Shown here in pieces: positions 1-64,000 of a DNA stretch of 64,000 nucleotides; the first letter of the stretch is position 1, and each line of letters starts with the position of its first letter. Source of the stretch: Oikopleura dioica (Eukaryota > Animalia > Chordata); NCBI GenBank assembly GCA_907165135.1, contig OU015569.1, forward strand, positions 5,456,001 through 5,520,000, in the 5' to 3' direction. The translations under genes were made by a program, and so were the position numbers. Below the pieces are notes generated by a model that saw only the letters and a program-made list of their open reading frames with translations, had not been told where the DNA came from and made no database searches.

Positions 1-1400
1 AGCGCATCACTGCCCTGTAATAAGAAACCACTGCCGAATATCAAATTTGACACCATTGATGAGCAAGGGGCGCTCGATGTATTTTTGCGCCACCCAGCGG
101 TTGTTGGCAATTACAGTCAAATCAGGCCCAAGAATATCCGTGATTTCCTTCAAGTTTTTGTAGACAGCGATTCCCCGACCTCGGCTCATTGCACCAGGCT
201 TGACGATCCATAGATTCTTCTCGCCTTCAATTTCGGCTTGTGGGTTTCGCATATAATACGAAGAAAGCGCATTCGAAATATCATCGGCCCTTTCTTTGGC
301 ACCTAAAAGCAATATTGAAATCATTGAAAGTGTGGAGAGTTAAAGGGAATTATTTGAGTTTTACCTGCGATGTGATATCCAGAATAAGCGACTTTATAAA
401 AGGCTTCTAAGAACTTATTCCACTGTTCCGTGCTTTCACCCTCCTCCATATTTATGGAAGTTTGCTTTGCAAGCGTGATGATTGACTCAGCAATGCTTCC
501 TTCTTCTTGGAACTCGAAGTGCTTTTGGAAGATTTCAAGGGCGAATTCTAAAAAGCACTCCTCGACAAAACCTTTTTAGACTGTCGAAAAGAGTCTTGCT
601 GGTTTGGAATGCCTAAAATTTCGACACTTTCCTGGAGGAGTGACTTCAATGTAATCATCTTGATGCACGGCTTTGTTCTGTCTCTCGGCACTCTTTAGGA
701 AGGCCGTCATCGCACAAGTTCGGAAGTCGTCTTGAAACGCAGCATTATCATCCTTGTCTCCGAGTATGTAGCATCTGCGAGAAGATAAATTCAATAATGA
801 AAGAATGAGACAGAGTTACCGTGGATAAAATTCGTCCGCATGGCGATCACTGAACCAGGCCATGTTCTTGAGAGCGAGAGTCAAGCCAGTTTTGGTGACG
901 AACTGTGCCTTTGGAAAGTGATTGAGCACAATTTCCTTGGGAATGTGATTGAAATCAATTCGATGTAAGGGCACGAATTGAAGGTGGGGCTCCACGTCGC
1001 GCAGCGCTCGCGAGATGAGGATCTCGCGCTCATCAAGATCGTCTTCATCGAGATCGTCATCTGATTTGTCAATGTCGTCGTCGTTGGCGTCTGATTTCGC
1101 GCCACAGTGAAAACGCTTCGTTTTCGGGGTTATCTTTTCGATCCAGCCCCGATCGCGCATCGCTTTTCGAATGTACCGATGCCCGCCATCCAAACGGAAA
1201 ACTTTCTTCTGCTGGATCGCCTTAATTATTCCTTACTGTACTATTCCCCGTACTATTCCCCGAGCGAATAAAATTTTGCTCCTATCGATAACCTTTTCGA
1301 ATGGCTTCTGTTCAGCAAATTTCAAGGACAAATCGATGATCTTGTCCCCCCAACTGGGACTGGGACGACCACTCTCCGACTCAGATGCCCGTTTCGGCAT
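1..1400 (-). CDS. TTLL3: Tubulin monoglycylase TTLL3/TTLL8-like, multi-exon, 3' part runs off the window start; 5' end uncertain (further exons may lie at ~1700-2183)
   Basis: Exons encode KNLWIVKPGAMSRGRGI and WVAQKYIERPLLINGVKFDIRQWFLIT (TTL ATP-grasp motifs of the glycylase subfamily), and KKVFRLDGGHRYIRKAMRDRGWIEK matches the TTLL3 N-terminal segment. An ATG at 1400 follows an AG acceptor. Confidence 0.8.
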
Positions 1401-2199
1401 TGCTAGATACGACTAGTATCAAAGCGGCTCTGAATAAGCCCTCCTTACTGCATGAGGCACACTTGCTAACTAAAGTCTCCCTCATCAATAAGCTTGCTTG
1501 TCACTTTTTCAATAACTAGCTCTAGAAAATCTGTTCTCGTTTTTCAAAAATAGCGCACGAGTATTGCCGATTCCTGCATCTGATGATATATTTCTTGAGA
1601 CTAATAGAGCCAACTTTATTTATATTTTCGACATGCATAACATAATTAAGATTTATAATAATTAATTATTATTGTGTGGTAGTTTAATAGTATACAGTAC
1701 CTGATCTGCAATCGCTCTGGCCTCGATGGATAGCGCATCCGGGACGTATTCCTTGACTTTGACCATCTCTGGTGCCGGTGTCTTCGTCGTCAGCGTTTTC
1801 TCATTATCAGTTGGGTTGATTTATGCCCGTCAAAAATAATTTCGATCCAAATACTTTCTCAACACGTCGGGTTGTTCTCTTTGTTCCGGCGCTACTGGAC
1901 AATGGATCGCGTTCTAGTTTCACGAAAAGCAATCACAGTACGCCCCGATCTACTCGCCGGCCTAGTTTTTCTTTTTTTCTGCGATTTCGTTTTTTTCTTT
2001 CGAAAGTTTCACTTGGGCACGAATACGCAGCAAAGGAAGTATCTTGAGCAAATGTGCCCAAAGCGATGGCAGGTTGTCACCAATACGGTTGGTGTTGATT
2101 TTCCAAAGTTCCAAATTTCCGCATCGTTGCCATGGGAGAAGAAAGCTTGTGTGTGCCCAAGGTAGAACTATCGCTCCAGTCATGGGCTGCAGAGTTTAC

Positions 2200-2535
2200 C
2201 ATGCACTCGCCTGAGGGCGTCAAAACGCTTCCCGCAAATTGTAAACATAGCCCGAGGCGCCAAGTTCAATTTTCTTTTTGTTGAAAATTTCTAGAGCGTT
2301 ACCGGCGCTCCGGAGTGTTTTGCGCGCGCCCGCAGCATCGAATCGCGAATTAGAGAAAGTTTGAATTTCTGGACAAACAATCCAAACCGCCCAAAATAAT
2401 ATTCCATTGTGCTCTTTATTACACGAGAAAATGGTGCCCTTGTTCGAAAGCCCTCGGGCACCCCTCTTACTCATCTTCGAGTTTTTTCTTTTCTGTTCAT
2501 TTTTGTTTTAGCCATTTCGAAGAGAAAATTTCAGA
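2200..2535. promoter_or_regulatory. Probable bidirectional promoter between the TTLL3-like gene (-) and centrin (+), ending in a trans-splice acceptor (tttcag) 1 nt before the centrin ATG
   Basis: Short region between divergent genes with GC-rich patches; tttcag|aATG at 2529-2538. Inferred from layout only. Confidence 0.4.
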
Positions 2536-3213
2536 ATGAGTGCTTACCGAAAACAGCCAGCAAAGAAGAAAACCACCAAGTTGGAGCTCAAGGACGAGCA
2601 AAAGGCTGAAATCAGAGAAGCGTTCGATTTGTTCGATACCGAAGGCACTGGAACCATCAACGTCAAGGAGATAAAGGTCGACTATTGTCTTCTTTCATCC
2701 ATCTGAGAATTGATTTTCAGGTAGCCATGAGAGCGCTGGGCTTCGAGCCGAAAAAGGAGGAGCTGAAACAGATGATCGCCGGAGTCGAGACCGACGGAAC
2801 GGGCGCCATCGACTTTAATGACTTCCTAAAAATCATGTCGCAGAAGATGTCTGAGCGAGATCCAAAGGTAACAGAAGCTCTATTCTTTGGACAATCGACT
2901 TACCAACTTTGCTTAGGAAGAAATCCAAAAGGCATTCAAATTATTCGACGACGACGAAACTGGAAAAATCTCCTTCAAGGTAATCTTCTTTGTCTTTTCT
3001 ATTCTGAGCAATTTGCTTTAGAATTTGAAACGAGTCTGTAAAGAGCTGAATGAGAATCTGACGGACGAAGAATTACAGGTGAGCGTCTAGAACCATTCAC
3101 ATCGACTGTAATCGAATGTGCAGGAAATGATCGACGAAGCGGACATGGACGGAGACGGAGAAGTGTCCGAAGCCGAGTTCTTACGAATAATGAAAAAGAC
3201 CGAGATGTTCTGA
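2536..3213 (+). CDS. CETN: Centrin (EF-hand protein), 5 exons
   Basis: Spliced product [61 protein letters not shown]...[60 protein letters not shown]; four GT-AG introns. Confidence 0.95.
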
Positions 3214-3315
3214 GCCTCCACTACCGTCAATCAGGATCATAATGTACCTGCCTCACTACTTCGTTTTTATTTTTCCACTTCAGAATCTATGAAATTTTGT
3301 ATAAAAACACGCTAA

Positions 3316-4072
3316 ATGGCCGCTTTCTGTTCAGAAGCTGACGAACTTGTTCTCTCGCTTCGGAGCTTGTTTGATGACTCACTGTTCGCAAGTGATTCAT
3401 TGCGAGTAGAAGTGTGAGGAATGGCAGTGAGTAGCGATAAGGTGCCTGTAAGCACAAGAGTCAGAGAAATCGCACACAAAGAACTTGAAAGACATGTCCA
3501 GGACCCGTTTAAAATTGACCTCGTCAAAAAACTCGTTCAGGTTGTCGAAGGTATGCGTGAATAACCGTCCGGGAACCGTTGTACATATCATTTTAGATGC
3601 GTTAAATGAAGATGATCTGTGGATAATTCAAGTTGTCAAGGAACTCGAAAAATGCCAAGTCTTGATACTGGATGGGCTCTATGGAGAGCGAACAGTTCGT
3701 AAGTACCGAATCCCCGTTTTCAACTTTTTCAAAATAAATCTAGTGATGAGAAAACAGCGAGAACGCATGTCTGCGCAAATGAAAAATCATCAACAAAGAG
3801 TGTTGGGAATGAAAGACGAGGTTGAGTTGAGACGCATTCGGCGGCAAATCAAGTCGGAGCACGAGCAGATGGTGGATGAGATGAAAGAGGAACGCCGCCA
3901 GTTTGACCTGAAATTGGTCAAGGATATGGAAGAAACTGTCAAACAGCAGCAGGAGACCTTGGTCGACAACGAAGTTCCCGGCTTCAAAATTTCAATGATG
4001 CCGACAGACATTAGCTTGCAAAAGGACATTCTTCGCTTTCTCCTCGCCATCCACGCCGAATTCTGCAAATGA
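3316..4072 (+). CDS. DGCR6/gonadal-family coiled-coil protein (probable)
   Basis: The C-terminus LVKDMEETVKQQQETLVDNEVPGFKISMMPTDISLQKDILRFL resembles the DGCR6 block ([41 protein letters not shown]); GT-AG introns. Start codon is tentative. Confidence 0.55.
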
Positions 4073-5426
4073 CAAGTTCCACTGCGAAGTTTATGTTCTT
4101 CCCTGATTTCTAGCTGTCACTACTGACTTACCACTGCCGCGAGTAAGCGATCAGACATATCGTTAGTTCAATTACATAGAAGAACTGAAAAAGTCCCGAG
4201 TTTCATTTAAGGAGAAGTGTTATCGTGTTGTTATGTTTTGGAAGTTTTGTCGGATTTGGAATTAGTGGATTTGTTCAGTGGAGAGACGTCTGGGAGGATG
4301 TTTTTGTGAACGTAAAAAGGAGCGGCGTTTGCTTTAGTTGGCCGATTTGAGAAAGAGAAAAGCGGGGCGCGCGGCGCTTCTCAGCCCGGGAAAAGGAGAA
4401 AAGGGGATGACGGTTGTAGAGAGTAGTGAATGAATGAATCAGTTGGATGGCTCGACGGCTCAATTGGTCAGGCTCCGAAAGGGCGGACGGGAAATGAGCC
4501 AATGGGCAGGTCTGTAACGGCGCCCCGGAGGCACAGTCCGCGCTCCTTAGCTTCTTTACCGATTTGTCAAATTGTCAAATTTGTAGTTCCTCCATCAACC
4601 CTTTTTCAAGGCCCTAACCTATCGTAGAGTCGAGTTAACGCAGTAGAGACGCGCTTGAGGGAAGCATGTAGCCCTACTCTGCCCACATCTCGCCCTAGAC
4701 CTTGTTAACAATTAGCTAACCTACTGTCTATTTAGATTTTTGTACAGCTTAGCGTAAATCAGGAAGATCGAATCGGGAAGGCGACCCTACATTTTTCGAC
4801 TAACGAAAACGCACAATTTTTCTACCAAATTAACGGTGGAAAAAAAAACGAACCAGGTACGGAAGGAACTGCTTCACCTGTTTCTTGGCCCATTCTGATT
4901 TCAGGGGACACTCATTTTGCTTATCAAATATGCTAGATGATATTTCATTTCGATCGATAGTAACTCTGAAACTCTAAAGTTTTCATTAATTATAAGCGTA
5001 AGTCTTCGAGTTGAATCTTAAAAAAAAAGATTTCTGGCACCGCGGGCGTTTTCGCCGCGCAGAGGACTTCGCGTCGGTGTGTGGGGATGAAACTCGCCAG
5101 AAGTGTGCGCAGCTGAGCGTGACAAAATTTCAATTTTGTACTCTCGATGGCACCTTTGATGCCCATTTTTTGTGCTCAAATTTAGGCAACTCCGCTCGCC
5201 ACACAGCCGTGAAAAGGCGAACAGCATTTTATTGATTTACAGCGATCCATTTATTGGACTTTTTCCAAAATAGAGAATATTGACCATTCTGTCGGTGCCG
5301 AGAGACAGGTTTTTCTCATTTTATTATCAAAGAAGCATTTTTTCGCCGTGAGAGAAAATAACTAAACTTTCTTAGTTGAAAGTCTTCGCGTGACTCTCCA
5401 AATGTATATTCCGGATCTGGTAAGAA

Positions 5427-8400
5427 ATGTCTGATCGATATGCTTCCCGGAACAAAGGCCAATATGGATACAGTGGATACAGTAATCGTTCGTACAAAGA
5501 CTCCTCTTCCCGCAGCGGCTATGGGCGTCCCAGCCCGTTAGGATCGTCACTATCAGCTCCACCAAGAAAGAAAGCCTCCGTTCGGCCCGCGCCTCTACCT
5601 TCTTTAAAATCTGAAAATGCAGACGCTGTCAATATTCTGTCCTCGTCAGGGTGGGGACAGAAGAAATCTGAAGACAAAGCAACTAAACGAGGTTCGTATT
5701 CATGTTTTCGTCGGCGTTTACCGTAAAATTTAGGCGATGATGCTCCGATCGACGGGCTTCTGCCGTGGACTCGGCGTCGCGGCGTTCCTGGTCTGAACCA
5801 GCCCGACAAGTCAGCGAAACAGGAGGACTCGAAGATCAAGAGACCATCTAACCCTGCACAAGCAGCAATGCTACCTTCTTACATGAAACCACCTCCAGGA
5901 GAAAGGGAGAGCAACCAGCCTGTTCAACAGCAAGATGAAGTTAAGGAGGAAGCTCAGCCCGATTCTAACGAGAGAAGGCCCTTCCGCCGGCGCAGTCCAG
6001 ATCAGCGAGAACGAATGAGTCCGTCAAAGAGGCGTCAAACGCGAGACAGGGACTCACCCCAATCTTCGGAGAAAGAGAATGTTGACTTCGAATCAGAAAT
6101 GAACAAGCCCGGAGAAAATCTTCAAGAAATCAACTGGGCAGAAGACGACAAACTCGACTCAACCGCGTCATGGGCTGACGATAGGCCGGTCAAGTGGGAT
6201 GAAAAGATCGACTTCTCAGATGAAGATCAAGACAAAAAGAAGACGGAAGTTGCGCCGGTTCCGTCTGCGGGACCGAGCAGAGCACCTCTCCAACCTGAAG
6301 CGGATTCGACTGATCGCTACGATATAAGGAACGAAGACGATAGGTATAACGCGCGTCACGATCGCGGCCACAATAACTATGAAAATGGAAGCAGAAGTAA
6401 CGCGTACAGACCTCGCTATGGGTCAGGCAGACCAATCCACAGGGGCTTCTATGATGATCATAAACGAGGCATTTACGAGTCTGAAATTGAAAATAGAAGG
6501 GATGAATCGAGACATGGGTCCAAACACTCATCAAGGCGAGACATATTTGAACGAGAAGAGCCGCCAAGACCGGCTCCAGTGAACCCACGTCGCAGTAGGA
6601 AAGGATCGGATAATGTCAATAATCGACGACAGACGTCGGAATCATCTGATCACAACATCGATATTGAAAACATCGAGCTCCAAGAGACAGAACCAGTTCA
6701 GGTGTCTAAAAAGCGCATCATCAAGGTGAAAAAGGAGGCAAAAATCCGTGATTTCACCAACGAAGAAAAAGGCGAAGACGACCAAAAGGACAAAGTTGAA
6801 GAAGAGTTTGAAAAAGAAGAGAAAAGTAAACAAATCCGTGGATGGAAAAAGGGCGATAACCCTGACGAAGAGAGCGCTCATTTTAAACCGCGAAGTGGGA
6901 ATTCCTCTCAAAAAGGTCAGCTACCGACAGCTGACGGAAGCAAGCATAGTCGCCTTGAAAAGAATAATGCCGAAAAAGAGCAAAAATCGAATGCTAACGT
7001 CTGGGAAAAGAGGCAAAAGGAGATCGCCAAGCGACTTGATAGCAAGCGTGATGACTCTCAAGATTCCAAGAATAAAGAAGTTTATATTCCATCGGAGAAT
7101 GATAGGAAGAAAACGCTCGGCGAGACTAATCCTAATGCCGATAGAAAGAAGGACGATCAACGGGGAAGCTCAAGGCGGGATGAACACGATAGACGCAGGG
7201 AGCGAGACGAGCGCGGCCCTAATCGTCGCGAGAAACGTGACAACCGTCGAGAACGAGAACCCCGCGAAGGAAAGGAAGGCAAGCATCCTCGAGAGCGGCC
7301 TGATAAAAACGATGGGCATCACTCACGTGGCGAACGCCCTGAAAAAGGCCAGAGACATCGGGAAGAAAAACCTGAATCTGGTCCAAGGGAAAAGTCCAAA
7401 CGCGGAGAAAACGCACGAAAATCGGAAAAGGCCTCGAGATCAGAATCTCTGAAGGATGGAAAAAGTGAACAGAAAATCGTTAAGATTGAGCCAGCTCCAG
7501 CTCCAACGGAGAATGTTTGGGCGAAGCGAATTGAAACCCGCCAACAAGCCCCGAAAGAAGATGTCCATAAGGAAGAGCCACATATCAAAGAACAAGGTTC
7601 TTTACAAGCTCCGAAAGGTATCAAAAATCGTGAAGAGCTTCGAGACCGTGACCGTGATTCCCGAGAAAATCGAGATGGTCGAGAGCATCGCGATCAGCGA
7701 GAGCCTAAAGATCGAAACGATCGTCATAAAGAACGAGGTGACCGAAGAGATCGTGACCGCTCTGATCGCGACCGCATTCCAAGTAAGGATCATCACGGTC
7801 GAAAGGGCCAAAAGATGTCCGAGGATAGTTCCAGCAGTCACAAACAACGCCTCCACAGCAACGAGAATCCGCTTCAGAATTTTAGAGAAAGAGGAAACCG
7901 AAAGAATGCCCACCAATCCAACGATAACGATCACAAACCGAGCAGAAGTGATAGACGTAATGAGCGTCGAGAAGAAGCTCGCAAAGCTAGACCCGAGAAA
8001 AAGTCTAAAAAGTTAGATAACTCTTCAAAAGACGGAGATGCATCCTCAGTTAATGAATCCGCGAAACATTCTGATAGATCCGTTCGGCTATACTCCCAAG
8101 ACGATGATAACGTATCACAAAGACCTAGAGAAAGAAAGGAGCCTAGAGATCGTCATGATCGTCCCGAGCGAGACGGACAAACAGCCGGACGCGCAAAACG
8201 CGGAGGAGCTACGAGAGCCACTGATAGGAAGAACACTCGCCGTGATAAGAAGCCTCGTGAGAGCAGCAAATACAAATCAGCCGATTTCAGAACGGCATAC
8301 GAGTTTCCCAAGCCAAGCAGCGACATCAAAGAAGTCGAGACGCAACATGTTGAGGCGATACGGGGAGGAATGTCTTTCAGGGGTCTCATGGCGAAGAAGC

Positions 8401-11006
8401 GAGCGGGTTCCACAGCAGCTATGCGTGGGTCCCGTCAATCGAAAAGTGAAGATTATAGCGAGGAGCCTGATGAGTCCGAGACTGTAGAGACTTCGAATGA
8501 GCAATCGATGCAAAACTCGTCGGAAGTGGAAGATGTTGAAGAGATTACAGAGAAAATAGAAAATCTTGAAGTTGAAAAAGTGGATGAAGAGATCTTCAAA
8601 GAGACGATTAATGATCGCAGGACCGAGGTCGAATTCCCTGACAAGGATCCAAACCTTGGCCAACAATCACTCAACTTCATCACCCCGGAAGAAGAAGAGA
8701 AGAATCCAGCGACGATCACGGTTGAAAGTCCAGCAGTACAAGCACCAGCTCAACCACAACCTCCACAGCAACCGATTCATCCTGGCCCCCGAGGTCTTCA
8801 GCCGCTTCAGCCCGCTGTGATCAATCGTCAGCACTTTCCACACGATCCACAGGAACTCATTTCTAATCCAAAGCAAGAGGTGTTAGTTGCAGGCCAACAT
8901 GAGAGCGCCAAATGGAAAACCGTCCACAATGCCTGGATTTCCGCTGAGCGAAACATCCCTGCCAACGTGATGCCTTCAGCAACGTGGCAGCCCTCAGCCC
9001 AGCAACCCATCTGGAACGGACCTGACTGGAGCCAAAATAGAGAGGGCGGCTCATGGAAATCGCCTACGAAGCAGGAGAATATTGGGACTGCCACCAGTCA
9101 GGTAACACTCGATCCTTACACTTTGAGTCTATTTTCAAATAAGCCTGAACAAGCGATCAATCAGCAGCAAGCAGTCCCACAGGTTATTCCTACCTCTTCG
9201 ATGGCACAGCCGATAGCGAGTATGCAGAACTCTCAGATGAACTTCCAGGCGAACATAACGAGACAACAAGCGAATCCGTATTCTCAGGGAATTGAGAATA
9301 ACCTCGGAAGGTGAGATTATTTAAATCATTAGAGAATAAGCGAAAATCATTTTAGTAACTTCAATGGTAACCTCATGGCGAACTCAACGAACACTCTAGC
9401 CGCGAATTACAATCAAGCGCTCATCAGTAATCCAAGCAACTTCACCAACTACCAGCAACCGATGTATCAGAACCAGCTCCAAATTGCCCAAGCATCTGCT
9501 CAAGCTCTACAGGCGACTGTAAGTTTTCGCTATTAAAATGAGATATTTATCTAAATTTAGTCTTTCTTTCCCCATGATACGAATGCTTTATACAATTCAC
9601 CATCGACATCAAGCTCATTTGACCTTTATCAAGGCACTGGCAGGAGCGAGGCCATGTTTCCAGATCCATCGTCTTCGCTTGGGAACCAAATTTTCAACCC
9701 CAATAACTTTCAAGACTACACGAACGTCATGGGCCTCCAACGACCGCCATCCAACACAACCATGCAGAATATATTCAGGTGAAATTATCATTATCTTCTC
9801 GCCATAATATTTATTGATAGTCAACCAATGGGGCCTACAGGATACCGAACATCTGGCTTTAGTGGTCTTATTAATCAGCAAGCAAGACAAAATGGGCTCC
9901 CATCGTTTCCGGTAAGATCATTTGAACAATTGCTCTATAAGTCGGTTATTTTTAGCAAATGCAAGGTTTCGGCAAGTCAACGTCTCCATCTCCTGGGTTA
10001 GCAAAGAACATCATCCCTCCAAACACGGGTGGATTCGAGCAAATGCATCCGAATGCTTTCGGCCAGCTTTCGCAAGTGCTTCAGTTCCGCGAGCGCAATC
10101 GCCCAACGAGTATAACTCCTCCTCACCACCAAAGTCGACATAAGACGAAGGACTTTAACGTAAGACAACAGTCGTGATGCATATTTTGACCTTACTATTT
10201 TAGTTTGCGAAGGGCGGCTATCCTAATCAAGGATTCGCGAACGGGTTCGAGCAAAAAGACTCTCTCAAGCATCCGCAGCAGCAACAGCAACCCCATCAGC
10301 AACAACAGTTTGCGGGCTTTGATGACAAAAATCAGCTCAACCAGCATTTTCTCCGACAAGGCATGGAAACTGGCTTCAAACAACCATCATTCCAAAATTT
10401 CAATGGCCAAGGATTTCACCAGCAGCACAGGTGATTTCAACTATCCTTGCACTTTTCACCTAATCACTCTTATTAGACCGCAAGGAAAAAGAATGATGCA
10501 GCAGCAACAGTTCGGAAATCCGTTCGAAAAGAAAGGAGTGATTGGCAACGAGATGCTCAAGCAGCCTATTCAGAAGGGCGTTGGCAACAGCCATCATCTC
10601 CAAGGCTCGAATGGGCAAGCTCGTGCTAGCGGCAAGCCCAGCGCCGCTCAAACCAATCCGTCTAAAATGGGCAACATGGATAACTACAAGCAAACGATGG
10701 CTGAAGAAAGACAGAAACTGCTCGCTCTGACCAAGAACTTCGGAGTCGACGAAACCGGTACTCGACAGAACGGCCACGAAGGAATGCAAGGCGCTCCCAA
10801 ACCAAACGATCAGGGCAGCAACGGCGTTCCGCCCGCCGAAAACGAACAGAACCCAGGTACGAAATCACGCAATACAACGTGGAGTAATTTATTCTTTAGA
10901 AACGATCGTTAACCTCACGTCAACTGATCGAAAACGGCTGACTCTCGCCGACACCGCACCGAAGCGTCCCGGAGAGGTCCGTCGAATCATCACCAACCCA
11001 TCATAA
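5427..11006 (+). CDS. PRRC2: PRRC2/BAT2-like large low-complexity RNA-associated protein, multi-exon with a 3.4 kb exon
   Basis: N-terminal RPAPLPSLKSEN...GW (BAT2_N motif), MLPSYM and WADD..KWDEKIDFSDED blocks, R/D/E-rich middle and Q/N-rich C-terminus; last exon ends ...RRIITNPS* at 11006. Confidence 0.75.
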
Positions 11007-12757
11007 CCAAGTTACATGATATATTATTATTATAGACTTTCAGAGTCTTGATTCAAATTCCTTATTTTCTATTAATCCCCTCTCCCCCCATTATACGTAT
11101 CTCTCCAATTTCAACTTCCTCTTCATACTATCATTTTATCATATAGCAGTTACAGTAATTCACCGTAACGAGTAGGCTTTCAAGCTTCACATATTCTACA
11201 GCGCAATTACGTCTATACGTTCTCACGCCGTAATTGTTCTTCATCTTAATATTGTATCCCTAAATGTCGATTCATATTTAATAATGATTGGCCATTTCAG
11301 ACCATTTCAGTTATCATTCGAAGGTCTCCTTCCAGCTAATTATGTGTTCTATTTTTTGAAAACAGTTACAGTGTTTGTACCATTGAACTGCAATTCAAAT
11401 CCAAATTCTATTATCTACATAATCTCTTAACTCATTTTTGAGAACTACAAAAACCAACCCGACCTAAATCCTTATAAATATTCGCCCTCTAGGGTATTAA
11501 GTCACTATTCGAAAAACATATTCTTCAATTTGGATCCATACTAAATCTGATCCATTTTTGAAAAGGACTGCTGCACCACCTGGGAATTGCTCCAGATGAA
11601 CCATACGCGGACTAAACAACCGGTATACGCTAAAATACATTATCTATTTAATAGTCGATCACATGAAACCACTAGAGTATTCAAAAATAATAACGCCTTA
11701 CCTTGTAGAATTTTCAATAAGTCAGTGAACTTACAAAAATAAACAATAACGGAAACCATCAAAGTCGTCAGTACTGCGTGCCTAGCTGGGGACGTGTGAT
11801 GCGCCGCACTTTTTTCGGGCAGACTCTTTTCCAGCTTAGCACGGCGCCCTTAACTTTTGCAATAGAAAAACAACTACCGGCAACGTAGACTTCTTTTGTT
11901 TACCGTTTACAAAAAGGACATCAGTGCCAGTAGTCTAAAAGCCTTCACATCGCGATTTAGCCTTTTCAAATACCATTTACCTGCAATATTTCCGGCCCGG
12001 AACAATCTTTCATTATCAACTGGTGTCTACAAGAACATCGGCGAGATAAAGGCAGCCACCCCTACTCTCGCCTTTGTTAGTGTTCTTACTGACCTCGAAT
12101 CTTTCGGACCTCAAAACTCACGCGTATTTCATTTATCCCATTTATCACGATTGAACTCCAAATTTACACACTCGAAATTCATTTCAATATTTCTATCACT
12201 CTATCAATTATACAGTATATACCGAACGTGCGAACGAGATCTAGCGTGATAACCGACTTAGTATCGCGCTTTGATCATGCCGCTGTCTGAAGCTGCCCTG
12301 TCTTTCTGCCCCTGTCCAACATTCTAAAAACTAAAAAAAATCATGCCCGGTCAAATAAAAACCAAATTCAATTTGCTATAAACCGGCTATTACCTTGTCC
12401 TCGTGTGAGATTCAACTGTTACTTTTCTATTCCGCATGGATCCCATTCGAGACTTGGTTAGAGCTACAATTCTCAAACCTATTTCGATCTACTTTTACTG
12501 AATTACATTTATTATTATTCAATTGTTCAGTTTACAAACAAGAATCATCTATGAATTGCGATGATAATGTCATTAGCACTGGAATACAAAACTTGCTTTA
12601 AAAAACTCTTTTAAAAAGACTTGCTCTCCTGTGATCGGGTGAACAAGGCTCTGTTTTTTGTGTTGACTTTTTTGTGTACTCGCACTACTTGAAAAAGAAA
12701 AGACAAGTGATGGTACAATCTCTAGATTGCTGACTCGTACATCAGGGAATATTATTA

Positions 12758-13638
12758 ATGAACACAGGCATTGTCAGAGCGTGTAGAAGTATGTCGCAGA
12801 AGGTTCTGTTCAGGCAGCTTTTCGAGAAAGAGTCGTCCACCTATACTTATATTTTGGGATGCAAGAGAACTAAGAAAGCTATCATTATTGGTAAGTTACG
12901 CAGCCCTCAGGAGTCGGATATTTCTAACGATAAGACACGTCTAGATCCTGTCGATCTTACGGTGGAGAGGGACGCGAAATTGTTGAAAGAGCTTGGACTG
13001 ACGCTAGTGAAAGCCTTGAACACGCATGTTCACGCAGATCATATAACTGGCACTCATCTTCTTCGGGCCCACTTTGAAGGGCTTCAGACAGGACTCGGAT
13101 CGGCGAACACGGCCAAGTCGGACGAGAAGTTTGATGATAATTTTAAAATTGAAGTTGGGGACATCAATTTGGAAGTTCGACACACACCAGGTGTGCCTCC
13201 TGCATCATTTTGTTTTGAAATTGTTTAATCAGGGCATACAAACGGGTGCGTAACTTATGTGGATCACGATGGCGGTGCCGCATTCACAGGAGACGCTTTA
13301 CTTATTCGAGGATGCGGAAGAACTGATTTTCAAGAAGGTAAAATAGCTCTTCTAAAAGTAACTTTTCTTATTGGGCAATTTAAGGCTGCTCGAAAACCCT
13401 TTTCAAATCAGTTCACGATCGCATTTTCTCGCTGCCGGAGGACTTCAAGATCTACCCAGCTCATGATTACAAGGGACAGACCTCGAGCTCTGTCCATGAA
13501 GAGAAGCAATTCAACCCAAGATTGACCAAGTCCGAAACGGAATTCGTCGACATTATGGAAAACCTCGGTCTTGCTTATCCGAAGATGATCGACAAAGCTC
13601 TCCCCTGGAATTTGAATTGTGGCGTTGAGCCCGAATGA
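12758..13638 (+). CDS. ETHE1: Persulfide dioxygenase ETHE1 (metallo-beta-lactamase fold)
   Basis: [38 protein letters not shown] and [19 protein letters not shown] motifs; three GT-AG introns. Confidence 0.95.
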
Positions 13639-13750
13639 ATTACCTAATCTGAAAGACACATTACTAGCAGTATTTATCATCATTCTTCTTTATAATTACC
13701 GATTCAACATTTCTTCGATATGAAAAGTGAAGTTCTGAATTTTAAGAAAC

Positions 13751-14354
13751 ATGGCTCGATACTTATCGCAAAAGCAAATCGACGAGTTCAGGGAGTGCTT
13801 CAACCTCTACGATCGAAAGAAGCAAAACAAAATTTCCACAAGGCTAGCTTCCAGATATTATAGAGAAAATATAATTTTGAACTGTTATCTGTAAGCTATA
13901 CAGGGATGTCATAACTGTTATGAGATCTCTCGGAACATATCCGACCAAGAAGGAAATTGAAAGTCACTTCAAAACTTATGATAAGAAGCACGGTGACGAC
14001 GTCGAGTTCTCGACCTTTTTGAACATTATGTAAGGGCATTTCGACTCTTTTGAAAATTCTTATTCTAAGGCATCAACAACTGAGTCAGGAAAACGCGGCG
14101 AAGGAAATACTCGCCGCGTTCAAGCAATCGGACTGGGAAAAGAAGGGCTTCGTCACCGTCCAAGAAGTGCGCCAAATACTAACGAGAACGGGCGAAAAGG
14201 TGCGCTAACGCCTTGTTGTTATGTTCATCCGTATGTTTAGCTCACAAGTCGAGAATGTGACTTGCTCCTCCGATCTGCAAATGTCCAATCAAATGGCTAC
14301 ATTAAATACGACGAGTTTGTGTCTTTCATCACCTCGCCTCTTCCAGACTACTGA
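13751..14354 (+). CDS. CALML4: Calmodulin-like protein 4
   Basis: MARYLSQKQIDEFRECFNLYDRK...FSTFLNIMHQQLSQENAAKEILAAF...GEKLTSRECDLLLRSANVQSNGYIKYDEFVSFITSPLPDY*, colinear with CALML4; the first intron needs a GC donor. Confidence 0.85.
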
Positions 14355-14525
14355 TTGGCGCCTTTACGACCTGATTTTCGATTTCTATTCTTTGATTTTT
14401 TCTTCTTTAGCTCCACTGTCAGTTCCATTTTCTGTTGATTCTTTCTTTGATTCCGAATAAAGCTTTATCTTCTAATTAATTACAGCCAATAGATATCTTC
14501 TTTCGCTTAAATTGAGTTTTTATCT

Positions 14526-15102
14526 ATGAGAATGAACGAGACTCCAGATGATCTCGATTTGAAGCTTATTGCCGAAAACTGTCAGCGCGAGCAATCGAGC
14601 TACAAAAACTGTTTGCGCTACGGCGAAGCAAATTATCAGAAAATGAAAGAAAGAATGTTCTTCGCACCATTATCAAATGAGGAAAATATTGGGTTTAAAC
14701 GTCTCTTAATTTCCCAATTTTATCTTATCGTAAAGCCGATAGTTTAGCCCTTTATTCGTATTTCCTCTTGGACATGTTATTTTCAATCCAACAACAGAGC
14801 TAGAGTGATGCCGAACCAACACTATCCTCATGAGTGCGATGTTTTATTGGAAAATGAGCGAAATTGTCTGGCGTTTTGGACAAAGATCTCGGGCAATTAC
14901 AACAAAAAGGGCCTTTTCAAAGAAAGAACAGGCACGCCCGACGCATCGGCTAGACAATTTATCTTAGAAGAGATGAAATCAATGCAAAAACTACCCTACA
15001 TTGGTATGATCTATTTATCGCTACTGCTAAATACAACGAATTTAAGAGGTATCAGCCGAGTATCTTCGCCAATTTGCCGGGGTCAATCAAGAAACGATCT
15101 AA
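14526..15102 (+). CDS. Small protein with two Cx9C motifs (possibly DUF3128/C22orf39-like or a mitochondrial intermembrane-space protein)
   Basis: Three exons give CQREQSSYKNC and CDVLLENERNC motifs and end ...FAGVNQETI* at 15102; lies between CALML4 and MGME1 with short spacers. Confidence 0.45.
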
Positions 15103-15176
15103 ATATTCTCCTCTCATTTCTATTTAAATTCCAATTCAGAATAAATCGCTTTTCTCTCATTGGTACCATTTTTAGT

Positions 15177-16376
15177 ATGATCAGGATCGCCAGGCGATGC
15201 ATAAGTGGGTTGGAAAGACCGCTGAGAAGTCTGAAAGACTGGGGGAATGTTCTTCAGAACATGGAAAAGCTCGTTTACGCGAATGGGCACGGACAATTAT
15301 TACCCAATCCAGGAAAAGAAGAAAGCAGTACCGCGTAAACTCGTTTCTCAAATTTTATCTTGTTTATTTCAAAATCTCAGGCCGATATTGGAAGTGCTGA
15401 GAAGCATCAAAATCCAGGAGCGGTTGACACTCAACGGGGAACCTCATTTGAAGCCTGGTAAAATTGAAGCTGAAGACTTTGGCGATAAGGTTGCTGGAGT
15501 AACTTCGATTCTACAGAAGACTATGTCAGAAAATCAGCGGGAAGTTCTGCGCCGATGGAGGGAAAGGATGATACTCGAAATGGGCGAAAGCGGCTTCAAG
15601 ATTTATCAAAGAAATCTTTTGGAGCACGGGACGGACACTCACTATCTGATCGAGTGTTTTGCGAAAGAAAACGAGGCTGCTTTTGAAAAGTCGTTCGAAA
15701 AAGCGGGGCACGACGTAAAAGCCTTTTGGAAGTCAGTTGAACCAATTTTGAGAAGTGGAGACGTTACAATCAAGGAATCTGAGTACAGAATACAAAACTC
15801 GCAGTTACCATACACTGGCATTGCAGATAGCATAGGAAGGGTTCTGATGAAAGACGTTTGAGGTGACTCTTATTCCAAGAATTGAATTTTCTTGTTGTAG
15901 TGTTAGTCTAACACTGTTAGATTCAATATGCTGCTTTTTGATAATTTTCCAAATTTTTTCTACTACCTGATCATAACTCGTAAAAAGGATACATCCACAA
16001 GTTTGGCTGGTGCATCATCGACTGGAAAACAAGCCAAAAACGTAAAACTGTTTGTTCGCTTCAACTGCAGTAATTTTGTGAAGATAAGTTCAGAATCTCT
16101 CGCAGTGCTTTGACGAGCCGCTACAGATCGCTGCGTATGCCGCAGCGCTTGGGTTGAATAAAGGGGCTTTAGTCAAGATCTACAAAGACAGGACATGGAT
16201 TAATGGTTTTTTGTTTACAGAACAATAAGCGTTTTTAACGCTATTATTCGTTAACCCATCATAGACCCTGCGATATCATTTATATTACCCCACCCGAAAT
16301 GAAGCTTTACTGGAATTCATTCCTCGAGCGTTTCGAAAAGTATGCGGCAATGAGCTACACCAATAAGAAGACGTAA
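15177..16376 (+). CDS. MGME1: Mitochondrial genome maintenance exonuclease 1
   Basis: Presequence-like MIRIARRCIS; VTSILQKTM..QREVLRRWRERMILEMGESGF; YTGIADSIG..WCIIDWKTS (PD-(D/E)xK); FDEPLQIAAY; YWNSFLERFEKY. Confidence 0.88.
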
Positions 16377-19300
16377 TTCATCAACGATGATAAAAATTGT
16401 TTCAATTGATTGTTATAATGCTTTTGTTAAATTTTTTCACACCAGAGCAACTCTGATATAAAAGACTTTTTGACTTTTTGAATTAAATTCATTGAAAATC
16501 CAGCTCCCATCTCACTGCCAACTGGAAAATTACGAAAAAAAACCAGTCACACTCTAATTTTGTAAAAAAAAAAACGTTCTATCTATTTCTTTCATTCTAA
16601 TTGGCGGACTCGTATGTCTTTACTCTATTTTTACTCGTGAAAAGTTATTAAAATTTATGTCCAAATTGATGATTTCCGGCTGAGTCTTGGCGTAGGTGGA
16701 AACTGCTGGCATTAAAAGGGCTTTCTCGGTTTCTTCAAATGTCGTGCGAACAAGAGAGAAATACTCTGAGGTTTCAAAAGCGCAATTATCTCAACGTATT
16801 TAAAACTCCTTTAGTGAGAAATCCGCAATTTAATTCAAAAGTGCTTAAAACCTCACTACCTTGCACTCTTTAGTCTTTCTAGGATAGAAATTCTAGCGAA
16901 TACCACTTTTAAATTCCTAATAGGGATCTCCTATAACAGGAATTTATTATTAATATAAACTTTGCGTAATCGATTCTTCAATCCTAAGACTTCCTAACTC
17001 GCTAAATTCTTATACTAGATAGGATTTCTATCACGAAAGTAACGCAAATAGTAACCGTGACCACGACCTTGATAATTTACCGTATCTATTTGTCGTTTCT
17101 CCCACTGTAGGATACAGAATGTGTATTCTGTCATTGATGCTGTCAATATTCTCATTTATTTTACTGACTTTGTTATTTATTTGAAGGTTTTGGCATAGCA
17201 ACTCGCAAAAAAAAGAATGATCTTTCCTAGCTCTGTTTGAACTAACATGTCCATACAATAAAACTTTATTGCCGTCGATTATGAATGCAAATGAAGCAGA
17301 TAACCCGTGACCATGTTATATATTGTGTTAAAGCTCGAATTCCTTTAACTGACCTTTTCATGGACCCTTGGCATTCCGTAGCTATCGCTAAATCGCTAGC
17401 CTAAACAGTACACGCACTTCCGCTTCGATTGCGCTGGAGCGAAAATAACAAAAGACTTCCCTTTCAGACATTTTAAACCTCAGAGTTATGTGCACAATCG
17501 TAAATCCCAGCGTTCAAACCGGCTGACGAATATCGCTTGATAAACTACAGGTAAGAAGCAACCATTCTCATAGACAATGAGGTTAATTTTTATTGAGGAA
17601 CCTCGTTTTTCTTGTAGATGAATTGGCCATGTTGAGTAATGAGAAAGTCATTTACTAAAATAAGACGTCACCTGCTATTTGATCTTCATAAAGTCTAAAA
17701 AGTCGTTCTTTGTTTAGCTTGATGAGTATTCTAGAGGAGCACTGTAGTCATTTAGAAATAAGTTACTTATTGCTTGGCCGCGCTTGGCTTCGTCATAGAG
17801 TCGATACCAACGCGTGAATTCAAAAGAGAAAAAACGACCGATTTTTTACTTTTTTTCTAAAAGTAAACTTTGACCTGCTGTAAGTATGCATTTTATTTAT
17901 GAAAACTGCCTTGTGTACGGCGCTAGATATATTTATGCCGGAAATACCGATATTAGAAAAAACAGAACACATAAATGGGAGAGCGAATAATCGAGGAGGT
18001 ACTAGGCGGCTTGGAATAATTCTAAGTCAAAGCTGTACAATCTAGTCACCGTATGGATAAATGCGTTTGCGGTTAAGGCGAATCGATAATATAGTCTTTT
18101 ATCACGTGGCAATTGCACGGGTGGACAGTCTTCTGAATTCCCCTTTGAGACCTATAATTAAGTGGTATTAGATTTGACTAACGCGAGGCCTGAACACATT
18201 TAAACATCCCTTGCAGAGAAATGAAATCAAGGAAGATAACCTTCCAAGCTTGTCTAGGCTTATTTGGATAACTCCTCGTTGCTTCACGCAGAATTATTTA
18301 GTTCTTAAAGAATTCTGAATTCACCTGCAATCTACAGCGCGGAATAAATTTGCTCTAAGGAGCAGTTTAATCCTGCACTCTTCCGCGCAAAAGTTAACTC
18401 GGCAAATGAACTTATAAACTCTCTTGTAAGGAAAACCCAGCCAAACAGAGCTTAAGTTTTTACGAGCGCCAGGACATGCTTTGATGCGTGAATAAGTTTC
18501 GTTAGATTATTCACTCCTGATCTACCAATCTGCTTTTTGCGTTATTCTATGATTCAACTGTCTTTTGCTGGAACTTGTTTGAGATACAATTTCGTAAATC
18601 CTAATCAGAGACTACGCTAATGTTTTCGATTCCTACGATAGCGAAAGAGTGTTTTATCTCGTGGAAAGTATTTCTGAAAACTGATAGCAATCAATGATGA
18701 GTAACTGGTTAACTTTTGATAATCATATCAGATTTACCAGCTCGTTTTTTGCCAAACGAATGACGCAAAATGCAAGCCTACTTCATAGCATTCTGAAACT
18801 GTTTTGATGAATATGGCCACTTGACAGCAATCTAATAGGAAATAAGCATTCGTTGCCCGCTCTTTATTGGAGATCTGATTGCATTACAGATAATGAAATT
18901 TATGTTCCGATAAGTGCGGCTTTTATTATTGGTAGGTCGCCAAGTAACGCGCGGTGCGCTTCAAATAGGGGTCAAACGTGGATGACGATTTCCAGTGTAA
19001 AACAATAGTGAGATCTATTTTTCCAGTAGGAAATTCAAACAATTGGAATTTGGTTTTTTCGGAGGCGCTCGTTTCGCTTGAAGCGCGAGAAACAGAAAAG
19101 AGAACGAGAAAAAGCAAAAAGAGAGGGAGAGAAAGAAGGCGATGTGCCCAACGCCCCGCTAGACGGACAAGCTCGGACTAATTGAATTTTTCCTATTGAT
19201 CCGCCATCTTAACACTCTGGGCGGTTTTCGTCTCCCTCACTGACGAAAGCTTAGAGACAACAAGAATTCTAGAATTGAAGGACTTGGACTTGTTTTCAAG

Positions 19301-21355
19301 GCTGAGAAATTCTCAGTTTATCAACCCCGCGCGAAAAGGTATTCATCCCTCTTTCTACCAACCTATCGCCCAGTCATTCATTGCATCTCCGAGCGGACTC
19401 ACTCATTCATGCGCAGAGTAATCCACTATCAATGTATTATAATTAAGTCGCTTCTCACGACTTATCTTTGTCATATAAAGAAATTGATAAATCCATTTGT
19501 TCTGGTTTTATTTTCTTGTAGACGCGGAATTTTAAAAGACGCACTCTAATGCGATTATGTAAATTCTTTTGCATGTCTTCACCCTGGTGGAAATCAGTGC
19601 GCGATCGTTGCAGAATTTTTTCTGCGGCATGGTCAAATTCAAGTTTGCTCCTAATGAGTTCATTTCTCCGTGTGCTCCCGAGTCCCGCGTAGATTTGACA
19701 AAAGGGGAGGACAAAGGTCTTCAACCTTTTGTTGGGGCCCTTAATCTACTCCGTGCTCGCGTCCTGTCTCATGAAGTACTCGCATAAGATGAACAATCTA
19801 ATTTTCGCGCTTTTGATTTACGGCAATGAGAAAATTAGGAGAAATCTCGCTATGTGAAATCAAGGAAGAGAAGTGTCGTTTTGGAATGGCGTGACCTACT
19901 TTAGTACGCGATTACTTAATTGAAGATTTAGCCGCCCCACGAGTGTTATAAATATACGTGCGAATATTTACAGTGAGCGCACTCAATCGATGCATTTCTG
20001 TTCGAGCACGTCATTTTTATCACGACGAGTTAGACCCGGCCTTGTCGATGTCCGTCAGTTTGCAAATGAATGGGATGAATAATTTACATTCACTTATTCT
20101 CTATATACCATTTTTTATTAAATGCTCAATTTTCGTTCAATTGACATTTTTCGTTTTGTTCGTTAATTCGTCTTCTGTGGTGACCAACGAACGTGACAAA
20201 TTTCAAGTGCTTCTGCTTCTCCCAGCCCCTCGTTAAGTGGTGAGAGATTGGAGAACAAAAAACTTGAAAGAAAAAGAGAAATTTTCAATTTCGTCAAGAG
20301 TTGTCGCATTCTTACTTTCTACTTTTCGTTTTCCTTCAAGATCGGAAACGAAATTGTATTTCTTTCTTTTCTAAATTAACCCTCTGACTTTATAGAGATT
20401 AATTATTTCGCGCCATAAAATCTTGTTACAAGTAACAGTCTTACCTCCTCATGACGAAATAATGACTTCATTCGTTTGAATCAGCTGGCGATTCTTAGGG
20501 GTCTTATAAGTCATTACTCTTGTTCGAGCATTAAATTTAGTCCCTAACGTTTTAATTGCGTTATGGAACCTAGCAAATGTTTATGTCAAGTGATAAAAAG
20601 AAAACCGCTCGTAAAAGTCTATCGTTGAACGTTAATGAGTAATTTATTTCCAAAAAGTTCATGATGTCCACCTCTCTTGAATTTGAGATTCTCGTAAAGG
20701 AGTTACATAAATCCCGATTCCAAAAAGAGGAAATGCTGAACAAAAGCAGAGGCAAATATAGATTCTTTTTTATGTCCGCCACGCTGTAAATGACAAGGCT
20801 CGGAAATGACGCCTTTCGGATAGAGCATGACTTAAATTTTCTTAGTCCCTCCTCACTAAAGTTTACAAAGAGATATTCGTCCGTGTTACATTCATTAATT
20901 GAAGCATAGCGAGCCTTTACGGCGCATACCGCTATAGCTCGTTAAATTACTTTTCTTAGAGTTTGAATATTTTCGGCGCTATTGCCTTCAGAGAAATAAT
21001 AAGGTCTCGTAACAAAAAAATACCATAGTGCGGCTAAGGAAATAATAAGGAACTTTAAATGCATCATTAATGCGTGTTCTGTTAAAAGACGTGTGTCCCG
21101 AGAGATCCCGATGAATTTAGGAGAGAAAGATAGAAAACCGCAGAGAGAGCGCGAGAGAAAATAAGAGTCCGAGCTCCTCTTTTTCCCCGAAATCGGCTTT
21201 AAAAGCTGAATCATTTTCTCACTTTTTCAAAAAAGCAAATTTGAATTAGAGAAAAACAAAACAAAAATAAAATTTTCACACTTTCCTGTTAAGAGCTGGT
21301 TTCTTTTTGGTCGATCGAAATTGGGTGACAAGTTTCGTCGACAAGAACGACGACA

Positions 21356-24020
21356 ATGAAGCTTTCCTTGCTCCTCGCCCTCGTCGCGGTCGGTGCTGAT
21401 GCCTCCAAAATCTTAGTTTGGCCAGCAGAATGGAGCCACTGGATCAATATGAAGGTAACAGACCCCTCACACGCACTAATATTTGATTTGATTACTGGGT
21501 ACATCCATTTCAATCTGCGCGTTTAAATAACGTTTAAACTTTATTGTCCGTGAAAGAAGCGTTATTATGCAACCTGCGCCACAGTTTACATTTAAAGCCC
21601 GCCCAATTACACCTCTTTTTAATTTATGGTGACTTTTAGCAAATTGAAATGAAATTAATTTTCAGTAGACAAGATGTCTACAGGGAGCCACAAGTTAAAC
21701 CCGCATTTTTATCGTAGTGTTACAAAATATCGCAATTTATAATAAAATATATACATTGTAATCTTATCACAGTGTGGGGCTGCGGTATTTTTCAGATATT
21801 TTCAGTCTTTTAGACAACAACTCGACTCATGAGTTAGTTAAAATTCATGTTAAACTTTGAGGTGCGATTAATATATAAGTGCACGTAGTACTCGATCTCT
21901 CACATATTTTCGGACATTCAAGGTTTATTTCAGATTATAATAAAAGAGCTGATCAGCCGCGATCACGAAGTGGCGATCATGCGTTCCTCGGCATACACGG
22001 ACTTTATCAAGATCGATATTCCAGAGGCGACCTATATCGACTTCTATGTGCCTTACGAAGAAGGCCACCATCTGCAGAGTATGGATAAGGTGCTCTCACA
22101 AGTCAAACTCGGCGATCCGGCAGAATCCTCTTTCTTCGGGAAAGCTTACGCGATGGTTAGTTTTGTTGCTGAACAGTTATCTATGAGGAAAGGGACGCAA
22201 CTAATACGAATAATGATATCCTTAGGATTCTATTCTATAGGATGTAGACTGAAGGCTATATTCAATTGGCTTTTCTAAACAAAGTTATCCCTTCGAAGAA
22301 TGAACCAATGTGAGCTGGTCATGAAAAACTCAACCCTTCTCAACTCGTTAAACGCTACTGACTTTGACTTGGTGTTAGCGGATCCGACGGTGATGTGCGG
22401 CGAACTCATCGCCACCAAGATGGGAGTGCCATTCGTTTACAATGTGCGCACACTGCCAGCCGAGCTGCACTTTTCGCTTTCGCAGACGCCGATGCCCCTT
22501 AGCTATGTGCCTATGATTAACACTGAGTTTTCGGACACGATGAATCTTTTCGAGCGAACGATGAATATGATCACCTACGTATACCAAACCATCGGCGTCC
22601 GAGCTGGATTATCCATGATGGACTCAATTGTTCACAAATACATCGACTCGAACCGAAGCTTTCTGGATATTGTCAGTCAAAGCTCTATGTGGCTCATCAG
22701 GTACGAATGGCCGCTGAATAAACTTCCCTGCTGTAATCTATTGCGCTTTGTCCCTTCTTCACTTCGCAAATTTGATTTGATCAACTTCCTACTAAGCCCC
22801 TATTGTACTTCGTGCTTGCTCACGCTTAATGCCCTTGCGCTTCTCAGAGCTTACTTGGCAACAGTATATTCTACATACGTGTGCCTAGGCAACAGCCAAA
22901 ACAAGCGTACTTGACTCTGAGCAAGGTCATCTCATTTTCTACAAAGCATTTCAGTTGACGATAGATGCTAATTGGTGTTTAGAACAGACTTCGCCTTCGA
23001 ATATCCTCGACCACTGATGCCAAACGTTAAATTCATTGGAGGCTTTCATTGCCAAGAAGCAGAGCCCCTCAAAGACCAGAGCCTTGTGGACTGGATCAAC
23101 GAGGCAGACGATGGAATCATCGTTTTCTCCATGGGTTCTATGGTTCGCTCGATGCACAAATCCAAAGCGGAAGTAATCGCGGCCGCTCTTGCGAGGCTCC
23201 CGCAGCGGGTCATCTGGCGATATGACGGAGAGATGCCTGACTCGCTCGGAGCGAACACGAAGACCATGGATTGGATCCCCCAAAATGAACTCATGGGACA
23301 CCCGAAGACCAAGCTATTCATTTCTCACGGAGGCAAGTAGCTGTTAAAGGCATTTATATGCTCCGTTCACATATAATAACGGATTTAAAGATCGGTCGTG
23401 TTATTTGATAAATCACACCGCGAGTGTAAATATCGAACGTCAAATAAATTTTTTTAGACTAATATCTGTTTGTAGGAACTAATGGGCTCTACCAAGCGAT
23501 ATACCATGGCGTGCCAGTAGTTGGTGTTCCTCTACTCGTAGATCAGTTTGACAACATGCTTCGAGTGACCGAGCGCGGCGCAGGCGTCACCCTAGACATC
23601 ACTTCTCTCACCTCCGACGATCTTTACGAGGCTGTCACAAGGTACCCCCGTTTCAATTTTATCCCACTTAGAGAACTCTTCCTAGGGTTATCGAAGACTA
23701 CTCCTTCACTGAGAACGCGCGGTCGATGAGCCGCATCCATCGGGACAAGGCGATGACGCCGCTCGAAGCCGCAGTTTTCTGGATCGAGTACACGATAAGA
23801 ACCAAAGGCGCGTTTCACTTGCGTCCAGCTGCGCACAACTTGTACTGGTACCAGTACTTGATGCTCGACTCGATAGCGTTAATATTTGCTGTCTTATACG
23901 TCCTCTATAGATTTCTTCCGACGACGTTACGGTTTATCTTTAGTAGTAGTTTAAGGTAAGCTCCATTTCAGTAAACATGAGAAAGACCAAACTTTTAGAC
24001 TAAAACTGAAAACCGAGTAA
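21356..24020 (+). CDS. UGT: UDP-glucuronosyltransferase (GT1, ER type I membrane protein)
   Basis: Signal peptide + KILVWPAEWSHWINMK; FDLVLADP; WIPQNELMGHPKTKLFISHGG signature; C-terminal TM followed by a dilysine-like tail ...LKLKTE*. Confidence 0.95.
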
Positions 24021-25684
24021 ACTGGAGATGCTTCAACATTATTCCTTGGTTATTCTTCAAGATGGAGTCCACTCACTGGACTCAAGCATCGGCCCTGTTA
24101 TTTTATCAATCGGCCCAAAGATACTAAACATATTTATATATATTTTTAATTTTACGACTATTATTTTTCAATCTTTCTGACAGCGATACCCAGTAATTGC
24201 AAATTCTTCAAGGCCAGTAATTTTCCTTTCTAGCGTTTAGCTTCTTCGCTTACTTTCTTCCAACTCCCGGCAGCTATGATCTCTTTAGGTGAGAGGGAGC
24301 GCCATAAGACAATTATCTTAGACATAAATCCAATAACATAAGTTCACGCTTGTATAAGGAGTTAAGAATCGCCTCTCGCAAAAAAAAAACTTCCATTTCA
24401 TCGAAGAAGGCATTCTTAAGTCAATGTGTTAACGACGTTCTTAGTTCCAACATTCCACCTATCTCTGACGTAGTTTTGATTGAATAAACCTGCAAGTTCA
24501 ACTTTTTTCTAATCCTTTCTCTCCTTCTCTCTGTCTTGTACACTTTCCTTCTCTTCCAAGTTTGCGAACAAGCTCTCATTCCTTCAAAACTATCAAAGTG
24601 CAGATAGTCTTACGCCGTAAAAGTTCCCCGTAGGAACTAGTACAAGATCAAATTCTTCTCTAGGCAGCGATCTCAGACAGTTTCTACTTTAAAATGTTTA
24701 AAGAAAGTATTATTAAATAATATTATCTATCTTCTTCAAAGGAATATCTTATTGACCTTTTTTCTTCTCTGTTTCTTTTGCCCATGGTACATCACCCCTA
24801 TATCATCAATCAAGTTCGTGTTCAACTAAATATCTGCTGGCTCTATTTAAAATTTCTTCACTTAGCAACTTCGCCTAGCTTCAAGTTAGTTCGGCAGATG
24901 CTATCAGTCTGAATTCGTACAGCAGCTTGCCACCATCTATAAGGAGCCTGGCTCAAGCGCTTTTCAGCACTGCAATAGTAATCATCGCACACCCTCGTTT
25001 ATTTTATTTTTAATTGAAGCTAGGCTCAATCCCTCGTCACAAGGTGGCAGGACTACCTGTATAAAATATGAATATTTTCATAAAATTATTGCTCTCAAAT
25101 TTTACTCTCTTCTCTCCATCATTCTCTACTAAGCCAAAACCATTTCTTACTTCTAAATTCAAGCTTTGTACAAAAACATGTTACTATTCAAGTATTCAAA
25201 AGTTGAGCCAGTCGGGCCACAGAATGACCGAAATCTTCAAGAGTGAAAAAGTCAGCCACTCGAACTGTATCTACGCCGGTCAGCGCGGGCCCAGCCTGTT
25301 GCCTTTACAATTTACAGGATGACGCCATTGAGTTTTTCTTAACTTTACTATCACTCAAGGGCTGATAAGTTGTACCTTTTAACATAATCAATACATGTAC
25401 ATCATTTTATTTAAAACAAGACTAGACTTTGCTTACATCTTTGTCTATCTTTATATATTACAGGTGCCAATCGGCAATAGAGAAAGGATCAAGCAAGGCA
25501 TGATTAATGAGCCCGATCATTTATACATTTAGTTGATGATTTTCAATTCTAATACTTTCATCAAGAGTTCAATATGCAGTTTTTAGCTAATCATAGCAGA
25601 GTATCATAGTCGAGATTATAATTGCTAGATGTTTTAATATGGCAGAATGTACAGTATATACAGTTTATACAGTTTATTATACAT

Positions 25685-28600
25685 TTAGCAGTCCACACTT
25701 GGGAAAGGACTTCTACTTCTTAGCTGCTGTATTCTTGGGTTTTTGGCATACAAGAGAGGAGGCTGAGTTTGTGGAATTTGTTGAGGCTCAGGTATAGTTG
25801 CTTGAGGAAAAGCGAAACCGACACCACGAGGAGTATTTGTTTCTGACCCGTTGCTTGCCTCTCCGGAATGTTGAGAGCCATAAGAACTATCGTCTGCATC
25901 TGACTCAGTTATATCTGTCAAATCGATCTTGTTCGTCGTTGTGTATGAAATTCTCATGTAGTTCTTGAGAAATTTCTTCTCCTGGCCGTTGCTGACAGTC
26001 GACGAGCTATTTATTGGGTTATTACGGTAACAATAAATCCATTACTTTTCACTCGAAGGACGAGCAGCTGGTTCAATAGGAGAGTGTTCTTTATTGATAA
26101 AGTCGCCTGCTTCGGAGAATACGTCGTCGTCTCCATAAGATGTCTGGACGGAAAGTGGACTCTTACCGTATCTTGAATAAAAAAATCACCTTGTTTTGTT
26201 CAATTCAACTCACATGTTAGCGCTTGATTTCTGTCTAATTTTCTGGAGCATTGGGCTGTTGAGTCTGCTTTGCTGAAACCTTGATTGTTCCTACAAACAT
26301 TTTGTTAGACCAAGAAAGGAAATATCGATAACTTTTGACGCGGCGAAAAGAATACTGCCTTCCCCGTGGAAGATGCTAGATTTACGGCGTTCTTGCCGTC
26401 GCTCGATCATTTTTCGGATGTCGTCTTCTGTTGGTTGGATGATCTCCACCCGATCACCCTCGTCGTTATCATCGTCGTCATCGTCTGACGACACATTTTC
26501 AAACCTAATGGTTGACTTTCGTCTTTGTTTAGCGTGCATATTCCCGCCTAAATCAAAGTCATGTAATTGACCCACATTAACAACTTCAAACCCGCTCCTG
26601 GATCAGAATCAGGCCCTGGACCTTCGTCGTCTAAGAACGCCCTGTTGATTTCCTCCAGCTTTCTCTCTGATACCGTCTTGTCTATGTCTTCAATTTTTTC
26701 TCCTTCTGCTGTTAAACTGGCCTCCAATGCTGCCCGTTTTTTTCGTTCAATTTCTCTTCGTTGCATACTTATATCAACATCTGCTACGAAATGATAGTAC
26801 GTTGACACACGATGCCTTAAAAAAGGATTACGGACAGACACACACAAAATATCTTACCAGAGCATGCAGATAAACTGCGCAATAATAAGAATGACGTAAA
26901 ATGCCAAAAAGAAGAGAGAAAGAGGTTGTAACTTTATCTCAGCCCAGTCGTCATCCTTACCTCCATTATAATTTTCGATGTAATCTCTTGAAAAATTTCC
27001 ATCGAAGAGAATACCAAATGAACCTTCTGACTCTACTTCATTATCGCACTTGGCAATATTCGGGACTTTAATCGGAATCTGTAGAAGCTCAGCGGAGTAT
27101 TTCAGAACAATTGTTGAGATAACGACCCAGACAGTATTGATGAAAAGATAAAGACCATATTTTTCAGCTCGAAACTCATTGACATCCTTGACAAGTTGTT
27201 TCTCATTCTCCACGAGTTCTTCATATTTTTCTCCATTTGATTTAAGTCCGATGTATCCATCTGTGGGGTCAACCATATCCCTCCAGAAGATATATTCCGG
27301 GTTTGAAAGAACGTGTACTGTGCAGTTATCATTAATTGGCGATTTGTTAGAAACGACCCATCCCAAATAATCTTTTTCCGTCTTTATTCGTTTTGCTTTC
27401 TCAAGCTTCATCCTCTCCGATTCATTTACGAATTTGCCTTCGCGTTTGAAAGATTCAATCTCTCTGTTGTACAACCAGCCGTAAGAAAAACTCATCTTTG
27501 GATCCGAAGGCTGCTCAGGATTCATTTTCAATCTTTGACTTGTGTTGTTCTCGCAGTTTGTCATCAGTTTCGTCCATTGAGTGAACTCACTTTTCTTAAG
27601 CTCGTGCACAGTTTCTCCGCCGTAATAAGACTCCTTCATAATATTTTCTTGTAAGAATTGTTCATCAAACTCATCTTCGATCATGTACGCAAGTTCTTGA
27701 GTGTCAGGTGGAATTTCTTCGATGGAAATGCGATCCGGTGCATCGGGTATAAAGTCGTTGTCACAAACTTGTGACTGAAACTCACTTGTAACTACCTTTG
27801 GTTTATTGTCATCACTATGCGCGTAGAATTTAGTATTTTTTGCTGGAACAATTGTCGGACACAGATTACAATGACAGCCATATCCGTCTTTTTGAACCGG
27901 GTCGACTGGGTCCTCTTCCTTGATTTCAGCGCCCATTATTTTTTGAAAGAAACTCCTATTGTCACTAGCTGCTGCCTTTGATGGCGCCTGGCGTGTTCCC
28001 CAGGAGAAATCGTTCAGGTTGGCAATAGAGTAAATTTGAAGGAAGATAAAGCAAGAGGGAATAAAGAGAAAGTAAACTACCCCACAGAAGAGAGATTTCA
28101 CATCAAAATGAAGCAATCCAGCGACAATATGTACAGCTGCTAAGCCAACAAAGAATAAAAACGAAGGGCTAAAAGGACAATTGACGCCTTCCATGATGAT
28201 TCCAATCAAAACAATCAACATAAGGAAACTGAACATCAGGGAGAGCCAGCTTGCAAGCTTGATCTGTAAGTCTCCATTGCCACTCAAGTAGCAAGCGATG
28301 CAGAAAATTACTACCGGCGCCATAACGATGAGATAGCAGAAACCCTTGTCCAAGTTGTATCCTAACGCAATATAAAACGCTTCAGCCACCATCATCATTG
28401 TTGTGGAAACGCCAATTATAGAAAACATCAGCATAAAGAGATGGTAGAGCACATATGGAAGCGAGATATATGGATTATTTTTGCGAGCGTCAAATTGATT
28501 CAAGATTAGCTGCCAGACATTTGCCGTGGTTGAAGGACCCCATCGCCGCCTCTAAAATTTCAGACTTATCTACGAAGTATCACTAAAATGACTGCAAACA

Positions 28601-31600
28601 GTCTTAAGGATATAAGCTATGAATTTGAGCTTTCGTAGCGCCTAAATGCGACGTAGGATCATTTTCATTTCAAAAGCAATCCTACCTAAAAATGCACGCA
28701 TAACTCAAATCTTGTACTTTAAAAAAATTTTCGAAGAAAATTTTCCCTTTAGAGCGATTTCAAATCTTACGATCTCGATTTCTCGAAAATTTTCCATTAA
28801 ATCGCTAAAACTAAACCGTGTTTTTTATATCGATGATGTTAAGCTAGAAAATTGACGGGCTTTTATTTCAAAACTCTCTCGAATTTTCATTCTAGCGTTT
28901 TCCTCTTTTTTGCTCGTGTTTTTCTTCTTTTTGTGCTTTTTCGCGTGCAACCAATCAAAGCGCTCCGCTCAACCGCGCCACTCTCACGGAAAAGAGGAGC
29001 CGAGAGTCCGAGTGCCCAGCGCGCCGCTTTTTACACTATTCACGCGCTGGGTAAGCCTCATGGAAATGGCTCTAAAATCGGTTTCGGTCGGAATTAGGGA
29101 AAACTGATCCGTCAATTTTATAGATAAGGGTTAAGAGAAGTTATTCATCGAAAAAACTCGACCGATTTAGTGGAAAAATTTCGAGGAATCGCGATCGTAA
29201 GATTTGAAAACGCTCTAAAAGAAAAATTTTCTATAAAAAATTTTTTAAAAATACCAGATTTGAGTTTTACGCGCATTTTTAGGTAGGATTACTTTTGAAG
29301 TGAAAATGATCCTACGTCCCATTTAGGCGCTACAAAAGTTCGAATTCATAGCTTATATCCTTAAGTAGGAACTTGCTCCGATAAGAATGCCGGCAGACAG
29401 TCTGAAGTAGGAACTAATGCGGAAATAATGCGAAAGTAAGTGTTTTCAAGAGTATGATAATGAACTACCATAGAGTTGAGCTCTAAGTGGAGAAAGCCTC
29501 CGGGTCCCCTTTCCCGTTTCCCGCGAAGATCACTCGCAGGGAAGTCTAGAAATTTTCCTTAGCGCGTGTTGGGCGCTTCAGAAGAATCTCGAAAATCATT
29601 TCTGCGAAAATGAAGGGATTCAGCCAATCATAGAATCGAGAAGGCGAACTCCAGGTTTTGGCGCAGATTTAGGCGCGCCCAGATCGAGCGTCTTACGGGG
29701 CCTAAGACGCTCAGATTCTCCTATCTCCACTTAGAGCTCAACTCCATGGTAGTAATGGTCAAGTACTCTGCCGTCTTAGTGTTTTTCTGAAGTAACCAGG
29801 GTTACCTGTTTGTAAAACGTTGGTAAATCTTCAGGAGCAAATGTGTTGCAATGCGCCGATGCTTCGAACTCAATTCTACCACCAGATGTAAGCATAAGCG
29901 TGCATAGCTTAAAATTTATTTAGTAGCCCTCAGAGAGGCCTTACCCATCGATCCTCGCCTTGGTCAAACTGCAACTTTTCCAGTGGTGTACTTGCCAAAG
30001 ACTTGTACATTGCCATCACGTTCGGCCTCGCCAGATGACTGATTCTAACCAACGAAAAACAACCAGGCGAACACAGTACACAGCCTAGAACGTGCTCAGT
30101 CGTCTTTTGTAGCCAATGTCCAACTGCATATTCAAATCTTTGATACATTACTAGCCAGCTAGAACCCATCGGATGGATTTGACTACAGCAAGCTGCCACG
30201 TGATCGTTTCTTTTCAGTCGATTCAGGACTATTTCAAGAGCAGGAGGGTCAAAGTCCACGTCACCATCGAGCGCAAGAATGAAACACTTATCTTTTTCTA
30301 GCTTTTCATATGCGCCGGAGATTTCCATTTCATCAGTGGCATCAATTTTCCAGCCGATAAGGTAGTAGAGATACATAACTTTTTTAATGTTCAATTTTTA
30401 ATATCCTCTAACTTTTAAGAGAAATTGAAATCGATTTGAACTCGACCTTGACTCCATCGTTTGCCTCGTTGTACCTTTTCCGCATCTTTGAGATGAACTA
30501 CGAACTGTGTGCCCTCAATGTCGTACTCCAGTCTACCTCTACTCACGGGTAAACAAATGCGATTCCTACAGTTTTATTTTGACAGCTCTTTATTGTCGTC
30601 ATAGTTTGATAAGGAGGTTTTGTTTACACGTGACCCGTAAGGAGTGAGAACAACCCTTCCACGCTGCAGAATAGTATCATTTGAGTCTCTATCTTTTTTC
30701 ATCAGTCCAAAAAGAGACAATGCTTTTTCTAATTCGTCGAGAAATTGGCAAACCCATTTGTTCAGTACTTTTACTGTGTCCCTTTCGAATATGATATCAT
30801 TGTCGTCAAACACATTGTCAAAGAAAATATGAACTTCCATGTTGAAATAATCATGCTTTTAGGAGGTTGAAAATTGTCGTGTGATTTTCATCTAACTACA
30901 GAATAGTCCTGTATTCTATTTGCTCAGATGAATGAGTTCTATAATTAGTATAGGTACTATAAAAATTAATCTCGAGCTCGACCTTGGCGTCTTCGTTGTC
31001 CTGCGCTCTCTGGGCCCTTTTCTCCTTTGCATTTCTATGTTTTATGAGTTTGATTACTGATCTCAACATTGTCGCCATTTCAAAGTCCTCTTCGTGCCAT
31101 AACGTCGTGCAGACGTAAATCAGAGGCACCCGTTGACCGCTGCTCCACCGATAAGACTTGTCATAGGAAAAGCGTTTCATGTTGCTTTGGCCGAACTCGC
31201 CCGCATCCTGCGTCTTCCGCCTTCCAAGTGTGTCCACTTTGTCCTTAACTCCACCAAAAGTTTTTGACATTTTGAAATGATGAAATGGCTGTTTTCTTCG
31301 GCGTCTTTTAGGAGGATATTTTTCACTTCTTCCTCCACCTCAACCACTTTTCTATTCAACATCAACATGGTATTCGTGAAGAGAGGAGTGTAAGATGCAA
31401 AGTCGAATACTTTCCTCTCCAGTGGGTAAATCAGATAATCATCATCAAGGAGATGTGTCGTCAAGACGAAAAACTGAAAGATTCCAAAGAGAAAGGGTAC
31501 AACCATTTCCCAGCTGTTTTCTCTATGTGCAAGGATACAAAAGGCAGAGATAAGGCCCACAAGATTAGGTAAATACGATCCGAGCATTTGGCTGTTGATT

Positions 31601-33156
31601 CGGACAGCAGTTTTCGAGAAGTAGCTCAACAAAGGAGTGGTGATTGCGATACGGAATATTGCCTCGTTCAGAGTCAGCTCACAACTAAGTTCACTGCATA
31701 CGAGATTGCATTCATCCGTTTTCAATTCTTCGAAGGGCGAACTTCCGGCAGACACTATCACCCCAGCATAAATACCTAAAATCAGCTATTAAAACACCTA
31801 TAAATTGGAAATACACGCAATTATCCGCACTTAGAGCTATTTGTCTACATTCGAGCAAACATGTTCCTGCGTAACTCTTGTTTACCAAGATCGCGACATG
31901 AAAAACTTACGTTTTCCGTATCAAGTAAAAAAATACCAAAGCAAACACTTGCGTTGATCCGCACTTACTCAAAAATAACGCGATGCGTATGGCCACTCCG
32001 GAGACTCCACACCATGCTGCGCCTTCTGTTTTTAAATTTTCCTGTATATTTGAATTTTTAGCATTGAACCTTTTTTGATTTCAATCATTTGCTCAAGTTA
32101 TTTCTTTGAGAGCTTAATTATGTACTTGAATGATCTTTCCTGTGTCCCTTGCAATTGAAAGCGTCTTCGCGAACTGGTCGAAAGGCACAAACTGATGCAT
32201 AGTTGCTCCAATATCTTATAGAAACTAGAACGAGACAGATAACGAGAACCATGGCAATGGCTGCACTGCTCGGTACATCAGAATTGGTTGGATGCGACTT
32301 GAGTGAAGATAGAAAGACTAAGCCAACAATAAAAGCAGCAACGCCGGCTAGCCTGATGACCAATGCTACGAAGTTGTATCCGGTGCGGTTGCGCACTTCA
32401 AACCAGCGTTCCAGCTGCCCAAAAATTGTCCACTTGCCCCGGTATTTCAAGTCGTTTGTCATCAAGGAGAATACAAGAGGGGTTGCAGTAACGTAAAGCG
32501 AGGAAACTACAAACGCAGTGCCGTCGAGAGAGCCACCAACGTAAAAGACCATAAGGCCGATGCCGATGGCACAAAAAGCTTCGCAGAGCAAAGTGTTGAT
32601 CCATTGTCTCAAGTTGGGACGGACGTCTTTTTTGAAAAAGATAAAGTACAAGTAATAAATAGCAGCGTATAACTCAGGAATGAGTACCAGATAAAAAGCA
32701 AGGGTCATGTTGGAGCTGAGGAGGAGTCAGCCGATTGTAATGTCGGAGTTTGAGTAATTTAGTGGACAGTTGGCCCGCGTGCGTTCTCACGAATGCACAC
32801 GGCTGTTCTTGAATGACAGCGCGGCAAACACTGAGTGCTCCTTTGAAAGAAGAACTCGCCTTTCTGCGCAACGTTGCTCTACATGTCAATCACAACTCGA
32901 GGAATTCGCTGACTCCGTTCCTGTAGCAGGGGGTACTCGGTCTGAGATGAGGTAAAAAATCGGCGAAAGCTGAGTAGTGCATAATATTGACGATAACAAC
33001 GAGTACAAAGAGGATTAGAATAGTGAATATGCGGGAAAATATCTTGATGTAGTTTTCGGCCGTCGACTCCTTTACCTTCCCATAATCCGTCCAGTCGATC
33101 TTCTTCGCGCGATCCCATCGCCGCGGATTGTCGTTAGGAAGACTCTCATTGTTCAT
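25685..33156 (-). CDS. CHS: Chitin synthase (GT2, metazoan type), multi-exon
   Basis: IYVCTTLWHE, TPYGGRL, HLKD..KRWSQVMYLYYLIG, LALDGDVDF, YQRFEYAVGHWLQKTTEHVLGCVLCSPGCFSL, QFDQGEDRW, YKQ|RRRWGPST and WGTR motifs, plus N- and C-terminal TM bundles. Confidence 0.95.
28604..29364. mobile_element. Non-autonomous DNA transposon (753 bp) with ~250 bp imperfect TIRs and TTAA TSD, Kolobok-like termini, intronic in chitin synthase
   Basis: TTAA|GGATATAAGCTATGAATT (28604-) ... AATTCATAGCTTATATCC|TTAA (-29364); arms ~28608-28858 and ~29109-29360 are reverse complements with scattered mismatches; no transposase ORF. Confidence 0.85.
29466..29751. mobile_element. MITE (~282 bp) with ~25 bp TIRs and TA TSD, copy 1
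   Basis: TA|CCATAGAGTTGAGCTCTAAGTGGAG ... CTCCACTTAGAGCTCAACTCCATGG|TA; a related copy lies at 37791-38085 in the opposite orientation. Confidence 0.85.
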
Positions 33157-33519
33157 TTATCTCTTGACAGAGCGATATTGTCTTTATCGCCCTGGAAAGC
33201 TTATCTCAGAGACACTGATAATAAAAAGTTACAGTGATAATGCTTTGTTTATGCTCTTAAAGTTATAAATGCGTCCGGATGCTAGAGTCGTTGTCGAGAG
33301 GCGAGAACTGGCTCTTGATCGCCCTCGCCTCAGAGAAAAGATAGTGTGCCTAAACAGACTAATATTTATTAAACGACATCAAAGCAAGATGCATGCGCAT
33401 GGAATGCGTCTCTTGTGACGAGCCGCTGTTCAGTAATTTTCTCAAGTACTGAGAAAATTCTTATTGCAGTGATCAAACATAACACGAGTAAATAATAAAC
33501 GCTTTCTACACTTTTCTAT

Positions 33520-35370
33520 TTATTTAATAATGATAGGATGATCATCAGGCAACAAGTATAATTTCGTCAACTCAACGGTGCTCATTTTGTTGCTCATTTT
33601 CGTGACGATGCAGCTCTCTCGCTGATTTTCACTTGTCTCACGGCAGTTCTTCAAATGCCATTTATGGAAGAGCCCTGGATCGTTAGCTCGCAAAAAGATG
33701 ATCTTCGAAAAAATTATTCTAGGCTGATTAATTAATGAAATATTACCCTATTCTTCGCGCATTCAGTAGCGAACTCAGTGTCCTCGCCTCCCCAACCTTC
33801 CATCAGCTCATTGAAGCCATTTGTTTTCAGGAATGCGTCCTTTGTCATTGAAACCATTCCATATGAAAAATATCTCCAGAAGCCATTAGTTTGGGTTAGC
33901 TCATGATTCTTCGAATTATGTTCATACTGGCTTATTGTGAGATTAAGTTTAAAATGGCTAAATAATACTCAAATACAAACCTAAAGAATGTAGGATAAAA
34001 AGCAGTATTGTTGCCGGTAAAGAGTCGAATGCGTTCAAAAATGGTTTCGTTGAGATAGAGATCCACATCGCAGATGAAAAATAACTCCTTTTCGCTGTTG
34101 AGAGAGTCGATTCCTCTGTTGAGGCAATCGCTCCGCTTGAATTTACTGTTTGTGCACAGAACTGTCTTGATTCGTGCAGGATATAAATTCTTCTTTATGT
34201 TAGCTTGAAGATAGTTTTTGATGCCGGATATTTCTGATTCTAAGACCGCTTTTATCTTGGTTATTTTTTCTCTTCACTAATGAATGCATTCACAGGAAAT
34301 TAATGTTTCTTCCTAAGTAATTTCTATAGGAGGTTCGCGCAAAGTTCTTCTCAGTGAGCATATAGAACCTCTTATAGGAATATAGGAAGTTAAACTAAGA
34401 AATACTAAGAAGTTATTTCTATAATCGATTTATCAACAAAGAAAAATATAAACCATTCCTAGAACAAGATAAAGATTCGTGTCTTTTTCTGCAAACTTCA
34501 CAAAGTCGGCAAGAAATCTTCTAAGAGTGTGAACTCTTCCATAGAATGGAACAATGATAGTTACCGCCCGATTTGATAGGAGAGCAGCTTCGTGAATCTC
34601 AACCGCCTCGCTAACAAGTATTTTCCCCGAAAATTTCTTTGTTTAATTAATTACTCTCGAAAATTTTTCACTTACTTTGAAATGGATATTTTTAAGTCGA
34701 TTATTGTCGTTGGAAATCCCGACGAGTCCTTCAGTGTTGTAGCCAAAGTATGCGAGTCCTTCTGTGTTGGGTATATCCTTGAAAGATTCGGCCAGGTGTC
34801 TCGGAATCTTCACAATCAGCGGACCGAGTATGCCGTTATAAATTTTTCCAGATCTGTGTCCCCATCCATCGATTCTTTGAAAAAGTATTTCGCTTAGATT
34901 CTCGAGCTTTTTTCTTGTACTCATTGATTTCTTCGGGCAAAGGTTGAAAGCTCACTATATGCGCGCGAAGATCCCGAATCTTCTTCTTGAGTTCTTTGTA
35001 AAAATCAACTTCATGGTCTTCTAAAGAAGTAGATCTGATGTCCTTGCTGTTCATGTTTCTCTCAAAATCAGCAAGAAGAAAATTTGCCTAGTGGAAATCA
35101 TAAATGATTATTGAATCAATTTTATCCTACTCTCTTGCTAACTGCTTCTAGCGTCATCGAGCTTTCCACGTTGTTGGGCAGAAGTTGATTCACTTTCTGG
35201 TAAAAACCTCCAATAAAGTATCCAAAAACTGAGGACAACAAAAAATATAGCAAAGTCCAGTTAAATTTTGCCTTTATAAATACAGCTCGTTTCCATTGTC
35301 TTTTGCCAACGAAATAATTTTGTAAATCCACAGCGAAGTTGTTGTTATCTTCTGCCGGTGAAGGCTTCAT
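33520..35370 (-). CDS. Chondroitin N-acetylgalactosaminyltransferase / chondroitin synthase-like glycosyltransferase (type II membrane)
   Basis: N-terminal TM (WTLLYFLLSSVFGYFIGGF); TIIVPFYGR; LFFICDVDLYL (DxD); AFYPTFF; GFWRYFSYGMVSM; GFNELMEGWGGED; DPGLFHKWHLKNC, all typical of the CSGALNACT/CHSY C-terminal catalytic domain. Confidence 0.8.
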
Positions 35371-35474
35371 TGACTTTCTTATGATTCTCTCTCAGAAAGA
35401 AAAGACTATTTTAAGAAACGCAGGACAATTTATATCGGTAGTCGAAATCTTAAAAACAAAATATTTTCGTTTAT

Positions 35475-36884
35475 TTATGACAACATAGGAAAGAAAAGGT
35501 ATATTTTCAACTCTTTGTCTGCGACGATTTCTAATTTTGAGTTTGGTGTGATAAGAAATTCCATTTTCTTCGAGATTGAGCGGCCATTTAAAGTTCCGCA
35601 TCCTTTCCAGACAAGAGCAGCTTTTTTGGGTGAGGATAAGCGTCGACTTACATGAAGTAATTCATTCATGAACTAAGAATTATGAAAGTCACCGATTCCT
35701 TTAGGGCTACAGTCGTTTTCGTAATATAGATTTTTACCCTTCTTTATAAGCCACTCTTCGCCGTCAAACATGTCGTGGAATATTTTGGACTGAAAGATTA
35801 ATAAAAGGAAAAGGGTCCAAAATCACCATTTCAAAACTTTCAGTGTGCTTGAAAACGCGTTTGTTTGTTTTCCAAATCGTTTCCGATTTCGGATCCACAT
35901 TCATCTCCCAATCAATACAGCGGTCGACAAACTCTTCAACGTTCCTAATTCTTTTTTAATAATTTCTCAACGCTTCTCTTACTGAAGCCCACGAAGCTGA
36001 TTGTCGTTTTTCATCGAGACTAATTGATCAGCATTGATTCTTTCGCCGAGTTTCCAGGCTTAATTGTTGATTAATGAGCATGGTTTTTGAAATTTACCCA
36101 AAAAGTTGAAATCGTCTTGGGGTCTCTGGATTTCTATAGTCAACACTGGTCCCGGAGCGTGCACGAATCCGGGCCTGACCATCCAGCATTCACCTTCTTT
36201 GACTTCGTATTCGTTCATAAGATTGTACAACGCGTCACTTTTCCCGAATTCGTTCATTGCTTCCAAAAGCATCTCCTTTGAAACTTCTTTCTTGAAGCCC
36301 ATTCGCGTTATTGGCGAAGAATCTTTGGGAATAAATGGAAAGAACTGTGCTTCTGCTTTTCCGCAGGAAATTTGATTGTTCCGGTCTTTTGTGCAGCCAG
36401 CGTGGATATGTGCAGGAATAGGAGGTATCTCATTTGTTCCGAAACTTGTCTAATGTGATCATTTATAGAAACATTCTTGAACAATTTAAGATACCTGTGT
36501 TAATTTTCCTCCGATATCAAGAACTTTTATCAAAGGCCAAGAATCTCTTAGACGCGTTAAGTTTTCAAGAATATTTCAATTCTACCTGAAAGTTCCAAGT
36601 AATCGCTCTTCGCAAGCATTCACTGCATCGAGAAAGGAGAAATCATATCCTTGAACTTTTGTGAGCCCTTCGCCAGTCAATTTGACAGGATTTTGAGCTT
36701 CAACTAATGACAGAATCCACCGCTCTACTGGCCAATACCCTCTTTGATCTGGCTCTTCATCGCTCGAATTTTTACCAAGAAAATTGTTTCCATTGTAACT
36801 TCCTCTGTAAACAATGGTTTCTCTTCCGAATAAAATACCCCCTGTTAATTCGAGTTCTCTCTCTATTACTTCAGACAACATCAT
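35475..36884 (-). CDS. Bacterial-type phosphomannose-isomerase-like cupin protein, with at least five GT-AG introns
   Basis: Spliced product contains WPLIKVLDIGG, PIPAHIHAG, GKAEAQFFP and ECWMVRPGFVHAPGPVLTIEIQRPQDD. These parallel bacterial ManA-type motifs (FPLLxKxLD, xHP, GKxEcWY, VPxGTxHA...E.Q..SD). The last intron boundary is not resolved. Confidence 0.75.
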
Positions 36885-37116
36885 TTGTCTTATTCGAAAT
36901 TATTTCTATGTCCTTCAATGGGCGTTGGCTATGCAAATAATCTTTTTTTCCATTTCTTAGATATTTTAAACTAAAGATAATAAATTCTACTGATATTACT
37001 TCTATGGTTAGAGCAGAAACATTCTGCCGTTAATTCTATGATCACTGGATTACAGTAATTTTTGAAGTCATCACTAAAAAAAATAATATAAATATTGTCT
37101 TTGTTGAAACACCATC

Positions 37117-37235
37117 GCTTAGCGTCATACCGCGTAGAATAAACCAGTTCTCGTCCGATCACTGAAGTCAAACTACGACGGGCGGGGTTAGTACTTACAT
37201 GGGTGACCGGTTGGGAATACCTCGTGCGCTAAGCA
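37117..37235 (+). rRNA. 5S rRNA: 5S rRNA gene, left copy
   Basis: GCTTAGCGTCATACC...TCTCGTCCGATCACTGAAGTCAA...GGTTAGTACTTACATGGGTGACCGGTTGGGAATACCTCGTGCGCTAAGCA, 119 nt with pairing ends, followed by a TTTT Pol III terminator. Confidence 0.95.
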
Positions 37236-37490
37236 TTTTGATTTTTTGCAAGGAAATGGATCATCCTTTTGTCTCGGGCAAAATTTCCCAAAAGATTTTC
37301 GATGAATCGAACTAGCTACCATCGAAAATGATTGACATTATCTTTGTGAAACATTGAGAGTGGAGCTTGCGTTGCGGGCGGCGTGGCACTTGTAAAAAAG
37401 CGCCCTCTACCGCGCGATTTTCTGAAAAGAGGCCGAAAATAGGAGCGCGCAGCGACAAAACGACCTCGAAATCAAGCACCCCTTCTCTTT

Positions 37491-37583
37491 ACTCATCCCA
37501 TTTTTGAGTCCGATTTCGATTGTCTAACAGGTAAGAATCGTCTCCATGCCCTCTCTCTCCTATGACGCGCTTTTTTTAAGGTG
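37491..37583 (+). ncRNA. SL RNA: Spliced-leader (SL) RNA gene, left copy; SL exon 37491-37530, donor GTAAG at 37531; 3' end approximate
   Basis: The 40-nt exon matches the O. dioica SL sequence as recalled from the literature and is followed by a perfect 5' splice donor; ~255 nt downstream of the 5S gene on the same strand. Confidence 0.92.
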
Positions 37584-37790
37584 GTGGAAGTTTTCTAGCC
37601 CACTTGCGCCTTATAAACCCTAGAACACCATACCTTTTTGGAATCAGCAGGAAATTCTAAGAACTTTGACCGTTTTAGTTTTCGAAAATTCCACTTCCGG
37701 TCCGATTCTAGAGCCGGAAGTTGGCGAAATTTTGGAGTAATGGTAGTTGGTGACATATGAAATTAATGCTCAGAAGATTTTGAGTCATCC

Positions 37791-38085
37791 TACCATGGAG
37801 TTGAGCTCTAAGTGGAGATAGGAGAATCTGAGCGTCTTAGGCCCCGTAAGACGCTCGATCTGCGAGCGCGCCTAATTTTGGGAGAAGCCGCGCAAACGCT
37901 TGTCGGCTCTCTCATTGGCTTAGACCCGTTTTATTTCCAGATTCTGTTCTTCAGAATCTCGAGATTCTTCTAAACCGCCAAGCAAGCGTTTAAGAAAATT
38001 TCTAGACTTCCCCGACAGTGATTTGCGCGGGATACGGGGAAGGGGGGCCAGAGGCTTTCTCCCAAAAGAGTTAAACTCCATGGTA
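37791..38085. mobile_element. MITE copy 2 (~291 bp, TA TSD) in the spacer of the 5S-SL palindrome
   Basis: TA|CCATGGAGTTGAGCTCTAAGTGGAGATAGGAGAATCTGAGCGTCTTAGGCCCCGTAAGACGCTCGATC is the exact reverse complement of the right end of the 29468-29749 copy; ends ...AACTCCATGG|TA. Confidence 0.85.
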
Positions 38086-38119
38086 TAATCAAACCATCAG
38101 AAGAAACAGTCCCAAACGT

Positions 38120-38199
38120 GGTCAAACCGACCGGTAAAATGATGTAAAAAAGGCATAAATTGATGAAATTTTTCACAATTTTAACCGGTTGGTTTGGCC
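38120..38199. repeat. Small imperfect inverted repeat (~21 bp arms) in the palindrome spacer
   Basis: GGTCAAACCGACCGGTAAAAT (38120-38140) versus ATTTTAACCGGTTGGTTTGGCC (38178-38199). Confidence 0.6.
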
Positions 38200-38430
38200 G
38201 CGGTAGGGATTGATTCTTCTCTATATCGACAGGAAATCTTCTGGGGAGCAATTTGATAGGTCACACATTACCTTAACTACTAAATTTCGTCAACTTCCGG
38301 CTCTAGAATCGGACCGGAAGTGGGATTTTTGAAAACTAAAACGGTCAAAGTTCTTAGAATTTCCTGCTGATTCTAAAAAGGTATGGTGTTCTAGGGTTTA
38401 TAAGGCGCAAGTGGGCTAGAAAACTTCCAC

Positions 38431-38523
38431 CACCTTAAAAAAAGCGCGTCATAGGAGAGAGAGGGCATGGAGACGATTCTTACCTGTTAGACAATCGAAA
38501 TCGGACTCAAAAATGGGATGAGT
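38431..38523 (-). ncRNA. SL RNA: Spliced-leader (SL) RNA gene, right copy; SL exon 38523-38484; 3' end approximate
   Basis: Exact reverse complement of the left SL copy, including the GTAAG donor. Confidence 0.92.
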
Positions 38524-38778
38524 AAAGAGAAGGGGTGCTTGATTTCGAGGTCGTTTTGTCGCTGCGCGCTCCTATTTTCGGCCTCTTTTCAGAAAATCGC
38601 GCGGTAGAGGGCGCTTTTTTACAAGTGCCACGCCGCCCGCAACGCAAGCTCCACTCTCAATGTTTCACAAAGATAATGTCAATCATTTTCGATGGTAGCT
38701 AGTTCGATTCATCGAAAATCTTTTGGGAAATTTTGCCCGAGACAAAAGGATGATCCATTTCCTTGCAAAAAATCAAAA

Positions 38779-38897
38779 TGCTTAGCGCACGAGGTATTCC
38801 CAACCGGTCACCCATGTAAGTACTAACCCCGCCCGTCGTAGTTTGACTTCAGTGATCGGACGAGAACTGGTTTATTCTACGCGGTATGACGCTAAGC
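38779..38897 (-). rRNA. 5S rRNA: 5S rRNA gene, right copy
   Basis: Exact reverse complement of 37117-37235, with a T-run terminator. Confidence 0.95.
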
Positions 38898-38951
38898 GAT
38901 GGTGTTTCAACAAAGACAATATTTATATAATTTTAAGACTTAAGTAAGAGT

Positions 38952-39905
38952 TTATTTCAAATTCTGAATAGTCTGGTCAATGTAGTTTTCACCATTTAGG
39001 TCGATATGCAAGTCAGTCAGGATGAAATCGTTTCGGACGGGTAAATAGCCTATTTGGTCCATTGTTTTTCGGCTAAAAATGATTGATTTTATTAAACAAG
39101 ATTGGTGGAAAATTCAATTGACGTACCAGTAGTTATCAATAGTATCGACAAGATCGAACGGCAACGTCGTTCTCCACTCGTTCGGTTCTAATTGATAGTG
39201 CTCTGCCCACTTCTGTAAGTCCTGAGCATTTACGCCTCTCCACTTGTAGCCAGCAAACTTGTAGAGCTCACTGACGACACTTAACTCGTTCGCTTCAAGA
39301 TCTTCTAGTCTGATGACGCGTGCACGCTTTCGTCCGCTAAAGTCGTAGAGAAAGTCAAAGCTTTCTTGGATCTCGTCGCAATAAGCGAAGACAGTCGGCA
39401 AAACTTCTTCAAAGTTGGAAAGTTGCTTGCGTTTTATGTGATAAAGTGCGTACTGCCGAGGATTCACCACCATGTAAATAAGGCGTCCAGGATAAGAGAG
39501 AAGGTTCGATACTGTATCGTTGAAAGTCACGTGGTAGACGTGATTTCTGGATTGGCACTGGTGTGCCGTTGTTCGAGCAAAATGACAATTTCGCGCCTTC
39601 AGCAGCTCCTCGAAAGAAGTAACTTTTTGCAGAAACAGAGTACCGTCGAATTCGAGAAAATCACTGAGCGCCGAAGCACCTGCCAGGGGCGAAGAGTAGA
39701 TGAAGACATCTTCCACCTTTGGAGAAAACAACGAAATCTCTCGCTGAGATGGTCTCTGCAGCAATTTCCCCTGATCGATTTGCAAAATCTCTTCAAACTT
39801 GACCAAGTGGAAGTTAATAAAAAACGCCAAAACAATAAAATTCAGTAGTGCAAACGAAAATATAAATTCTCTAATAGAGCAGTCGCAGAACTTATGCGCT
39901 TTCAT
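38952..39905 (-). CDS. Carbohydrate 6-O-sulfotransferase-like (CHST1/2/4/5/6 family) type II membrane protein with degenerate PAPS-binding motifs
   Basis: N-terminal TM; VFIYSSPLAGASALSDFL (5'-PSB position), LIYMVVNPR (3'-PB position), RLEDLE, WRTTLPFDLVDTIDNYC|RKTMDQIGYLPV; two exons. Confidence 0.65.
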
Positions 39906-40530
39906 TGGAGACAATTTAGCCGGGCGACATTGAAACGAGGAGATGATCGAAGCGATTTGTAACGCTGGTGAATGTGGTCGCTGAAATTGATAAAAACTAA
40001 TCTGTTAATGAGCTGTTCATGCCGAATGCTGCGATGCGCATATCTTTGCCGCTTGCTTTGCCTGTTTTCTCAATTAAAGTCAACAGTTGTTCTTTTGATG
40101 TCTAATTTGGAATTCGGCACGTGGAAAACATTTGAGAAAAATGGTTATCTTGGGTGGTAGGATTTTCGGAGGAATTCCGGCATCGAAAACCCTAAACTCT
40201 TGCAGGCGGGGGTTTCGGAACCCCAGCATATCAGAAATAAACCACCCATTTTTGAGATAATGAGGAAAGCACTCAAAGAATATCAGGAGGAAATCCGGCA
40301 TACGATATCCTTTGAAGGAAGCGTCAGTGTAGTTTTTGGTTTTAGTTTCAACATTAAATTAAAGTTATTATTATTCTAAAAAGATCTTAGAATAATAATA
40401 GTCGACAGAGCACTCCAAAAAGGTTAACTTGAATAGAGAAATTGAAAGTTGAACTTAGCTAGCGATTTGTCAGAAAATTTGGTAAATCGAATGCGTGAAT
40501 AGTTGTCAGAAAATAAGAGACAGAAAATAA

Positions 40531-43500
40531 TTAGTAAATACGCTTTTTCAAGCTTTTAGGAGGAATGCCACGCTTGGGTACGTACTGGTCCTTTCGTGGT
40601 ACCATCGAGATACAGTCGATGATCGGGCAGACCGAGAAGCAGAGTGTGCACCCAGTACAAGTGTCGTGATTGACAACTGGAAGATGAGTCTCAGGGTCGA
40701 ATGAAATAGCCTGAAAAATATTAAGTTCGACATCCATCTTTTGTCAAAATTACCTGATAGCCAGAGTCATTGCACGTCATGTAGCATTTTCCGCAGTTGA
40801 TGCACATATCTGGATCGACCAGAGCAACAACGTGCTGTTTGTTGTCCAGATCGTTGTACTTTCCAATATTCGGTAAAGAACGGCCAATGACATCAGAGAC
40901 AGTGGGAATGTTCTTTGTTGGGACAACAGTAGTTCTAGTTTCAAATCAATAAGGGTAACGCCATTTTCGACTTACGTATTGTTGGGCTTGAGAGAGTCAG
41001 CAAGGAGATCTCGCTCAACCATTTTGGCGGCCATGGCAGCGTCTTTTTCCTTTTTGTATGCTCCGAAGTTGGGAATATCCTTTCCAAGCTCCGCGCAAGA
41101 GATAACCTCTTTGCCGAGTTGATGTTTTGGAGTCGGCGGAGATTGACCGTCCCAGTCAACGAGTTCGCCAATAGAAGATTTTCCTAGCAATAAATTAGAG
41201 GAATACATCTTATATCCTGCGGTTACCTTTGAGATAGAGAAGAGTTTTGAGTCCGCTAATGTAATCTTGGACGACAGTGTAGTCCTGGTTTTGGACAGCG
41301 GAGCAGACTTGCATCGCACTTGCACCAGCGTTGAAATACTGCATGGAAACATCAGCAGAATCGATACCGCCAGTCGCCAAAATAGGGAATCCAGGGATTG
41401 CCCGTGCGATAGCGGAAACAGCTTTCATAGCAATCGGCCGAATGGCATTACCTTCATTTTACAGTTCGTAAATTGTTTTTCCTTTTGAAGTTTTTACCTG
41501 CAACACCACCGTAAGTTGTTTTCTTTTCGGATCCGACACCTGGCCAAGGAGTACCATCTCCCTTGATCTGCATCAATCCAGAAACAGTGTTGGTCGCAGT
41601 GACGCCATCGGCTCCACCGTCCTTAGCTGCCTGAGCGATAGCAGTAATATCAGTGATGTTAGGTGTCATCTTTGGGAAGAAGGGAACAGTCGTGACTTCC
41701 TTCACCCATTTGGAAATATTGTAGACCATATCGGTATTCTGACCGCAAGCAAGACCCATGCCACGCTCGCCCATTCCGTGAGGACAAGACAAGTTCAACT
41801 CGAGCATATCAGCACCAGCCTTGCAAGATCCAATCGCAAGCTCTTGCCAGTCCTCTTTGTTGTAAGAAGCCATAATCGAAGCAATAACAACCCTGGATTG
41901 TAAATTTGTCATTTTGTAAAAAAATGATTCTTACTTTTCTGGGAAGTCATCTTTCAGCTCTCGAATAGATCTGTACCAGTATTCAGCAGACTTCTCGGAA
42001 ATCAACTCAATGTTGATAAAAGAGCCTAGACCGGGTCCGTATTGATGACCGCTCGTTGTACCTCTTGTGATACGAGGAGCGACGTTCGTGACCAAATCGT
42101 GATCGCAACCGAAAGTCTTTGTAACGGTGAATCCCCATCCAGCTTCGAATGATCGTCGGATCATAGCAGAATTCGTTGTCGGTGGAGCGGAAGCCAAGCC
42201 AAAAGGATTTGGAAATTTTACACCGCAAATTTCCACAGAAATATCAACATCGTCAATTGGAGTGTGGAACATAGGAAGAATGGCTGTGGTTCCAGGGTCT
42301 TCGCAATTACCTTTCTTTTGAAGGAATCTAGGAATCATCATTAAATGCCGCGAGCAACGAAAAGAATTACCTGTGCATCGACCAGGAAGCAGTTTTACCA
42401 TCGTTAGCAGCTTCAACAGACATTCCAGAAATGCCGGTAAGATCACCACCGACAAATACATCCTCGGATTTTGTGCAGCCAGTATCGGGATCGATAACTG
42501 GAGTTCCCCACTTATTGAGCTCGACACCCATTGCGTCCTTGATGGCTTCGCTGGTAAGGCCGGAACCGAACGCAGAAATGACGAAGTTAGCTTTGACTTT
42601 AATGACTTGGTCTGAGTCGACAATCCAGTTTCCGTCATCGTCTTGTTCTGTTCGATGGAACTCGATCGCGTTGATTTTGCCATCTTCTCCAGTGTAGACC
42701 TTTTCGGGATTTAGGAAAGGCATGAATTCACATCGCTCGTCCTTAGCGAGATCGGCTTCTTCTGGCACAGCTCGGATATTCTGAACACCTTTTCGGAAGG
42801 CAACAAAGACTCGTCGGGCACCACAACGGATCGCGCTTGTCGCACAATCAAACGCGGTATCACCAGCGCCGAGAACGACAACGTTTCCATGAAGCTCAGG
42901 TAATTGAGATTTGCAGGAGCACATTCCAGCTTTGGAAGCTTGAGCTACCTTTGGCAAGAACTCTTTAGACGTGTAGAAGCCAGAGCTAGCATCGAGGCCT
43001 TTGAAGATGGGCGAAGTTTTTGGATTTGGAAGTCCGATACCGAGGAAGATAGCGGCGTTTCCTTCGTCACGCAGCTGTTGCACAGAGAGATTTCTTCCAA
43101 GTTCACGGCCGTATTCGACCTTAACGCCAAGATCTTTTACCAGGTTTGTTTCCCAATCGATAACATCATAAGGGAGTCGGTACTGAGGAATTTCGGATGC
43201 AGAGAGTCCACCTGGGTTTTCGTCTCGCTCGTAGATTGTAATGTTGCTGTAGCCCATTCGAGCGAGGAAAGTAGCGCAAGAAATTGATGCGGGTCCACAG
43301 CCAACAAGAGCGATCTTTTGGTTGAAAGCAGCTGGCATGTCTTCGGGTGCGGGCAGAGCGGGGTCACGCGAAGCCGGGATTTTCATTGCTTTGAAAACTT
43401 CACAGGCGTATTGCTGGAGACCAGAGATGTTGATTGGCCCCTCTTCTGCCGCGTACAAATTGCAACCGCCCATGCAAAGATCAGATGTTGGGCAGACCAT

Positions 43501-43984
43501 ACCACAAGTCAAACCGATGGGATTGTCAGACAAAATGATCTGTGCCGCGCCATAATAGTTTTTGTTAGCGATAGCGGAAATGAATGCTGAAAATGAGATA
43601 GAATAATTTGTCCTATTATGGCATAAACTTACATTTGATATCGAGCGAAGTAGGACAAGATTTCTGGCACGGGGCATCTGCACATTTGAGACAGCGACCG
43701 GCTTCTCTGAGAGCAGCTCTCTCCGAAAGAGTAGTGTGCTTAATATCACCGAAGTTCTTGTAAAGTTTGCCCTTTGAACCGCAGCCATCATTTTGGGAGC
43801 ACCCTTGTGACTTTTTAATGTTTCGTTTCCAGTGGGCTTTGGCTTTCTGACCCTTGTGAGTGGGGATCGACTTGGCCCCAGAGTAGCTCTTCGGATTGAG
43901 AGCGAGGACAGATTCAATGTCAGGAATGTCCACCGAGACCTTCTCGGGGACGCTAGCAGGTTCAGCTCCTTGCTGTGGAGGCAT
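40531..43984 (-). CDS. DPYD: Dihydropyrimidine dehydrogenase (NADP+)
   Basis: [102 protein letters not shown] and C-terminal 4Fe-4[13 protein letters not shown]; all introns GT-AG. Confidence 0.98.
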
Positions 43985-44897
43985 CTCAAGACTGAAAAAT
44001 ATCTCTAGATATTGTTTACCCCAAAATAGGAATACAAAATGGAGACAACGATGATATGCAAATCTATTGAAAAAGGCGCCAAAAAGATTCTTATCAAGTT
44101 TTCTCTTTTGAAAATTAGAATGTTTCTATTATTTGATGCTTTTAACGACCTTAAGGCTTACACCTACGACTTTTTAAACATCCATCGAAGCGAAACTGAT
44201 TTAATTAAGTTTATTCTCTGACTGACCTGGTAGTGCACTTCTCTGCGTGCGACTGCTGAGTCAAAGAGGAGCCCCTAACTCCGAAGTTCTCTGCAAATAG
44301 CCTACAGTCAGGTTAAATCGGGGTGTTTCACCGATAAAAGTATCGGAATCAGTACTTTCTCTTTGTAAATCAGCGGCTCAGTGCTAGTTGAGCTCGCCGA
44401 ACTGAATTAAAAACAAATTCAGTGAGTAAGGACAGTCGTAAAAGAAAATTGAGGGTCTAGAAGATGTTTGCTCCTTGGAGGCGTGGTCAAAAAGCGTCAC
44501 CAGCGAGAACCCGCGGGTATATGATCTACATTACAAGCAACTTCACCTTCAAATGACCTAAATGTGCAACTGGCACTGCGAGGGAGTACCGAAAAGTACT
44601 GTAGACTAAATAAATCGCCGGAAATCAGCTATAAAGAGGTGTTATTGAAATGAAAAATAACCCTTCCGAGGGAAAATTCGCGAAATTTGTAACCAAACGT
44701 AACATGCGCGCGATTTCTAACGACCTCAATGTTTAACTTGGACCCCGTGAGCGCTGTTGAGATCGCACCATAGACCGTGGTCACCCGTGAACTTGGAATC
44801 CAAAGTCTAGGAGTTACGAAAATCAGAAATATTTTATATTCATATGTACAGTGAGCGTATAAAACAGATTAGAAACAAGGACAGATAAACAGGTTAT

Positions 44898-47011
44898 TTA
44901 CAGAAGATGTCTTCGTACAGTTTTGTGATTGGGATCGTCTAGTGCTCGCAGCCAGGCGGGAATCTCAAAATCAGCTGTGCACTTTTCGTCATGCACATCC
45001 ATCCACCACCAGTGAGCGACTAAAATGCAGGGTGTTACGTAATCTGTCTAGAATCGCTATCCAATATAGAAATCATGGAAGAGAATATTTTCTTACCAGA
45101 AGCGATTTTCTGCTTGGGGAAACCGCTGTGCTTTCTGTCGTTGATATTCTTGCAGAGGTTGCACATCATTTGGTCGTAGTTACCCAAGTGATCGACTGAG
45201 TGCTTCTCCTGCAGCTTGGCCGGACTGACATCAGCGCGCCACTGATGGTACTCCATGTAAGCCGTGTCATTTCCATCGAGATAGTCCAAATAATCAACCA
45301 AATGCGCGGGAGAATCAAAGTCCTCCTAAAAGCCGATTATTTCATTGTGCATGATGCCTTTCTATGATCATGGAACGCGATTGGATTCGCGGCGCCAGAC
45401 TCAAGTACATATCTAATTACGAGGCTGTTATTTTATACCTTCGTGTCGACAAAGATTAATTCGCACAAATTAGTAAGCAACGACGACTAACCGTATGAAT
45501 ATATGATTTTGGAGGTGCAATTTTTGCCACATCATCTCGATGAGGGCCGAAAACGATCGGAACGGCTCCGTTTGCCAGCGAGTTTCTCCAGAACTTCTCG
45601 GATATGTAATCATTACAGTGCACAGAGTTTTCAAAGGCCAGGTAGAATTTATATTTGGCAATAGGTCCGATATCGTTTCCATGCGTCCATGGCGATCCGA
45701 CAAGAGTATTGTTGAAGCACTCGCCATATCCATCAAGAGAAAGTCCTTTGAGGGTTTTTATCTGTTCTTTTTTCTTGCATCCAAGATTCTGTGTCTGTTT
45801 TCACCCCTTCCCTGCACGAATCATTTGGTCAGCATATTCCATTCTTCGCGATGCACCGTTCGTTCTCTCACAGTTACTTACAATCCAGGCAGTATGTTTC
45901 TCTGCCGTTTTCAAGGAGAGAAGATCACTGAACATTTGATCTACTGGTTTGAGCCGCTTACCTTGGTCAAAACGGAGAAATTTCGCTGACGTGATCGTGT
46001 TTCCGAAAGGGCGGTGGATATCACTATCCAGCCGATAAGAAAGGGTGAGATTAAATGCAGGGTCCCAGAATTTCACGTCTTATTTTGGTTCCATTTATAA
46101 AAAATAATTGTCAATTAAAACATAAGTTATGTTAATGTAGCGACTATTATTGATTACGGGACTTGGATGAATCGTCAAAACTTCCGTAGTTATCTTTTAC
46201 GGAACTCCTCCCAGCTGATTCCACGTAATTGGTAGGTACCTTACCAACGTAGAGGACTAGCCCGTAAATCAACTGTAATTGATGTCCTAGAATTTAGATA
46301 TCTAAGAACGAATTGATATTTCTAGTTCATTAACCAGTGCCTTGATAGTTTGTTCCTTTGGTAATTCCTTTCGAAGCAGCTTCCCGTGGCCAAATGACCC
46401 AATATTGCGAGTCAGTATTGCGATCTTTGAAATCAGGCAAGTCTAAAAGCGGGTTGAAGGTGAATATTGTTAGGCGATTTTGAAGAGTACTGTCCCTATC
46501 GCCGCGTCAAAATATTTGGAATTCTTTTAAGCACTTAGCACACTTTTGATATTTCATAAGAGGAAACCCAGCAGCGTGGCAGGAAAAATATTTCCAAAAC
46601 TGTGCTAGAGGATGCTTTAGAATGATTACCGTTGTGACGATTTCCAACGCTGAAACGAGTGTTATCGAATAGAATCGCTGTCGCGCTTTTTTCGATTGTT
46701 CGATCATTGGTGTACCAACACCCGCCACAACTGGGCCGAACTTGTCGGTAAAAAGGTTTGCGAGGATGACCCGGAGTAGAAGAACTCCAGAACTGAAAAA
46801 CTCGATAAAGATTTTTGTTTTCTTCGTTTCAGTCGAAGGTAGAACAAACTTCAATACTCACGTTTAAAATTGTCGTCGACTCATCCAGAACTTCTCTAAT
46901 CTTTCTGACTCTTGGCCCCTTCTCAATTTTTCCCAATACATTTCTCGCTTCTGTCAGTTTGAAATTCTCGAGTGTATTACTGTACAAAAGCAGCAATTTA
47001 AGCGTCCACAT
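44898..47011 (-). CDS. Alpha-1,3/4-fucosyltransferase (GT10); 5' end uncertain
   Basis: FNLTLSYRLDSDIHRPFG, TAWIVSNC, KYKFYLAFENSVHCNDYISEKFWRNSL..GAVPIVFGP (GT10 motif), DFDSPAHLVDYLDYLDGNDTAYMEYHQWR. Confidence 0.9.
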
Positions 47012-48477
47012 CTTTCGGTGGCCTGTTCTCTCTTAGGGATGCTCCTTTAGCAGGTACTCGTCTTTAGCACGGCGCGCATCGTCTTTTTTCATGTGGCAGT
47101 AGAGAGGCGCGGCGCAAGTTACCGCGCGCCATGCGCTTTTTACTTTGGAGAGGGGATGCGTTTAGCGTTCCAGGCCTATATTTAGCGGCTCATTTCGCAA
47201 GAAGCTATTTGCTTCTAAAAATGAACATGCCGTAAATCACTTACATCTGGGTGAAACTCTCCCTTACTCTTACGCGGCCATAATTGGTTATTGCCATCCT
47301 TAAGAATATAATATTCCAAATATATGCCATCCGGCCGACTTAACCGTTTCCACACTCTGCGGTCGCAAAACTTACTTTCACGTTCGGTCAAATGCGATTT
47401 GGCGAGCTCAAACGCTCAATTAGCTTGCAGGTCAAAAACTATGGTTTCACGAGTTATCTTTGACAGTCGAGATTTAACTCTGCATTTGAGATATAGGATA
47501 GACTTGCTCAAAAATCTGGGAAACAATCGAGGTGCATGCCGTGGCTGCATCTTAAGATTGCGACGACGCAAGTGTCATCTGTTTCCCAAATGCCACATTC
47601 CATGATTGCTGTCACAAGGCGATGGGCACTCCTTTTTTTTAATCAAGAAACGGCATCATCAGCAGACCGCACTAGGCAAAAGAAAAATGATCCGTTCCGG
47701 ATCTTTCTAAGTCTTTCGCGGCCTGCTCGTTATTATGCAACGTAGGAATAGCTTATATATTTGCTTCAAGGTAACAATAAAACATAGATCCATATTTTTG
47801 TGGGTTATATTTTGAACTTGCAGTCAAGAAAACTTCACGTTGAATACAATCAGCAAGAACGGGTTTGTATGTTGGCAGCTGGTGGGAATCGAGCGACGTA
47901 AACCTCAAGAATCAAAATTTCTCTGGTTTAGAATTGCCGCCGTGAATTAGCGCGGATAAACCCTTCAAACTCGGCTGAGGTAATCGGCCAAGGGTCGAAT
48001 TGTTTTTGTGCGAAATGACTTGAGTATGCTCTACTAAGTCTTGGGCGTAATTAATTCAAACAAGGACCGTTTTCGCATGACGAGAATGTTTATCTCGAAT
48101 ATTTTTCTAAGCCCTTTATTTTCTATCTCTCGCGTTCCAACTTTTTCAAAGGATAGAAAAAACGCCGCTGATCTAATAAAAGCGCGCTGAACTACGCTCT
48201 ATGATGTTTAAATAATTTTTGAGCATTCTAATAACTCTTTCGCAAAACTCACAAAAAGAACGGACAGAAGCTGGGGCTTACCTTTGCGTGGAAATCGGCA
48301 CAGGTTATCCCCTAAAAGTTGGAATCTGCAAGTCGAAGGAAAAAAAAAGAACCACGTTGGTCGTGAGTCACGTAGGAGCAATTTAGGTTTGTTGGAGAAA
48401 ATGTGAAAAAAGTGGTCTAATTGTGAACGAAACGGTGGAGCGACGGTGCTCCATTAGATCGCATTACGTGTTCCTCG

Positions 48478-51400
48478 ATGGGACGGAGGCCGTTTTTGGC
48501 GATTTTCGCCATCTATGGCATAAGTACTGTTAATGCACAGGCAAGGGTCTTTGATTCTTTTGAACAAGAGATAAAAAGAGCAAGCGATCTTGAGAAAATC
48601 AAACGACGGCCGACACTCGTCAAAAATCCACGTTATTTTTCCTCCGAGAGAGTGCACTTCGCTTCCAAAGACAGTAATTTTGATTGAAGAGTTAAATGAA
48701 AGTCAAGCTCAAATAGCATATCCTAGATTATGGACAAGACCCTAATTAGGAGTTTAATGTTATCTCATGTGGATACAGCGAAATAGTCCTGGAGCTCAAC
48801 GACTTACCAGGAGCGGGTCGAATCTAAATTGACGCTCATCTTTCATCTAAATATTTACGAAAAAACGCTTGACGGAAATTGAGAGGCGCAACGAAAGCCC
48901 TCCAGAACACGATAATTGGGCAATTTAAGTTAATCTGAAAACTAACTGATCATCAGACTATTTAGCATTTCATCTAATTACCATCTGTGCAAGAAGTGCT
49001 CGCCTCACAATTTCAAAAACCGAAGTTGTAAAGAAATTATTCCACTTTTCGGAATTTAGACGAAGCAAACAGAGCCTTAAGTAAACTTATTCATCATTTT
49101 TGACGTTTGGACAGTATCTTCTTGCGCTTGATATGATGGATGAAAAAACGAACGGGTTTTCTTCCGTTCGTTTTTTTAATAACAAAATCTTTGAGTTTCA
49201 AACGTTGACGGCATTAGCCGTTCTATTTCCTTACCAGGGTTGTTAGATTCCTCTCGAGGCGCGAAGAAAAGGGATGAGCTCATTTGGCGACCCGAGTGAA
49301 AAGAAATCTTACAGGATTATACAGTAGGTAGGATTGGAGACTGCTCGATGGACGGAGGGAATCTATTCAACTTCACGAATCAGGAAAGGGCTCTTTTTGT
49401 AGTCGAGTTTATTTTATCTCACTGAATATTCAAACTTTCAGCAATTTATGGAGCAACTTGAAAGGACAACATGCAAACTTGGAGTTACAGTTGTGGCTTT
49501 TCTCAAACAGAAAACGCGACCCACATCTCGTTTGAAAATCAGATCGAGTGGACGAGAATAGCATCAACGGTTCCAAAAGTTATATTTGGAAATCAGGAGA
49601 GTGTTCTCATTCCGCGCAAAAATATATTTCATAACATTGCGCTCAAGAACGTGCGCTAGTTCGATAATTGGCACAAAACTTCAAATTTCTCCTGTCACTT
49701 TGAGAAGACGCTGTCGACGAGTATGTGCGTGTCTACCAAGTGCGATTTCTGCGAGGACTGCTTTTGGGATCCGCTGAATAACTGCACATACACTTGTGAT
49801 ATCACGGAGCCATGCATCTGTAAAAAGCCTTCCGTTATCATTTTGGAGCCAATCCCCGGCGATGGCAGTTTTGATGTCAGAACAGGGCTCTACTATGACG
49901 AGCATTTGGAACGGCCGATCACGGCGGCGGATGAAATTGAAAAAGATGACGAAACCTGGATCGGTATCGAGCTAATCGACATCCAAAAACCGACTTTAGT
50001 CGTGGTTGTCGAGAAGCTTTGGGTCACAGCAACAGATGACCCGGACCCACCAGAAGGTTCTGTTATTCTGCTTAGAAAACTGCCAACTGGGTGTGCGATC
50101 CTGCATCCACTCATGGACGGCTACCCGATGCCGAATCCATTCGATAAAGAGAATCCAGAAGAGCACCCACATATGGCATTCAGAATCGACTTCATGGGCA
50201 TTTCTGAAGCGTTTGCTAATATTCCAGACTTCCGAGGTTTCTTCATCCACGTTATAACAAAGGTTTAGAACCATCAAACACTGAATTTTTATGGACCGCG
50301 CGTCGCATAATGAAATTGTTTGATTACCGGCTGCTTAAATCTATTTAGGTCTGCGTTACGAATGGAGAGAACTGTATGGGAACATGTCAAGAAGGACAAG
50401 TTTATTAGTCAAAAACTAGCACTATAAGTTAACATATTTGATATATCGTATTGTTTAAATCAGATTATCCGGAGAATCAAATAATTGTAGTTAATTTCTG
50501 TAATTATTGCATAACTCAACGAAGGGGAAGTAGAAAAAGATGCTGCGGAAAGGAGAATGGCTTTGGGAAATATGTCAGAAGCAAATAATAACGCTAGAAC
50601 TATGCAGCTAGATGTTGCATGCACTCGCTACGAAGATGAAAAAGGAGCAGACGAGGAAGAGGAAGAGATTTTGAAGAGAACAACGACAACAGCAAAACCA
50701 AAGACAACATTACCAAAGTGCACCGATTTCCCCACTTTTGGTGATGGCTTTAACGATTATTCTTCCCAAGTTACCACCAGTGCTAATCTCACTATCAATC
50801 GAAAAATTTCGCCTAAAGAAGTCGACCTTAGAACAAGGTAATATCTTTCAAACTAAAATAGAAAAGCCATTTGAACTCAGTTTTATTTTAAAAGGGCTAA
50901 TGTGACTTTCAGAATTTGGAGAGAGATTTTAAAATTAAACGAACACAAGAAAAATATTCTCGGAAAGCAACCACGAGATGAGCACAAGAACACAGCACTT
51001 GACAGAAGCAACAAAATACATAACTCTACTGGCTTTACAAGAGAAAGCAACAGAGAGTATTTTGAGGAAGGGCTTTCCATATCTCAATACGGTTATCAAT
51101 TTAAAGCCATGAATGGCACTTGTTAACAAGCCGATCTAGGGGCAGATGGCGCAATGTGAATTCTAATCAGTATGAACTCTTATCGCCCCCTAGATATAAT
51201 TTATATCATATAAAACAACCCTGCAAACTCAGAGAAAAACCCACAATCCGATAATGGCTAATAGACGAGCTTTTAATGATATCATATGCAAGATCCTTTA
51301 TGGAGTAATAGCTGATCGCTCTTCAATCAATGGGCTGAATTTCTGTGAACCTATCAATTTAATCTTCCTCTTATCATTTTGCTTCATTCTAAAATACTCA

Positions 51401-51855
51401 ATTTGGAGGAAAGCTCTAATAAGCTCTTAGAACAATACAAAGCTGAATTGGAAAGAGAAAAATTGGAAGAAGGGAGAACTAGAAGATCGGAAGACGAGTT
51501 TTCTCAGGAAAGAATCAACTCTCCGAGTCAGTTCTTCGAGCACAATGGAGGGAGCAAGAAACTCTTTCAAAAAGCAGGAGTGATAGAAACATTCGGGCCC
51601 TGGCCGTTTTTTCTCTCGAACAGGGATCCTCTAACTGGAGAGCAAGCAGAGATCTTTTTCGGTTCTCCATCGAGCTCTTCGAAATTCGGGACGTGGTCGA
51701 ACTCGAGTAAGTAGCGGTAAACTGTCACAAACAAGGAAATAATTTTTGTAGAGCCCGGTCACGTTGTGCTGGTGCTCATCCTGCTAGTCGACGTTGCCCT
51801 TGGAGTGAATGCATTAAGGCTAAAGCGGAAGCAAAGCGCCAAACTACTGGAGTGA
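48478..51855 (+). CDS. ZP-domain-like secreted/membrane protein (exon chain partly inferred)
   Basis: Signal peptide MGRRPFLAIFAIYGISTVNA; ZP-N-like SCGFSQTENATHISFENQI and NFSCHF; ZP-C-like VVEKLWVTATDDP..LLRKLPTGC and FFIHVITK|VCVTNGENCMGTC; furin-like RTRR; C-terminal TM and short tail HVVLVLILLVDVALGVNALRLKRKQSAKLLE*. Confidence 0.55.
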
Positions 51856-52187
51856 TTACTCGGGCAAGTCTTTCTCGTCTTTCTCAAATATCTTTTCTAA
51901 AAAACTCGATTGCAAATTATATTTGACCCTGTTCTTTCAACTGCATGATCAATGCTACTACAAAGTACTCTAAAACGAAGAAAATAATTCTCATCTTGTC
52001 AACTTTGACGCTTGGCAGTTCTCCATAGTTGATCTTTACTGATTCCTACTTGACAAGGGTTACCACTGGCGAATAGTCAGTAGCGCAAGGGCACTGACAA
52101 TTTTCAGCTTCTAACAAGGACAGATTGAATAAAGCATAGCTGGAAATTATTTATTTTTTGTAAAGAAGATATTTTGGAGGGCATGAG

Positions 52188-53572
52188 TTAATTCTGGTCA
52201 TAATCGTATTGATTCAAGGCGATGTCCATTTCAGCATCCATTTCCACCTAAAGACACATTTCAATTGTCTGGTTATCTAGTTTACGGAGTTTGCGTCGTA
52301 AACGGAGCTCCCAAAATATTAAACGTACTTGCATACAAATAAATTGAAACTCGGCTTCGCCAAAAATTCACATTATGGTTATTTTTTTACCTGGTTCTGT
52401 AAATCGACCTGATCATCCATGTACTGCTCGTATGCATCTGCCATATCACGTTCAGCCGCTTGTATTTCCATATCAACGTTGCGCTTGGAAATATTTTAAT
52501 TGATCGAATGAAATTTAAGACTCGCTGTCACAATTTGACAAAGGCTTAGCCTGGACTGCCTGACAGTATGTCACTTACGCGGTAAATAAAATTTTACGGC
52601 TGAAACCGCGGATGGAGCTTTTAAGAATATATTTTTGAATAATTCAGATTCTGTTCAATTATATTACCCTAATTATGCTAGTTTCAAATATAACCAAAAA
52701 TCTTGGAACTCTTTTAAATTTTCACGGCCATAATCGTTATGCAATGATCAGCTAAAAAAATAGAACGTTGTTTTTGCAATAACTTCTAATTTTGGAGTGA
52801 AAAGAGCCCGACAAGATTCTGCTCTCAGAACCTGTCTAAACTCTGGCCCGAATTATTATATAACTCGGAACCGAAGTCCTTTCTAACCTCGTGAAACTGA
52901 TTGAAGTTCATTGACCCGTCTTTCGAGGCTTCCGCAGAGGACCACGTCGTGAGCACTCCGAGGGCTACGTTAGGATGTCTCTGTTGTAGATCTAAGATCT
53001 GTTGGTACACCCTTAAGCGCTCGACAATATCCATGTATCGAAGACATGCAGAAAGAGTAGACTTTGAAGCTTTCGATTTCCAGAGACGTGTACTTTCGCA
53101 CAACGTGCTGTTTTTATTGGATAAGTGATAGATATTCATTTCAAATAAACTATCACGCCACTATCAGTAACCTTCGTCCTTATGGAGAAAATATTATCGA
53201 AAGCCGTTCCAGAGCAAGCAAAATCTCGACGATTGAACTTATTCCGATACCGATGAGGGACCACAAGGAAAGCGCGTTCTTCTTTGTCCTTGTTATCTCC
53301 ATAATATTCTCATGCTCTTTTATGAAAACGAAAATAACGAGAACAAGCATGGCGATTGAAAGCAGCGAGCAGATTGCGGTTACAATGACAGTAGATTTCG
53401 GAGTTTGCATGGAATACTTAGAGGAAACGACTTTGAGTATCTTACTGTATGTAGCCTTGCTTACCGAAAATATCCCACAGAAGATAATGACTAATCCAAC
53501 CACGACTGGCTCGATGAAAATATAACGAAAGACGTGCTGATATAATATAAGAAAACCAAAGCAAATGTACAC
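52188..53572 (-). CDS. Unassigned multi-pass membrane protein (exon linkage tentative; ORF 53793-54287 may be an upstream exon)
   Basis: Three hydrophobic segments in ORF 53180-53572, followed by same-strand exon-like segments with AG/GT ends at ~52825-53139, ~52394-52480 and 52188-52247. Confidence 0.35.
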
Positions 53573-55727
53573 TTAGGGAAGGATATACTGTATTAAATAT
53601 ACAAAAATTCTATATTTCGGCCTCTAAGAGGCTAAAGGTCCTCGCTCTTCCCGTGAAAAGCTCAGTAGTTAGAAAAGTTTGAAAAACTGTTGAATATTAG
53701 CCTTGCAAACCGAGCTAACCTGAGTCAAAACTGCGATGGTGATAACTTTTTATGGGTAGCGCGGAATTGATCTGGTTCACTTCGCACGTATTCTATTCGA
53801 GTGTATCCCTGTCAAATCCGACGCTGAGATGATACCGAACATGGCGATTTGGTTTCAAGGATCTGAAATAGACCAAGTCATTCCAGCCAGGCACGCCGAG
53901 CTCGCAGTGGAGCTGAATATGCACGGTAACTACTGCTATTGGCTCTTGAAAAGCATTACGAACCTTACTAGAAGATGGACCTGTTCGGCTGTTAACTCTT
54001 TCGAAGTGACGCTTGAAGAGCAGGCTTTTGGCAATGACTTCCTCTTTATCTCTTTTTGACACTGGCTTTGCCGGCTGACCAAAATCGAACGAGTCTCTTT
54101 GTTCTCCGAGGCAACTCTGATAATTTTCGTAGAAAACTTCATCTTGGGAAAGCTCTGGCGACGTGCTCGGGCAGTGATCCGAGCGGTCCTCCGTTAATTT
54201 AGCACTAAATTGAGCACTATATTCGCGACTAGTGAGCGCGCTTCTCCGTCCGAAACAGTGATTACCCAAAAGATAGTTTATATGCAAAGTAGAGAGCTAC
54301 TGTAAAACCGGGTTATAACTTAGAATAACTTATATGTTCTCGAGTTCAGAAAACACGAAAAATCTAACAAGTGTAACTTGTAAAATTGTCCCTCTTGACA
54401 TTCTCTTTGCAAAATACTTTTATAAAAATTCGAGTTCCGATTTTATCATAAAAGCATTAAATACCTTACTATGAGCATCGGGTCACTTGAAAAAAACAAT
54501 TTATGAGAAAAAAACACCTTTACTCCCCATTCCTTCACTAGGAAGATAGAACCTCCTCTCCATTCTCGGTCGAGTGACAATTTCTGTTCATTACTGTCGC
54601 AAATTCATGCGTGCTTTTAATGCACGAAAATCAACCATAGTTTAAGCTTAATTCACTGTGAAGTGAAAGGAAGAAATTTACTTTGGACGCTCTATTCAAG
54701 CTTTACCTAATTCATTTATCAATTTGAATATGAATTGACCACGGGACGCGAGTCCGGTTATAATAAAAAGACACGTTTCCATTTGGGTAATTGACTCTTT
54801 CAAGAACTTTTCTTACCTACTTCACTCCTCTGTTCGCAAAGAATATCAATAGAACTCTTGATCGGCCAGTGCATTGAATAAGATGTGTATTTTCGGTGAG
54901 GCGCATGCATATTTTATCAAACACTGGATATTGAAAGTGCTTAGAGATGAAGAAGCGCTCAATAAAAGGCTTTTTTTTTGTACTAAAAAACCGCTTTCAT
55001 TCTGCTACTATCAGTTTTACTGGAAAGCCTATGCAGCATGTTCAATTACAGAAATTATTTTCAAATAAACGCAACGAGCGTATCAAGGCTCGGTCAAATA
55101 AAAATAGCGAAATTTCATCTTGAACGAAAGTTTACGACTCAATTTAAAATGCGACCTTTCGCTTTTAAAGAAAGTAAAAGGGATCACCGATCAATTATCC
55201 TCTGCTTGGAATTATTAGTCACAAAGCTCGTAAAGTCATGAGCTGGCCAAGAGTAAACAATCAAAACGACTTTGAAATTTTTTTTTCTCAAACGCGAAAG
55301 AGCCTCTTGACACGAATTTCGCAGCCTGTTTTGCGCTTTAAGTCCACTCAAAGACTTATTTTTCTCCGGTTATTATTCTTACCCGCGCGGCTATTCCTAT
55401 TTTGTCCTGTTTTCCTGTGATTTTTTTATTAGAGATTCAATTTTCCCATTTTAGAAACTTCCTTATTTTTTCAAACGGAATTTGGCTTATGAAAATTTTG
55501 ACATAGAGAGTGATTGAAAAAGGGATAGAATTTTGGTACAGGGTTTCAGCTCCGCCCTTCGGCTATTTCTAGTTCATGCTTTGCCACATCACCGAGAGAG
55601 AGAGCGGCGATGCACTGGAGGCCCTTTTTCTTCAATTGATTTCCTCGGAATTGATTGTATTTTTTCTTCAGAATACGACATCGAAAGGAATTTCCTCTTT
55701 GTTCGTACGCAGTGAAAACTAGATAAA

Positions 55728-56773
55728 ATGGCGAAGAAAGAAAAGAAGGAGAAGAAGAATAAGACGATTAACGATCCCCTCGCCGGACTCAAACTAGTTC
55801 TTCGCTATGTCTTTTACGGAATCGGTTGCTATGCTACATTCATGGCCATCTACTTCTTTGGGTAATTTAGGAGTCAAAGAGTTTAGTGCTATCCAAATTC
55901 TAGGCCAACGATTCAACAAAAGATCAAGGACGCCATGAGCGATGTTCTCGTCCTCGGCGAATCCAACTTCGATGCGGCTCTTGCTCGCAACGAGGAGATA
56001 ATGGTTGAGTTCTACGCTCCCTGGTGCCCGCATTGTAAGCGACTTGCGCCCGAATACGACACAGCCGCTGCTCAGCTCAAATCTCATAACATCCAAATTG
56101 GAAAGGTATTGTCTGAAGCGACAACGAGGAATGCGTAACGTAAAATTTTAGGTCGACTGCACTCAGCACAATGCTCTTTGCAAGAAGTATGATATTAGTG
56201 GTTATCCCACTATGAAGATTTTCGTGAAGGGCGAAGACGAACCCAAGAGTTACGACGGCGCACTCACCGCTGATGCCATCGTTTCAAAGATGCTCCACGA
56301 GGTTATGTCCGAACCTATTCCAGAAACTCAAGGTAATATTTTTGCGAAAACGTTTCTTCTAATAATTCAGGCGATAACAAAAAAATTGTCGCGAAAAACT
56401 TTAACGATCTCGTCATCAACTCTTCCGCCGATGTTTTCGTCAAATTCTATGCACCTTGGTGCGGCCATTGCAAAGCCATGGCTCCAGCATGGGAAGAATT
56501 TGCTACTGCTCACAAGGATGACGATTCCATCATTATTGGCGACTTTGATGCCACTGCTAATGAACTAGGCAAGTCGATCTAACATTAACCATTTCATAAG
56601 GAACTTCAGAGCTCGAGAGCTACAAGGAACTTGTGAAGGGATATCCATCCATCCTCTGGATTCCTGCTGGCGACAAGACGAATCCAGTGAAATACCAGGG
56701 AGGACGATCCCTCGAGGATTTCGAAAAATGGCTTTCAGAAAACAGAAGCTCCGGAGCAAAGGATGAGCTTTAG
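55728..56773 (+). CDS. Two-thioredoxin-domain protein disulfide isomerase with an N-terminal signal anchor and C-terminal KDEL
   Basis: [12 protein letters not shown] + hydrophobic segment; [12 protein letters not shown] and [12 protein letters not shown]; ends SGAKDEL*; 5 exons, last intron GC-AG. Confidence 0.9.
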
Positions 56774-57162
56774 TGCAATATGAATATCTTCGCAGAACTC
56801 TGTGTCCTAATATCTTCCAGATTTTTATCTTTCCTAACTGTGCTAGGCAACATGGCCCGTTTGTGCCAAGCAGGGTTAGATACAGTTATGTTTTAGTAAC
56901 ACGCGTACGGTTTTTAGGCTAATGCACCAATAAACTATATTTTGAATTCGAATCGAGTTTTTCTCTTGCAATAAGAAAGGCGCATGCAACTCTAGCAGAA
57001 GATAGCGTTAGCAAGAAGAAACATCGAAAACGAGTGCTTCTTCAATTGTGGAATGTGATGAGCTTGAACTTCGCCGATGGGCAGTGTATTTTCCTATTTT
57101 CGGCATTTAGGTCACTGTTTTTTTCTAATAGTGGCAGAATGAAATCATGATCTGCTCCTTCG

Positions 57163-59074
57163 TCAATCATCCATAGGTTCTGCTTTTGTGTCCACTTCTG
57201 GGGCCTTCTTAGACGGCAGGAATTCGCTTTTATCCGACTCTAGATTTGCTTCCGGACCCCATAACGTAATTATTCTATCATAACTCGACGTGGCGATGTA
57301 GTCTCCTTTTGTCGATAAGTCTGCTGACATAAGTTTGCCAGAATGTGTCAAAGTCTAGATTAGACGTAAGTTACTACTGCCACAATGACTGATCTCACCT
57401 TAACAGGAAGGAATCCCGGACATGCCCAGATCGCTGCTGTACTATCATACGATCCGCTGACCAAATAATCGCCCATGCCCTTCTGGTATCTGAGCGAGGT
57501 AACGATATTTTTGTGCGCAGGAATGGAATAAATGCATTTTTGTTGTCTGATGTCCCAAATCTATGGAGAAATTAACAACCTCGTTTTTTGCAGTCACTTT
57601 TACCTTAATATGATTGTCCGCAGATCCAGTTGCGAGCTGGTAGCAGTTCGGCGACCAAGTCACACAGTACACTTCCTTCAAATGACCAGCTAGGGTCATT
57701 ACACACCTTCCAGAGCGCAAATCCCAAACGCGTCCGTACGTATCCAGTCCCGTTGTAGCCACGAGGGCACCATCTTCCTATGGAAAACTTTTTAAGACTC
57801 TCTGGTGAATAAACTCACTTGAAACGATATATCATGGACTCCTTTCAAGTGCCCTTCTTGATGGAGTACTTCTGACTCAGCCTCCAAATCCCATAATCGC
57901 CACGAAGCATCGTAGCATGTGACGCCAAGGAATCTTCCGGAGGGATGGAAATTCGCTCGGGGAACACGCCTAATCATAAACGCTTTATCAATTACGTTCT
58001 AACAAGCCTTTTTTACCCTTCGTGGCCTTCTAGTACAGCCAGGGGCTCATCTGAAGTCATCGACCACAATTTAACTTCTCCGTTGGAAGCAGTAGTTGCC
58101 AAGCAGCATTCGCTTTCTTCAACAGTAACAAGAGCGCCGGGATGCCAGACGACGGCGCCGATTTGCAAATCGTGCGCTGGGATTTTGTGAACTTCTTCCA
58201 GGTCTGGCACGCTCCAGACTTTGACAGAGCCGGTGAAACTACCAGTGGCGAGGTAGTTCGAGTCGGGGGAGAAGTTGCACGAAGAAAGAGGCCGAGTGTC
58301 GCCCACTTGCGAGCCGATCATTTGAACGGACCCGGCTGACTTGTGAGCTAGCTGAAGACGGGAGAGTTTCTTAGCTTCGGGAAGATCGCGGTACTCTCGA
58401 GCGAGGGAGAGTCGCTCTCTTGCTCTAGGTATGCTAACAAAAAGTGTTAAAAAGCTTGTATACAGTGACTTGTTACCTGTAGTCTTTGATGAACTCTCGG
58501 GCAGGGATAAGCTCGTCCGGACCTTCGTGATACCAGGTTGTCAAGTTCAACTCTCTCATTTGCGACTTTTCGGCTGCAACAGTTTTCGTTTCTTCAAGTT
58601 TCGCCATGGTCGCATCATCGACTTCAGACAGGATCATCCTGAAAGATTAAAACTGCTTCAAGAACCGCTTTAAATACCTAAGACGCGATCGTCTATCAGC
58701 TGGATCTTCGCCGAAAAGAGTGATCGGTTCCCCTAGTGCTCGCAAAGTCGCCTTGACTTCTTTATCATCCGTCGAAACCGCCATCTTCCGAGCTCTTTTT
58801 CGTTTTTCGAAGTCATCCAGCAAAGATTGATGGTGTCCTTCCGTTGTTACATCCATAACAGCATTGATATCCGCCTAAATGATTTTTTAACACTGTCAAA
58901 GTAATTTGAAAGAAAATATGCTGCAGATATCTGTTCCGTCTATTGCACAGAATTTATATCCGCGCCAACCTTTTTTTGCGCAGCCCTTTCTTGCTCCCTC
59001 TTCATCCATTCTGGCATCTGGTTCTTGTTAGTGATATTTTTCTGGCGCACTGCGCCTTTGATAAGGTCGTTCAT
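57163..59074 (-). CDS. PRPF4: U4/U6 snRNP protein Prp4 (WD40)
   Basis: [86 protein letters not shown]. Confidence 0.95.
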
Positions 59075-59902
59075 CTTCTTCTGTAATTTACTGTTCTCTA
59101 TCCCTTTTACTTCACTTTTGCTTTCTCTTCGAGACTCTCCAAGCGCAGCCTGATTGGTCGCTGCGCTTCATTCACTAAAACCAAAGTAAAGGATCAAGGG
59201 GCTTCAAAGCATCTTCAGCCCAACTAGCGTCTTTCAGATTCAACAGTCAAGCATTTACCTGAACTTTTGTAATATTTTAAAGCTGCCACAAATCGTGCAA
59301 TTTTCTTTCCCACCATCATCCCTTAGGGAGTCAACGCCTTTTTAGACAAGAATGCGAATATTGGGTAGCAGACGCTCCACCGCAAGAGTGTTCGCCAATT
59401 TACCGCTAATTATATATCCAGCCGGCAGTTTTTTCATGCTTAAGCAGTTCATAAGCGTTCAAATTAACTTTCGTCAAAAGATAAAAGAAAAAAATAACAA
59501 TCATATCTCTTCCTATTCTTATTTAACTAAGTTGAAAGAAACAAAAATATCAAGAGGCAAACCTAAACCATCAACTACTGTAGTTGAGTTTTTGAGTTTT
59601 TTCACGAGCCATGCTTCAAGGAGTAGTGAATACCCTAAGCGCAGTTTGACGCTAACTGCGCGACGTGGGTTTTTTTGCTTTTGGCCACTGGCGGCCAAGC
59701 GCCAAAGTCGTTTTTTTCCCGATCGCGAATGCGCTCTGGAACTCAAGCTCGTCAGGGCACGTCGCTTCCATGGAAACAATGAGCTTTTTTAATAGACGTG
59801 AAAGAGAGAAAGAAAAAAGTGAAAAATGAGGATGGGTTTACTGTTCTAGATTCTGTTGATATTTGTTTTTGGAACAGAAAGAGAAATGTCTGGAATGTTT
59901 AG
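59075..59902. promoter_or_regulatory. Probable bidirectional promoter between PRPF4 (-) and PUM3 (+)
   Basis: Divergent gene starts; GC-rich core at ~59640-59780 containing the X-box-like GCTTCCATGGAAAC (59764-59777). Confidence 0.4.
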
Positions 59903-62110
59903 ATGGCGGAAAAGAGGGTCAAGAAGGAGCCAGGTCAGAATGAGGTCGAGTCCAAGAAAGCCAAATGGTCAAAGAAGACCACTGTGAAGAAAGAATTCAA
60001 GAAGGAAGATTCGAAGGGAAAAAAAGACTTCAAAAAAGGCAGGATAGTGAACGAGGACTCGTCTTTTACGCACCTTTAGGAGATAAAAAAGCCTTCAACA
60101 AGAACAAGAAAGACTTCAAGAAGAAAGACAATGAGGAGGAGAAGAAGGAACGAGATGCCAAGGCAATCAAACGAGAGCGGCAACGAAGAGAGGATCCTAA
60201 CTTTGATCTTCGATGCGAACTCAAGAAACTCTGGGAGAAGCTCAGAAATGCTGGTAAGTGCGTTTCATGATGGCAGGTTTTTGATCTACGCTTCAGAAAA
60301 GGCAGAAGATCGGGAAGCCTTTGTGGACACAATCTTCGAAAAGATCCGAGGAAGTGAAAAGGCCAATTTTCTTGACTTTGCTTACGCTCATGACACTACT
60401 CGAGTGCTCCAGAGTTGTCTTCAACACGGCACAGCGGCCCAGAGGCGAGTGATTTACGAAGAAGTGAAGCTAAAGGTGGCGGAAATGGCCCAGTCTAAAT
60501 ACGCGAGGAACATGGTCCTCAAGCTCATCAAGTACGGCGAGCGAGACATCAAAGACTACTGCATTGAAAATATGGGAAATGTCCGCAAGTTGGTCAGATC
60601 TTCCTTTGGACAGAGCATTTTAGGTGTGAAATTAAAAACAAAGCGATATTTCTACTTGTATTTCAGAATATGCTTACAACCAGTTCGCGCAAGCTGGTCA
60701 GCGAAACGGAATCGTCTCCAACTTGTACGGAAAGAGTTACAACAGACTCAGTAAGACTGAGAAAGAACCCACTCTGATCACCGTCATCGAGAAGAACGTC
60801 GACTTTATGGGTAAAAAGTCACTGCCGTCGTTAAATCGCATGATATAATATTTCAGAGACAATTTTGAAGGACTTCATGGAGGACCTCAAGGGGCTGACG
60901 GAAAAAGAAGTTATGCAGCAAACAGTTTCGCATAGAGCGTTTCTCGACTTCTTCAATCTCTGCCTTTATCTGCTAAGCTCGCCCAAGTTCAAGGAGAAAA
61001 GGTTTGTTTATTTCTTTGGTAGAGAAGTTGAATTTTAATGGTTCAGAAAACAGATTGAAGACATCCGATCGGAGTTGATCGAAGACTTGAAGGCATCTGT
61101 AATCCACATGATTCACACGCCAGACGGAGCCAAAGCTGGCCTCCACTGCCTCTGGTTCGGCACAGCAAAGGACCGAAAACTCATCTTGAAGACGTTGAAG
61201 GAATTTTTGGAGAAAGTAGCCACGTCGGAGTACGGACATCTCTTAATCTTGGGTGCCATGGATTCTGTAGATGACACTGTGCTAGTCAAGAAGCAACTCG
61301 TTCTCCCCCTTATCAAGGAGATTGACAAGCTCATCGGCGATAAAGGTATGCAATCCGCGGCGAGAGCTATTTTCCTACGTGAATATTAGTGGCGCGAAAG
61401 ATCTACTGGTACATTTTGAGCCCTCGCGATAGAAAGGCCTTCCTGCCAGACCAGATTAAACTGCTTGAAATCGGCGACGAAACGTTGACCTCGAAAAAGC
61501 CGCGACAAGTGAAGCACGAGGAAATTCAGGCTTCCGCTGTGCCCCTGATTCTCGAGTGGATCTCGGAAAATATCGATATCGTCCTCCACGAGCCCGCACA
61601 TTTGCCAATTTTGTGCGCAGCGTTCGACCACTCCGATGAGTCACAGATTATGAAGGGAACCGAAAATATTTTAGTAACGGCGCAAAGAGCACTTGCCAAA
61701 AAAGTAATCTCGTCTTTGAAGCTTGTTTTTTTGACATTTTACCGTTTAAGTTCAACGCTGAGTACGATGAAAGCCACATGCTCCATGGAAGAGGTGTTTC
61801 GATGACCCTGAAGAAAGTGTTGAAGCTGGACAAAGTGCGTGAAGAGTTCAAATTTTCGAAAGTTTTTGCTGAAGAATGTGTTAAATTGCTCCCCAAGCTA
61901 TTGAGTGACAACAGAGGTAGAAATCGATAATTTTCTAACTATTCAATTTTACTTCTAGGCTGCTTTTTGCTCCTTCAGTTGATTGAGACGGAGGACAAAG
62001 ATGTAATTGCGTTGATAAAGTCGGAAATCGAAGAGGAACTAAACAGAACGAAAAAGAATGTGACGAATACGAAGGGAGGCGAACTATTACTGAAGAGTGG
62101 TGTATTCTGA
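59903..62110 (+). CDS. PUM3: Pumilio homolog 3 / Puf6 / penguin (Puf-A family)
   Basis: Lysine-rich N-terminus; AYAHDTTRVLQSCLQHG, AQSKYARNMVLKLIKYG, MIHTPDGAKAGLHCLWFGTAKDRKLILKTLK; CPL-like ARKIYWYILSPRD. Confidence 0.93.
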
Positions 62111-62212
62111 AAAGTGTATTCCATCTGTAATTAATCTTGTTCCGCCGATTCTAGAACGCCTACTTATTTTCTTTCTTTTCAGAACTAAACATCGCATTAT
62201 TTGTCCAAGATA

Positions 62213-63111
62213 ATGGAGTCGCCACCGGGATGCACCTCTTCAGAGGAGGAAAAGAAGCCACAAATACTCAGTGAATCGAGCGACTTATTAACGCCGGATC
62301 AGAAAAAATCGCGGAAAAGACGAAAGAGAACGCGTAATCGGAATCGGCCAGGCACGAGAAATGTCTCATTTGACGAAGAGGGTAAAAACCACTCCCTAGC
62401 TTCCCTCTTTTATTATTTTGTTCAGTGACTGGTGTGTCTTCGCCATTCATCCCACACTCAAAAGTCGAAAAACGAGCTTACCGCGCAGAGTGCATCAATA
62501 GACCTAGAATACCTGCACCCGCAAACACTGGTGAGTCGTGAATTTAAGTCATTTTTGTGAATACGCGTGTTTAGGTTCCTTTATTGCTGATAATAACTCT
62601 TCCGATGGGGAATCAGAGCTCAAAGAGGTGGGAATCAATGAAGATTTCGACCGTGACTACCACTCGAGGCTCAATGACGAAATCCAAGGCGAACGAGAAA
62701 GGTATGCTTCCCTGCGTCTTAAATTGCTCAAAACCTTAAACTTTTACTTTCGCACTTTTATGATAACGCCCGAAAGAGGTTAGACTAACACTTAATCTCA
62801 GGTCAACACACGAAGAAAACGTGGCGAAGAGGCAAGACCAGCTGAAGGGACGACTGGAGTCGGCTAATTTAGAAATCGCGAGACTAAAAGAGAACGAGTT
62901 TAAGCTCGAGAACGAAAACGAAACCCTCCGCTCGAGAGTAAACGAACTCGAAGGCGAAGTGGCCAAGTTGAGAAAAATGAACAGAAATTACGTCTCCAGG
63001 CAGCGATCTCAAAGGTGACTCTAGCTCTTAGAAATCATCATTAATCCAGTTTCTAGCGAAAGCGGAGAGTCCGGTTACACTGGTGGAGCGATCAACGGAG
63101 GGATCATCTAA
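62213..63111 (+). CDS. HEXIM-like protein (divergent)
   Basis: Basic tract KKSRKRRKRTRNR, then RAYRAECINRPRIPAPANTGSFIAD (compare HEXIM RIRAEMFAKGQPVAPYNTTQFLMD), an acidic segment with EDFDRDY, and a C-terminal coiled coil; 5 exons. Confidence 0.55.
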
Positions 63112-63326
63112 TGATGCGACTCGAGAAAAGCTCGATTCGTACACTCACTACAGTTATATTTTACTATTCTTTCTTTTGGCCGCGACGGACCTTACTGCAA
63201 TCATCCATTCTCATTCAAGTTTAACTTTACTAAATGCTGTTTTAGTAACTGCCTTTCTTTCTAAATCAAGCAGATGCAAATTCAATACTTTTCTTTTCAA
63301 CTTTTCTATTTTCAGATCTTTCCAAA

Positions 63327-63822
63327 ATGCCGGAGACAAAGAAACCCGAGGTCAAGCGCGAGGAATACCGAAAATACCTCGGTAAGTCTAAAAAAAATAT
63401 TTTATCAAGTTAATGATTAATGCCATTTATTAGACAGCGCAGGAATTCTAGACGAACTCACCAAATTCCTCGTCACGCTCTACGAAGAGCCAGACAAACC
63501 ACAGGATGCCGTTGCCTACATGAAAAAGCTTCTCTGTGGAGGTGAGTCCTCCTTGATTTCTACTTGGGACTTACTTAAATTTGAGGTGAACCTGATGCGG
63601 CTGAGGTTGAAAACATGAAAAGCGAAATCGAGCAGCTCAAGGCTCAAGTAGAGGAACTAACTAAACGAGCAGAAGCTGCTGAGGCGAAAATCCTGGCGGC
63701 CACGCCAGCGGAGGCTGAGCCTTCAGCCCCAGAAGGTGAAGGTAAGCACGACACTAGTTTAACTCTTACTTCACATTTGAGGGAAAGAAGCGAAGCCCGA
63801 TGCGGAAGAGAAGAAAGAATAG
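63327..63822 (+). CDS. MYCBP: c-Myc-binding protein (AMY-1/FAP174-like)
   Basis: KREEYRKYLDSAGILDELTKFLVTLYEEPDKPQDAVAYMKKLL followed by a coiled coil; 4 exons. Confidence 0.92.
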
Positions 63823-64000
63823 ACCTCTCGTGCCAGTATGAAAAATTTTGAACTGAAAAATGACTCGAAAACACCAATATCGCTCTATTCCTGAAAAATG
63901 CTTTATCCGCTTTATATTATTAATAATTAACGTTTTCGTTCCATCAAAGAATTTTTCTCAAGCCCTACTTTCGAAATATTCAAATTAAACATCCAAAATA

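Follow-up and report, generated by a model that had tools for sequence, protein, structure and literature searches.

A phosphomannose isomerase-like gene of Oikopleura dioica with relatives in sponges, protists and, rarely, prokaryotes

The locus and its gene model

The window, that is the whole 64,000-nucleotide stretch of Oikopleura dioica DNA analysed here, carries on its minus strand, from 36884 to 35475, a gene of seven exons and six introns (37–78 nt) that encodes a product of 377 amino acids. The model was built on the reverse complement, with splice sites picked so that the reading frame is maintained. Exon 1 (36586..36884) begins with the ATG at 36884-36882 and encodes residues 1–99 plus two nucleotides of codon 100; it is an open frame with a GT donor at 36585 that aligns with the N-termini of homologues. 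The frame and the alignment of homologues likewise place exon 2 (36495..36546), which carries the WPLIKVLDIGG motif, and exon 4 (35983..36058). The catalytic core, with the putative metal ligands, is found in exon 3 (36098..36449). Exon 5 (35827..35944), which encodes CIDWEMNVDP, and exon 6 (35699..35789) are both aligned with homologues and covered by an RNA contig, and exon 7 (35475..35620), which in the alignment corresponds to the last cupin strands at the C-terminus of homologues, ends in a TAA at 35477-35475. An AATAAA at 35475-35470, on the same strand, overlaps the stop codon.

The first five introns are of the GT-AG type. Intron 1 (36547..36585, 39 nt, phase 2) is required by the frame and is missing from an orthologue on contig L003, described below, whereas the positions of intron 2 (36450..36494, 45 nt, phase 0), intron 3 (36059..36097, 39 nt, phase 1) and intron 4 (35945..35982, 38 nt, phase 2) are common to both genes. 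The last two introns are backed by RNA. A marine metatranscriptome contig (X2 record 2) gives intron 5 exactly (35790..35826, 37 nt, phase 0; joint 35789|35827) and places intron 6 at 35621..35698 (78 nt, phase 1; joint 35620|35699, with 4 nt of ambiguity), with the non-canonical termini GA-AG. A 72-nt GT-AG intron had been considered at this last position and was ruled out, because the RNA contig joins 35699 to 35620; the resulting K|A junction is that of the corresponding uninterrupted stretch in the L003 orthologue. The RNA support spans the last three exons, with thin coverage, and the contig extends to 35452, stopping 18 nt past the AATAAA.

All of the motifs quoted in an initial annotation of this DNA are present in the translation (WPLIKVLDIGG, HIH, GKAEAQFF, WMVRPGFVHAPGPVLTIEIQRPQDD, ERW, EGL and CIDWEMNVDP), and its count of at least five introns agrees with the six of the model, two of them backed by the RNA contig. 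It also placed a splice acceptor 4 nt before the ATG. The AG is there, at 36889..36890 on the minus strand, and from its position it is a candidate acceptor for spliced-leader (SL) trans-splicing, a role for which no RNA reads cover the site. Among RNA-seq reads filed under the same species label the sole match was a 40-nt stretch at 90–95% identity, so these runs derive from a diverged lineage, and they are silent on the 5′ end and on SL trans-splicing.

Two 5S rRNA genes lie within the window, at 37117-37235 on the plus strand and at 38779-38897 on the minus strand. Each adjoins an exact match, at 37512-37530 (+) and 38484-38502 (−) respectively, to the 3′ portion of the spliced leader of Oikopleura dioica. 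5S rRNA and SL RNA genes thus occur within 250–650 nt of the phosphomannose isomerase (PMI)-like gene. Taken with the very small introns and the GA-AG intron, these cassettes are in keeping with an Oikopleura genome. In the other direction, 104 nt past the stop codon, the same strand has its next ATG at 35370, and the neighbour that starts there matches CHGN / Glyco_transf_7C, for which the earlier name 'GalNAc-transferase-like' is a fair one. A chitin-synthase-like gene follows beyond it. The spacing of 104 nt is operon-like, as had been suggested, but the adjacency to a CHGN-like gene was sought on contigs of two relatives and was absent from both, and we therefore do not read the pair as a functional operon.

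Conservation among Oikopleura-like lineages

The orthologue on contig L003 (assembly GCA_977009715.1) is 72% identical to the Oikopleura protein. Introns 2–5 are common to it and the gene described here; introns 1 and 6 are missing from it, and it is interrupted by one additional intron. A third lineage, on contig L012, is about 52% identical and has introns at other positions, and there are additional exon-sized fragments of 50–70% identity. Between the gene and its L003 orthologue pN is 0.14 and pS is 0.78, the latter being saturated. Of the residues that characterize the wider family, the Oikopleura protein retains 46 of the 48 invariant and 21 of the 23 near-invariant ones, including the four putative metal ligands. 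Judged from these comparisons, the gene is old within the Oikopleura-like lineages, is under purifying selection, and goes back at least to an ancestor common to three or more of them.

The two invariant residues that have changed are a tyrosine, now glutamine, at residue 152 and a proline, now phenylalanine, at residue 156. The first of these lies in the GKxEAYFF motif and is identical across all three Oikopleura-like lineages, while the proline site is Phe, Cys or unresolved. The exchange of Tyr for Gln could point to a changed substrate.

This is a resident gene of its host, as had been proposed. It has six spliceosomal introns, a spliced RNA contig, host genes and 5S/SL RNA cassettes for neighbours, and orthologues in two or more other Oikopleura-like lineages, and it shows evidence of purifying selection. 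The gene is thus integrated in the host genome and does not stem from contamination.

Protein family and fold

Over residues 6–377 the product aligns with homologues of about 400 amino acids at E-values of 1e-80 to 1e-90. End-to-end homology at E 1e-80 or better excludes a chance match, and together with the retained invariant residues it makes the protein a member of a family that has neither a Pfam nor an NCBIfam model and that lies within the class I phosphomannose-isomerase fold. The motifs that mark the family are WPLxKxLDIGG, PPIPxHxH, GKxEA(Y/Q)FFP, VHAPGP and E(I/V)QxPQDD. Pfam was searched with the exons and with full-length homologues, and NCBIfam with full-length members, in each case without a match; the curated thresholds of the Pfam models PMI_typeI_cat and MPI_cupin_dom and of TIGR00218 were not reached. 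Single-exon searches of Pfam, NCBIfam and PDB sequences gave almost no matches. Sequence comparison gave two hints only: exon 3 matches TIGR00218 (manA) at an E-value of 0.0023, scoring 17 bits where the cut-off is 116, and a profile of the family matches PDB entry 1zx5 at E 3.4e-5. Of 1.84 billion representative proteins, just 123 matched exon 3 at E<=0.001 in an exhaustive HMMER search, so the family is a small one. In the literature we found no account of this gene from Oikopleura.

The fold is evident from a homologue, P0006, which is about 41% identical to the Oikopleura protein and for which an AlphaFold model has a pLDDT of 94 and a pTM of 0.91. When this model was compared with the PDB using Foldseek, the top 17 matches were all class I PMIs (1zx5, 1qwr, Salmonella entries and 1pmi) at 10–16% sequence identity, with E-values of 6e-15 to 4e-11 for 1zx5, 1qwr, 3h1m and 1pmi. 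The homologue thus has the two cupin barrels and helical domain that superpose on solved PMIs. Its nearest clusters in the ESM Atlas are unannotated ones named 'putative mannose-6-phosphate isomerase' (TM 0.82–0.84), followed by PMI clusters with Pfam annotation (TM 0.65–0.73), and a feature-based search of the Atlas with exon 3 agrees in pointing to PMI-like proteins. The initial description, a PMI-like cupin protein distinct from the canonical eukaryotic enzyme (MPI), is borne out.

In the PMIs of Candida and Salmonella zinc is held by a Gln-x-His pair, a glutamate and a histidine. The Oikopleura protein has H131 (36410-36408), H133 (36404-36402), E150 (36353-36351) and H214 (36161-36159) in the same order, all encoded by exon 3 on the minus strand and all in family columns that are invariant or nearly so. 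Their putative correspondence to the PMI ligands is based on the order of the motifs and the fold of the homologue. The replacement of Gln-x-His by His-x-His, to which attention had been drawn, is present, but it is a feature of the whole family and not specific to Oikopleura.

It is useful to set the family beside the class I PMIs of solved structure (Candida albicans 1pmi, Salmonella 3h1m, Bacillus subtilis 1qwr and Archaeoglobus AF0035 1zx5; models PF20511/PF21621 and TIGR00218). Common to both are the two cupin barrels, the helical insert and the putative ligand order (Q/H)-x-H, E, H, and these enzymes are the best structural matches. On the other hand, the sequences are just 10–16% identical, the first ligand is His rather than Gln, and the family has additional conserved N-terminal blocks (VxRxxYxG, VE(W/R)W and WPLxKxLDIGG). 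In prokaryotes the genes of the family also keep different company, which resembles a heptose pathway rather than a GDP-mannose pathway, as we describe below.

Taxonomic distribution

Two profile searches and a series of cluster look-ups recovered members of the family from all four classes of sponges (Sycon ciliatum, Halichondria panicea, Oscarella pearsei, O. lobularis and Oopsacas minuta), from the choanoflagellates Mylnosiga fluctuans and Salpingoeca helianthica, from the Amoebozoa (Phalansterium, Cavostelium, Pelomyxa and Balamuthia) and from one MMETSP protist transcriptome. Absence from other animals and eukaryotes, which would be expected of a gene passed from a bacterium to an animal, is thus not seen here. 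In Sycon the gene is interrupted by 12 introns and in Halichondria by 7, and both genes are located between animal genes (TRAF, ephrin and kinesin). The sponge clade also includes copies without introns, some of them in tandem, which lie on other contigs of eukaryote-like DNA.

The sponge and choanoflagellate proteins (e.g. Sycon ciliatum LOC135818546, Halichondria panicea LOC135330924, Oscarella lobularis XP_065842839.1 and Oopsacas minuta LOD99_1039) have the same family membership, length and invariant residues as the Oikopleura protein. They differ from it in that identity is only about 40%, and in that the Oikopleura clade has lost a PPYN loop and has Gln in place of the invariant Tyr. 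No intron position is common to the Oikopleura gene and those of Sycon and Halichondria; the nearest are one or two codons off. However, Sycon and Halichondria do not share any intron positions with each other either, and the introns are therefore uninformative on the origin of the gene.

Among animals the distribution is patchy, with sponges and appendicularians alone represented in the matches listed. Named cnidarians, bilaterians and other tunicates are missing from the best 120 matches of either profile search, each of which had more than 120 further ones, and it is possible that divergent animal members occur beyond the best 120.

The named prokaryotic members belong to the Aenigmarchaeota, Verrucomicrobiota, Bacteroidota, Carboxydochorda and Parcubacteria. 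A scan of 185,579 prokaryotic species, with one genome for each, resulted in 80 loci that were kept, and only some 29 of these are close relatives, all from uncultured, metagenome-assembled genomes (MAGs). They are found mainly in DPANN archaea and CPR bacteria, with a scatter among Dehalococcoidia, Limnochordales, Acidobacteriota, Planctomycetota and others. With so few close loci the family is rare in prokaryotes, and 'bacterial-type' is not an apt label for it. A more distant set of proteins at 25–30% identity, in Planctomycetota, Chloroflexota, cyanobacteria and others, keeps the motifs and is likewise without Pfam matches.

Phylogeny

Preliminary trees made with FastTree and with a 'quick' IQ-TREE run left the gene unplaced, and the free search scored worse than both constrained searches; these trees were discarded. 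The final tree was inferred by a full search under LG+C20+F+G4 from 92 sequences and 394 columns, after the removal of a distant outgroup and the addition of two relatives that break the long branch.

In this tree the three Oikopleura-like sequences form a clade (100/100) whose stem measures 1.16 changes per site. Their sister is P0233 (87/63), followed by P0028, both of which are encoded on mRNA-sized contigs; beyond these are a group of protists with Balamuthia (81/71), the clade of sponges and choanoflagellates (82/89) and an amoebozoan clade. All named eukaryotes fall within one assemblage with the Oikopleura clade, and the named prokaryotes are all outside it. The tree thus places the gene among eukaryotic members of its family, and the nesting in bacteria that had been expected of a transferred gene does not appear; there is no supported position inside a prokaryotic clade. 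The tree and the AU tests given below favour a eukaryotic affinity for the Oikopleura clade but reject none of the placements compared. The nodes that place it have bootstrap values of 73–87% (87/63, 73/23 and 81/71). Only two alignment columns separate the sponge-choanoflagellate clade from the prokaryotic one, and neither is informative.

A eukaryotic affinity is compatible with more than one history. The first is vertical descent from an animal ancestor, which we hold to be quite possible, though a little short of an even prospect. It requires many independent losses, as the sponges are the only other named animals with the family among the matches listed. The initial annotation had reasoned that orthologues occurring broadly in animals and other eukaryotes, in a vertically inherited clade, would speak against a transfer; early animals and other eukaryotes do have orthologues, but these do not extend broadly across animals.

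The second history is that the Oikopleura-like lineages acquired the gene on their stem from a unicellular eukaryote, such as a prey organism or a symbiont. The order of the tree suggests this, with P0233, P0028 and the Balamuthia-containing group nearest to Oikopleura and the sponges joining only later, as do a two-residue deletion and the VERW and WPLIK states that the Oikopleura proteins have in common with some of these protist members (e.g. Phalansterium and P0011). The lack of named cnidarians, bilaterians and other tunicates among the matches listed would also be explained. Against this, the nodes concerned are weakly supported and long-branch effects are likely, while grouping the Oikopleura clade with the sponges and choanoflagellates instead costs just 3.2 log-likelihood units and is not rejected by an AU test (p 0.46). 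We consider such a transfer possible, but rather unlikely.

Prokaryotic gene context and function

What evidence there is on function comes from the gene context of the prokaryotic members, several of which are fused to other enzymes. The fusion partners include an adenylyltransferase of the HldE type (P0004 and P0010), a complete HldE-like kinase and adenylyltransferase (P0015), a phosphatase of the ARMT1 type (P0003 and P0142), the phosphatase and adenylyltransferase together (P0009), PfkB kinases (P0024 and P0066) and a PRK/uridine-kinase-like kinase (P0014). On a 257-kb metagenome contig a gene of the family is clustered with two GT9 heptosyltransferase-like genes, an ARMT1 gene, a PfkB plus cytidylyltransferase gene, an NTP-transferase and an epimerase.

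PMI, acting on C6 substrates, and GmhA, acting on C7 ones, carry out the same step from a ketose to a manno-configured aldose. NDP-heptose synthesis needs four activities, which are outlined in PMC11461863 as a kinase, a phosphatase, a nucleotidyltransferase and an isomerase, the last being GmhA in the textbook pathway. The fusion partners supply three of the four, and from this and the step common to PMI and GmhA we infer that the family probably consists of metal-dependent sugar-phosphate isomerases. The job of the SIS-fold sedoheptulose-7-phosphate isomerase GmhA in the ADP-heptose pathway may be shared by this family, whose members are fused or adjacent to HldE-like kinase/adenylyltransferase and phosphatase genes; the folds, however, are unrelated, and it is the gene context that points to the equivalence.

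For the Oikopleura protein we propose that a divalent metal would be bound by H131, H133, E150 and H214, as it is by the Gln/His/Glu/His set of PMI, and that the reaction would be the interconversion of a ketose phosphate with the manno-configured aldose phosphate. The candidate substrate pairs are fructose-6-phosphate/mannose-6-phosphate and sedoheptulose-7-phosphate/D-glycero-D-manno-heptose-7-phosphate, of which the latter is suggested by the prokaryotic gene fusions. The product would then enter a nucleotide-sugar route.

Another idea is that the protein is just the mannose-6-phosphate isomerase of this animal, a non-orthologous replacement for the canonical MPI. The class I PMI fold of the homologue and the order of the motifs would be expected of such an enzyme, and the Balamuthia member is labelled mannose-6-phosphate isomerase, albeit by automatic annotation. 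That said, the prokaryotic relatives accompany heptose-type kinase, adenylyltransferase and phosphatase genes and not those of GDP-mannose synthesis, and neither the histidine at the first ligand nor the low identity to solved PMIs is what a plain PMI would lead us to expect. We regard this replacement as unlikely.

Discussion

The gene was first flagged as a candidate for horizontal transfer from bacteria. On that reading it passed directly from a bacterium or archaeon to the appendicularian lineage and gained its introns afterwards. There are several points in favour of this. Prokaryotic members reach 41–43% identity with the Oikopleura protein, much like those of sponges; sponges are the sole named animals besides Oikopleura with the gene among the matches listed, and their genes have no intron positions in common with it; and constraining the Oikopleura clade to the prokaryotic side of the tree costs only 14.9 log-likelihood units, which an AU test does not reject (p 0.153). 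However, the best tree has the clade near P0233, P0028 and the Balamuthia group, the deletion and the VERW and WPLIK states are held in common with protists such as Phalansterium and P0011, and close prokaryotic members are very rare and derived entirely from MAGs. A direct prokaryotic transfer is, in our judgement, improbable. What stands of the first proposal is that the prokaryotic side is not rejected; what does not stand is the bacterial character of a family that is found in sponges, choanoflagellates and Amoebozoa, that is rare in prokaryotes, and whose best tree is eukaryotic. We do not regard the gene as recently imported from bacteria, and on the present alignments a bacterial acquisition is not demonstrable for it.

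The idea of a non-catalytic or decaying remnant, to which the two altered invariant residues (Tyr152 to Gln and Pro156 to Phe) and the thin RNA coverage might lend some colour, is hardly credible for a frame that is intact over seven exons, with nearly all invariant residues retained, a pN far below pS, and both substitution sites recurring in three diverged lineages.

In our view the gene is, with somewhat better than even likelihood, a functional nuclear gene of eukaryotic affinity, not recently imported from bacteria, whose product is a two-cupin and probably metal-dependent aldose-ketose isomerase of sugar phosphates. As such it is a cautionary case for the study of horizontal transfer, in which an Oikopleura gene that looks bacterial turns out to have relatives in early animals and protists. 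Until better phylogenetic resolution is available, it should not be ranked with cellulose synthase as a bacterial acquisition.

The family itself is a conserved, cross-domain family of PMI-fold enzymes without a curated model, and its prokaryotic fusions offer a concrete hypothesis, namely that it provides the isomerase step of an NDP-heptose-like pathway. Taken to its limit, this would make the family a cupin-fold replacement for GmhA that produces manno-heptose-7-phosphate, and the appendicularian a chordate in which the making of a heptose-type sugar phosphate or nucleotide sugar has persisted or been re-established. We advance this as a very unlikely but consequential prospect. The published view (Tang et al. 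2024, as outlined in PMC11461863) is that NDP-heptose synthesis was lost in deuterostomes. If true, the replacement of GmhA would contradict the loss as it is put there, and would give Oikopleura a heptose-type sugar, perhaps for the glycans of its house or tunic.

Genomic surroundings of the PMI-like gene

Immediately upstream of the PMI-like gene lies a palindromic pair of cassettes, each composed of a 5S rRNA gene followed by a spliced-leader sequence. The window holds two 5S rRNA genes, inverted relative to each other, at 37117-37235 (plus strand) and 38779-38897 (minus strand). The first is followed by 37512-37530 (plus strand) and the second by 38484-38502 (minus strand), both of which exactly match the 3′ part of the Oikopleura spliced leader.

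On the minus strand, the PMI-like gene is also the first of three consecutive glycan-related genes (35370 down to about 30896 for the other two). It is followed by a CHGN/Glyco_transf_7C GalNAc-transferase-like gene (35370 to about 33520) and then by a chitin-synthase-like gene (from 33156 downwards), for which the Pfam match is weak. The adjacency of the PMI-like and CHGN-like genes is not kept in the contigs of the Oikopleura-like relatives, L003 and L012.

Oligo-dT RNA-seq reads from runs labelled as the same species match, at 90-95%, solely to 40 nucleotides of exon 6 (35750-35790), and run into different sequence outside it. These runs seem to derive from a lineage that has diverged strongly and that expresses its orthologue of the PMI-like gene.

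Origin of the sponge introns

The sponge orthologues carry 12 introns in Sycon ciliatum and 7 in Halichondria panicea, with no position in common between the two, and other sponge-clade contigs (among L008, L010 and L011) bear copies that lack introns, including a tandem pair. Together these observations suggest that the sponge genes descend from an ancestor without introns and gained theirs independently.

Distant relatives and prokaryotic gene fusions

A second, more distant family (L046-L096; e.g. L074 6001-7032 and L096 6001-6813) is 25-30% identical to the PMI-like family (hhalign probability 99.7) and shares its PHxH, GKPEAYF and HAPG motifs. This second family occurs widely in Planctomycetota, Chloroflexota and Armatimonadota, is also found in a cyanobacterium and, like the PMI-like family, has no Pfam match.

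In uncultured archaea and bacteria the PMI-like domain is fused with an HldE-like kinase/adenylyltransferase, an ARMT1 phosphatase or a PfkB kinase (proteins P0003, P0009, P0015 and P0024), and at locus L001 (8001-9707 and neighbours) it is clustered with GT9 heptosyltransferase-like genes. This looks like an NDP-heptose-type pathway, differing from the textbook route in that the isomerase would be a cupin enzyme instead of GmhA, and the phosphatase ARMT1 instead of GmhB.
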